DNA of 51,285 nucleotides from a phage. The notes below the pieces were generated by a model, which was not told where the DNA came from, did no database searches, and saw nothing but the letters and a program-made list of their open reading frames with translations. The stretch lies in the sequence record PZ445413.1. One strand, given 5' to 3'. The position numbers were made by a program, and so were the translations under genes. This document shows positions 1 to 51,285 of the stretch, in pieces; position 1 is the first letter of the stretch; each line of letters starts with the position of its first letter.

Positions 1-1569
1 ATGTTGATTTGGGAAGATTTGACAGCGGCGCAGAAACGCGCCATTAAAGAAATGAGCGAGATCTCATTTGAAAAAATGATCCGCATTTGGTTTCAACTCC
101 TCCAGGGGCAAAAGTTTTTGGGTAACTGGCATTTTAGCTATTTGTGCTGGAAGGTTGAGCAAATCATTGCAGGTGAAGCGCAAAACGTGATCTTTAATAT
201 CACGCCTGGTTCCGGCAAGACGGAAATTTTTTCTATTCACATGCCAGTGCATTGTATGCAGCGCCGAAAGAAAGTGCGCAACCTAAACCTTTCATTTAGT
301 GATGGGCTGGTGCAACAAAACTCAATGCGCGTGAAAGAGATTATCGGATCTCCAGAATTCCAAGAGCTTTGGCCTTGCAAGCTGTCAAAGGCAAGCGCAA
401 AGGATATCACGGCGTTAAATCGTGATGGCAAAGTTTGGTTGCAACTAAACTCCCGCGCCATTGGTGGACAGGTAACGGGTTTGCGTGGCGGTTACATGGA
501 CGATGGTTTTACGGGAATGTTAACTCTTGACGACCCCGACAAGCCTGATGATATGTTTTCCGCAGTGCGCAGAGCGTCGATTCACACGCGGCTAAAAAAC
601 ACCGTCCGATCTCGTCGCATGAAAGACACCACGCCTTGTGTTGTTGTTCAGCAGCGGTTGCACGTCAATGATTCTACATGGTTCCTGTTAAATGGCGGGA
701 TGGGTGGTATTGAGTTTGAGGTTGTAAGCATTCCGGCGCTGGTTACTCGCGAATACCGCGAAACGCTTCCTGATTGGTTAAAGCCTGAATTTGATCGCGA
801 TGTACTGACAAGCGAGCCTGTTGTTGTTGATGGCGTTGAATATTTTTCGTTTTGGCCTGCAAAGGAAAGCGCAAAATCATTGCGTGAATTATGGCTTGCT
901 GATCCATACACATTCCTTTCACAGTACCAACAACAGCCAATCGCGCTGGGTGGTAATGTGTTCAAGGTGGAATGGTTCCAGTATTACGGCGGCGGCGAGA
1001 AATGCACACTACCAAAACCAGATCGCTTTGAATATACATTCATCACAGCGGATACGGCGCAGAAAGTAGGAGAGTTAAACGACTACACCGTGTTTTGTTA
1101 TTGGGGAATGTACAAAAACCGTGTTTACTTTATCGACGGCGTGCGCGGCAAATGGGAAGCGCCGGATCTTGAAACAAACTTTGTTGCTTTCGTTAATCAG
1201 TGCTGGAAGCGTAACAAAGAGTGCGGAACGTTGCGCAGAATCCACGTTGAGGATAAGGCGAGCGGTACGGGTTTGATTCAGGGCGCGAAAAAGAAATTGC
1301 CTATTGATATAAACCCCGTTCAGCGTAACACGGACAAAGTAACACGCGCTATGGATGCAGCGCCAGTAATGCGAGCGGGGCGCGTTGCGTTACCGGAGAA
1401 TCACCCGATGTTAGCGGAATTGCTTGCAGAGGTGGCGGCGTTCACATTCGACGATTCACACCCGCACGACGACATAGTTGATAACATCGTTGATGCGGTT
1501 AACGTCGAAATGAACCTTGCAGACGATCCAGTTGCACGCATGAAAAAACTGGCAGGATTGAAGAAATAG
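1..1569 (+). CDS. terL: terminase large subunit
   Basis: 522 aa ORF; Walker A P-loop (PGSGKT) near N-terminus; sits immediately after the terS-like ORF across the window ends and before portal. Confidence 0.85.
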   Translation: MLIWEDLTAAQKRAIKEMSEISFEKMIRIWFQLLQGQKFLGNWHFSYLCWKVEQIIAGEAQNVIFNITPGSGKTEIFSIHMPVHCMQRRKKVRNLNLSFSDGLVQQNSMRVKEIIGSPEFQELWPCKLSKASAKDITALNRDGKVWLQLNSRAIGGQVTGLRGGYMDDGFTGMLTLDDPDKPDDMFSAVRRASIHTRLKNTVRSRRMKDTTPCVVVQQRLHVNDSTWFLLNGGMGGIEFEVVSIPALVTREYRETLPDWLKPEFDRDVLTSEPVVVDGVEYFSFWPAKESAKSLRELWLADPYTFLSQYQQQPIALGGNVFKVEWFQYYGGGEKCTLPKPDRFEYTFITADTAQKVGELNDYTVFCYWGMYKNRVYFIDGVRGKWEAPDLETNFVAFVNQCWKRNKECGTLRRIHVEDKASGTGLIQGAKKKLPIDINPVQRNTDKVTRAMDAAPVMRAGRVALPENHPMLAELLAEVAAFTFDDSHPHDDIVDNIVDAVNVEMNLADDPVARMKKLAGLKK

Positions 1570-1596
1570 CACTAATTGCTAAAAAGCTGATATAAT
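1566..1596 (+). repeat. 20-bp box (variant ATAGCACTAATTGCTAAAAAG) plus TATAAT
   Basis: box carries terL stop TAG; TATAAT at 1591-1596; hairpin terminator follows. Confidence 0.5.
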
Positions 1597-1598
1597 CA

Positions 1599-1624
1599 GG
1601 GCTGGAATTTCCAGCCCTTTTTTA
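1599..1624 (+). terminator. rho-independent terminator after terL
   Basis: gggctggaa / ttccagccc stem followed by T-run. Confidence 0.6.
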
Positions 1625-1640
1625 TTATGGAGATCAGGAC

Positions 1641-2918
1641 ATGACTGATAAAAATAAGATCGTTAAGGCTGATGGCTATAACGAAATTTTCAAAGGTGAA
1701 AAGCGAGTTGAACAACCTTTCTATATGCAAGGTCTTGCTAAAACATCACTTGCATCATTCTATGAGCAAGACGGGTTAGCAAAAAAAATCATCGACGTAA
1801 TTCCAGAGGATATGGTTACGCCAGGGTTTAAGGTTGAGGGTATCGCAGACGAGGCAGCATTCAGATCGCTATGGGATGAAAAGCGACTCAACGCAAAAAT
1901 CATTGATGCGCTTTGCTGGTCGCGCTTGTTTGGCGGTGCTGGGATTGTTGCAATCGTGCAAGATGGGCGCATGTTGAAATCGCCAGTAAGAGAAGGTGCG
2001 GTGTTAGAAGATATCCGCGTTTATGATCGATACCAAATCAGGGTTAGCAAGCGAGAAACCAACGCGCGGAGCGTTCGTTATGGCGAGCCTGTTTTGTACA
2101 CAATTACGCCTGGTAATGACATTCCAGAATATGATGTTCATTACACGCGCATTTGCATCATTGACGGCGAGCGATTACCAAACGAGCAGCGCAAGAATAA
2201 TGATGGCTGGGGCGGCTCAATCCTCAACAAGCGACTAATTGAAGCGATTCGCGATTACAACTATTGCGAGGAGTTAGCAAGCCAGCTTTTAAGGCGCAAG
2301 CAACAAGCAGTGTGGAAAGCGCGAGGCCTGGCGGATTTGTGCGACGACGACGAAGGGGTTGCGGCGGCGCGTTTGCGTTTGGCACAGGTTGACGACGAAA
2401 GCGGAGTGGGTAAGGCAATTGGTATTGATGCGGAAGATGAAGAATACGCGGTGTTGAATTCTGACGTTTCCGGCGTGCCTGAATTCCTGCAAAGCAAGTT
2501 TGATCGCATTGTTGCTCTAACTGGCATTCATGAGATCGTGCTTAAAAACAAGAACACTGGCGGCGTAAGCGCAAGCCAAAACACCGCGCTTGAGACTTAT
2601 CACAAACTGATTGATCGCAAACGTGGCGAGGAATACAAGCCCGTTTTAGAATTCATCCTCCCTTTCCTGGTGAATGAATCAGAATGGTCTATTGTGTTTG
2701 AGCCGCTTTCGGTTCCGAGCGATAAAGATCAGGCGGAAGTTTTAAACAAAAACGTTGATTCAGTCACTAAGCTGGTGCAGGATCAGCTAATCGATACCGA
2801 GGAAGCGCGCGACACATTGCGCTCTATGGGTTCGATTATCAAGATCAAAGACACTGATAACATCAAGCTACCGAAACCGGAAACGGAGCCGGAGCCAGGA
2901 ACGGAGAATAATCAATGA
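1641..2918 (+). CDS. portal protein
   Basis: 425 aa ORF directly downstream of terL; acidic C-terminus; RBS; position and size typical of siphovirus portal. Confidence 0.7.
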   Translation: MTDKNKIVKADGYNEIFKGEKRVEQPFYMQGLAKTSLASFYEQDGLAKKIIDVIPEDMVTPGFKVEGIADEAAFRSLWDEKRLNAKIIDALCWSRLFGGAGIVAIVQDGRMLKSPVREGAVLEDIRVYDRYQIRVSKRETNARSVRYGEPVLYTITPGNDIPEYDVHYTRICIIDGERLPNEQRKNNDGWGGSILNKRLIEAIRDYNYCEELASQLLRRKQQAVWKARGLADLCDDDEGVAAARLRLAQVDDESGVGKAIGIDAEDEEYAVLNSDVSGVPEFLQSKFDRIVALTGIHEIVLKNKNTGGVSASQNTALETYHKLIDRKRGEEYKPVLEFILPFLVNESEWSIVFEPLSVPSDKDQAEVLNKNVDSVTKLVQDQLIDTEEARDTLRSMGSIIKIKDTDNIKLPKPETEPEPGTENNQ

Positions 2919-3664
2919 AGGTAAACGGCATTGTTAAGCAATGGCGATTTCCAGAAGCAAGCGAGCGGGATTTGTCCCGCTCCATTAAACGAGCGGTGCG
3001 TGATCTGGTTGTGTTCATGCGCAGCAAGACGCGAGCTATGAAGTTTGACGCAACAGATCAGGAAATCACCACGGCTGAGGATGAAATCAGAGAGCTTGCA
3101 AAAAATCTGGCGTTGTCGCTGATTGGTTTGCTTCCGTCGCTGGCGGAGGCTGTTTATAAATTCAACTCAAAGCAGTTTGTTAACGTAGCGAAATCAACAG
3201 GCGGCGCGGCTAATCCATCCGTAATATTGTTGATCGCAATCGGAGCCAACCAGGGAGAAAGCTGGTATCAAAAGCTATACGGCGAATGGCACACAATTAG
3301 CGCAGATTCATTCGACAAGCTATTCACAAACATCATTCAGGATTGGGCGGCAAACATCCGGCAAGCAAATTTCACCGGAAAGAATGCCGATCAGGTTGAT
3401 GATATAGCGGAGAAACGTTTTGCTGTTTATTCTTCCTGGGCTGGCAACCGCGCAACCGGAATTATTGGATCGTGGAATAGTCGCCTGATGCGGCAACGTC
3501 TTTATGATGCAGGGGTGAATTCTTATTTCTGGCATGGTATGCTTGACGAGCGCGAGCGACTAAAACACTTACGATGGGAAGGAAAAGAGATCGATTTAAA
3601 CGACATTCACCCGTTTCCAGGTGAGGAGTACGGTTGCCGCTGTTGGGCGATCCCTAAATGGTAA
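2915..3664 (+). CDS. head morphogenesis / minor head protein (putative)
   Basis: 249 aa; ATGA start-stop overlap with portal; positional inference. Confidence 0.45.
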   Translation: MKVNGIVKQWRFPEASERDLSRSIKRAVRDLVVFMRSKTRAMKFDATDQEITTAEDEIRELAKNLALSLIGLLPSLAEAVYKFNSKQFVNVAKSTGGAANPSVILLIAIGANQGESWYQKLYGEWHTISADSFDKLFTNIIQDWAANIRQANFTGKNADQVDDIAEKRFAVYSSWAGNRATGIIGSWNSRLMRQRLYDAGVNSYFWHGMLDERERLKHLRWEGKEIDLNDIHPFPGEEYGCRCWAIPKW

Positions 3665-3677
3665 AGGAGAAATCAAG

Positions 3678-4790
3678 ATGAAAAAAGTGCAACGCTTTGA
3701 TAGCGTACAGGTAAAAGCAAAGATTGATGAACATGGCTTTCTGGTAGACCGTCCGATTGTTGCCCGTATCGGATTACAGATTTACAAAACACCTTTCGGA
3801 GAGCGGCGAGAATTCCGCCCCGCTTCCGAGGTTTTCAAGGCTGATTCACTGGAAACGTTTTCCGGCAAGCCGATCACAATCGGACACGTCACAGTAACGC
3901 CGGAGAATGCAAAGGATGTTGTTGTGGGCGCGTGCGCTGGTGCTGGCGTGCCAAATGGGGTTGGCGTAGAGGTTCCGTTAAGCATTTACGACAAGCGAGC
4001 CATTCAGAGCGCCAAGAAAAAGCAGACCGCCGAATTGTCAGTCGGTTACACTTCCGTTGATATTGACAAACCAGGCTGGGGCAACAACGCAACTGGTGAA
4101 TATTTCTTTGATGAAGATATGCCGGAAGGATGGAAAGCAGACAGCGCGGATTGGGTTAGATTTGATGCGGTGCAAACCAATATCAGCGTAAACCATATCG
4201 CTATGGTGTTTAAAGGTCGCGCGGGTATCGCAAAATTGAATCTTGATAGCGAGCAAGAATTCCCGTATGATAACACCGAAATTTCAAACAAAGAGGATCA
4301 TGTAATGACTGTAAAAATTAAACTGGACGGCGCTGTTGAATTCGATGTGCCAAAAGAAGTTGCAACCTTCATTGAAAACGTGAAAGCAGACGCAGAAGCG
4401 GCAAAAGTAAAAGCCGATGGCCTGGAAGCAGAGCGAGATGCACTGAAAACCAAAGTTGATGGTATTCCGGCTGAGATCGAAAAAGCCGTTGCACAGGCTA
4501 AAGCAGACGCGGAAGCACATGCAGAGCTTGTAAAAGTTGCCGAGGAAGTAGGCGTGAAAACTGATGGCCTGGACGCAAAAGCAATCAAAGTTGCTTACGT
4601 CAAAGAGGTTACAGGCGCTGACATTTCCACTAAAGCAGACGCTTACATTGATGTTGCCTTTGATCTGGCTAAAGATTCTGATAAAATGGCGGCTCAACGT
4701 ATCGCAACCAAAGGCGATGCGGCACAAGAAAAACAGGACGGCGAAACGGTTTTAGATCCGAATGCGCGCCTGGCTAAACTTAACAAGTAA
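3678..4790 (+). CDS. capsid scaffolding protein (possibly protease-scaffold fusion)
   Basis: RBS aaaggag upstream of ATG 3678; C-terminal half is A/E/K-rich coiled-coil typical of scaffolds; position before capsid genes. Confidence 0.5.
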   Translation: MKKVQRFDSVQVKAKIDEHGFLVDRPIVARIGLQIYKTPFGERREFRPASEVFKADSLETFSGKPITIGHVTVTPENAKDVVVGACAGAGVPNGVGVEVPLSIYDKRAIQSAKKKQTAELSVGYTSVDIDKPGWGNNATGEYFFDEDMPEGWKADSADWVRFDAVQTNISVNHIAMVFKGRAGIAKLNLDSEQEFPYDNTEISNKEDHVMTVKIKLDGAVEFDVPKEVATFIENVKADAEAAKVKADGLEAERDALKTKVDGIPAEIEKAVAQAKADAEAHAELVKVAEEVGVKTDGLDAKAIKVAYVKEVTGADISTKADAYIDVAFDLAKDSDKMAAQRIATKGDAAQEKQDGETVLDPNARLAKLNK

Positions 4791-4802
4791 GGAGAAATAA
4801 AG

Positions 4803-5291
4803 ATGGCTATTCCGGCATATTATCAAAAGAACATGGCACGAGCTTTACCTGGTCAAGTTGCTGACACTTCCGCATATAACATCGACGGCGCTTGTGTTCT
4901 GAATACCGAGGGCGGCAAGTCTATTTTTGTTGGCGTTGCTGTTAAGCATGGCGGCGTTGATGCAATGGGTAACAAAATCATCAAGCCTATCACCAGCGCT
5001 GGCGATCACGCTTACGGAGTTGCGATTCGCTCACACTTCCAGACTACGGGCGAAAATGGCCGAATGGTTTACGAGGACGGCGGCGGCATCAACGTAATTA
5101 CCGAGGGGCGCGTTTGGATGATTACAAGCGAGGCTGTTGCTCCAGCTTACGACACACCGATCAAAATTAAGGCCGATACTGGCTTTGTAGATACGGCGGC
5201 GGGAGAGATTGAAACGGATTGGATCGCAACTGGCGACTTTACCAAATTCCAAGATCTCAACCTGGTTGAAGTGAAGTTGTTCGGCGCATAA
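4803..5291 (+). CDS. head structural / decoration-like protein (paralog 1)
   Basis: 162 aa; strong RBS aaggaga; C-terminus (GDFTKFQDLNLVEVKL) paralogous to the next ORF; followed by a strong terminator. Confidence 0.45.
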   Translation: MAIPAYYQKNMARALPGQVADTSAYNIDGACVLNTEGGKSIFVGVAVKHGGVDAMGNKIIKPITSAGDHAYGVAIRSHFQTTGENGRMVYEDGGGINVITEGRVWMITSEAVAPAYDTPIKIKADTGFVDTAAGEIETDWIATGDFTKFQDLNLVEVKLFGA

Positions 5292-5306
5292 TCTCGCGAT
5301 ATAATA

Positions 5307-5332
5307 GGCACTCTTTTTAGAGTGCCTTTTTT
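5307..5332 (+). terminator. rho-independent terminator
   Basis: ggcactct / agagtgcc 8-bp stem, TTTT loop, T-run. Confidence 0.65.
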
Positions 5333-5353
5333 ATTTTCAGAGGAGATAAAATT

Positions 5354-6163
5354 ATGTCTGATTATGGCGTTTTGTGGGGTGCAACTGAGCCAGGGTGCAT
5401 GTTGGATTCAAGTCGCTATATTATTGATGGTACTGGCGTTTGCAAAGATGAAACCATTCTGATTGGTAAAGTTGTGATGGTTGATGAAATCGTTAACGGC
5501 TACCGCATGATCACATCGAAGTACAGCCAGCAAATCCGGCCTTGTGGGATCGCGTTGCGCACTCACTCTTGTTTATATTCTGACGAGTCGAGCGGCTACA
5601 TGGTTTACCGTTCAGGGGATCCAATTAACGTTGCTCGTCGCGGTCGAGTTTGGGCTTTGACAGAGCAAATTGATTCAGCGCCTAACTACGGTCAAGCTGT
5701 TTATGTTGCTGATGATGGTTTTGTTAATGCTGGTAATGGTCAAATTGTTGACGGCTGGACTTTTACAGGCGACTTTATGAAATACGACAAGCAATTTAAC
5801 CTTGTTGGCGTAAATCTTTCCGTTGTTAAGTTGCGACCAATCGGACCGCCACCAGTACCAGTTAAAGCGGCGTTGATTGAGTCTGATATTACAGAGAATG
5901 CCCCGCAACCTAACAATAAACCAATTCAATTACGTGTAACCGTTAAGCCGGATAATGCAACGGATAGAACTGGCACATGGTCATGCTGGGAAGATGAAGC
6001 AAGAACATCCGAGGTTCACAATATTGCTGATGTGGATCAGAATGGACTTGTAACCCCAACAGGAACAGCAGAGGGAACCGTGTTTATAAATTGGGATGCT
6101 AACGATGGTTCTGGCGTTTCAGATACATACGTTCTTGATTTTGTAAATCCGGCTCTACCATAA
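5354..6163 (+). CDS. head structural protein with C-terminal Ig-like domain (paralog 2)
   Basis: 269 aa; shares GRVW...TGDF...NLVGVNL segment with 4803-5291; C-terminal ~90 aa resembles a bacterial Ig-like fold (sequence impression only). Confidence 0.4.
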   Translation: MSDYGVLWGATEPGCMLDSSRYIIDGTGVCKDETILIGKVVMVDEIVNGYRMITSKYSQQIRPCGIALRTHSCLYSDESSGYMVYRSGDPINVARRGRVWALTEQIDSAPNYGQAVYVADDGFVNAGNGQIVDGWTFTGDFMKYDKQFNLVGVNLSVVKLRPIGPPPVPVKAALIESDITENAPQPNNKPIQLRVTVKPDNATDRTGTWSCWEDEARTSEVHNIADVDQNGLVTPTGTAEGTVFINWDANDGSGVSDTYVLDFVNPALP

Positions 6164-6177
6164 AAATCTGTTGCACG

Positions 6178-6195
6178 TTTAACAAAAAATGCTAT
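6178..6195 (-). repeat. 20-bp box, inverted orientation within late operon
   Basis: plus strand reads tttaacaaaaaatgctat. Confidence 0.45.
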
Positions 6196-6199
6196 CATT

Positions 6200-6225
6200 G
6201 GGCTGTCAATTAAAACAGCCCTTTT
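6200..6225 (+). terminator. rho-independent terminator upstream of capsid gene
   Basis: gggctgt / acagccc stem plus TTTT. Confidence 0.55.
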
Positions 6226-6239
6226 AAGGAGAATTAGCA

Positions 6240-7211
6240 ATGACTGGCAAAACTAAGAAATATGATGAATTCGACGCTTCCGTTGTTTCCGCGCATCTTC
6301 AAGCGCGAGGCGTAAAATCAGATGCGTCCGATATGGGTATTTGGACGGCGCAAGAGCTACACAAGATCCGCTCTACCGCTTACGATAAAGAGTATCCAGT
6401 AGGCTCCGCGCTTCGCGTGTTCCCTGTTACCAATGAACTGAGCGACACCGACAAAACGTTTGAGTATCAGACTTTTGATAAAGTTGGTTACGCGAAAATC
6501 ATCGCTGATTATACCGACGACCTGCCAACTGTTGACGCGCTTATGTCTACTGAGTTTGGTAAAGTGTTCCGCCTGGGTAACGCGTTCCTGATTTCCATTG
6601 ACGAGATCAAAGCAGGTCAACGCACTGGTAAGAGCCTGAGCAACCGTAAAGCGAATGCAGCACAGAGCGCACACGATCACCTCGTCAATCACCTGGTGTT
6701 TAAAGGCTCCAAGCCTCATAAGATTATTAGCGTGTTCGAACATCCGAACATCACTAAGATTACGGCGGCTAAACAGTGGTTTGAAAAAGCAACCAAAACC
6801 AAAAATGCCGAGGACGCTTACAACGATCTGACTGATGCACTTGAAGCGCTGGAAACCCAAACTGACGGGCAGCACCGCGCAACGCACATCCTGATCCCGC
6901 CGAGCGTTCGTAAAGTTCTGATGGTTCGTATGCCTGAAACGACCGAAAGCTACCTTGATTACTTCATGAAGCAAAACGGCGGCATTACGATTGAATCAAT
7001 CGCAGAGCTTGAGGATATCGACGGAACTGGTAAAAAGGGTGTTTTGGTCTACGAAAAAGACCCGATGAATATGTCAATTGAAATTCCAGAAGCGTTTAAC
7101 ATGCTTCCGGCGCAGCCTAAAGACCTGCATTTCAAAGTGCCTTGCACCTCCAAGTGTACCGGACTGACAATTTATCGCCCATTAACTCTTGTTTTAATCG
7201 TTGGCGTGTAA
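6240..7211 (+). CDS. major capsid protein (putative)
   Basis: 323 aa; RBS aaggaga; position after scaffold and decoration genes; size typical of HK97-fold capsid. Confidence 0.55.
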   Translation: MTGKTKKYDEFDASVVSAHLQARGVKSDASDMGIWTAQELHKIRSTAYDKEYPVGSALRVFPVTNELSDTDKTFEYQTFDKVGYAKIIADYTDDLPTVDALMSTEFGKVFRLGNAFLISIDEIKAGQRTGKSLSNRKANAAQSAHDHLVNHLVFKGSKPHKIISVFEHPNITKITAAKQWFEKATKTKNAEDAYNDLTDALEALETQTDGQHRATHILIPPSVRKVLMVRMPETTESYLDYFMKQNGGITIESIAELEDIDGTGKKGVLVYEKDPMNMSIEIPEAFNMLPAQPKDLHFKVPCTSKCTGLTIYRPLTLVLIVGV

Positions 7212-7262
7212 TAATATTGGGGAATCCTTCGGGGTTCCCCTTTACTTTATGGAGATTTAAAA

Positions 7263-7535
7263 ATGGCTAAAGAGAAAATTGTTATTCTTTCAAATGTTGG
7301 CGTTTGTGCTATTTACTTTAAAGGCAACCGTTATCTGCCAGGTGATGAAATCGAAATCGCAGAAAACGACCTGGCAAATCAGGGTATTGAAATGCTGATT
7401 CATCGCGGCGATCTGGTAATCAAAAATGATGTAGACGCAACTGATGAAGTTATCAAACGCGCGGAAGGTAAGCGCAAGAAAGACCCCAACGAGGGCAAGA
7501 GCCGGAAAGAGTTAGAGGACGGCGGCGAGTTTTAA
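7263..7535 (+). CDS. hypothetical protein
   Basis: 90 aa ORF with RBS ggaga; flanked by terminator hairpins. Confidence 0.4.
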   Translation: MAKEKIVILSNVGVCAIYFKGNRYLPGDEIEIAENDLANQGIEMLIHRGDLVIKNDVDATDEVIKRAEGKRKKDPNEGKSRKELEDGGEF

Positions 7536-7540
7536 AACCT

Positions 7541-7562
7541 GGGGCGCTTAATGCGCCCTTTG
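7541..7562 (+). terminator. hairpin terminator (weak U-tract)
   Basis: gggcgc ttaat gcgccc then ttt. Confidence 0.45.
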
Positions 7563-7583
7563 TCATATCTGGAGGTAATGAAA

Positions 7584-8003
7584 ATGGTCGATGAATTATA
7601 CACCGATATTGAAATTGTGGAGCAGATCCAAAAGATAGCGCCACCAATGAAGCAAATCGATCCAGACTTATTAACGGCATGGGTTGAACTGGCTAAAGAG
7701 TTTGTTTGCGTAAAGCGCTTTAAAGACTCATACCCAAAAGCTGTTGCGCTCTATACGTTGCACCTTATGACGCTTGACGGCGCTATGAAACAGGAAGGTG
7801 AGAGCGTGGATTCATATTCCCGTCGAGTTGCGTCATTTTCCCTGAGTGGTGAATTTTCACAGACGTTTGATCGCGTTTCCGCTGATTCATCCGGCAAAGA
7901 AATCCGACAAACACCGTGGGGCAAAATGTATGAAACATTAAACCGGAAGAAAGGCGGCGGCTTTGGCCTTGTGTCTGGTTTACGTCGCCGGAGGGTTTGT
8001 TAA
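7584..8003 (+). CDS. head-tail connector / adaptor protein (putative)
   Basis: RBS ggagg 8 nt upstream of ATG 7584 (ORF-track start 7551 lies inside a terminator hairpin); positional inference. Confidence 0.4.
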
Positions 8004-8374
8004 TGGATTACTCAAGTATTGCGCGAATGGCTACGGCTGGGATCGCATTTTTCAGTGATAAAGATGGCGTGTTTAAGCTGATTACTCAACAGGGCGGCGT
8101 TGATATCGTTGGCGGCGTTGAGGTGGAAAAGCCGGAAGTTTCAACGGAGATTAAAGGTCTTGTGCGTTCGCCTCGCACGCGAGAGGTTGACGGCGAAACA
8201 ATACGCGTTACTGATAAATTAGGGGTATTCAACAATGCTGTTGAAATAAAAAACGGATACCAGATCGAGATTGACGGCGAGCGCTACGTGATAGTTGAAG
8301 CACGACCAATCAGGCAAACCAGCACGACAGTTGCCTACCGTCCGATCATGCGGAGGATTTCGGTTCATGGCTAA
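8003..8374 (+). CDS. neck / head closure protein (putative)
   Basis: ATG 8003 overlaps previous stop; RBS ggagg; positional inference. Confidence 0.4.
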   Translation: MDYSSIARMATAGIAFFSDKDGVFKLITQQGGVDIVGGVEVEKPEVSTEIKGLVRSPRTREVDGETIRVTDKLGVFNNAVEIKNGYQIEIDGERYVIVEARPIRQTSTTVAYRPIMRRISVHG

Positions 8375-8807
8375 CTATTCGATCCGTCAATTTCATGGAA
8401 ACATAGATAAGTGGATTAATGCGGTTGATAGCGGCCTGACTGATTGCATTGAGATATTCGCCGGAAAGGTACAGGAGGCGCTAGTAAATGGCTCGCCAGT
8501 TGATACAGGACGATTTAAAGGCAACTGGCAAGTAACAGCTAATAAACCGCCATTGTACGCGCTCAACCAGTACGACAAAGACGGGCAACAGACTATTGCA
8601 GAGGGCAAGCGAGCCATTTACGCAATCATGCGCGGCGGCGGAGCGGTTAGGTCAATCCACTTTTCAAACATGCTCATTTACGCTAATGCGCTTGAGTATG
8701 GTCATTCTAAACAGGCTCCCGCTGGTGTTGTTGGTATCGTTGCAGTAAGGTTGCGATCATTCATGGCGGAAGCAATAAAAGAGTCGAGGGCTAAAAATGC
8801 ACTATGA
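8367..8807 (+). CDS. neck / tail completion protein (putative)
   Basis: ATG 8367 preceded by ggagga; overlaps previous stop; positional inference. Confidence 0.4.
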   Translation: MANYSIRQFHGNIDKWINAVDSGLTDCIEIFAGKVQEALVNGSPVDTGRFKGNWQVTANKPPLYALNQYDKDGQQTIAEGKRAIYAIMRGGGAVRSIHFSNMLIYANALEYGHSKQAPAGVVGIVAVRLRSFMAEAIKESRAKNAL

Positions 8808-9198
8808 ATTAATGCTCGCGGCGCGTAAGGCGCTTGCTGAGGAATACGAAAATACATTCAAGATCGCATATGAAAACGTTGAGTTTGTGCCGCCTAATGA
8901 CGGCTCGCCGTGGTTGGCTTTTCACTATAAAGAAGTGAGTAGCGATTATTTATCTCTTGATCGAAAGTGCCGATCCTACATCGGACTTGTTCAAGTAAAC
9001 ATCATCTTTGCCCCTGGCGCTGGAACCGACAAGGCGCGGCGGCTGGCAAAAAATATTGCTGATTTCTTTGAAGATGGTAAAATGCTTGAGCATGGTTATA
9101 TATATGAGGGCGGAGAAGTTCGACCCGTTCAGAAAAGTGAAACAGGCTGGCTTGTTCCGGTTCGTTTCAGTGTTAGAGTTGAAGAAAAGAGGATCTAA
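8797..9198 (+). CDS. tail terminator / neck protein (putative)
   Basis: 133 aa; overlaps previous gene end; immediately upstream of major tail gene. Confidence 0.4.
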   Translation: MHYELMLAARKALAEEYENTFKIAYENVEFVPPNDGSPWLAFHYKEVSSDYLSLDRKCRSYIGLVQVNIIFAPGAGTDKARRLAKNIADFFEDGKMLEHGYIYEGGEVRPVQKSETGWLVPVRFSVRVEEKRI

Positions 9199-9200
9199 AA

Positions 9201-9860
9201 ATGCACCTTCCAAACGGTTCACAGATTTTTATTGAAAGCACCCGCGAGGCGGAAAAGCAAGTAACAGCGATCACCAATGCCGAAAATCCAGTAATGAGCA
9301 TTGCGGATACTTCCGGCATCGCCAAAGGTGATATTTTCATTGTAACTATTTCCTCCTGGGGCAAATTGCTTGATCGCGTTCTGCGAGTTAAAGAGGTTAG
9401 CGAAAATACGAGCATCACCGCTGAGGGAATCGACACCACAGATCAAAACGTGTTTCCCGCTGGCGCTACCGCGTCAATCGCTAAAATCAGCGCGTGGACT
9501 GAGATCCCATGCGTCCAAGATCTAGCGCAGGACGGCGGCGAGCAACAGTATTACACTTACCAGTGCTTGTCCGACGACCAGGAGCAGCAGTTACCGACAT
9601 ACAAGAGCGCTGTTTCTCTAACGTATACTTTCGCGCACGAATACGACAACCCGATCTATCCGCTGTTGCGTAAGGCTGATGAATCCGGCGACGTTAAAGC
9701 ATTGCGCATGTACGTTCCGAAAGCAAAAGAGATCCGCGCATGGGCTGGCGTACTCTCGTTTAACGAGATCCCACAGACCGCAGTCAACGAAATGGAAACT
9801 GTTTCCCTTTCTTGCTCGCTGAAAGGTCGCTTTACTTTCTTGCCATCGGCGCAAGGTTAA
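9201..9860 (+). CDS. major tail (tube) protein
   Basis: 219 aa; RBS aaagagga; followed by strong terminator; upstream of chaperone and tape-measure genes. Confidence 0.6.
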   Translation: MHLPNGSQIFIESTREAEKQVTAITNAENPVMSIADTSGIAKGDIFIVTISSWGKLLDRVLRVKEVSENTSITAEGIDTTDQNVFPAGATASIAKISAWTEIPCVQDLAQDGGEQQYYTYQCLSDDQEQQLPTYKSAVSLTYTFAHEYDNPIYPLLRKADESGDVKALRMYVPKAKEIRAWAGVLSFNEIPQTAVNEMETVSLSCSLKGRFTFLPSAQG

Positions 9861-9866
9861 TCACAA

Positions 9867-9888
9867 GGGGCATTGCGCCCCTTTTTTT
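9867..9888 (+). terminator. rho-independent terminator after major tail gene
   Basis: ggggc...gcccc stem followed by 7 T. Confidence 0.65.
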
Positions 9889-9927
9889 ATTGCTGTAGAA
9901 TCACTCTACCAAAATAATCAAACTGGC

Positions 9928-9945
9928 TTTTAACAAAAAATGCTA
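9928..9945 (-). repeat. 20-bp box, inverted orientation within late operon
   Basis: plus strand reads ttttaacaaaaaatgctat, immediately upstream of chaperone RBS. Confidence 0.45.
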
Positions 9946-9961
9946 TTCAGGAGAAATGACA

Positions 9962-10279
9962 ATGGCTAAAATGAAATTAACTCTTGCCCCACTTCCAGAT
10001 TTCAAACTTCCAGTTAAATTCACCATGCCTGATGGTAATGAAGGTTCGATCCTGTTTACCGTTCGACACCTCAAGGCAAAAGAAGTGCAAGCGATGTATG
10101 AATCTGAAAACATTGTTACCGATTCGGAATTCATCATGAAACTTGCTACCGGATGGGATCTGGAGGAGGAATTCAACGAGGAAAACGCAAAAACCCTTGT
10201 GGAGTTTTACCCAGGCGCAGCATTGGCGCTGACTGGTTCCTATCTTTCCGCGCTGGCAGGGCAACGCGTAAAAAACTAA
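9962..10279 (+). CDS. tail assembly chaperone (G-like)
   Basis: RBS aggag 8 nt upstream of ATG 9962; ends at slippery A_AAA_AAC heptamer; immediately upstream of tape measure. Confidence 0.65.
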   Translation: MAKMKLTLAPLPDFKLPVKFTMPDGNEGSILFTVRHLKAKEVQAMYESENIVTDSEFIMKLATGWDLEEEFNEENAKTLVEFYPGAALALTGSYLSALAGQRVKN

Positions 10280-10593
10280 AAAGGGCGGTTCACCTGTTTT
10301 ACCAGAAGCCGCCCACTGATGCAGAATTGGAGGCCGTAGGATTAACCCGCGCAGATTATGAGGGTGAGGAGCCGATGGAGATCATATTTGATGAAAGCAT
10401 GATGCAATCATGGGATATGTTTTGCGCCATGCAAACTCAATGGCGATCCGCTGGCGCTGGTGCTTACGGCTTTGATTACAATGTTTTGCCTATGTTGTTC
10501 AAAATCTATAAAATAGACGATGAAGAAATGGCATTGAATGACTTGCGAATAATGGAAAGCAAAGCGCTTGAAATGATGCACGCAAGCAAATAA
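10270..10593 (+). CDS. tail assembly chaperone -1 frameshift extension (G-T-like)
   Basis: ORF in -1 frame overlapping 3' end of 9962-10279; heptamer A_AAA_AAC at 10270-10276; no independent RBS or start. Confidence 0.55.
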   Translation, partial: KKLKRAVHLFYQKPPTDAELEAVGLTRADYEGEEPMEIIFDESMMQSWDMFCAMQTQWRSAGAGAYGFDYNVLPMLFKIYKIDDEEMALNDLRIMESKALEMMHASK

Positions 10594-10595
10594 CA

Positions 10596-10617
10596 AAGCG
10601 CCTACGGGCGCTTTTTT
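10596..10617 (+). terminator. rho-independent terminator before tape measure gene
   Basis: aagcgcc tacg ggcgctt followed by TTTTTT. Confidence 0.6.
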
Positions 10618-10635
10618 CATATCGGAGGAATAAAC

Positions 10636-13326
10636 ATGGCGGAACAATACGCGGGGCTATCGTTAGGCGTTGACGTTTCACAGGTAAACAACGCCGTAAA
10701 ATCCTTGCAGCAATTCAAACAGGCCAACAATGAAGCAGCAAAAAGCGTTGAGGACTTTGTTGATCAGGAGCAAGTTGCAAAGCAACGAGCCAAAGAGCTT
10801 GCGCAGGAATTAGCAAAACAGCGCCGAGAGTTTCAGAGCATCCAAAATGCAATTGATCCGACAGCGGCAAAAATGGATAAATTGCGCCAGGCATCAAAGC
10901 AACTTGATACCTTATGGAAAAAAGGCATTGTGCCTGATGAAACGTTTTTTCAGTTGGGTGAAATGCTGGAGGCTCAAACAAACAAGTTGGCGGCAAACCG
11001 CAAAGCGTTAACCGAGGAGGGACGCGCAGCGCTTGAGGAGTCAAAGCAGAAAGCAAAGGCGGCGGCTGAGGCACAGAAATTCATTGCGGCTCTTGAGGCT
11101 CAAGCGGCAGCGGCAGGAAAGACACAGGCCGAGCTAACGGAAATGAAAGCGGCGCAACTTGGCGTAAGCGCGCAAGCAGCGCCATTTATCGCGCAGTTGA
11201 GAGCGCAGGAAAAGGAAGTTGAAAAGCTGGGCGTTTCAATGGGGCAATATCGCCAGGCAATGCGAATGCTTCCGGCGCAGATCACAGACGTTGCAACGTC
11301 GCTTGCTGGCGGTATGCCTATCTGGTTAATCGCCATCCAGCAGGGTGGACAGATCAAGGATTCTTTCGGCGGTCTGGTTCCGATGTTTAAGGCGCTGGCG
11401 ACATTCATCACGCCGTTTAACGTTGGCCTTGCGGCGCTGGTTGGCACGTTGGGTTATCTGACTTACAACGCGTACAGTTCCAAAAAGGCGCTAGACGAAG
11501 TATCAAAAACCGTTCAGGATGCAACGGGGCTTTCCGGTGAATTCGCGGAAAAGATTTCTTTAGGTGTCCAAGCGCTGGCTGACGCTTCCGGCAAGAGCGC
11601 AGAGGAGATCGCGAAAGCATACATTACCACGAAAGACAGCGCGCAACAGGCCATTGAAAAACTTGTTAACGTTGGTTATAGCTATGATGAAGCAAAGGCG
11701 AAAGTTGACGAGTACAAAAACGCATCCAGTTTCGTGAGTCTCAACAATGAGATCGCGGATCACATGAACAAAGTGCTACAGCTTGGCGATTCATGGTTGG
11801 AAGTGCTGAAAAAGAAAAAGCAGTACATTTCACCAACTGGCGGCGGTGGCGGCTCCCTGGCTGATGCGGAATTGGGACACATTAACCGAGGTCTTGAGAT
11901 TGCGAAGCAGACTCACGCCGACATTGCAAAGATCGTAAAAGAAAGCAACATTGATTTTGCAAAGCGTGCTGGAGAGATTGACAAAACAAACCTTTCATTA
12001 AACCGCTTGCGTGCGGCACAGGAAGCGCTAAATAAGGCGATTGAAGATGAAAAATATGTTGCTCAATCTTCCGATAAGGAGCTAAAACGCAAGGCGGCTG
12101 AAAACGTTGCTTTACGCCGAAAAGAGCTTGAGGATCTCAAAAAGCTGGAGGAGAAGAAAGGCAAGGCAAAAACGCAAGGCGGAATTGTGAAAAGCCCTAC
12201 CGAGCAACTAGATAAGGAGGTTTATGTTTTAAAGGCTCAATTAGAAATACTTAAAGAACACCGCACCGTTAATGATGTTATTTCACGGCAGCGACTTTCT
12301 TTAATGAGCACAGAGAAGCAGATCCAGATCTTGCAAGAGGCGCAGAGCAAACGCGGCCTAACAGCAGCGGAGAAAAAGTTACTTGCCGAACAGCAAAGCG
12401 TGTTGGAGTTGTCGAAACAAAAAGCCGAGTTAGGCGATCAAATTTTGATTCAGGAGCGCAAAAACAAACTTGAGCAAAATTCCGTCGAATTCATCCGACA
12501 GACAACCGCAGCGATTGAAGAATTGAATCTCAAGCAAAAAGGCATGACAGACGAGCAGATCAGGCGAGAGCTTGAATTGCAGAAAATTAAGGATGATTAC
12601 AAGGCCAAAGGCGGCGGAGAAGATGATCAGACGTTGCAAGATATGCTGGCAAAACAACAAGCGTTTTACGACAAGCAAGACGAGTTGCAAAATGATTGGG
12701 TTGCAGGTGCTAAAAAGGCGTTTGCCGATTATGGCGCTGAGGCAACAAACGTTTATGCGAACATCAACGAAATTGCAACCGCTGGTCTGAATGGTCTGTC
12801 AAGCATGATGACTGATTTTCTTACTACTGGAAAAGCCAGCTTTAAAGACTTTGCAACTAGCATCATTAAAATGATCGTGCAGATGATCGCTAAGATGGCA
12901 ATTTTTAACGCCATATCCGGCGCTATGGGCGGCGCAACGTTCTCGTTTGCTGGATTAGCCAAAGGATTTGCAGGAGGCGGTTACACTGGCGATGGTGGCA
13001 AATATGATCCGGCTGGCGTGGTTCATAAAGGTGAGTTTGTTTTCACCAAAGAGGCAACGCAACGAATCGGAGCCAAAAACCTTTACCGCTTAATGCGTGG
13101 ATATGCAAACGGCGGCAGTGTTGGCGGTTCGTCATACTCTCGCGGCGCGGCGGCTGGCGGTGTTGGATCTCAATTCAATTTCGGTGATATCATGGTTGAC
13201 GTGAACAACGGCAACGATCCAAAAGGGATGGAAACCGGAATCAAGATGATTTTCACGGAAATGATTCAGCGGTCTTGCTCGCAAGGCGGCGAGGTTTATA
13301 ACTTTGTTAATAGTAAGAGGGGGTAA
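10636..13326 (+). CDS. tail tape measure protein
   Basis: 896 aa; long A/E/K/Q-rich coiled-coil regions; hydrophobic segment; Gly-rich C-terminus; position after frameshifted chaperones. Confidence 0.85.
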
Positions 13327-13328
13327 TA

Positions 13329-13682
13329 ATGGCGGCGCTTGATGAATTTACATGGTGTACGCAAATTCAGAGCAGCGGCGGCGCAATGACCACGACGAAT
13401 AACGACAGGGAGGTTGTTTTCGGCAATGGTTACACGCAAGTTGCATCGTCTGGATTTAACACGGTACGTCGTGAGTTTTCCATTGCCTACGTTGGACTTG
13501 ATTACAAAGATGTTCTCAAGTTTATGAACGATCACAGGCTCAAGCCGTTTTTGTGGATTACGCCGGACGGCTCTCCAGGGTTGTTTAGAGTGAAAAGCGG
13601 CAGCGTTGCAGCAACGCCGATTTCGCCAACCGTTCAGGAAGTGAAAGCAACTTTCACGGAGCAGTTTACGAGCATGAAGTAA
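13329..13682 (+). CDS. minor tail protein (lambda M-like, distal tail)
   Basis: 117 aa directly after tape measure; positional and size inference. Confidence 0.5.
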   Translation: MAALDEFTWCTQIQSSGGAMTTTNNDREVVFGNGYTQVASSGFNTVRREFSIAYVGLDYKDVLKFMNDHRLKPFLWITPDGSPGLFRVKSGSVAATPISPTVQEVKATFTEQFTSMK

Positions 13683-13686
13683 GACA

Positions 13687-13723
13687 AGCCGCCTTTGTGC
13701 GGCTTTTTTATTGGTGCTATAAT
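13687..13723 (+). promoter_or_regulatory. terminator with embedded sigma70-like promoter
   Basis: hairpin agccgc/gcggct plus T-run; -35 TTGTGC in hairpin, 17-nt spacer, extended -10 TGcTATAAT at 13715-13723. Confidence 0.5.
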
Positions 13724-13750
13724 GCGCACACCAAAAGAGGAGAAATTCAA

Positions 13751-14506
13751 ATGGCTACAGACTTAAACAAAGACTTTGCCAACTGCTTACAAAGCCTTTA
13801 CCCTGGCGAGATCATCACGCTTGTTGAGGTTGACGGCACAAAGTTTGGCGCTAACGTTTATCGGTTCCACGCTGAGAATTTGCAGTACACCGCAGAGGAA
13901 TTAATGATCGCGAGAGAAACCGGAGTGCTACCGCCAAAAGACATTGTTTTCCAGGGTGAGGTTTACGGCGCGCGGCCTTTCGGTATTAGCGGGATCAGCT
14001 TCACCAGCAACGGAAAGGCAGATAAACCGCAATTAACGCTTTCGAATCTTGATAGCCAGGTTAGCGCAATGATTCGCGCCTACAATGGCATGATGCAAGC
14101 GAAGGTCACGATCTGGATTACGGCGGCTGACTTTCTGCAAGCAGACGGAAGCGTTGCAGATGGTGCTTACAGGAAACTTGTTTATTACATTGAGCGCCCA
14201 AACTATTGCAATCAGTCTGTTGCACGATTCGATCTCACATCGCCTTATGATATGGACGGGATCATGATACCGCCACGCATTAGCCAAAGCGTTTGTTATT
14301 GGGCGCAACGCGGCTGGTACAGGAGCGGGAAGGGTTGCGGGTATAATGGCGCGGCTATGTTCGACAAAGACAATAACCCCGTAACAGATCCGGCGCAGGA
14401 CTATTGCGCAGGAACCGCAACGGCTTGCAAAATTCGTTTCGGATTTGATCAGCCATTAGATTTTGGCGGTTGCGCCGTCGCTTCACTGTTGAGGAAAAAC
14501 CAATGA
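13751..14506 (+). CDS. minor tail protein (lambda L-like)
   Basis: RBS aaagaggag before ATG 13751; C-terminal cysteine cluster (C..C..C....C) as in Fe-S-binding L proteins. Confidence 0.55.
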   Translation: MATDLNKDFANCLQSLYPGEIITLVEVDGTKFGANVYRFHAENLQYTAEELMIARETGVLPPKDIVFQGEVYGARPFGISGISFTSNGKADKPQLTLSNLDSQVSAMIRAYNGMMQAKVTIWITAADFLQADGSVADGAYRKLVYYIERPNYCNQSVARFDLTSPYDMDGIMIPPRISQSVCYWAQRGWYRSGKGCGYNGAAMFDKDNNPVTDPAQDYCAGTATACKIRFGFDQPLDFGGCAVASLLRKNQ

Positions 14507-15228
14507 TTAACGCAAAAATCAAACTTGAAATCATGCAGCACGCGCAAGACGTTTACCCCAATGAATGTTGCGGGGTGGTAACGCAAAAAAGCAGGGTGCA
14601 AAAATATCATCGGATCGATAACGTTCACGCAGACCCTGAAAATCATTTCGAAATGGATGCGGCAGAATACGCACAGGCGCTTGATAGCGGCGAGTTAATT
14701 GCGGTGGTGCATTCGCATACTGGCGACGGCGCAACAACGCTACCGAGCGCGCACGACACTTGTATGTGTGATGAAATGGGTGTGACGTGGGTTATAGTTT
14801 CATTGCCAGAGGGTGACATGAGAATGATAGAGCCAGAATCAAGGCCGCTGACTGGTCGCCCCTGGGCTTTAGGCTCTTATGATTGCTGGGGGCTGGTGAT
14901 GGCATGGCACAAAGAGCAAGGCGTAATCTTGAATGATTTCCGCAAGCCGTATGAATGGTGGAAGCCGGAAAATGGTGAAAACCTTTATCAAGATAATTAC
15001 TTGAAAGAGGGATTCGAACCAACAGGACAACCGCCACAGCCTGGAGACATGATCATCATGCAATTGCAATCACAGGTATGGAACCACGCAGGGATTTACC
15101 TGGGGAACAATCAGCTATTGCACCACGCTTACGGCAAGTTGTCCCGCGTTGATTTATATTCCGGTTGGTATCAAGAGCATACGAAAATGATTTGCAGACA
15201 TAAGGATCTGATTTATGGAAACAGTTAA
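14503..15228 (+). CDS. tail assembly protein (lambda K-like; MPN/JAB + NlpC/P60-like)
   Basis: ATG 14503 with RBS gagga; ECCG and HSHT motifs of JAB/MPN followed by a Cys/His-containing second domain. Confidence 0.55.
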   Translation: MINAKIKLEIMQHAQDVYPNECCGVVTQKSRVQKYHRIDNVHADPENHFEMDAAEYAQALDSGELIAVVHSHTGDGATTLPSAHDTCMCDEMGVTWVIVSLPEGDMRMIEPESRPLTGRPWALGSYDCWGLVMAWHKEQGVILNDFRKPYEWWKPENGENLYQDNYLKEGFEPTGQPPQPGDMIIMQLQSQVWNHAGIYLGNNQLLHHAYGKLSRVDLYSGWYQEHTKMICRHKDLIYGNS

Positions 15229-15814
15229 AACAATCAAACTTTCCGGCTCCCTGGGGCGGCGTTTTGGTGTCTTTCATCGTTTCGCCGTCGATAGCTTTCC
15301 AGAGGCAATCCGAGCGCTATCAAGCCAGGTTGAAGGATTCAAAGACTATATGCAAAGCGAAATCGGATCGCGCATGAAATACGCAATCTTTGTTGACGGC
15401 GTTAACGTTGGAGAGCATAACGATAAAGCATGGCAATGCGGCAAAGAGATCAGGATTTTGCCTATTCCAACAGGTTCAAAATCTGGCGGTTTGTTTCAGG
15501 TGGTTTTGGGCGCTGTTATTATGGCGACTGCGTTTTTCACTGGTGGCGCATCGCTGGCGGCTATGGGTGCGCTCGCATCCTCCGCTTTCATGATGGGCGG
15601 CGCAATGGTGCTGGGTGGAGTAATGCAGATGATTTCACCGCAGCAAGGCGGCTCTATGATGGAAATGCAGAGCGCAGAAAACAAACCTTCTTATGCGTTC
15701 GGCGGAGCAGTCAACACAACGGCGGCTGGATATCCGATCCCGTTGCCGTATGGAGAAAGAACCGTGGGCGGCGCTATCTGGTCGGCAGGTAGTTACGCAG
15801 AGGACAAAGTTTAA
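15215..15814 (+). CDS. tail assembly protein (lambda I-like)
   Basis: 199 aa; Gly/Ala/Met-rich hydrophobic C-terminal half; position between K-like and J-like genes. Confidence 0.5.
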   Translation: METVKTIKLSGSLGRRFGVFHRFAVDSFPEAIRALSSQVEGFKDYMQSEIGSRMKYAIFVDGVNVGEHNDKAWQCGKEIRILPIPTGSKSGGLFQVVLGAVIMATAFFTGGASLAAMGALASSAFMMGGAMVLGGVMQMISPQQGGSMMEMQSAENKPSYAFGGAVNTTAAGYPIPLPYGERTVGGAIWSAGSYAEDKV

Positions 15815-15820
15815 AGCACA

Positions 15821-15856
15821 CCCCGCCTTGCGCGGGGTTTTTTGCGCCCGTATAAT
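15821..15856 (+). promoter_or_regulatory. terminator with embedded sigma70-like promoter upstream of J-like gene
   Basis: hairpin ccccgc/gcgggg plus T-run; -35 TTGCGC, 17-nt spacer, -10 TATAAT 15851-15856. Confidence 0.5.
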
Positions 15857-15892
15857 GTGTAAACCGATAAACAGCACAAAAGGTTAAAAGCT

Positions 15893-18800
15893 ATGGCTAA
15901 AAATGTGATAAGCGGCAGTAAAGGCGGTTCATCAAAACCGTATGTGCCAAAGGAAATGGAAGATAACTTGATTTCTATAAACAAAATCAAGATCTTGCTT
16001 GCTGTTTCCGATGGCGAGTGCGACGAAACGTTTTCATTGCGTGACCTGTATCTTGATGATGTTCCGGTTATGAATGACGATGGCACTTATAACTATAGCG
16101 GCGTTTCGGCTGAGTTCAGGCCAGGCACTCAAGATCAAGACTACATCCAGGGGTTTACTGACACCTCAAGCGAAATAACTGTATCGCGAAATCTTGAAAC
16201 AGACACGCCATATGTGATTGCAGTAACCAACAAAAACCTATCTGCGATCAGAATAAAAATCCTTATGCCTACTGGTATAAAGCAAGAGGATAACGGCGAT
16301 CTCGTTGGTGTAAGCGTAACATATGCCGTTGATATGGCTGTTGATGGCGGCTCATACAATGAGATTTTGAGCGATACGATAAGCGGTAAAACTCGCAGCG
16401 GTTACGACAGAAGCCGTCGAATTGATTTGCCAGCTTTTAACGAGCAAGTATTGTTGCGCGTTCGCCGTGTTACTCCTGATAGCACATCGTCAAAGGTTAC
16501 AGATCTGATTAAGTTGCAGAGCTACGCGGAAGTTGTAGACGCTAAATTTCGTTATCCGCTGACAGGTCTTGTTTATGTGGAATTTGATTCCGAGTTATTC
16601 CCGAACCAGATCCCACGGATAGCGGTAAAAAAGAAATGGAAGATCATAAACGTTCCGAGCAATTACGATCCTGTTTTGCGTGAATACCACGGCGCGTGGG
16701 ATGGAACCTGGAAAAAAGCATGGTCTAACAATCCGGCTTACATCCTATATGACTTGATAACCAATCAGCGTTACGGACTCGATCAACGTGAGTTGGGAAT
16801 TCCACTTGATAAGTGGAGCATTTACGAGGCGGGGCAATATTGCGATCAGATGGTTCCAGATGGAAAGGGCGGAACAGAGCCGCGCTACCTTTGCGACGTT
16901 GTGATCCAAAGCCAGATTGAAGCGTATCAGCTTGTAAGGGATATTTGTTCAATCTTCCGTGGAATGAGTTTCTGGAACGGTGAGAGCCTTTCAATTGTCG
17001 TTGATAGACCGCGCGAGCCGTCTTACATCTTCACAAATGATAACGTTGTTAATGGTGATTTTAGCTACACGTTCGCCAGCGAAAAGAGCATGTACACACA
17101 GTGCAATGTGACTTTCGACGACGAGCAAAACATGTATCAACAGGACGTTGAAGGGGTTTTTGAAACGGAGGCGGCGTTACGTTTTGGCTACAATCCAACG
17201 AGCATTACAGCGATTGGATGCACACGACGCAGCGAAGCAAACCGCCGTGGGCGCTGGGTTCTGAAAACCAACTTGCGCAGTACAACGGTAAACTTTGCAA
17301 CAGGTCTTGAGGGTATGATCCCGTCAATCGGTGATGTGGTGGCGATTGCGGATAACTTCTGGAGCAGCGCACTAACGCTCAACCTTTCGGGGCGCGTTAT
17401 GGAGGTATCCGGTCTGCAAGTTTTCCTACCGTTTAAAGTCGATGCGCGGCCAGGCGATTTCATCATGGTAAATAAGCCAGATGGGAAGCCAGTAAAACGC
17501 ACTATTGCCAACGTGAGTGCAGACGGAAAAACCATTGAGCTAAACATAGGTTTTGGCTTTGACGTTCAGCCCGATACGGTGTTTGCGATTGACCGCACAG
17601 ACATTGCATTGCAGCAATACGTTGTGACGACAATCACCAGGGGAGATAACGAGGACGAGTTTACTTACTCAATCACAGCCGTTGAATACGATCCGAACAA
17701 ATACGACGAGATTGATTATGGCGTTAACATCGACGACAGGCCAACAAGCATTGTGCAACCTGACGTAATGCAGCCGCCAGAGAATGTTGCCGTTTCCTCT
17801 TACTCTCGCATTGTTCAGGGTGTTAGCGTTGAAACGATGGTTGTTAGCTGGGACAAAGTGCCTTACGCGAGCTTATACGAGGTTCAATGGAGGAAAGACA
17901 ACAGCAACTGGTTAAACGTCCCACAGACGGCAAACAAAGAGATTGAGGTGGAGGGGATTTACGCTGGAGTTTATTACGTTCGCGTGCGATCCGTTTCCGC
18001 TTCCGGTTCTACGTCGCCCTGGTCTGGAATAGTTACAGCATCGCTGACGGGTAAAGTTGGTGAGCCTGGGAAGCCTATAAACCTTACTGCATCAACAAAT
18101 GAGGTTTTCGGTATTCGCGTAAAATGGGGTATGCCAGAGGGAACAGGAGACACGGCCTATATTGAGTTGCATCAATCACCAGATGGAACGGCGGAAAACT
18201 CAAGCCTTTTAACGCTTGTCCCATATCCGCAGTTTGAATACTGGCACAGCACGTTACCAGCGGGGAAAGTTGTGTGGTATCGCGTGCGCAGTGTTGACAG
18301 GATCGGCAACGTTTCCGGCTGGTCTGATTTTGTGCGCGGCATGGCTTCCGATGATGTGACAGATATCATTGGCGACATTTTAGATGATATCTGGAATACG
18401 GAGGGCGGAAAGGAAATCAAGGAAAACGCCATTGATAGCGCAAACAAGATTAAGGATCAGGCACAAAGCATCATTCAAAACGCATTGGCGAATGATACGG
18501 ACGTTAGGATCATGAGGAAGGAAAACGGCAAGCGCAAAGCCGAGTTTAGGCAATCAATCCAATTGATCGCAGATGAAACGGAGGCGCGCGTTACCGCAAT
18601 GACGCAACTCAAGGCTGAATTTGACGAGGAGATCACTAGCGAAGTAACGAGACTTGATCAGGCAATTGCAACAGAATCAGAAACGCGAGCAACAGCTATT
18701 GAGGAATTGAAATCACAGATTGGTGATGATATCCAGGGGCAGTTAACGCGAGTTGAGGAGGCTATTGCAAACGAAACAGAGGCGCGTGTTTCGGCTGATA

Positions 18801-19318
18801 CGGCATTAACAGCAAAGTTTGGCGATGTTGAATCAGCGCTGACTGAAAAACTTGATTCATGGGCTGGAGTTAATGGAGTTGGCGCACAGTACGCAATGAA
18901 ATTGGGATTGACCTACAACGGGCAGAAGTACAGCGCCGGAATGGTCATGCAGTTATCAAACAGCCCTCAAGGGTTGATTTCACAAATCCTGTTTGATGCC
19001 GGAAGATTTGCGATCATGACTAGTTCGACGGGCGGAACGTATACATTGCCTTTTGTGGTGGAGAATAACCAAGTTTTCATTAACAGCCTGTTAGTGAAAG
19101 AAGGATCAATCACAAACGCCATGATCGGTAACTTCATCCAATCAAACAACTACGTTTGGAACCAATCAGGATGGAGGTTGGATAAAAACGGAACGTTTGA
19201 AAACTATGGCTCCACTCCTGGCGAGGGCGCTATGAAAATGACAAACGAAACGATCAGCGTTAGGGATGCAAACGGCGTTTTGCGTGTTCAGATTGGACGT
19301 TTAACCGGATACTGGTAA
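15893..19318 (+). CDS. central tail fibre / host specificity protein (lambda J-like)
   Basis: 1141 aa; fibronectin-III-like segment (VSWDKVPYASLYEVQWRK...VYYVRVRSV); position after I-like gene. Confidence 0.75.
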   Translation: MAKNVISGSKGGSSKPYVPKEMEDNLISINKIKILLAVSDGECDETFSLRDLYLDDVPVMNDDGTYNYSGVSAEFRPGTQDQDYIQGFTDTSSEITVSRNLETDTPYVIAVTNKNLSAIRIKILMPTGIKQEDNGDLVGVSVTYAVDMAVDGGSYNEILSDTISGKTRSGYDRSRRIDLPAFNEQVLLRVRRVTPDSTSSKVTDLIKLQSYAEVVDAKFRYPLTGLVYVEFDSELFPNQIPRIAVKKKWKIINVPSNYDPVLREYHGAWDGTWKKAWSNNPAYILYDLITNQRYGLDQRELGIPLDKWSIYEAGQYCDQMVPDGKGGTEPRYLCDVVIQSQIEAYQLVRDICSIFRGMSFWNGESLSIVVDRPREPSYIFTNDNVVNGDFSYTFASEKSMYTQCNVTFDDEQNMYQQDVEGVFETEAALRFGYNPTSITAIGCTRRSEANRRGRWVLKTNLRSTTVNFATGLEGMIPSIGDVVAIADNFWSSALTLNLSGRVMEVSGLQVFLPFKVDARPGDFIMVNKPDGKPVKRTIANVSADGKTIELNIGFGFDVQPDTVFAIDRTDIALQQYVVTTITRGDNEDEFTYSITAVEYDPNKYDEIDYGVNIDDRPTSIVQPDVMQPPENVAVSSYSRIVQGVSVETMVVSWDKVPYASLYEVQWRKDNSNWLNVPQTANKEIEVEGIYAGVYYVRVRSVSASGSTSPWSGIVTASLTGKVGEPGKPINLTASTNEVFGIRVKWGMPEGTGDTAYIELHQSPDGTAENSSLLTLVPYPQFEYWHSTLPAGKVVWYRVRSVDRIGNVSGWSDFVRGMASDDVTDIIGDILDDIWNTEGGKEIKENAIDSANKIKDQAQSIIQNALANDTDVRIMRKENGKRKAEFRQSIQLIADETEARVTAMTQLKAEFDEEITSEVTRLDQAIATESETRATAIEELKSQIGDDIQGQLTRVEEAIANETEARVSADTALTAKFGDVESALTEKLDSWAGVNGVGAQYAMKLGLTYNGQKYSAGMVMQLSNSPQGLISQILFDAGRFAIMTSSTGGTYTLPFVVENNQVFINSLLVKEGSITNAMIGNFIQSNNYVWNQSGWRLDKNGTFENYGSTPGEGAMKMTNETISVRDANGVLRVQIGRLTGYW

Positions 19319-19324
19319 TATATA

Positions 19325-19348
19325 GGGGGTGGAGACACCCCCACTTTT
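19325..19348 (+). terminator. rho-independent terminator after J-like gene
   Basis: gggggtg gaga caccccc then TTTT. Confidence 0.55.
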
Positions 19349-19363
19349 ACAGGAGATCTTATT

Positions 19364-19669
19364 ATGGCTGAATATGGTATATCGACATGGGACGGCAACG
19401 GTGTTTATAACAACTACGGGATCAAGCCTGTTTCCGTTGTAGCATCAATAAAACTTGAACAGGGACAAAATAGCGGCGTTTATTCATTCGATATTCCGGC
19501 AGGTTTTAAAGTTGGGTTTGTAAACTCAATGGATAGCGGATATGTGAACATAGGCAGGAGAATAACCGCATCAGGAAACACAATAACTATTTCGCCAGCA
19601 TCAGACATTGGCGTTGGTAATTATCCAGCATCTAAATGTGAGCTTGTTGTATTTTTGGAGAGGGCTTGA
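19364..19669 (+). CDS. hypothetical protein (tail-tip associated?)
   Basis: 101 aa ORF after J-like gene; RBS aggag. Confidence 0.4.
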   Translation: MAEYGISTWDGNGVYNNYGIKPVSVVASIKLEQGQNSGVYSFDIPAGFKVGFVNSMDSGYVNIGRRITASGNTITISPASDIGVGNYPASKCELVVFLERA

Positions 19670-19673
19670 TTAT

Positions 19674-20327
19674 ATGGCTAAATATGGCGCAATGATGAAT
19701 TTACCTAACGGAAATCCTTTTATTACACCGGATTCAACGCCTTTTTGCCTTTATTCAAGGCAGGTTGTTACATCTAGTGTTGGTAATGTTTTCCAGGAGG
19801 CAACCGCATCAATTGAAATAGATCCCTCTTATCCTTTGATTGCATTTGGCAAGGCTTCCGGCGTTGATCGTGGCGGCTATCCTATGTTTTGCGGTAGGCT
19901 GGGTAATCGTGCGTCTGTCACTTGTCGAGCCAACTTTAGGAACGTTCATCCATTTACGTTAACTGCTTATTTTTTCGCTATATTTCCTCAACCGTTGCCG
20001 AAGTATGGTATGGCTATATGGGACGCGCAAAGCAAACTTGTTCTAACAAATGAATCAAAGGTTTTATCGGATCTAGTTACTATCGGCACTGTTGGCAACC
20101 AGGGAGGGATTAATATAAATCAAACAATTGGCGGCTCATATGCGGTGTCGCCAACTGTTTTGGGTGCTACGGTTCCAATGGCGATGCGAATAATGACAGC
20201 TTGTGTTTTTGATGGTGCTAACACTCGCTTTTATGGTGCGGCGGCTAGTGAGCAATCACAACCACCAATGGGATTCATTAATCACGGAATATCAATCACC
20301 GCAATTAACACGGCAGCATACGACTAA
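19674..20327 (+). CDS. hypothetical protein (tail-tip associated?)
   Basis: ATG 19674 with RBS ggaga; 218 aa; last gene of late operon before bidirectional terminator. Confidence 0.4.
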   Translation: MAKYGAMMNLPNGNPFITPDSTPFCLYSRQVVTSSVGNVFQEATASIEIDPSYPLIAFGKASGVDRGGYPMFCGRLGNRASVTCRANFRNVHPFTLTAYFFAIFPQPLPKYGMAIWDAQSKLVLTNESKVLSDLVTIGTVGNQGGININQTIGGSYAVSPTVLGATVPMAMRIMTACVFDGANTRFYGAAASEQSQPPMGFINHGISITAINTAAYD

Positions 20328-20330
20328 TAA

Positions 20331-20357
20331 AAAAGGAGCCTTTCGGCTCCTTTGTTT
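20331..20357. terminator. bidirectional terminator between convergent genes
   Basis: ggagcc tttc ggctcc flanked by A-run and T-run. Confidence 0.6.
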
Positions 20358-29267: not shown

Positions 29268-31268
29268 ATGGCAATTCCAAACATTAAAAAGCAATTATCT
29301 ACATTAGGCGATGCAGTGATAAAGGCGATTCAGGATCGTTTTACCGTTGGCGATATTAAGCCCTATCCTTATCAGTGCGTTGCATACGCTGAGATCGCAA
29401 AGCGACTGAGCAAATACAACGATCCGTTTTTCGTAAAGGCTTCCGTTTCCGCTGGTAAAACAATCATCTTTGCTATGGTTGCCGCGCAGTGTAAAAAGAT
29501 GGGGCTAAAAATGATGGTGCTGGCTCGCCAGGCTGAAATTGTGGATCAGGATTCAGAGGAGATCACAAACTTCGGCGTGCCAAACTCTATCTATTGCGCC
29601 GGACTCAACACCAAAAGCGCATACTTTCCAATTGTAGTTGGTTCCGAGGGAACTGTTGCAAATGGTCTGTTTAAGGCTCTTGGCGATTATGTGCCGCACG
29701 TTATCGGTATTGACGAATGTCACCAGGTCGATTGGGAAGATTTAGCGGATTCAATCGAAAACGAGGAAACATTCGAGCAAATGACCACTAAAAAAGGCGT
29801 TCGCGTCCTGGATGGTGATGGCTCGCAAGTTTTCACAAAAGACGGTGAGCCAATGGAGGGAACCGGACGCAGCCAATACACAATAATCATTCGTGAAATG
29901 CAGCGACGTTGCAAAGAGGCTTACGGGCATGAGTTGCGAATTTTTGGAATGACGGGATCGGAATTTCGCGGGGTTGTCCCAATTCTGGTTGAAGATAAAA
30001 AGCAGAAAGGTTTCTGGCGTGAGCAGGTAACGAACATTGATACCAATTATTTGATCGAATTCGGTTCTGTTGTGCCAACGAATTTTGGCAATGTTGATGG
30101 TCTGGGGTATGACCTTTCAGAGTTCACGGCATCAAGCGAGGATGGCGTTGCAGACTTCGATCAGAAAACACTCCGCAAGATGGAGGAGAAGATCCACAAT
30201 GACGCAACAATGACACAAAAAATTATGGCTCGCGTTCATGAGATCTGCAAAGACAGAAACGGCGTGTTAGTAACTTGCGCTGGTGAGCGACATTGCAAAG
30301 AGGCGGCGGCGGCTTTACCGCTTGGCACAACATACCGCATTATCACTGGCAAGACCGGAGAGAAACAGCGTAAGGAATGGTTACGTGAGGCATACGAGGG
30401 AAAAGTGAAATATATTTTCCAGGTTATGGCCTTAACAACTGGCGTTAACGTTCCGTTTTGGGATACATCCGTTATTCTTCGCAAAATCGGATCGCTCACG
30501 TTGCTGATTCAGCTTTTAGGGCGCGGAATGCGACTGCTTAAAAAATGGCATGTTGAGCAGGGATTCAAGAAAAGCGATCACCTTGTTTTAGACTTTGCCG
30601 GATGCATGGATGAATTAGGGCAACTTTATTTTGATCCTATCCTGGAGCAAGCGCAGTTTCAGCGCCGACACGACAACGGAAAAGATCCGAAACATTGCCC
30701 GATTTGCGGCACTGAAAATTCATTCTACGCTCGCCGCTGCATAAAGGTTGATGAAAATGGTAATCGGTGTGAACACTTCTGGAAATTTAGAGAATGCACA
30801 GATCAGATTGACCCGCGCACGAAAAAAGTTATTGTGCATGGTTGCGGAACAAAAAATGATGTTGTAGCGAGAATTTGCCGTCATTGTGATGTGTCACTAA
30901 TAGACCCTAACGAAAAGTTATCCGGCAAGCACTACACCAAAAACGATTGGTGCAATGTGAAATCGTTCCGTGTCGATATGACGAAAAACCAAAAAGGGAT
31001 CGTGTTCTGCTATGAATTGGAGGCACACGGAGAAACATTTAAGGCTTACGAAAAGTTTTTCCCTGAGTCAGATAGCCAGATCTGCAAAACGAAATGGCGA
31101 CAAACGGCGCTTAAACATATTCCAGATCGCAGAATTGCCGGAATGGTTGCCAGCTATCGCAATGCGCGTAAAATCATGAGTTATGCACATCATATTTTAC
31201 CGCCAGTTAAGGTTACGCATCGCAAAAATGCGAAAGGCGAGGATATTATTTATCATCGGGAGTTTTAA
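29268..31268 (+). CDS. SF2 DEAD/DEAH-box helicase with C-terminal zinc ribbons
   Basis: 666 aa; motif I SAGKT, motif II DECH; C-terminal CxxC pairs. Confidence 0.7.
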   Translation: MAIPNIKKQLSTLGDAVIKAIQDRFTVGDIKPYPYQCVAYAEIAKRLSKYNDPFFVKASVSAGKTIIFAMVAAQCKKMGLKMMVLARQAEIVDQDSEEITNFGVPNSIYCAGLNTKSAYFPIVVGSEGTVANGLFKALGDYVPHVIGIDECHQVDWEDLADSIENEETFEQMTTKKGVRVLDGDGSQVFTKDGEPMEGTGRSQYTIIIREMQRRCKEAYGHELRIFGMTGSEFRGVVPILVEDKKQKGFWREQVTNIDTNYLIEFGSVVPTNFGNVDGLGYDLSEFTASSEDGVADFDQKTLRKMEEKIHNDATMTQKIMARVHEICKDRNGVLVTCAGERHCKEAAAALPLGTTYRIITGKTGEKQRKEWLREAYEGKVKYIFQVMALTTGVNVPFWDTSVILRKIGSLTLLIQLLGRGMRLLKKWHVEQGFKKSDHLVLDFAGCMDELGQLYFDPILEQAQFQRRHDNGKDPKHCPICGTENSFYARRCIKVDENGNRCEHFWKFRECTDQIDPRTKKVIVHGCGTKNDVVARICRHCDVSLIDPNEKLSGKHYTKNDWCNVKSFRVDMTKNQKGIVFCYELEAHGETFKAYEKFFPESDSQICKTKWRQTALKHIPDRRIAGMVASYRNARKIMSYAHHILPPVKVTHRKNAKGEDIIYHREF

Positions 31269-31270
31269 TT

Positions 31271-31702
31271 ATGATTACTGATAAGGGAGATTACCTGGAG
31301 TATTACGAACGCGATCCGAGTGATACCAGGAAAGAGGATTCGCACCAGGTTGATTGCGTGGCGTGGTTGCGCCACCATTACCCGCAACTTTTATTTTGGC
31401 ACACGGTAAATGAGGGGCAAAAGACGATTACCAGCGCATTGAGGGATGAACAAGCCGGATTGCGAAAGGGTGTTTCTGATTTCGTTATCTTGATTGGTGA
31501 TCCGTCTTATAGCGATATGCCATACCCGTTTGCAGCTATTGAATTAAAGCGCGTGAACAAATCTGGAAAGGGAAAGGCATCACCTGTCAGCGACGAACAA
31601 AAGGCTTTTTTGCGTGATGTTCGCCAGCGCGGAGGATTTGCGGCTGTGGCTTATGGGTTCGAACAATTCAAACTGGCTATTGCGGATCTTTTCTATAAAT
31701 AG
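31271..31702 (+). CDS. VRR-NUC domain nuclease
   Basis: 143 aa; GVSDF...IELK (D...ExK) signature; overlaps helicase stop. Confidence 0.6.
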   Translation: MITDKGDYLEYYERDPSDTRKEDSHQVDCVAWLRHHYPQLLFWHTVNEGQKTITSALRDEQAGLRKGVSDFVILIGDPSYSDMPYPFAAIELKRVNKSGKGKASPVSDEQKAFLRDVRQRGGFAAVAYGFEQFKLAIADLFYK

Positions 31703-31743
31703 CATTTTTTGTTAAAACAGGCGCAACGGAATGCGCCATAATG
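31699..31743 (+). repeat. box cassette upstream of dam
   Basis: ATAGCATTTTTTGTTAAAAC with VRR-NUC stop TAG; hairpin ggcgca/tgcgcc; CATAAT. Confidence 0.5.
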
Positions 31744-31773
31744 CACACATCAAGACAAGCGAGGACATTTAAA

Positions 31774-32520
31774 ATGGCAAAAGATATTTTAGACAATGCA
31801 ACCATTGACGGCGTGGCGCAGGTTGACGAAATGGATTTTCACGAATTACAACACGGCAGATATTCAGATATTGCGTTGCGTTCTGGTGGTCATTATCAGC
31901 CAGTGAGGGAAAACACTTATTTCAAAGTTAGCGGCAACCGTTACGCCGGAAGTAATACGCCGGACGTTGTGCGCGACTTGTGGGCTACTCCTCGCGAGGT
32001 TGTAGAATATATGCAAGAGCGTTACGGTAAATATGATCTTGACGCGGCGGCAAGTGATGATAATAAAGTTTGCGATAAGTTTTACAGTAAGGAAACTAAC
32101 TGTTTAAAGCGCTGGTGGGGTTCCAAAAAACATGTTTGGCTTAATCCACCATACAGCAATCCAGATCCTTTTGTGTTAAAAGCAATTGAGCAAATGGAGC
32201 ACGATAACCAGATTGATATTTTATTACCAGCTGATAACTCAACAGCATGGTTTAAGGATGCACAGAAAAACGCGGCGGAAATTATCTGGATTACTGGCGA
32301 CACCTGGAAAGGAGAGGATGGGCGCGAATATTCAAGAACTGGACGCCTTGCCTTTATTTCTGGTCTTACTGGCGAACCAGTGCAAGGAAATAACAAAGGA
32401 AGTGTGATTTTTGTTATGCGCCAACTTAAAGAGGGTGAGCAACAGCAAACTCACTACGTTACAATTACTGAAATTTGCCCTTCTGTTAAGAATCGCAGAG
32501 CAAAGGCAAGGAGTTTTTAA
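31774..32520 (+). CDS. dam: DNA N6-adenine methyltransferase (phage Dam family)
   Basis: RBS gagga before ATG 31774; catalytic NPPY motif (WLNPPYSN); DLDAAAS motif. Confidence 0.75.
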   Translation: MAKDILDNATIDGVAQVDEMDFHELQHGRYSDIALRSGGHYQPVRENTYFKVSGNRYAGSNTPDVVRDLWATPREVVEYMQERYGKYDLDAAASDDNKVCDKFYSKETNCLKRWWGSKKHVWLNPPYSNPDPFVLKAIEQMEHDNQIDILLPADNSTAWFKDAQKNAAEIIWITGDTWKGEDGREYSRTGRLAFISGLTGEPVQGNNKGSVIFVMRQLKEGEQQQTHYVTITEICPSVKNRRAKARSF

Positions 32521-32631
32521 TATTAAATTTAATGCAAAAGTTTTATTTGTTACTGTTGCAGTGATGGCGGCTGGCGTGTTTTGTTCGGCTATGTTTGTAA
32601 AATTTGTTTATTCAATCGTTGAGGCGTTATC

Positions 32632-32865
32632 ATGAAAGAAAGAGCCTTGTTGCTTAATGAAACTGGCGAGTGGTTGTTATTCCGCGCAATGGTATGCGAG
32701 GCGCTAGATAAAAACCCGCACGCAAAGGAGATTATTGATTGCGACCCGTGGGAGTATTCAAGCGCGCTCGATATGAGCTTTGAAGAAACAAGGTCGTTAC
32801 CTCTTGAGAGGTGGCAAGAGCAGATCGCAAAAGACCTGCAAGAAATGATCGATATGCACAAATAG
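32632..32865 (+). CDS. hypothetical protein
   Basis: 77 aa ORF; stop TAG lies inside a conserved 20-bp box. Confidence 0.45.
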   Translation: MKERALLLNETGEWLLFRAMVCEALDKNPHAKEIIDCDPWEYSSALDMSFEETRSLPLERWQEQIAKDLQEMIDMHK

Positions 32866-32904
32866 CACGAAATGTTAAAACAGCCCCGCGAAAGTGGGGC
32901 ATAA
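32862..32904 (+). repeat. box cassette
   Basis: ATAGCACGAAATGTTAAAAC; hairpin ccccgcgaaagtgggg; CATAAT; leader aacgagga. Confidence 0.5.
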
Positions 32905-32937
32905 TCATTTCAACGAAACGAAACGAGGATTTGCAAA

Positions 32938-33093
32938 ATGAAAATTGTTAATGTTGAATATTTCAAAGATGCTCAATGGTTAGCAAGGGAATCATTGTTT
33001 ATGCTTGAGCGCAAAACCCCTAAAGTTATTGCGCAAATCCTTTGGAATGATGCAATGGAATTACTTAAAAAGGCTTACGGTTATGAAGATTGA
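32938..33093 (+). CDS. small hypothetical protein (51 aa)
   Basis: Not in ORF track (<60 aa); conserved leader aacgagga-N8-ATG downstream of box/hairpin cassette; stop overlaps next start. Confidence 0.4.
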   Translation: MKIVNVEYFKDAQWLARESLFMLERKTPKVIAQILWNDAMELLKKAYGYED

Positions 33094-33331
33094 AACCGGA
33101 CGCCAGGCAGTTTGGCAACATGCAAAAGAGTGCGGTTTAGATGAAGGGATCGCACTAATTGCTAAATATTTCGATATTAAAGACGTTAGTATTATTGGCA
33201 ACGGAAAGCTGTCATATATTGACGAAAGGCCGCGAAAGGTTCACAGGGTTCCGGCGATTCCTTCCCTGCAATTTTTCCGAGAGGAAAAGGCAAAAGAGGA
33301 CGCGGCAAAGAAAGCACAAAAAAGAAGGTAG
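33083..33331 (+). CDS. hypothetical protein
   Basis: ATG 33083 overlapping previous stop; basic K/R-rich C-terminus. Confidence 0.4.
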   Translation: MKIETGRQAVWQHAKECGLDEGIALIAKYFDIKDVSIIGNGKLSYIDERPRKVHRVPAIPSLQFFREEKAKEDAAKKAQKRR

Positions 33332-33340
33332 GTTGATTGT

Positions 33341-33415
33341 ATGCGTGGTTATTTTGCTGTAGTATTTGCGCCGATTGCTGGATGGCTGGCAATGTATTAT
33401 TTGGTAATGATGTAA
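33341..33415 (+). CDS. small hydrophobic peptide (24 aa, single TM)
   Basis: RBS gaaggtagg before ATG; MRGYFAVVFAPIAGWLAMYYLVMM; not in ORF track. Confidence 0.3.
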   Translation: MRGYFAVVFAPIAGWLAMYYLVMM

Positions 33416-33428
33416 GAGGAATTTTGAA

Positions 33429-34550
33429 ATGGCTGTACGAAAAATCACCGACGAGCAGTTTATTAAAGCACGCAAAGAGGGGAAAACCTACAAGCAGATC
33501 GCAGAGGAGTTCGGCCTTAATGTTCGCAGTGTCGAGCGTCGAGCGTCACGCCTTGCGCGTTCTGGTGAGACTGAAATTAAAGGCGCTCCAGGTTATGCAG
33601 TTGTGCGCGAGTCTGTTTTAACTCGCGCAAATGGTGAGGAAGTCATGAGATGGACTATCACCAATAAAGACAAAGAGCAATTAGAGGCTCTCATGCAAGC
33701 CGCTATGGATGCTTTCGCAGAGGAAGTGCCACGCTTGGAGCCGCAGCCGGAATCACGCGCTGATTATTCTGAAAGCCTGGCTTTATATCCGATCTTTGAT
33801 ATGCACCTGGGGGCAATGGCTCACAAGCATGAGTGCGGCGAGAACTACGACACCGCAACGGCGGAAAGGGTTATGAATAACTTTTTCGATTATGCAGTTA
33901 GTAAAGCGCCAAACAGTGAAAAGGCGGTGCTCCTGATTGGTGGCGATATGCTTCACAGTGACGGCCTGGAGGCTGTAACACCTGCAAGCGGTCACGTTCT
34001 GGATCAAGATAGCCGTTACGCAAAATTAGTTTACGTTGCAATCCGAGCCACGCGCCGCGCAATTAGCCTCATGCTGACAAAGCATAAAGAGGTTGAGGTG
34101 CAAATCATTGAAGGTAATCACGACCAATCAGGAATGATCTGGCTACGTGCTGCAATGGCGGCGGCATACGAAAACGAGCCTCGCGTAAACGTTGATGTGT
34201 CTCCGCGCGTTGTGCATCACACGCAATATGGTAAAACGTTCCTGGCTTACCATCATGGACATACGATCCGCAAGCCTGAAACGCTGTTGATGATGTGCGC
34301 GGCAGATTGGCGGGAGGATTTCGGAAACTCAAAGAGCATGTATGCGCATGTAGGCCATTGGCATCACCAGACCGTAACAGAAACGAGCCTGGGTATTGTG
34401 GAAGTTCATTCCACTATGGCAGCAAAAGACGCTTACGCGGCGCGCGGTGGTTGGCGATCTCGTCGTCGTGCGGCGGTGATTGTTTACGATAAGGAATATG
34501 GCGAGATTGGTCGCTTCATGTTCTACCCTGAAATGATGGAGATCAAATAA
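33429..34550 (+). CDS. HTH domain - calcineurin-like metallophosphoesterase fusion protein
   Basis: 373 aa; N-terminal HTH-like (YKQIAEEFGLNVRSVERRASR); phosphoesterase-like motifs DMHLG, GGDMLHSD, GNHD, HHGH. Confidence 0.5.
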   Translation: MAVRKITDEQFIKARKEGKTYKQIAEEFGLNVRSVERRASRLARSGETEIKGAPGYAVVRESVLTRANGEEVMRWTITNKDKEQLEALMQAAMDAFAEEVPRLEPQPESRADYSESLALYPIFDMHLGAMAHKHECGENYDTATAERVMNNFFDYAVSKAPNSEKAVLLIGGDMLHSDGLEAVTPASGHVLDQDSRYAKLVYVAIRATRRAISLMLTKHKEVEVQIIEGNHDQSGMIWLRAAMAAAYENEPRVNVDVSPRVVHHTQYGKTFLAYHHGHTIRKPETLLMMCAADWREDFGNSKSMYAHVGHWHHQTVTETSLGIVEVHSTMAAKDAYAARGGWRSRRRAAVIVYDKEYGEIGRFMFYPEMMEIK

Positions 34551-34717
34551 TGAAAGTTCGTTGCATCCGTAACACATCAAAATCTTTACCGTTTATCGTT
34601 GGCGCTGTTTATCGTGCCTTGAAACTTTGTGGTGATTTATACGAGATCCGCGACGGTCAAGGAAGCGCAATCCAGGCACCATTAAACGGACATTATCTGA
34701 CTTTTTCGCCACTATAA
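34550..34717 (+). CDS. small protein, member of KxxC...GKxY paralog family
   Basis: 55 aa; taATG overlap with previous gene; MKVRCIRN...VGAVYRAL motif; followed by terminator. Confidence 0.4.
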   Translation: MKVRCIRNTSKSLPFIVGAVYRALKLCGDLYEIRDGQGSAIQAPLNGHYLTFSPL

Positions 34718-34743
34718 AACATAATTAAATCATCAACTTGATA

Positions 34744-34771
34744 GGGGTTGGCATTTGCCAGCCCCTTTTTT
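34744..34771 (+). terminator. rho-independent terminator before lysis cassette
   Basis: ggggttggc attt gccagcccc followed by TTTTTT. Confidence 0.6.
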
Positions 34772-34847
34772 ATTGTTCCGTTTTCGCTCAAGGCTGGTTA
34801 GTATATATTCACATATTTATTGACAATTTAACTTTGAGGATCTAATC

Positions 34848-35063
34848 ATGAAAGAATTTATCAACGCCGCAACAATGGGTACTGGCGGATCATCATTAAC
34901 CAGCGCAGCAACGGGGCAGATCACAATTGCTGTTGCAAGCCTGGTGTTGATGGCGGCTTTTGGTTTATGGGGCGCTTATCTTCGCTGGAAAGATAGCAAG
35001 GCGTTTCAGGAAGCACTAGATCGCGGAGACATTCAAGAGGCAATCAAAATCAGGGGTAAATAA
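34848..35063 (+). CDS. holin (pinholin candidate)
   Basis: 71 aa; single strong TM segment; charged C-terminus; RBS gagga; immediately upstream of SAR endolysin. Confidence 0.55.
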
Positions 35064-35557
35064 TGACGATTAAGACGAGAATCACGGCGGGTGCTTTTGG
35101 CGTGGCGCTCGCCTTAACTTCTCCGCTACTGGAGGAGATAGAGGGAATCAGGTATAAGCCTTACAAGGATATTGCTGGAATCTGGACGGTATGCGCTGGC
35201 ATCACAGGAAAGGATGTGGTTTTAGGCAAGACGTACACGCAGCGCGAATGCGATGCGCTATTAGCAAAGCATATCAAGATCGCAAAGGATGAAGTTGATA
35301 AGCGCGTTAAGGTGGATATTCCAGACACCATGCGAGCGGCTCTATACTCATTCACATACAACGCCGGAATCGGAGCGTTTCGCAAGTCAACCATGCTGAA
35401 ACTGATTAATCAGGGGCGATTGTATGAGGCGTGCGATCAGCTATGGAGTTGGACGTATTACACAAACCCGCGCACCGGAAAAAAAGAGAAGTCGAAAGGC
35501 TTACACAACCGCCGCGCTGTTGAGTTCAAATATTGCGTTAAGGATCTGAAAAAATGA
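35063..35557 (+). CDS. SAR endolysin (GH24 T4-type lysozyme)
   Basis: 164 aa; N-terminal weakly hydrophobic Gly/Ala-rich segment; E-x8-D-x5-T catalytic spacing ([16 protein letters not shown]). Confidence 0.7.
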
Positions 35558-35946
35558 AACGAGTAATCACAGCAATTGCAGTTGCGGTAATGCTTTCCGG
35601 TTGTTCGGCATCAAGCGCGCTGACTGGTTTGATCGGCAGTAAGCCGGAAATCACAGCACAAGCCGGAGCGGAAAACGTAAAACAAACGGTAGGCGTAACG
35701 GCAAAGCAGGACACCAGCAGCAAGCAGGAAAGCACGATTAAGGATTCAGCCGTTGGCAAGGTTGACACCTCAAACAAAAAGAAGGTGAGCGCTTCAAGCA
35801 TTCAGGCTGAAACCATAACGGCGGATAAGATAGAGATCCGTAATTCAGATAGCGGCCTGGATTGGCAAACGAGTGTTTTGTTTTTCGCTGCAATCGCTAT
35901 CATGCTGGTTGCTATCGGTTACGGTAGAAACAAGAAAGGAGCCTAA
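35554..35946 (+). CDS. unimolecular spanin (u-spanin, T1 gp11-like)
   Basis: 130 aa; N-terminal lipoprotein signal with lipobox LSGC plus C-terminal TM helix; overlaps endolysin stop. Confidence 0.7.
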
Positions 35947-35960
35947 CGGCTCCTTTTTTT
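35938..35960. terminator. bidirectional terminator after spanin gene
   Basis: ggagcc taac ggctcc plus T-run; A-rich on the other side. Confidence 0.55.
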
Positions 35961-36186
35961 ATGCGTCTTGCCACTCATGAGATTCATTTGTTGGCTTGTC
36001 GTTTTCGTCGTATGGTTTAATGTAGACTTCGTAAACCTCCCAGCCAAAGCGTTTTGCAATATCGTGCTCAGCTTTCAGCGCGTCGTAATGGCTCCATCCA
36101 TTAGCCTTGTTGTAAACGGTTGGAACCTCGATTGATTGACCGTTTGCAAAGTGGTTTACGCGAACTGCAACAAATTTGGTGCTCAT
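35959..36186 (-). CDS. hypothetical protein
   Basis: 75 aa; preceded on minus strand by box cassette and RBS aaaggaaa; convergent with spanin across shared hairpin. Confidence 0.45.
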   Translation of the reverse strand: MSTKFVAVRVNHFANGQSIEVPTVYNKANGWSHYDALKAEHDIAKRFGWEVYEVYIKPYDENDKPTNESHEWQDA

Positions 36187-36223
36187 GGTGATTTCCTTTT
36201 GTGTGTTTCGTTTCGATGAAACA

Positions 36224-36266
36224 AATATACCAGATACAAGATCGGGTTTTTTAACAAAAAGTGCTA
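36224..36266 (-). repeat. box cassette (minus strand)
   Basis: minus ATAGCACTTTTTGTTAAAAAAC ... TATATT; box carries stop TAG of 36264-36458. Confidence 0.45.
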
Positions 36267-36458
36267 TTCAAGCAATCTGACGTTAACCAATATCACGCCA
36301 TCACCATCACATAAATTATGCTCCTTGTCGCCAAACGCTTTCATGTCGGCTCGCATTATGGTTAACAGCGCATAAATCAGATCATCATGTGAGATTGAAT
36401 TTACGGCGCAATGCTTCAATATCTCGTCGATTAGTTTTTGAGCAGAATAATTCTTCAT
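36264..36458 (-). CDS. hypothetical protein (overlaps next gene)
   Basis: 64 aa; stop TAG inside box; 74-nt out-of-frame overlap with 36385-36777; weak RBS. Confidence 0.3.
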   Translation of the reverse strand: MKNYSAQKLIDEILKHCAVNSISHDDLIYALLTIMRADMKAFGDKEHNLCDGDGVILVNVRLLE

Positions 36459-36777
36459 CGCTTAACTCATTCAGGTGAAATAGATCGTAAATGTATTTAT
36501 TGCTCTCACCTTCCAGACTATACAACTCAAACCGGAAAGGCCGTTTTTTCGAGCCGTAGCACGTCACCACGCCGTTTTTTATATCAAGGTATCCCAATGT
36601 AGCCATTCGCGGGATAAACTCAAGAGAAACGCTTGAGGCGAATTTACGCGTCGTCATGTTTGCGGCTCTCGCGAGCCGCTCGCACTCTTTGTGCTGAAAA
36701 ACAAACTTTGCCAAATGTTGACGGTTAAACCAATCGTAACTTTCACAAAATTTATACAGATCTAAGAGAAACATCAT
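36385..36777 (-). CDS. hypothetical protein
   Basis: 130 aa; start 4 nt after stop of upstream ATPase gene. Confidence 0.4.
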   Translation of the reverse strand: MMFLLDLYKFCESYDWFNRQHLAKFVFQHKECERLARAANMTTRKFASSVSLEFIPRMATLGYLDIKNGVVTCYGSKKRPFRFELYSLEGESNKYIYDLFHLNELSDEELFCSKTNRRDIEALRRKFNLT

Positions 36778-36781
36778 TAAG

Positions 36782-38362
36782 TCACCCCAATAAAGCAGGA
36801 TTCACAAAGACGCGCCCATTGATTACGCAAACATAGTTTCGATCTTCAAGCATTGGCAGTAAATTTTCCTCTATGCGCTTCATAATGCCAGCTTGCCCCA
36901 GGAATGGTTTAACCTTGCGTGCCGATTCGTAAATTGCGCGAACACTTAAGATCCCTTTGTTGGCTTTGCCGTGGCGCGTGATAATGTCGATTAACTTGCT
37001 CATTTCGGCATCATCGCCAGCGTGACCGGAAGCATTCGCCGCACTGATGTATGTTTTGCTCAACTCCTGGAACATGATCAAAGCCTCTTGCATAGTTTCC
37101 AGTTCAATTTCTCTCGACTTCTGAGGCGATCCGCTTTCATTGAACCAGTTGCGGATTACATGCAGAACTGATGCAATGCGAATAACTTGCTTATCCATTT
37201 TACCCAGCGCACCGCGCAACATGGTATGTGAATATTTTCCGCCGTCTGCAAGATCTGGCTCCATTTCCTGGCGAGCGCGGTTTAAGCATTTCATTGCGGA
37301 TTTGCTGATCTTCAATGAAACTTCCGCCTCAGTCATGATGTTATGAATAAGTTGATAATATTGCGCTTTCAGTGTCGGATCTACTGGCTCAAAGGTTGAA
37401 TCACCATCATCATCAATGAACGTGCGGCGACCTAAAAACGATTCTTCACGAACCAACAAGAAACGCTCACTAACACCGATACCGCGTGAACCAGCTTCCA
37501 TAATGCCGCTTATCGTTTCATCCTGAGCAATTACGCTCATGCAACCCAGCGCTTTAAAACTCATGTTGTTTTCTGCATTGGCACGAGCAATAGAAACGTG
37601 TCCCGCATCCCATGCTTTTAACACCAATTCGCTGTTAGTTTTGCGCTCGCTGTTGGCGTAGGTCAATCCCAATAAGCTGTTAATACTGGTTGCTTCATCC
37701 GAGATAACCGCAAAATTTCCCTGGCGGTTGTTGATTTTCGCCAAACCTTCTGGCGTGGTGTCGGAAACAGGAAAAACAACATCACACAGTTTTTGCAATT
37801 TCTCCTCTAATTCTTCCTTTTCCTCATACAGTGCCGCCATATCAGCGCCTGATCTCTCGCTTTTCATTTCTTTAGCAAGGCCAGCGAGTTTAGCCATAAT
37901 CTTTTTGCGCTCTTTCTTGCGTTGTTCGTTGATTCGCTCAACCTCGCAAACCATAGGAGCAATCGCCAGGCTGTTGATCGCAGATTTACCAGTTGACGGC
38001 GGCTGGCTTGTTACAACATACAGCGCCGTTGGCTGATCGGTTCCATGATAATCAACAGTAAAACGACCGAGCATTGCAGCAGACACGCAACCTACAAAGT
38101 GCATGTAGGCAGATGAAGCCGGAAACTGAACTGATTTTGCAATATTGCTTGAAAGTTTTCCTACAACGTCAATATCGTTTCCCAACGAAATTACAGGGTA
38201 GCGGTCATTGCCTGAATTAACATCTTGAACATCGCCCCAAAAGCTGGATGATTGGCGGTAGCCGTTTGCGTTGATTGCAACACGCAGAGGCGAAACGCCC
38301 AGGCTTTCGGCAGTGTCGATAATATCTTTTGGTGATAAGCGTTTTTGTTCAAAATCGTACAT
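36782..38362 (-). CDS. P-loop NTPase (putative replication-associated ATPase)
   Basis: Start at Met with strong RBS aaaggaga; Walker A PPSTGKS and Walker B VISDE. Confidence 0.5.
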   Translation of the reverse strand: MYDFEQKRLSPKDIIDTAESLGVSPLRVAINANGYRQSSSFWGDVQDVNSGNDRYPVISLGNDIDVVGKLSSNIAKSVQFPASSAYMHFVGCVSAAMLGRFTVDYHGTDQPTALYVVTSQPPSTGKSAINSLAIAPMVCEVERINEQRKKERKKIMAKLAGLAKEMKSERSGADMAALYEEKEELEEKLQKLCDVVFPVSDTTPEGLAKINNRQGNFAVISDEATSINSLLGLTYANSERKTNSELVLKAWDAGHVSIARANAENNMSFKALGCMSVIAQDETISGIMEAGSRGIGVSERFLLVREESFLGRRTFIDDDGDSTFEPVDPTLKAQYYQLIHNIMTEAEVSLKISKSAMKCLNRARQEMEPDLADGGKYSHTMLRGALGKMDKQVIRIASVLHVIRNWFNESGSPQKSREIELETMQEALIMFQELSKTYISAANASGHAGDDAEMSKLIDIITRHGKANKGILSVRAIYESARKVKPFLGQAGIMKRIEENLLPMLEDRNYVCVINGRVFVNPALLG

Positions 38363-38378
38363 CTGAAAATCTCCTTTC

Positions 38379-38435
38379 TTGTTGCCGCTAATTATAACGG
38401 CAACAATACTACCCTGTTTTAACAAAAAGTGCTAT
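38379..38435 (-). repeat. box cassette with TATAAT in hairpin loop (minus strand)
   Basis: minus ATAGCACTTTTTGTTAAAAC then ttgttgccg-TTATAATTAG-cggcaacaa then aaaggaga-ATG. Confidence 0.55.
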
Positions 38436-38680
38436 TTGATCCGCTCTATGCGAGCCATTAGTTTTCCGGTCAGTGAGCTAACGCATTCAGCCGTAACGCT
38501 ATCTATTCGCTCAAAAGGTAACGATTGGCGGTAATTGTGTCCGATCTGCCATTTGCCGCCAACAACCTTAATTGGCTTGATAATGTCGCCAACTTTCATG
38601 CAGGAAGTTTCGCCATCTATGACTTTATAGCGCCATTCCTTTTGCACGTCGCCAACGCCCAAATAACGCTTTTCACTCAT
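38432..38680 (-). CDS. small protein, paralog-family member
   Basis: 82 aa; ATGA overlap with upstream gene; stop TAG inside box. Confidence 0.4.
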   Translation of the reverse strand: MSEKRYLGVGDVQKEWRYKVIDGETSCMKVGDIIKPIKVVGGKWQIGHNYRQSLPFERIDSVTAECVSSLTGKLMARIERIK

Positions 38681-39096
38681 GAATATTTCGCCTCAAACAG
38701 ATAAGCACCACCAGCGGCAGAGAATCCGACCTCCTCCCGGTAAAGCGTCAAGCGGTCGCCGTCCTCGTCGAATACATAACCAGCAACGCCACCCAGCACG
38801 CGCCCTTGCTCGATCTGGTAGCGCTTGCCAGCTTTGAAGGTTTTCTTGATCTGCATTGAGTGATTTACCCAAGTGCATTTGATCGTTTTGGTTTTTAACT
38901 CAACGAATCTTGCAGCGATGCAACCTTTTGATACGCAAGCAATCTCGCCGCAAACACCAACGGCCAGGAAAATTTTTTCCTTGCCTTTGCCGATAGAAAT
39001 ATTGCCTTCATCATCAACGCGTGCTGAATACAGGCGATTTTCAATGAAAGATTCGGTGATGGTTGATGTGCATTTGAGTTTGATTGTCTTAGCCAT
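38677..39096 (-). CDS. paralog-family protein with internal tandem duplication
   Basis: 139 aa; two copies of K-x-K-C...G-K-x-Y module; RBS aaaggagc. Confidence 0.45.
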   Translation of the reverse strand: MAKTIKLKCTSTITESFIENRLYSARVDDEGNISIGKGKEKIFLAVGVCGEIACVSKGCIAARFVELKTKTIKCTWVNHSMQIKKTFKAGKRYQIEQGRVLGGVAGYVFDEDGDRLTLYREEVGFSAAGGAYLFEAKYS

Positions 39097-39124
39097 TTTG
39101 ATTTGCTCCTTTCGTTTGGTGTGT

Positions 39125-39172
39125 TTGCATTATGCCAGGCTTTTACACCTGGCTTTTAACAAAAAGTGCTAT
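39125..39172 (-). repeat. box cassette (minus strand)
   Basis: minus ATAGCACTTTTTGTTAAAAGCC; hairpin gccagg/cctggc; CATAAT; RBS aaaggagc. Confidence 0.5.
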
Positions 39173-39864
39173 TTTGAATTAAAGATCATGACGGCGCGCG
39201 CAAAGCCGCGAGGGGTAAGTGAGCGCAATTGCTTTGTCCTGGCAGACTTTCCGCCTAAATACTTCCACGCCCAAAAGAAACCGATATTGATCGGGCCTGG
39301 TACTTTATCAGGCATTACAAAACCGTTACCGCACCAAATGCAAGTTTTCTTTGTGTACCCGTCGAAAGCTGGCATTTTTGGATGATAAGGCTTTTCATCC
39401 TCTCGCATGTATCCGCCGTATTCGAACGGGTGAAAGTAATGGTTTGGTTTGCGCCATTTAGTTGACAGAAGCCCCACGGGATTTTCCACCATCCAGGGGC
39501 AACCATAGCGATTGCCTAACGCCTCAACCAGTTTTGCATTACTGACAGCCAGATCAACAGCGTCCTCGTTGCGCTCATGCTTGCGCCCACTATGCGCTAA
39601 CTCAGTGCATGACGGGAAAGCAAAAATAATGTCAGGCTTGCCGATTACCTTTTGCTGGTTCCCTGATAGGTAAGCCACCGAGCCAGCCGGATCAAACGTT
39701 TCATCAATCCAGGCATTCACATAATGCAGGTTTTCATGCTGCATCTTGATTTCGTATTCGCCGTGATCCGCTGTATCAGCATTGAAACAGAAAACAGTGT
39801 GACCAGCTTTCGCCCAATCCAGGCCCATAATGCCGGAGCCGTCAAACAGTGACCAAATAACCAT
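39169..39864 (-). CDS. DNA (cytosine-5) methyltransferase-like protein (divergent)
   Basis: 231 aa; motif I-like LFDGSGIMG; motif IV-like FPSCTELAHSGRK (PSC in place of PCQ); motif VI-like MVENPVG; RBS gagggtga; stop TAG inside box. Confidence 0.4.
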   Translation of the reverse strand: MVIWSLFDGSGIMGLDWAKAGHTVFCFNADTADHGEYEIKMQHENLHYVNAWIDETFDPAGSVAYLSGNQQKVIGKPDIIFAFPSCTELAHSGRKHERNEDAVDLAVSNAKLVEALGNRYGCPWMVENPVGLLSTKWRKPNHYFHPFEYGGYMREDEKPYHPKMPAFDGYTKKTCIWCGNGFVMPDKVPGPINIGFFWAWKYLGGKSARTKQLRSLTPRGFARAVMIFNSK

Positions 39865-39873
39865 AATTCACCC

Positions 39874-40098
39874 TCAGAATGGAAAACAACGCTTGCATGA
39901 TGGATCGAAATTGCAGCCGCAATCGTTAATGATTGTTGTCGGATCTGCAAGAATAGCGCCACATTCTTGATCCATGTCCATTGCACCCAACGCATCATCA
40001 AGGCTGATTAATTTATACGCAACCTCTAACGCAGCCTCTTTGTTTAGTCCAGCCGCCTCCGCTTCATGCAGTCGCGCAAAGAAACCATCTTGAGCCAT
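39874..40098 (-). CDS. hypothetical protein
   Basis: 74 aa; RBS gaggtga. Confidence 0.4.
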   Translation of the reverse strand: MAQDGFFARLHEAEAAGLNKEAALEVAYKLISLDDALGAMDMDQECGAILADPTTIINDCGCNFDPSCKRCFPF

Positions 40099-40160
40099 TT
40101 AATTTCACCTCGCAATTATTGTTGGGCGGCGCAAAATCCGCCCTTTGAACCAATCAGGAA

Positions 40161-40382
40161 TCAGAACCATTTTTCAATCAAGAAAGACAGATCATCAATC
40201 ATCGCGTAAGCATCGCTTTCCGTCATGCGGCGAATCTTTCCGCCTGGGTGCTCGCCTACCGCGTAGCCTGTTTTGATTTTGGTAATCGTCAACTGATGGA
40301 AACCAGAAGCGCGATCCATTTTGAGCACCGCTTTACCGTTTGCTTTGACCAGCTTCATGATTGATTCAGTTTTGATTTTCAT
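40161..40382 (-). CDS. small hypothetical protein
   Basis: 73 aa; preceded on minus strand by box + hairpin containing TGgTATAAT + RBS. Confidence 0.4.
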   Translation of the reverse strand: MKIKTESIMKLVKANGKAVLKMDRASGFHQLTITKIKTGYAVGEHPGGKIRRMTESDAYAMIDDLSFLIEKWF

Positions 40383-40411
40383 TGCTTTATTTCCTTGTTT
40401 CGTTTGTTGAT

Positions 40412-40460
40412 GCGCCCATTATACCAGGGCGCGTGATTTCGTTTTAACAAAAAGTGCTAT
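40412..40460 (-). repeat. box cassette with extended -10 in hairpin loop (minus strand)
   Basis: minus ATAGCACTTTTTGTTAAAAC then gcgccc-TGGTATAAT-gggcgc. Confidence 0.55.
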
Positions 40461-40461
40461 T

Positions 40462-40659
40462 TCAAAGATATGTGATTTTATCTTCCGTTACCCACTCGCA
40501 GCGCTGACGCTCTACAACCTTTTTGTAATTCCGGTTGATGTGATGCGTGTTGTAGTCCTCAAACGCCTGGATTGCGTTAACCAGGTTGTTAGCGGTTGCA
40601 ATTAGCGTTTTGTCGTTCCTGTCAATCCTGCTTACAAGATACGCAGCATATCTAATCAT
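40462..40659 (-). CDS. hypothetical protein
   Basis: 65 aa; ATGA overlap with upstream gene. Confidence 0.35.
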   Translation of the reverse strand: MIRYAAYLVSRIDRNDKTLIATANNLVNAIQAFEDYNTHHINRNYKKVVERQRCEWVTEDKITYL

Positions 40660-40889
40660 TTAGGGAGCCTTATTTCGTTGTACTCGCAAAACTCGATCAC
40701 GTAAGGGCACTCTTTCGGCTCCTCCTGGCCTTTCATCACCTCGCAACCCTGATTGAATAGGTTGCAGTGTTGGCACAGCCAGCCGCCGCAATGCTCCTCA
40801 ACTATCGACAACCCATTGCACCGACCGCCGCCGAACCTATGCGGGAAATCGTAAGCGGTGCAGGTGCATGTTACCTGGTGGCGTGCCAT
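40656..40889 (-). CDS. cysteine-rich protein (putative zinc-binding)
   Basis: Start at internal Met overlapping upstream stop (taATG); ~13 Cys in 77 aa. Confidence 0.4.
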   Translation of the reverse strand: MARHQVTCTCTAYDFPHRFGGGRCNGLSIVEEHCGGWLCQHCNLFNQGCEVMKGQEEPKECPYVIEFCEYNEIRLPK

Positions 40890-41083
40890 TAACCAATCTC
40901 CAGAGTTGATGGCGTAACGCCGGACTCGATAAGCCTCCACATTTCATTGCATTTATCGCGCCCATGCTCCTTAATAAATTTTGGCATATCAAGACGGCTG
41001 TTTATGCGATCCATTTGGTTACAGCTTCCGCTCATTTGCACAAGTCGGAAAAACTCGCTGAATTGCTCTTTTGTAAATGTCAT
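40889..41083 (-). CDS. hypothetical protein
   Basis: 64 aa; RBS gaggag. Confidence 0.4.
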   Translation of the reverse strand: MTFTKEQFSEFFRLVQMSGSCNQMDRINSRLDMPKFIKEHGRDKCNEMWRLIESGVTPSTLEIG

Positions 41084-41286
41084 TTTGCGATCTCCTCAAA
41101 GTGATAATTGTCAATTCCAGCACCGCGAATTACATGATCGTATCGGAACAACCACAATTCCAACCCGTTATCGTCGATGATATGCGGATCATTTTCCCAG
41201 CGACCGCGCAATCTGTACTCTTTGCCCTCAGTGAATCGCCAAACGTTCAAATTATCGTTTTCGGCTTTGATGCAGCGTAATTTCAT
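41080..41286 (-). CDS. small protein, paralog-family member
   Basis: 68 aa; MKLRCIKAEN...EGKEYRLRG motif; overlaps neighbours. Confidence 0.4.
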   Translation of the reverse strand: MKLRCIKAENDNLNVWRFTEGKEYRLRGRWENDPHIIDDNGLELWLFRYDHVIRGAGIDNYHFEEIAK

Positions 41287-41507
41287 TATTCACCTTCCAC
41301 AGTTTCAAACACGGTATTGAATGCCAGAAGTTTAAATTTCTTCCCTGGCTCAACCACTGCGATATTCCAGGTAATGCCGCCGTGATATGCAACCATATCC
41401 TCAATATCGACGGTGATTTGTGCGCCTTTCTTGAATAACCCTTTCTCGTGGGTAGCGTCACGTTCGGTAACTACTGTTTCGAATTGGGTTTGTTGTTCAA
41501 AGTTCAT
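41286..41507 (-). CDS. hypothetical protein
   Basis: Start at Met with leader caaccaatcaggagaatcaaacg-ATG; 73 aa. Confidence 0.4.
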   Translation of the reverse strand: MNFEQQTQFETVVTERDATHEKGLFKKGAQITVDIEDMVAYHGGITWNIAVVEPGKKFKLLAFNTVFETVEGE

Positions 41508-41532
41508 CGTTTGATTCTCCTGATTGGTTGAT

Positions 41533-41582
41533 GGGGCTATTATGCCAACTAACCCCGATCCAGTTTTAACAAAAAGTGCTAT
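41533..41582 (-). repeat. box cassette (minus strand)
   Basis: minus ATAGCACTTTTTGTTAAAAC; gggg...CATAAT...cccc; leader caaccaatcaggag. Confidence 0.5.
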
Positions 41583-41857
41583 CAAGCCTTTTTCATTTCA
41601 TCGCTGATGAATTTCAGCACCTGGCGCAAGAAAACCTCGTTGCTAATAGTCGCTGGCAATTCCTCTTTAATTTCTTGCGGGAGGTAAACGTTGCCATGCC
41701 AGGTTAAGTTGTCATAGTTGATGCTGTAGGAGCAAAGCCATTCGCAATCGTTATCAGCTTCCCAAATGCACAGTTGCAGACCGTCGCCGAAATCCTCAAC
41801 AGTCAGATCCAGACCGCGTTTCTTGGCAAAGTTGAAAGTAGTTTTGCTGATGTTCAT
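41582..41857 (-). CDS. hypothetical protein (first gene of leftward early operon)
   Basis: 91 aa; leader cccaatcaggagcaagcgagc-ATG; box cassette upstream. Confidence 0.45.
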   Translation of the reverse strand: MNISKTTFNFAKKRGLDLTVEDFGDGLQLCIWEADNDCEWLCSYSINYDNLTWHGNVYLPQEIKEELPATISNEVFLRQVLKFISDEMKKA

Positions 41858-41898
41858 GCTCGCTTGCTCCTGATTGGGTATCTCGTTTCGATGAAGTA

Positions 41899-41942
41899 AC
41901 TATAGCAAATCAGATCAGATCGCTTTTAACAAAAAGTGCTAT
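41899..41942 (-). promoter_or_regulatory. box-type promoter cassette for leftward early operon
   Basis: minus-strand ATAGCACTTTTTGTTAAAAG, 19 nt, TATAGT; no upstream gene, so the box is not merely a stop-codon context. Confidence 0.45.
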
Positions 41943-42257
41943 TGATGGATTGTGTATAAAACAACCGCTTTGCAGCACCATTGCAAAATCTGAAATGATA
42001 GCCGCATATCGTTGCACATCATGCAAGATAGTGATTGTTGCAGTTTAGACAATAATTAGTGTGAATTTTTACTGATTGTGTGGGGAATGGTGAAACCTGG
42101 TTCGCGAGTGTCAAGTTTTCGCTCTCGCCACGGCGCCTTGTCTCCTCTTGTTCAGGGGTGTTCACAGATTTCTCCGCATTGTTTCCGCGCCGTTTTTCGG
42201 TGTTGAGTAAACAAAATAAACACTATAAATCCTCTATAATACATTGAAATTAAAGTA

Positions 42258-42283
42258 TATTTATTTATATATATCTATTTGTT
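42258..42283. repeat. 26-bp AT-rich repeat, copy 2
   Basis: TATTTATTTATATATATCTATTTGTT identical to 20785-20810; in early divergent control region. Confidence 0.6.
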
Positions 42284-42516
42284 GTTTTTATTGTTCACAC
42301 TGTTTATGGTGGATATGGGATAGTGTCTGGATTGATGTATAGTGATATATGGGTATGCGCTCGCCTGGGTGGGGTGGCTTGTGCGCATCTATATATATTT
42401 AATCCTCCGCAACTCGTTAACAGCGTTAACAGAAAAAAAGACAGCCTGTTTTCAATGACTTAGGCGCTGTTTTGTCTTTTTGTGCGGTTGTAGTCGTCTG
42501 TTAAACAAAATAAACA

Positions 42517-42544
42517 TTGACACGTCGCGCGGCCTGATTATAAT
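42517..42544 (+). promoter_or_regulatory. consensus sigma70 promoter for rightward early operon
   Basis: TTGACA - 16 nt - TATAAT about 30 nt upstream of ATG 42576. Confidence 0.6.
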
Positions 42545-42575
42545 GGCTCCCGAACCAATCAGAGGAGGAATCACG

Positions 42576-43034
42576 ATGGAAGAAAAAACCACGAAAGATT
42601 ATTGCAATTGGTTGCGAGCGCTGGGAAAGCGGCTGGCAGACGGTGAGATTGAGGAGTATCGCCTATCGCTTGATATTCTCGCCAGCAACCACAACGGCGA
42701 TGATTACTACAAGATCACGAAAAGCGTTTCGTATTCCAGGACAATTATCAACCGCGTGCCGGAAGTGAAAGCGGCTGGCACAATCAGCATTAAGGTTGAG
42801 GAAACGGACGACGAGCGGTTTTACGTGTTCCGCCTGAATCGCGATGCAAAGCGTAAGGTGCTGACCAGCGAAGATGTGAGCGCAATCGAACAAAAGGCAG
42901 TGGCAAAAGCGATGCGCGGTTTGCTGCATACCATGCCGAACATTGCAGATTTGAGCGGCGAGAAAGCAGAGGGCGCGCTTATTATGGCGCAGCGTTACCA
43001 GGCAATTATTGGAAATATGATCAAAGGAGAATAA
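42576..43034 (+). CDS. hypothetical protein (first gene of rightward early operon)
   Basis: ATG 42576 after leader aaccaatcagaggagg and consensus promoter TTGACA-16-TATAAT. Confidence 0.5.
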   Translation: MEEKTTKDYCNWLRALGKRLADGEIEEYRLSLDILASNHNGDDYYKITKSVSYSRTIINRVPEVKAAGTISIKVEETDDERFYVFRLNRDAKRKVLTSEDVSAIEQKAVAKAMRGLLHTMPNIADLSGEKAEGALIMAQRYQAIIGNMIKGE

Positions 43035-43037
43035 ACC

Positions 43038-43289
43038 ATGAACCACGCAGACATTCGCAAAGTAGCAGAGCAGATCGTTGAAATCCTGGGCGAACACCGC
43101 CCTAACTCTAAATGCTGGGATCTGATTATCAAAGATGTTCATCACCTGCAACAGCCCCGCGTTCGCCTGGTGTCCGGTGATTTGAATATTGAATATATTG
43201 TCGGATCGCCAGCGCTTGAAACGGCAATGAATGCGCTTATGCGTGAGGGTGAGAAATTCACAGTTGAACCAGTGGAGGGCAAGAAATGA
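43038..43289 (+). CDS. hypothetical protein
   Basis: 83 aa; RBS aaaggaga. Confidence 0.45.
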   Translation: MNHADIRKVAEQIVEILGEHRPNSKCWDLIIKDVHHLQQPRVRLVSGDLNIEYIVGSPALETAMNALMREGEKFTVEPVEGKK

Positions 43290-43606
43290 ACAAATTCAAA
43301 GTAGCGTTAGGCGCAATCCTGGTTGTTGCTGGCGTGGTGATGCTGACTGGTTGCGATAGCGACACCCGCACGCCGGAACATGCACGCATTAGAATGCAGG
43401 TTGAAACAGGAGCAGATCACGACCGCGCGAGTGTGCGCAAGTTAACTGAATTTGCTGATGGCCTGGCGTACAACGACAAGCGCGGGATTTACATCATCAC
43501 CGATAAGCAGACGGGCAAAGAGTACATCGGCGTTTCTGGTGTTGGTATCACAGAAACCGGATCGCACGCTTGCGGCAAGGGTTGCACACGCCAGGACGAG
43601 CGATAA
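43286..43606 (+). CDS. lipoprotein (superinfection exclusion candidate)
   Basis: 106 aa; signal peptide with lipobox LTGC. Confidence 0.5.
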   Translation: MNKFKVALGAILVVAGVVMLTGCDSDTRTPEHARIRMQVETGADHDRASVRKLTEFADGLAYNDKRGIYIITDKQTGKEYIGVSGVGITETGSHACGKGCTRQDER

Positions 43607-43689
43607 TGAAAGAGCCTGGACAATTTGCAATAGGAATTTTTATCTGGCTTGCGGTCATATTCTGGATCGCGTGGATTATCGCAAGATAG
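43606..43689 (+). CDS. small hydrophobic peptide (27 aa, single TM)
   Basis: taATG overlap with lipoprotein gene; MKEPGQFAIGIFIWLAVIFWIAWIIAR; stop TAG inside box; not in ORF track. Confidence 0.3.
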   Translation: MKEPGQFAIGIFIWLAVIFWIAWIIAR

Positions 43690-43735
43690 CACTTTTTGTT
43701 AAAACTCGATTCAGGGGTTGCGATATAGTAACCCC
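43686..43735 (+). repeat. box cassette with TATAGT in hairpin loop
   Basis: ATAGCACTTTTTGTTAAAAC; ggggtt-gcgaTATAGTa-acccc; leader aacgagga. Confidence 0.55.
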
Positions 43736-43760
43736 ATCGAAACGAAACGAGGATTTAGCA

Positions 43761-43919
43761 ATGACCACTTTGATTACCTGGGAACACGAGCAAAGCCAGC
43801 CAGTAACCCGCGAGTTTGAAACACTGAGCCAGGCGTATTTGCTGGCGGCAAACGGCGGTTACTACAAGGCGCAAGTGATTGATGAAATGGGGGTTGTTGT
43901 TTATGAGTTTAAAGCGTGA
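43761..43919 (+). CDS. small hypothetical protein (52 aa)
   Basis: Conserved leader aacgagga-N8-ATG after box + hairpin cassette; not in ORF track. Confidence 0.4.
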   Translation: MTTLITWEHEQSQPVTREFETLSQAYLLAANGGYYKAQVIDEMGVVVYEFKA

Positions 43920-44100
43920 TGTTGTGTACGAGTCCCGCTATGGGACTCGACAATATAAATGGGATGGCTTGCACGTATGGACGCGCGGTTTTCCTGGTGA
44001 GATCTGGAGGCTGGCGGCTGGGTGGCCTCAACCGCAAATGAGCAAGCGGGATCTTGAATACTACGTCAACAAGGGCGAATTTGTGGAGGCTGAACAATGA
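43903..44100 (+). CDS. hypothetical protein
   Basis: 65 aa; in-frame Met within ORF-track 43879-44100; overlaps previous gene. Confidence 0.35.
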   Translation: MSLKRDVVYESRYGTRQYKWDGLHVWTRGFPGEIWRLAAGWPQPQMSKRDLEYYVNKGEFVEAEQ

Positions 44101-44246
44101 TTCACGTCCTAATCCTGGTGATTTCCACCATGCAAGGCGAGGCGGTTACAACGCAGGAATTCCACAGCAAAGCGCGTTGCTTGGAGGCTCGCGAGGTGGT
44201 TATGAAACACGCATACAATGCAAGGGCGTTTTGCTTACTGAAATAG
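44097..44246 (+). CDS. small hypothetical protein (49 aa)
   Basis: ATGA overlap with previous stop; stop TAG inside box; not in ORF track. Confidence 0.3.
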   Translation: MIHVLILVISTMQGEAVTTQEFHSKARCLEAREVVMKHAYNARAFCLLK

Positions 44247-44286
44247 CACTTTTTGTTAAAACATCGCCGGAGCAATCCGGCATAAT
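44243..44286 (+). repeat. box cassette
   Basis: ATAGCACTTTTTGTTAAAAC; hairpin gccgg agcaat ccggc; CATAAT; leader aaacgagga. Confidence 0.55.
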
Positions 44287-44317
44287 ACACACATCGACAA
44301 CAAACGAGGAAATAACC

Positions 44318-44497
44318 ATGAAAAAATTAGGTTTAGGTTTGGGCTTTGGATTCGTCGCTTTTTGGATTGCTGCTGTTATCGGCTGGATCATGAATATCGT
44401 TGCAATGTTTGGCGAGATTTCTACTAACGAGCTAATCATTCGCGCGGTCGGCGCTGTTATCGCCCCTGCTGGTGCAATCATGGGCTGGTTCATGTAA
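44318..44497 (+). CDS. small membrane protein (59 aa, two hydrophobic segments)
   Basis: Leader aaacgagga-N8-ATG; Gly/Ala/Ile-rich hydrophobic sequence. Confidence 0.45.
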   Translation: MKKLGLGLGFGFVAFWIAAVIGWIMNIVAMFGEISTNELIIRAVGAVIAPAGAIMGWFM

Positions 44498-44546
44498 TAG
44501 CACGAAATGTTAAGCGGTCATGTGTGCTGATTGGTATCATGACCGC
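44497..44546 (+). repeat. box cassette (variant)
   Basis: ATAGCACGAAATGTTAAG; long hairpin gcggtcatg...catgaccgc with TATCAT in loop. Confidence 0.45.
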
Positions 44547-44569
44547 ATCAACCAACGAGAGGAAAAACA

Positions 44570-44836
44570 ATGCACGTTAAATGCCGCAATGTTAATGATC
44601 GTTATTATCTGACTGACGGAAAGATTTACAAGGTTATCGCAAAGCAAGGTGATGCTTCAAAGTTTGATGGCGTAGTGGGTTATGGGTCATTTGAAATAAT
44701 CTGCGACGATGGCGATCCGATTTACTGCCTGTTTAATCATTGCGCCCATGCAGATTGGCAGATTGTTAGCGAAAAGCGCAACCCGTTCGCATTCTGGAAT
44801 AAACTGAAATCAGGAGCTTTGCACAATGCAATTTGA
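44570..44836 (+). CDS. small protein, paralog-family member
   Basis: 88 aa; MHVKCRNVNDRYYLTDGKIYKV motif; leader aacgagagg. Confidence 0.45.
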   Translation: MHVKCRNVNDRYYLTDGKIYKVIAKQGDASKFDGVVGYGSFEIICDDGDPIYCLFNHCAHADWQIVSEKRNPFAFWNKLKSGALHNAI

Positions 44837-45365
44837 GATTTGGGATCAAACCTACATTATGCCGTCACGCCACAAAGGGATCGTGATTGTTGATTACGAT
44901 GGCACGTTGAGCGATGGGAAACACCGCTTGCACCTGCTACCGACAAAGGATTTGCACCTAACTGAATCATGGAGCGAATTTAACCGCGCAGCCGTTAACG
45001 ATTTACCAATCAGTAGCACAATCGCCATCATTAACGGTCTTTGGGTGTCAGGCTTTGCCGTAATAATCCTAACAGGACGCAGTGACGAGGTAATGAAAGA
45101 ATCAGTCGATTGGCTCACTGACAACGGCGTGCATTACGATCACATTATCATGCGCCGGAGCTTTGACAACCGCAAAGACACGATCATCAAAGAGGAGGTT
45201 TTGCGCGCTATCGGCCTGGAAAACATTGTGTGCGCCTTTGACGACTCGCCAACTGTTATTAAGCATATGCGCGGCCTGGGGATCACAACTTACGCGGTCA
45301 CTGACTACGGCGAGAATATACACAATCACCTGAAATCTCACGGCGTGGAGGAGTTGCAGAAATGA
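44826..45365 (+). CDS. HAD-superfamily hydrolase (nucleotide/polynucleotide phosphatase-like)
   Basis: 179 aa; HAD motif I DYDGT (IVIVDYDGTLSDGK). Confidence 0.5.
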   Translation: MQFEIWDQTYIMPSRHKGIVIVDYDGTLSDGKHRLHLLPTKDLHLTESWSEFNRAAVNDLPISSTIAIINGLWVSGFAVIILTGRSDEVMKESVDWLTDNGVHYDHIIMRRSFDNRKDTIIKEEVLRAIGLENIVCAFDDSPTVIKHMRGLGITTYAVTDYGENIHNHLKSHGVEELQK

Positions 45366-45541
45366 TGCAATCAACAGTGATTAAATTCCTGGGTAGTGAA
45401 TGCAAGGAAGTCAACGAGTGTTTCACCGCTGGCAAGCGTTATCATGCCAATGTGTCAAGCGCTGGCAATTACTTTGTGTACGACGACCACGGCGACACCT
45501 GGGCCATTGATCCAGATGATGATGATTTTGCGGTTGAATAG
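45362..45541 (+). CDS. small protein, paralog-family member (59 aa)
   Basis: ATGA overlap; ECKEVNECFTAGKRYHANV motif; acidic C-terminus; stop TAG inside box. Confidence 0.35.
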   Translation: MMQSTVIKFLGSECKEVNECFTAGKRYHANVSSAGNYFVYDDHGDTWAIDPDDDDFAVE

Positions 45542-45587
45542 CACGAATTGCTAAAACAGATTAACGGGGTTGCGTTATAGTAGCCCC
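45538..45587 (+). repeat. box cassette (variant)
   Basis: ATAGCACGAATTGCTAAAAC; gggg...TATAGT...cccc. Confidence 0.5.
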
Positions 45588-45613
45588 ACACCAAACGAGA
45601 GAAGGAAAACAAA

Positions 45614-45892
45614 ATGAAATTAGCACGCAACGCGGTTTATGCGATCGCCACCGAATTCGATGGAGCAACAAATTTTGTACACATCAATAAGAACGGAAAA
45701 ATTAACCCGTTCTTTCTTGAGAAACACGGCTTTGATGTTCACGGTGAATTGCGAAATCATCCAGAAGGATTGCATGAACACTGGAGGGGTGCGTTTAAAG
45801 CATATAAGTGCATAATGGTTCAAAGCCATGTAACAAAAGCAAGTGACGTTGATTTCAAGCGCTGCCGAAAGTTTGCACGCAACTATAAGTAA
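45614..45892 (+). CDS. hypothetical protein
   Basis: 92 aa; leader aaacgagagaagga. Confidence 0.45.
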   Translation: MKLARNAVYAIATEFDGATNFVHINKNGKINPFFLEKHGFDVHGELRNHPEGLHEHWRGAFKAYKCIMVQSHVTKASDVDFKRCRKFARNYK

Positions 45893-45955
45893 GACTTTCC
45901 GCAAGGCCGTTTGCGAGCGGCCTTATTGAAAGCAACCAACAAAGGAGAAATCAAG

Positions 45956-46534
45956 ATGGCTAAAATCATCATTCTGAATGCACCGCCAGGCGCTGGAAAA
46001 GACACAATCGGATCGCTGGTTAAGGATGAATCACCAGTGCCGTTGCGACTATTGAGCTTCAAACAACCGATGTTTGAGATCGCACTTGCCATGCTTGGCC
46101 CTGGTAAGTATCGCGAATTCTTGACGGCGTACAATGACCGCGAGCAGAAAGAAAAGCCGCATGACTTCCTGAATGGTATGAGTTGCCGCCAGTTCATGAT
46201 CTGGATTAGCGAGGAAGTAATCAAGCCGCGTTTCGGCAATGGGTATTTCGGCAAGCGGTTTGCAGAGGAAGCGGAACGCAGCGACATTCCGGTTATTTGC
46301 ACTGATGGCGGCTTTACCGATGAAGTGATCGAACTAATCAGAGGTGGTCATGAGGTGAAAGTTTGCCGCCTCCATCGCGAGGGGTTCACCTTCCAGGGTG
46401 ATAGCCGCGATTACATCCGAATCAGTAGCGCGCGCGACAACGTAAGTGGTTATTGCGAATACGACTATTACCTAATGGATAAAAACCCAATGGTGACAGT
46501 TGAGGAAATCATTCGCGATCACCTGGCAAAATAG
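45956..46534 (+). CDS. P-loop nucleotide kinase (dNMP kinase-like)
   Basis: RBS aaaggaga before ATG 45956; Walker A NAPPGAGKDT near N-terminus; ~190 aa. Confidence 0.45.
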   Translation: MAKIIILNAPPGAGKDTIGSLVKDESPVPLRLLSFKQPMFEIALAMLGPGKYREFLTAYNDREQKEKPHDFLNGMSCRQFMIWISEEVIKPRFGNGYFGKRFAEEAERSDIPVICTDGGFTDEVIELIRGGHEVKVCRLHREGFTFQGDSRDYIRISSARDNVSGYCEYDYYLMDKNPMVTVEEIIRDHLAK

Positions 46535-46574
46535 CACGAAATGTTAAAAGCGGGGCAGTTAGTCCCGCTATAAT
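46531..46574 (+). repeat. box cassette
   Basis: ATAGCACGAAATGTTAAAAG; hairpin gcggg...cccgc; TATAAT 46569-46574. Confidence 0.55.
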
Positions 46575-46607
46575 GCACCCATACCAACCAAACAAGGAAA
46601 CGACAAA

Positions 46608-47006
46608 ATGAATAGCTCAAAACGCCTCGACACTCACGACGCTGGTTATGTGATGAAGTGCATTTCTTCCAACTCTCACAATTTCATTGTCGGAAAGCAT
46701 TACCCTACTGAGCGTTGCACGATCACCGATTATAACCAGGGATGCCCAGATATTAACGGCGGCTTTGCACTAAACTACCAGCGCGGCAAGTATTACGGCG
46801 TAGAGGGTGCAACCATGATCGCAAGATTCATTATGGTAAAAGACAACAAAGGCCGTTACACTAAGCGCGACACATGCCGCAAACTGAAAGAAAAGCAGGA
46901 TTTCCGCCGTATGCGTCGATATATCCGCCAGATGTTGAAAACCAGCGAGCGCGGGAGCTATGAGTTTAAGATCCTGAATAGCCTAGCTCGCCGCTTAGGG
47001 AAATAA
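46608..47006 (+). CDS. paralog-family protein with basic C-terminal extension
   Basis: 132 aa; VMKCISSNSHNFIVGKHY motif; K/R-rich C-terminus. Confidence 0.45.
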   Translation: MNSSKRLDTHDAGYVMKCISSNSHNFIVGKHYPTERCTITDYNQGCPDINGGFALNYQRGKYYGVEGATMIARFIMVKDNKGRYTKRDTCRKLKEKQDFRRMRRYIRQMLKTSERGSYEFKILNSLARRLGK

Positions 47007-47096
47007 CATGCACGCACAACCACCATTTGATTTTCACAAGGCCATGATTATTGGCCTTACTATCCTAACTGTAATGTATGGCATAAGGGGTGTTTT

Positions 47097-47348
47097 ATGG
47101 TTCGCAATGCACTAAAACGACTGTTTAAACCGGAGTACCGCGTAATCATCGAAATGAGCGAAAACGGCGCGGTGTACATCCAACGCAAAAACATTTTCGG
47201 GCGTAAGTGGCACTATGTTAGCGACGTATTAGGCGCTATTGAGTTTGAATCGGTAATGAGCGCGTTTATGTTCATTGATGTTATGCACGAATACCGCGAG
47301 TATGAAGTAAGCATGTTTATCCGGTTTGATGGTGAGGAATTCGAATAA
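47097..47348 (+). CDS. hypothetical protein
   Basis: 83 aa; RBS aaggggtg. Confidence 0.45.
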   Translation: MVRNALKRLFKPEYRVIIEMSENGAVYIQRKNIFGRKWHYVSDVLGAIEFESVMSAFMFIDVMHEYREYEVSMFIRFDGEEFE

Positions 47349-47536
47349 TGTGGAATTGGAAAAAGCTGTTGTTAACGTTGGCTATCGCGTTGATTGGTAT
47401 CGTGATCATGGAGTCAGGTTTTACAAACCACTTAGGCGCGGCGGTGCTTGCCCTGGCCTACTCCATACCCGCTTACTATGACGGCAAAAAGGCCGGAGGG
47501 CGTGAAGTGTTCGAATTAATGAAGCGCCGAAAATAG
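47348..47536 (+). CDS. small membrane protein (62 aa)
   Basis: taATG overlap; two hydrophobic helices; stop TAG inside box. Confidence 0.45.
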   Translation: MWNWKKLLLTLAIALIGIVIMESGFTNHLGAAVLALAYSIPAYYDGKKAGGREVFELMKRRK

Positions 47537-47582
47537 CACGAATTGCTAAAACTAAATCAGGAGCATTTGTTATAGTGCTCCT
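47533..47582 (+). repeat. box cassette
   Basis: ATAGCACGAATTGCTAAAAC; hairpin aggagca-tttgtTATAG-tgctcct. Confidence 0.5.
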
Positions 47583-47618
47583 CGTTGAGTTAAGCAACCA
47601 ATCAGAGGAGAAATTAAA

Positions 47619-47897
47619 ATGGCAACCATTCGTAAGCACCTGGTAAACGCATTCGAAAACGTAGGCAAAGCGTATGGCTGGGATGATGGATTGAAAACGC
47701 CATACACGGCACGCCGCCAGGGGTTCAACTCTTTGAGAGAATGGGCGCGTTGCATGGCTGCAAACTATATGCCTGAAAATCATATTCTCATGCCGGATTC
47801 ACTGCTAGAAATGATCGAAGATGCACAGCGCGCAGGTATCCCGCTGACACAACACGATTTCGACGCATACGCAGAGGAGGAAGTAAACGCATGGTAA
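47619..47897 (+). CDS. hypothetical protein
   Basis: 92 aa; leader aaccaatcagaggag-N8-ATG. Confidence 0.45.
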   Translation: MATIRKHLVNAFENVGKAYGWDDGLKTPYTARRQGFNSLREWARCMAANYMPENHILMPDSLLEMIEDAQRAGIPLTQHDFDAYAEEEVNAW

Positions 47898-48103
47898 GCG
47901 ACAAGCCGGAAGCGGTTAAAATCCGCACTGATTATGACGGTTCGCCGTGGATTCAGGCCGGAAAGGTTTACGACGCAACGCTTGAGAAGTCGGGCAAGTT
48001 TGCAGGGTGTTACAAAGCTGTTGGGGAATTAGGTTCCCCATTTTACACAAGACTGAAAAGTTCAGTTCACTTAATTGGTAAAGATTGGGAGATTGTAGAA
48101 TGA
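47891..48103 (+). CDS. small protein, paralog-family member
   Basis: 70 aa; AVKIRTDYDGSPWIQAGKVYDAT motif. Confidence 0.4.
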   Translation: MVSDKPEAVKIRTDYDGSPWIQAGKVYDATLEKSGKFAGCYKAVGELGSPFYTRLKSSVHLIGKDWEIVE

Positions 48104-48714
48104 AATATGTAAAACCAACAACGGGCGGTTTCGGTTACACTGCTGGCAAACTATATCCGATCCTAATGACCTATGAGGGCGGTCAGATGGTGATAAGAAA
48201 TGACAAAGGTGTTACGCAAATTATTCGCGGCGACGGCAAGCCATCACTACGATTAGAGCGAGGCGGAAAGTTTGAGGTTGTGGATATTCCAGAACCTGGA
48301 GAGGCTCAAGAGTACGCAGTTGAAACAGCAAAAAAGACAAGCGAGGCTCTACGCGAGCACGTAAAAGTGATTGTGAAAGATTCTATTGTTAGCGCGGCGT
48401 TACCTGGCGGCGTGCTTCATAAGGCAGTAAACGAAAGCGATCACTTGCGCGCGGCGCGACAAATCGCCGTAAACGCAACAGAGCTTGCAAGCGAGGTTGC
48501 ATTAGGCCGATATGATGCAAGTCTCTATATGCGACTTGAAAAGGCAGAGCGTGAGGCGGCGCAGCACAAAGCGGATTGCATCAAAGCGGAGGCGATTGTT
48601 GATCAGCTTTATGACATATTCCCGCAGGTGCGCAATCCAGAGCAATTGGTTGCAGCGGTGCGCAGTTCGAAAATCTTTGCTGATGCGTTTTTGGAACTGC
48701 AAAAGGTTAAATAG
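48100..48714 (+). CDS. paralog-family N-terminal module fused to helical C-terminal domain
   Basis: ATG 48100 overlapping previous stop; MKYVKPTTGGFGYTAGKLYPIL; stop TAG inside box. Confidence 0.45.
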   Translation: MKYVKPTTGGFGYTAGKLYPILMTYEGGQMVIRNDKGVTQIIRGDGKPSLRLERGGKFEVVDIPEPGEAQEYAVETAKKTSEALREHVKVIVKDSIVSAALPGGVLHKAVNESDHLRAARQIAVNATELASEVALGRYDASLYMRLEKAEREAAQHKADCIKAEAIVDQLYDIFPQVRNPEQLVAAVRSSKIFADAFLELQKVK

Positions 48715-48760
48715 CACTTTTTGTTAAAACTTCCGCGAGGACATTTGTTAAAGTGTCCTC
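48711..48760 (+). repeat. box cassette
   Basis: ATAGCACTTTTTGTTAAAAC; hairpin gaggaca-tttgttaaag-tgtcctc. Confidence 0.5.
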
Positions 48761-48786
48761 ATTGAAGCGAAACAGAGGAAAACGCA

Positions 48787-48999
48787 ATGAAAATCAAAAT
48801 CACCAAAATCGACACTATCAACGGCGACGGCTCAATCACTCTTGAGCAATGCGGGTTGGTTATCGGGGATGTTCTGGAGGTTGACGGGCATTTCAGCGAC
48901 GGATCTTATTGTGTGATTGCGCCGCGTAACAGCGAGTTTATCAAAGCTGGCGACAATATCAGTGTTAACCATGATGAATGCGAGGTTGTAGAAAAATGA
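48787..48999 (+). CDS. small protein, paralog-family member
   Basis: 70 aa; MKIKITKIDTINGDGS motif. Confidence 0.4.
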   Translation: MKIKITKIDTINGDGSITLEQCGLVIGDVLEVDGHFSDGSYCVIAPRNSEFIKAGDNISVNHDECEVVEK

Positions 49000-49328
49000 T
49001 TCAGATTAACCTATCAGAAGAACAAGCGAAATCATTGTTGCGCGGCCTGGGCTGGCGAATGGGTAGCGGTAGCGAGGCGGTTGTAAACATCAAAGAGGAA
49101 GTAGCAAAAGAGCTTTTTGCACAGCTTGAGCATAAACTGATGCCAACCTCAACAAGCGCGGCGGAGTTGGCAGTGTGGCGGCATGAAAACGGCCTTAATG
49201 AAATGGATGTTGAGAAGTGGAAGCGTAAAAACTGTAAAGAGGTTGTAAGCGTTCCAATGGATGTTGTTAGAAAAAACCAACTTCCTTACTATCCGGCTTT
49301 TGAAGTTATCATGAATATAGGTGGTTAA
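48996..49328 (+). CDS. hypothetical protein
   Basis: ATGA overlap with previous stop; 110 aa. Confidence 0.4.
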   Translation: MIQINLSEEQAKSLLRGLGWRMGSGSEAVVNIKEEVAKELFAQLEHKLMPTSTSAAELAVWRHENGLNEMDVEKWKRKNCKEVVSVPMDVVRKNQLPYYPAFEVIMNIGG

Positions 49329-49329
49329 A

Positions 49330-49668
49330 ATGATTTACGTTCACACTTACGGGATCGGGAAGTTTGCCAGCAAGCAGATCCGAAACATTCACGACACGCA
49401 TGATGAAGCGGAAGCGCAACGGCGCGTTTTGGGTGGAGTGGTTCAGGCGTTTGAATCAGTGGAAAACTTAGAAAGCGAATGGATGGAGCGCGAGCACATA
49501 AAGGATCTGATTGTTGATGAGGTGTCATGCTTGATTGATGATCTCACAACTGATGCGCCAGGGTCGCCGAGAAACTATGAGCCAGGCTCAACGCAATGGG
49601 ATTGTTGGAAGGTCAAAACGCTAAGCAACATCCGTGATATTCTGGACGGAAAATTTAACGAAATTTGA
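49330..49668 (+). CDS. hypothetical protein
   Basis: RBS aggtgg 6 nt before ATG 49330; 112 aa. Confidence 0.4.
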   Translation: MIYVHTYGIGKFASKQIRNIHDTHDEAEAQRRVLGGVVQAFESVENLESEWMEREHIKDLIVDEVSCLIDDLTTDAPGSPRNYEPGSTQWDCWKVKTLSNIRDILDGKFNEI

Positions 49669-49727
49669 TAGTGTTTAAAGCGCTTCAAACGCATTCTAAG
49701 AGTCGCAAATTTTAAGAGGGCAATTAC

Positions 49728-49958
49728 ATGTTTGGATTATCAGAAGGGCACTGGAACGTAGTTAAACGCGCCGCTCGCGGTCTTAATGACGCAATCAGTG
49801 AACTACCTAAAGGCGACCGCAAGAATGAAAAGATTGTGATCGATATAATCACCAAACATCATGCGCCAATTGCGCCACTGATTGACCGTTACAAATTCGT
49901 TTGGACGGCTGGATATTTGGCGGGGCGTGTTGGTTCAAAAGTAGCCGATTACGAGTAA
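49728..49958 (+). CDS. hypothetical protein
   Basis: 76 aa ORF. Confidence 0.4.
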   Translation: MFGLSEGHWNVVKRAARGLNDAISELPKGDRKNEKIVIDIITKHHAPIAPLIDRYKFVWTAGYLAGRVGSKVADYE

Positions 49959-50128
49959 CAGCATTGACGCACCGCCGCTGATTGGTTAACATTGACGGCG
50001 TAAACAAAAGAGGCTCTATAGAGCAACGCGCAGCGCGATAGCTGCAAAACCCAAATCGGGCAGGGAGAGCGCAACGCGCCCCGATGCCAGCGGGAACCGT
50101 AACCCGCAACCATTCAGGAGAATCAACG

Positions 50129-50296
50129 ATGAATCGACACCAAACAGAAGAAATCAAAGTAACAATCACGGTTGAGCGTAACGGCGTAAAGACTCGCTAC
50201 AAAAAACGATTCAACAAAGGCGAGGCGATGTTAGGCCGGATCGGTGATTTCATGGTGAAGTTGCAAGAGGATAAGCCGGATGGTGTACAAGGTTAA
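50129..50296 (+). CDS. small hypothetical protein (55 aa)
   Basis: Leader aaccattcaggagaatcaacg-ATG. Confidence 0.4.
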   Translation: MNRHQTEEIKVTITVERNGVKTRYKKRFNKGEAMLGRIGDFMVKLQEDKPDGVQG

Positions 50297-50462
50297 ACTT
50301 ACTATCAGGCGCATGGGGCGAAATTGCAGATCATGCAAACAGGAATTTGAATGCGAGGTTGCAGCATTTGACGAACATCACGCCGTCAACCTTGCAAAGC
50401 GCTTATCAGGTGCAGATCCAGAAACGCACCAATTTTCAATCAACTATGTAAGAGGTATTTAA
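50280..50462 (+). CDS. small Cys-containing protein (CxxC...C.C)
   Basis: 60 aa; overlaps previous gene. Confidence 0.35.
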   Translation: MVYKVKLTIRRMGRNCRSCKQEFECEVAAFDEHHAVNLAKRLSGADPETHQFSINYVRGI

Positions 50463-50464
50463 TC

Positions 50465-50695
50465 ATGTTAATGTTTTCAATTGGTTTTCTCGTCGCCGTT
50501 ATCCTGATGATGTTTGCTGGCTCACTGGCTACAAAATACGCAGTTAAAAAAGGCTGGTACGCCTCCGCAATGTGGAGCGATAAAGACAAAGTTTGGAAAG
50601 TGCGCGGCTCATACCTGGCGATTTCCGGCAAGATTTTTACAGGCATTCAAACCGAAAAGCTAACAGGCGTTAAATCGGTCAAGTATATGGATTGA
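50465..50695 (+). CDS. small membrane protein
   Basis: 76 aa; N-terminal TM helix; followed by terminator. Confidence 0.45.
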   Translation: MLMFSIGFLVAVILMMFAGSLATKYAVKKGWYASAMWSDKDKVWKVRGSYLAISGKIFTGIQTEKLTGVKSVKYMD

Positions 50696-50700
50696 CAACA

Positions 50701-50739
50701 AACCCCGCATTTGCGGGGTTTTTTATTGCCTGTTATAAT
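50701..50739 (+). promoter_or_regulatory. terminator with embedded sigma70-like promoter upstream of terS
   Basis: hairpin aaccccgca/tgcggggtt plus T-run; -35 TTGCGG, 17-nt spacer, -10 TATAAT 50734-50739. Confidence 0.5.
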
Positions 50740-50767
50740 CGGACTCCAACAAAGGAGGGCAATTATT

Positions 50768-51283
50768 ATGGCTAAAAACATTGAGCCTGTTGTTAAGGCG
50801 CTTAATTTCAAAGAACTATACAACAAAAGATATGGCGACATTGCGAGACTGAATAACGCGCACACCCTAACGCCGGAGCAGATTTTTGATCTGGCGATCC
50901 GCTATTTCGAATGGGCGGAAAAGAATCACATTGAGGCGGCGGAAACTGCATCCTTTCAGGGTGATGTGTTCGAATCCAAGATCCATAAACCGCGAATCTT
51001 TACCCTTAACGGCTTGCGGCTGTTTTGCGGGTTTTCAGAGTCTGTAACTCTCAAGTGGCGCAAAGAGCCTGGATTCAGTGAGGTGATGGATTTCATCGAC
51101 ACCGTAATCAACGAGCAGAAATTCCAGCTTGCCGCAAACAACCTTGTTAACGCTGCATTCATCGCAAAAGATATCGGCGTTGATAAGCCAGCAAGCATTA
51201 ACGTTGAAGCAAACGCCAGCGTTGAAACTGTAACGGCTGATGAAGTAAAAGAGGCGGTGCGCGATATCTTAGAGGAAATCTAA
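50768..51283 (+). CDS. terS: terminase small subunit
   Basis: RBS aaaggaggg before ATG 50768; 171 aa; stop is 2 nt before the window end and terL starts at base 1. Confidence 0.6.
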   Translation: MAKNIEPVVKALNFKELYNKRYGDIARLNNAHTLTPEQIFDLAIRYFEWAEKNHIEAAETASFQGDVFESKIHKPRIFTLNGLRLFCGFSESVTLKWRKEPGFSEVMDFIDTVINEQKFQLAANNLVNAAFIAKDIGVDKPASINVEANASVETVTADEVKEAVRDILEEI

Positions 51284-51285
51284 TC

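Follow-up and report, generated by a model that had tools for sequence, protein, structure and literature searches.

The 718 bp gap at positions 41858-42575 of PZ445413.1 is a control hub conserved across the Drexlerviridae, with two outward-facing promoters and, in related phages, the start of packaging. The window, i.e., the whole stretch of 51,285 nt that was analyzed, belongs to a T1-like phage of this family and is 98.9% identical to W011D. With moderate confidence, we read the whole gap as a composite cis-acting hub that comprises a leftward promoter, a packaging (pac) site, an iteron-type replication origin (one of two in the genome), and a sigma-70 promoter. T1 is a classic T-series phage. 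T1-like phages often contaminate laboratories and fermentations, and they are also candidates for therapy. The published genome papers still give no replication origin for T1-like phages and leave the pac sequence undefined (TLS, PMC11447400; SU57 paper). The analysis offers targets at nucleotide resolution: two candidate origins and their repeats, a protein that may bind these, and a putative cut at GGGG..^GTGAAAC.

Layout of the Gap

The gap lies between the start codon of a leftward ORF (41855-41857, minus strand) and the ATG at 42576, and is the point where the leftward and rightward operons diverge. All features that the preliminary description lists were found at the coordinates it gives. 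It had called the gap the largest non-coding stretch, and this is correct. Counting ORFs of at least 60 aa over the whole window, the largest ORF-free stretch is 41858-42479, and the runner-up is 267 bp. In the annotation of W011D the homologous gap is also the largest, if two small non-conserved ORFs are disregarded. The gap has three parts: a leftward box promoter, a unique zone of about 200 bp (~41945-42140), and a module of about 400 bp (42138-42545). The module carries, in order, three phased TGTT-type repeats, an A-tract, a TATAAT, an AT-rich core, tandem GTTAACAG repeats, an IHF-like site, and a promoter. This layout recurs at the corresponding syntenic position in Changchunvirus, Warwickvirus, Tlsvirus, an unclassified Salmonella phage, a Klebsiella phage, and Hafnia phage Pocis76, and is also found at the syntenic gap of T1 (Tunavirinae), MSK (Braunvirinae), and Webervirus. 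The repeat sequence varies between genera; the architecture is constant. The region had been described as the likely regulatory hub for early expression. This is partly right, in that it has divergent promoters, but the description missed a paralog of the module 21 kb away and the pac of relatives. Inverted arrays around the core, the paralog, and the pac ends in the same gap of T1, TLS, and MSK make the region more than a transcription hub.

Repeats and AT-Rich Core of Module 1

The left iteron array (42138-42166, plus strand) contains three TGTT-type repeats in direct orientation at intervals of about 10 bp, TTGTCTC at 42138, TTGTTCA at 42148, and GTGTTCAC at 42157-42165, and is retained in both modules of eight phages. 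An A-tract, TAAACAAAATAAACA (42208-42222, plus strand), comes directly before the AT-rich core. Its second copy at 42502-42516 is identical at 15/15 positions, which makes the pair the duplicated segment noted earlier near 42205 and 42502, and relatives have A-rich tracts at both positions. The AT-rich core (42213-42292), a candidate DNA unwinding element, is 80 bp long with 13.8% GC. Its identity to distant genera is 83%, and the TATAAT at its start (42235-42240) is invariant in nine phages. We considered a promoter at this TATAAT and rejected it, as there is no -35 hexamer 16-18 nt away and the promoter scan makes no call. The 26 bp AT-rich repeat that had been pointed out lies within the core and is exact, at 42258-42283 and 20785-20810. 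Abutting the right edge of the core is the iteron TTGTTCACA (42291-42299, plus strand), whose position is conserved in relatives, followed by a G/T-rich spacer (42300-42401, plus strand) of variable length and with a GC skew of up to +0.6. The spacer ends in a second short AT block, ATCTATATATATTTA (42387-42401).

The tandem iterons CGTTAACAG CGTTAACAG (42415-42432, plus strand) are inverted with respect to the left array and supply two of the three GTTAACAG octamers in the window. The homologous tandem reads GTTAACAG/GTGAACAG in swan01, GTGAACAC/GTGAACAG in TLS, three copies of GATTAACAC in T1, and GGTGAACATGGTAAACATG in module 2. The preliminary description had suggested that the GTTAAC palindromes here could be an operator, and we compared them with the palindromic operator of a dimeric HTH repressor. 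The tandem is real and conserved and probably bound by a protein, but the operator part of the claim fails. Relatives have GTGAACA, GATTAACA, and others where this phage has palindromic GTTAAC. The symmetry is thus particular to this phage, and the conserved repeat unit is asymmetric. The element also lies about 85 bp upstream of the -35, and the true palindromes of the gap are at 41970 and 42012. It is better described as an asymmetric iteron.

To the right of the tandem is an IHF-consensus-like site, TTTCAATGACTTA (42450-42462, plus strand), one mismatch from WATCAANNNNTTR. Module 2 (AATCAATAACTTA, 20955-20967) and swan01 match the consensus perfectly at this alignment column. Genome-wide counts of the IHF consensus are not enriched (5 vs. 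3.9 expected), so that the site is a weak feature, conserved in position. DnaA boxes (TTATNCACA, at most one mismatch) number 51 vs. 48 expected in the genome and form no cluster, and the DnaA-dependent (oriC-like) type of origin was rejected on this ground. The gap has a single perfect DnaA box (41951-41959), which relatives do not retain.

A Paralogous Module 21 kb Away

Module 2 (20585-21090, plus strand) is bounded by a Cor-like lipoprotein gene on the minus strand and by the exonuclease VIII gene on the plus strand, upstream of which it lies. Its elements are a box (20640-20658), iterons (20673-20692), an AT-rich core (20738-20817) with the same 13.8% GC, the tandem GGTGAACATGGTAAACATG (20920-20938), and a promoter, TTGACT-16-TAGAAT (21032-21059). 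A colinear match to 42140-42475 extends over 336 bp (62% identity, E = 1e-18), and the global alignment of the two modules scores 54 vs. 2.6 ± 1.5 for local-composition shuffles. A profile search found exactly two module copies per genome. Module 2 is about 70% conserved in many Tempevirinae, and is present in T1, TLS, and KPP2020. The cores of the two modules tie for the lowest-GC 80 bp window genome-wide; the third-lowest spot is at 25% GC, and 80 bp windows average 46% (sd 6%). The two cores are likewise the two lowest-GC 80 bp windows in all five genomes compared (the window, T1, TLS, W011D, and KPP2020).

The repeats are enriched in the modules of four genomes. The modules make up 1.5% of the window and hold 4 of its 9 copies of GTGAACA/TGTTCAC (p = 6e-6). 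TLS has 4/8 GTGAACA copies in its modules, and in T1 5/6 copies of GATTAACA fall within the first 510 bp. Of the 17 GTAAGAT copies of KPP2020, 13 are in the two modules, where they surround the AT-rich core in both orientations.

A Candidate Origin and Its Binding Protein

Short asymmetric repeats that are clustered and helically phased, with an AT-rich candidate unwinding element adjoining, are what is expected of an iteron-type origin, and module 1 has all of them. We give an even chance to the interpretation that module 1 is a replication origin of this type, one of two in the genome. The inverted arrays of an asymmetric 7-8 nt repeat (TGTTCAC/GTTAACAG) would then flank the 80 bp where the genome melts most easily. 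A phage protein co-evolving with the repeat would bind the arrays, bend the DNA, possibly together with IHF, and open the AT-rich core, and the opened core would allow loading of the phage primase and helicases. The paralogous module would be a second origin, upstream of the recombination genes. Both promoters would transcribe away from the core, and under the twin-domain model this would keep the core negatively supercoiled and so aid melting. The cumulative GC skew has a local minimum in the gap; as the skew merely tracks gene orientation, it is not independent evidence.

The best candidate for the array-binding protein would be the product encoded directly downstream. The first rightward gene (42576-43034, plus strand) belongs to family DUF7174, and its product is predicted to have a winged helix followed by two long helices. 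We consider it a candidate iteron-binding protein. The small terminase was also considered as iteron binder and was discarded, since its divergence does not covary with the repeat type.

An Alternative Role in Transcription

The AT-rich core and flanking repeats could just as well have a regulatory or architectural function. Both modules lie directly upstream of consensus sigma-70 promoters, and the repeats could thus regulate immediate-early transcription. At module 1 the promoter region (42502-42575, plus strand) is conserved in relatives. It consists of the second copy of the A-tract in the position of an UP element, a -35 TTGACA (42517-42522), a -10 TATAAT (42539-42544), and an RBS, GAGGAGG (42562-42568), before the ATG at 42576. 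The near-perfect sigma-70 promoter proposed for 42517-42544 is in fact a full match: the hexamers agree with the consensus at 12/12 positions with a 16 nt spacer, 31 nt before the ATG, and this is the sole such site in 41000-43500. The TTGACA is retained in relatives. This promoter would drive the rightward genes.

A purely transcriptional module would have arrays that serve as operators or enhancer-like sites for an early phage protein, with no origin function. For example, an autoregulating DUF7174 protein could switch both strong sigma-70 promoters off or on, and the core would be flexible or curved DNA for looping. Strong sigma-70 promoters end both modules, IHF-like sites lie between repeats and promoters, and the first gene after module 1 codes for a possible winged-helix protein, all of which suit this explanation. 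So does the rarity of such promoters in TLS, where the authors reported only three intergenic consensus sigma-70 promoters in the genome (PMC11447400), two of which we take to be the counterparts of the modules. The repeats, however, do not overlap the -35 or -10; the nearest are about 85 bp upstream and the others 230-380 bp, and consensus promoters do not need an activator. The repeats are also asymmetric and phased rather than palindromic. A transcriptional role would leave unexplained why, in every genome compared, no other spot is as AT-rich as the two cores, and it fits poorly with Webervirus, in which module 2 directly follows the primase gene. We consider a purely transcriptional role unlikely, though it is the best of the alternatives to an iteron-type origin.

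Comparison with Known Origins

The iteron-type origin proposed here resembles the ori/crr system of the satellite phage P4, in which the alpha primase-helicase binds the type 1 iterons. The annotated 'ori type 1 repeat' of P4 is TGTTCACC/GGTGAACAG, arranged GGTGAACAGAGGTGAACAG, and the Tempevirinae repeat is nearly identical: the window and its close relatives use GGTGAACATGGTAAACATG, CGTTAACAGCGT(T/G)AACAG, and TGTTCAC. An exact TGTTCACC is found at 20921-20928 (minus strand), TGTTCAC is found at 20683, 42159, and 42292, and the tandem GT(T/G)AACAG matches P4 GGTGAACAG, so that iterons of type 1 occur in both orientations. In both phages the repeats lie in both orientations beside AT-rich DNA, and each genome has two separate cis elements. 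The primase domain of P4 alpha is homologous to the window primase (E = 1e-13). The helicase and C-terminal origin-binding domains of alpha (residues 264-777) gave no homolog in a tblastn search; any iteron-binding protein must therefore be a separate gene product. The modules are 21 kb apart in the window compared to 4.7 kb in P4. Moreover, T1 and Webervirus lack the P4-type iteron, and other genera use the unrelated GTAAGAT and GATTAACA. Because of these unrelated repeats in other genera of the family, the match to the P4 repeat may be a coincidence. We did not assign the modules to the P4 ori/crr system: only the primase domain is homologous, and the rest is resemblance.

Somewhat more tentatively than for module 1 itself, and as a reading rather less likely than not, the Drexlerviridae may have two paralogous iteron-type origins, one of them directly adjoining a precisely cut pac. 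The small, rapidly co-evolving DUF7174 protein would bind the origins on its own and serve a P4-alpha-like primase. If true, the two origins and DUF7174 would amount to the P4 ori/crr-alpha system in 'split' form.

Iteron plasmid origins (F RepE, R6K pi, pSC101 RepA) differ from the modules in several respects. The modules have no similarity to any plasmid sequence, and none was found to E. coli chromosomes. The window is not enriched in DnaA boxes and has inverted repeats on both sides of the core. Plasmid Rep proteins have two winged-helix domains, whereas DUF7174 is predicted to have one winged-helix-like domain plus helices. Phage origins are also known to be linked to promoters, as in the lambda ori with pR, the T7 primary origin, and T4 oriF/oriG. 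The window shares with these an AT-rich region beside strong promoters, where transcription is expected to aid opening. It differs in that its promoters both point away from the core and the invariant TATAAT has no recognizable -35. With both promoters directed away from the core, activation would be by upstream negative supercoiling and not by an R-loop or primer transcript.

The Candidate Packaging Zone

The ~200 bp zone between the leftward cassette and the module (~41945-42140) is found only in this gap and is missing from the paralogous module. It is a candidate pac zone. It contains the palindromes TTGCA-N7-TGCAA (41970-41986) and TTGCA-N5-TGCAA (42012-42026), the sequence GATTGTTGCAG (42032-42042), and a conserved block, GGGGAATG^GTGAAACC (42082-42097), with a putative first terminase cut at 42089/42090 and packaging to the right. 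TTGCA/TGCAA is modestly enriched in the zone, with 6 of 272 copies in 0.4% of the genome (p = 7e-4). The terminase would make its first cut on concatemers within this zone, probably at GGGGAATG^GTGAAACC, and packaging would then proceed rightward. The TTGCA/TGCAA palindromes left of the cut would be candidate recognition sites.

That pac ends lie at the homologous gap has been established by others in relatives. Position 1 of the T1 record is the start of an annotated 2800 bp terminal repeat and falls in the homologous zone. The pac of TLS was mapped via restriction digests, and position 1 of TLS again falls in the homologous zone; the assignment leaned on a 6 nt resemblance to the P22 pac (PMC11447400). 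The pac of T1-like phages was assigned to the same untranslated region in the SU57 paper, and PhageTerm placed the pac of MSK at position 36,862 (MSK paper). This position is in the homologous zone, with the palindrome cluster of MSK on one side and its AT-rich core on the other. The exact position of the putative cut is inferred from the start points of three database records: XY3, PHB17, and Pocis76 all start at the nucleotide homologous to window 42090. The records of T1 and TLS start about 70 bp left of its equivalent. A literature search found no paper describing the termini of PHB17, XY3, and Pocis76, and a scan of IMG/VR for contigs ending at the putative cut found two contigs that carry the site, neither of which ends there. 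The start of the LL5 record is a synteny convention only.

The candidate was compared with the pac sites of headful-packaging phages, namely T1 and TLS as mapped cases and SPP1, P1, and P22 as mechanistic models. The homologous gap of T1, TLS, and MSK holds the first packaging cut, and the gap of the window has clustered short repeats and palindromes beside the putative cut. An IHF-like site and AT-rich DNA that is probably bent lie close by. A P22 gp3-type small terminase gene is located at ~50.7-51.3 kb. In contrast to P22, SPP1, and P1, the pac candidate is neither within nor adjoining the terminase genes but, like that of T1, sits about 8.7 kb upstream.

The AT-rich core, with its ATATA repeats, and the flanking arrays could themselves be the pac recognition site of the small terminase, so that the repeats would be terminase sites. 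The pac ends of T1, TLS, and MSK do map to the gap, and, as cited in the MSK paper, the T1 pac proposed by Wietzorrek et al. (2006) is made up of the five ATATA repeats in the AT-rich core. In both the window (GTGAAAC) and T1 (GTGTTAC), the motif at the putative cut also resembles the phage's own repeat. In SPP1 and P1, small terminases bind repeated, bent DNA around the cut, which counts in the same direction. Against this, the whole module, including the exact 26-mer, is duplicated 21 kb away, and the T1 and TLS record annotations and literature examined give one pac end only. The mapped ends are 130-220 bp left of the core, in the zone that is absent from module 2. The small terminase of the window is 59% identical to that of T1, which has a different repeat, and 51% identical to that of TLS, which has the same repeat. 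That the core and arrays are themselves the pac recognition site is improbable, more so than a purely transcriptional role.

The gap is very unlikely to code for small proteins or a small RNA: despite small ORFs in the gap, annotated in W011D (two), PMBT35, and KLB26, and a weak hairpin at 42186-42203 (z = -2.9), Rfam gave no match (permissive threshold for the region, gathering thresholds for the whole window), no tRNA or tmRNA was found, the annotated ORFs differ by strand and frame among records and show no conservation at the protein level, swan01 and T1 do not retain the ATGGTGAAA reading frame (by-eye reading), and the length of the G/T-rich part is variable. Annotations of small ORFs in the gap are probably spurious. 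A terminator-like hairpin at 42429-42483 was rejected, as shuffled sequence folds about as well, whichever the strand (z about -1.0), and the swan01 homolog of the hairpin does not fold.

The Leftward Promoter Cassette and the 21 nt Box

The leftward promoter cassette and its leader occupy 41858-41944 on the minus strand. A 21 nt box (41924-41944; minus-strand reading ATAGCACTTTTTGTTAAAA), with TTTTAACAAAAAGTGCTAT at 41924-41942, lies 67-87 nt from the ATG at 41857. It is followed by a 19 nt spacer with two GATC sites (41913 and 41918), an extended -10, TGCTATAGT (41899-41907), an CATCGAAACGAG leader, and an RBS (41868-41873). The box-type cassette that had been reported at 41899-41942 is one of 15 copies. 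By chance, 0.24 copies of the box would be expected in the window. Every copy is oriented with transcription, and the copies sit about 70-85 nt upstream of start codons. All box cassettes have a common plan: box-N18-20-(-10)-CATCGAAACGAAAC-RBS.

A 21 nt intergenic direct repeat, aaATAGCACnnnTTGnTAAAA, was described in TLS, about 76 nt upstream of start codons and oriented along transcription (PMC11447400). The box at 41924-41944 matches aaATAGCACnnnTTGnTAAAA in orientation, intergenic position, and spacing, and the window copies agree with those of TLS in their distance from the start codon. The authors left the function of the TLS repeats open, whereas in the window all copies have a -10-like hexamer at a fixed distance, often TGn-extended. 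Since the hexamer follows every copy at this distance, each cassette looks like a promoter, and for annotation purposes the 'box' repeats look like promoters. We read the leftward cassette as a member of the family's class of 21 nt box promoters, with an extended -10. The HTH 'transcriptional regulator' encoded beside the primase gene (28735-29178, minus strand) was also considered as the iteron binder. It is 54-65% identical across genera with different iterons, and it was dropped because its recognition helix does not track the repeat type. This protein is more likely to bind something that is present family-wide, e.g., the box.

Identity and conservation of the divergent gap

The window is a complete genome opened at the large terminase gene, with the small terminase gene at ~50.7-51.3 kb. 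Over 41500-43000 it shares 98.9% identity with Escherichia phage vB_EcoS_W011D (Drexlerviridae, Tempevirinae, Changchunvirus), and the weaker relatives of this region are all T1-like phages. The gap between the leftward and rightward operons is bounded on the left by the start codon (41857) of a 91-aa ORF of the leftward operon and on the right by the ATG at 42576, and it is the largest stretch in the window without ORFs of at least 60 aa. The preliminary description read this gap as a control region for early expression, and the elements it listed are present: a TTGACA-16-TATAAT promoter at 42517-42544 (12/12 matches), the box TTTTAACAAAAAGTGCTAT at 41924-41942 (15 copies in the window against 0.24 expected), a 15-nt segment, TAAACAAAATAAACA, duplicated at 42208 and 42502, a tandem CGTTAACAG at 42415-42432, and a 26-bp AT-rich repeat at 42258-42283, with an exact second copy at 20785-20810. 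Its divergent promoters and its repeat, which is real and conserved, stand. The reading was incomplete in that it missed the candidate pac (packaging initiation site) region and an origin-like module. Judged by homology, the gap is probably the pac region of the phage family besides being a promoter hub.

In every relative fetched, the same two operons, leftward and rightward, are separated by a gap of 690-725 bp, which is longer in Shigella phage JK16, the carrier of a duplication. The order of blocks is identical in nine aligned gaps, T1 and TLS included. By sensitive BLAST, 42180-42524 has ~71% identity to some 45 records from Warwickvirus and related phages, mostly with no feature annotated over the homologous stretch, and an AT-rich core (42213-42292) is ~83% identical in Tlsvirus and in Salmonella, Citrobacter, and Hafnia phages. 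The JK16 duplication (MK962751, 1440-2440) is a tandem of ~585 bp that takes in most of the module described below together with the promoter and the 5′ portion of the DUF7174 gene (the first rightward gene, 42576-43034); between the copies lies a truncated ORF of 68 aa. The duplication either genuinely amplifies the candidate origin or is an assembly artefact.

A paired, origin-like module

The right part of the gap (module 1, 42138-42545) begins with three direct TGTT-type repeats ~10 bp apart (42138-42166), followed by an A-tract, a TATAAT (42235-42240) that does not vary among nine phages, and the AT-rich core. A further TTGTTCACA (42291), a G/T-rich spacer of variable length, and a short TATATAT block lead to the tandem repeats, which are in the opposite orientation (42415-42432). 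An IHF-consensus-like site with one mismatch (42450-42462) and a second A-tract precede the rightward promoter, which ends the module.

The 26-mer led to a paralogue, module 2 (20585-21090), in another divergent gap, flanked by genes for a Cor-like lipoprotein and exonuclease VIII. The two modules are colinear over 42140-42475 (336 bp, 62% identity, E = 1e-18), with a global alignment score of 54 vs 2.6 +/- 1.5 for shuffles preserving local composition. Module 2 carries an exact P4-type TGTTCACC (20921-20928, minus), and its IHF consensus (20955-20967) is perfect, as in swan01. A profile from ten modules has exactly two matches each in the window and TLS. Modules occupy both positions in T1, TLS, and the Klebsiella phage KPP2020 (Webervirus), and module 2 of Webervirus lies directly after the primase gene. 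The two cores are the lowest-GC 80-bp windows genome-wide, both at 13.8% GC (next-lowest 25%; genome mean 46%, sd 6%), and the module cores rank likewise in W011D, T1, TLS, and KPP2020.

The repeats are concentrated in the modules, which hold 4/9 copies of GTGAACA in the window and 4/8 in TLS. Five of the six T1 copies of GATTAACA fall within the first 510 bp, and in KPP2020 the two modules hold 13 of the 17 GTAAGAT copies, which flank the core in both orientations. The layout is constant between genera while the repeat sequence changes, which is the pattern expected of a site co-evolving with a specific binding protein.

Phased asymmetric repeats, set in inverted arrays on either side of the genome's most easily melted DNA, are what an iteron-type origin looks like. 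We therefore give about even chances to the module being an iteron-type replication origin, one of two, a function we infer from this layout. The two flanking promoters, firing outward, would keep the core underwound under the twin-domain model of transcription-induced supercoiling. Published genome papers report no origin found in T1-like phages. The main alternative is that the module is purely transcriptional. Consensus promoters do end both modules, but the repeats stay clear of them, and the extreme AT-rich cores would be left unexplained.

The candidate iteron origin bears likenesses to that of P4. The Tempevirinae repeat is P4's annotated "ori type 1 repeat" TGTTCACC, in tandem GGTGAACAG; P4 depends on a pair of cis elements, ori and crr, and there are two modules here; and the Zn-ribbon-type primase of the window (27731-28678, minus) shares homology with the primase domain at the N-terminus of P4 alpha (E = 1e-13; 23% identity across 255 aa). 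However, no alpha-type helicase or origin-binding domain was found here and other genera of Drexlerviridae carry unrelated repeats, both of which oppose membership in the P4 system.

The candidate pac region

The T1 reference record starts inside the homologous gap, with its first 2800 bp annotated as a terminal repeat, and the TLS record likewise starts there. In TLS, pac was mapped by restriction digests and the exact base then set where 6 nt resemble P22 pac (PMC11447400). The SU57 paper places the pac of T1-like phages in this untranslated region, and the forward pac position of MSK (Braunvirinae) is 36,862 by PhageTerm (MSK paper). We found this position ~40 bp right of a TTGCA/TGCAA palindrome cluster and ~130 bp left of the AT-rich core. 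Three records, XY3 (GTGAAACCTTCC...), PHB17 (GTGAAACCTGGTC...), and Pocis76 (GTGACGTG...), start at the identical homologous nucleotide, equivalent to window 42090, within the conserved block GGGGAATG^GTGAAACC; the T1 and TLS records start ~70 bp to its left. From the mapped ends in relatives and the shared record starts, we place the pac region at 41945-42137, with the first cut likely at 42089/42090 and packaging rightward. Two IMG/VR contigs contain the motif at the putative cut, and neither ends there. Module 2 is without a counterpart of the 41945-42137 zone, which fits a single pac site per genome.

An older suggestion, reported in the MSK paper, that the ATATA-rich core itself is pac is weakened by the presence of the module twice and by mapped ends 130-220 bp left of the core. 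It is unlikely that the gap encodes an RNA gene or small proteins. The two small ORFs that the W011D record annotates there, genes 36 and 37 (window 41910-42165), are 38 and 48 aa long with TTG/GTG starts and are not conserved in other genera. They overlap the palindromes of the pac zone, and both are probably spurious. The kinds of element (pac site, iteron origin, sigma-70 promoter) are all known already. What appears to be new is that they are identified in this phage family, that the module is paired, and that the cut site has a nucleotide-level candidate.

Box cassettes and a plausible leftward promoter

The box is the 21-nt direct repeat aaATAGCACnnnTTGnTAAAA of TLS, T1, Rtp, and Rogue1, whose function was left open there (PMC11447400). 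With all 15 window copies aligned in the direction of transcription, each has a -10-like hexamer 18-20 nt on, often preceded by TGn, and beyond it a conserved CATCGAAACGAAAC leader and an RBS. On these sequence features the box cassettes look like promoters. Since the gap's copy has the -10 TGCTATAGT at 41899-41907, its cassette is a plausible leftward promoter, as was first supposed.

Many cassettes contain a 6-7-bp inverted repeat, either flanking the -10 hexamer or within the spacer (38419, 40444, 41566, 43686, 48711; also 31699, 39156, 44243). The stems differ each time (GGGGTT..AACCCC, GTTGCCG..CGGCAAC, GAGGACA..TGTCCTC, GCGCCC..GGGCGC), as if a hairpin were under selection, either in the DNA or in read-through RNA. 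The gap's own cassette (41899-41944) is without such a repeat. GATC sites occur in the spacer of its promoter (41913-41921) and, across several genera, in the homologous cassettes of swan01, PMBT35, and KLB26 (CAGATCAGATC in the window, CCGATCCGATCC in KLB26). A Dam methylase is encoded by the phage itself, so methylation might modulate the leftward promoter or the nearby pac site. A perfect DnaA box, TTATACACA (41951-41959, minus), one of only two in the window, adjoins the promoter's box and is not conserved in relatives. TATTCC/GGAATA repeats lie beside the leftward box in KPP2020 (34540-34600) and T1 (48750-48800), arranged as TATTCCAC three times and then inverted GGAATA; Tlsvirus has two AGACCGATTGGTCT palindromes in the same place. 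These sites are genus-specific and operator-like. The second gene of the leftward operon (41289-41507, minus) matches Pfam PF25180, 'Phage antiviral trigger protein Gp54' (E = 1.6e-32).

Candidate binding proteins

A Cro/YdaS-like HTH protein with a basic N-terminus is encoded upstream of the primase gene (28735-29178, minus); the window, T1, TLS, and Webervirus all have it next to that gene. It is conserved in parallel with the 21-nt box, which makes it a candidate box-binding factor, although this is speculation. As binders of the module repeats, this protein and the small terminase were rejected because neither tracks the repeat type. The HTH protein is 54-65% identical across the same four, which include genera with different repeats, and the small terminase of the window is closer to that of T1 (different repeat) than to that of TLS (same repeat).

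The DUF7174 gene, the first after module 1, diverges roughly in step with the repeat, and we regard its product as a candidate repeat binder and no more. Homology is clear among Tempevirinae and weak in MSK (E = 1e-5 to the window protein); the T1 counterpart is below the Pfam threshold and the KPP2020 counterpart has no Pfam match. In an AlphaFold2 model (pLDDT 84.7), two long helices come after a helix-strand-helices-hairpin domain.
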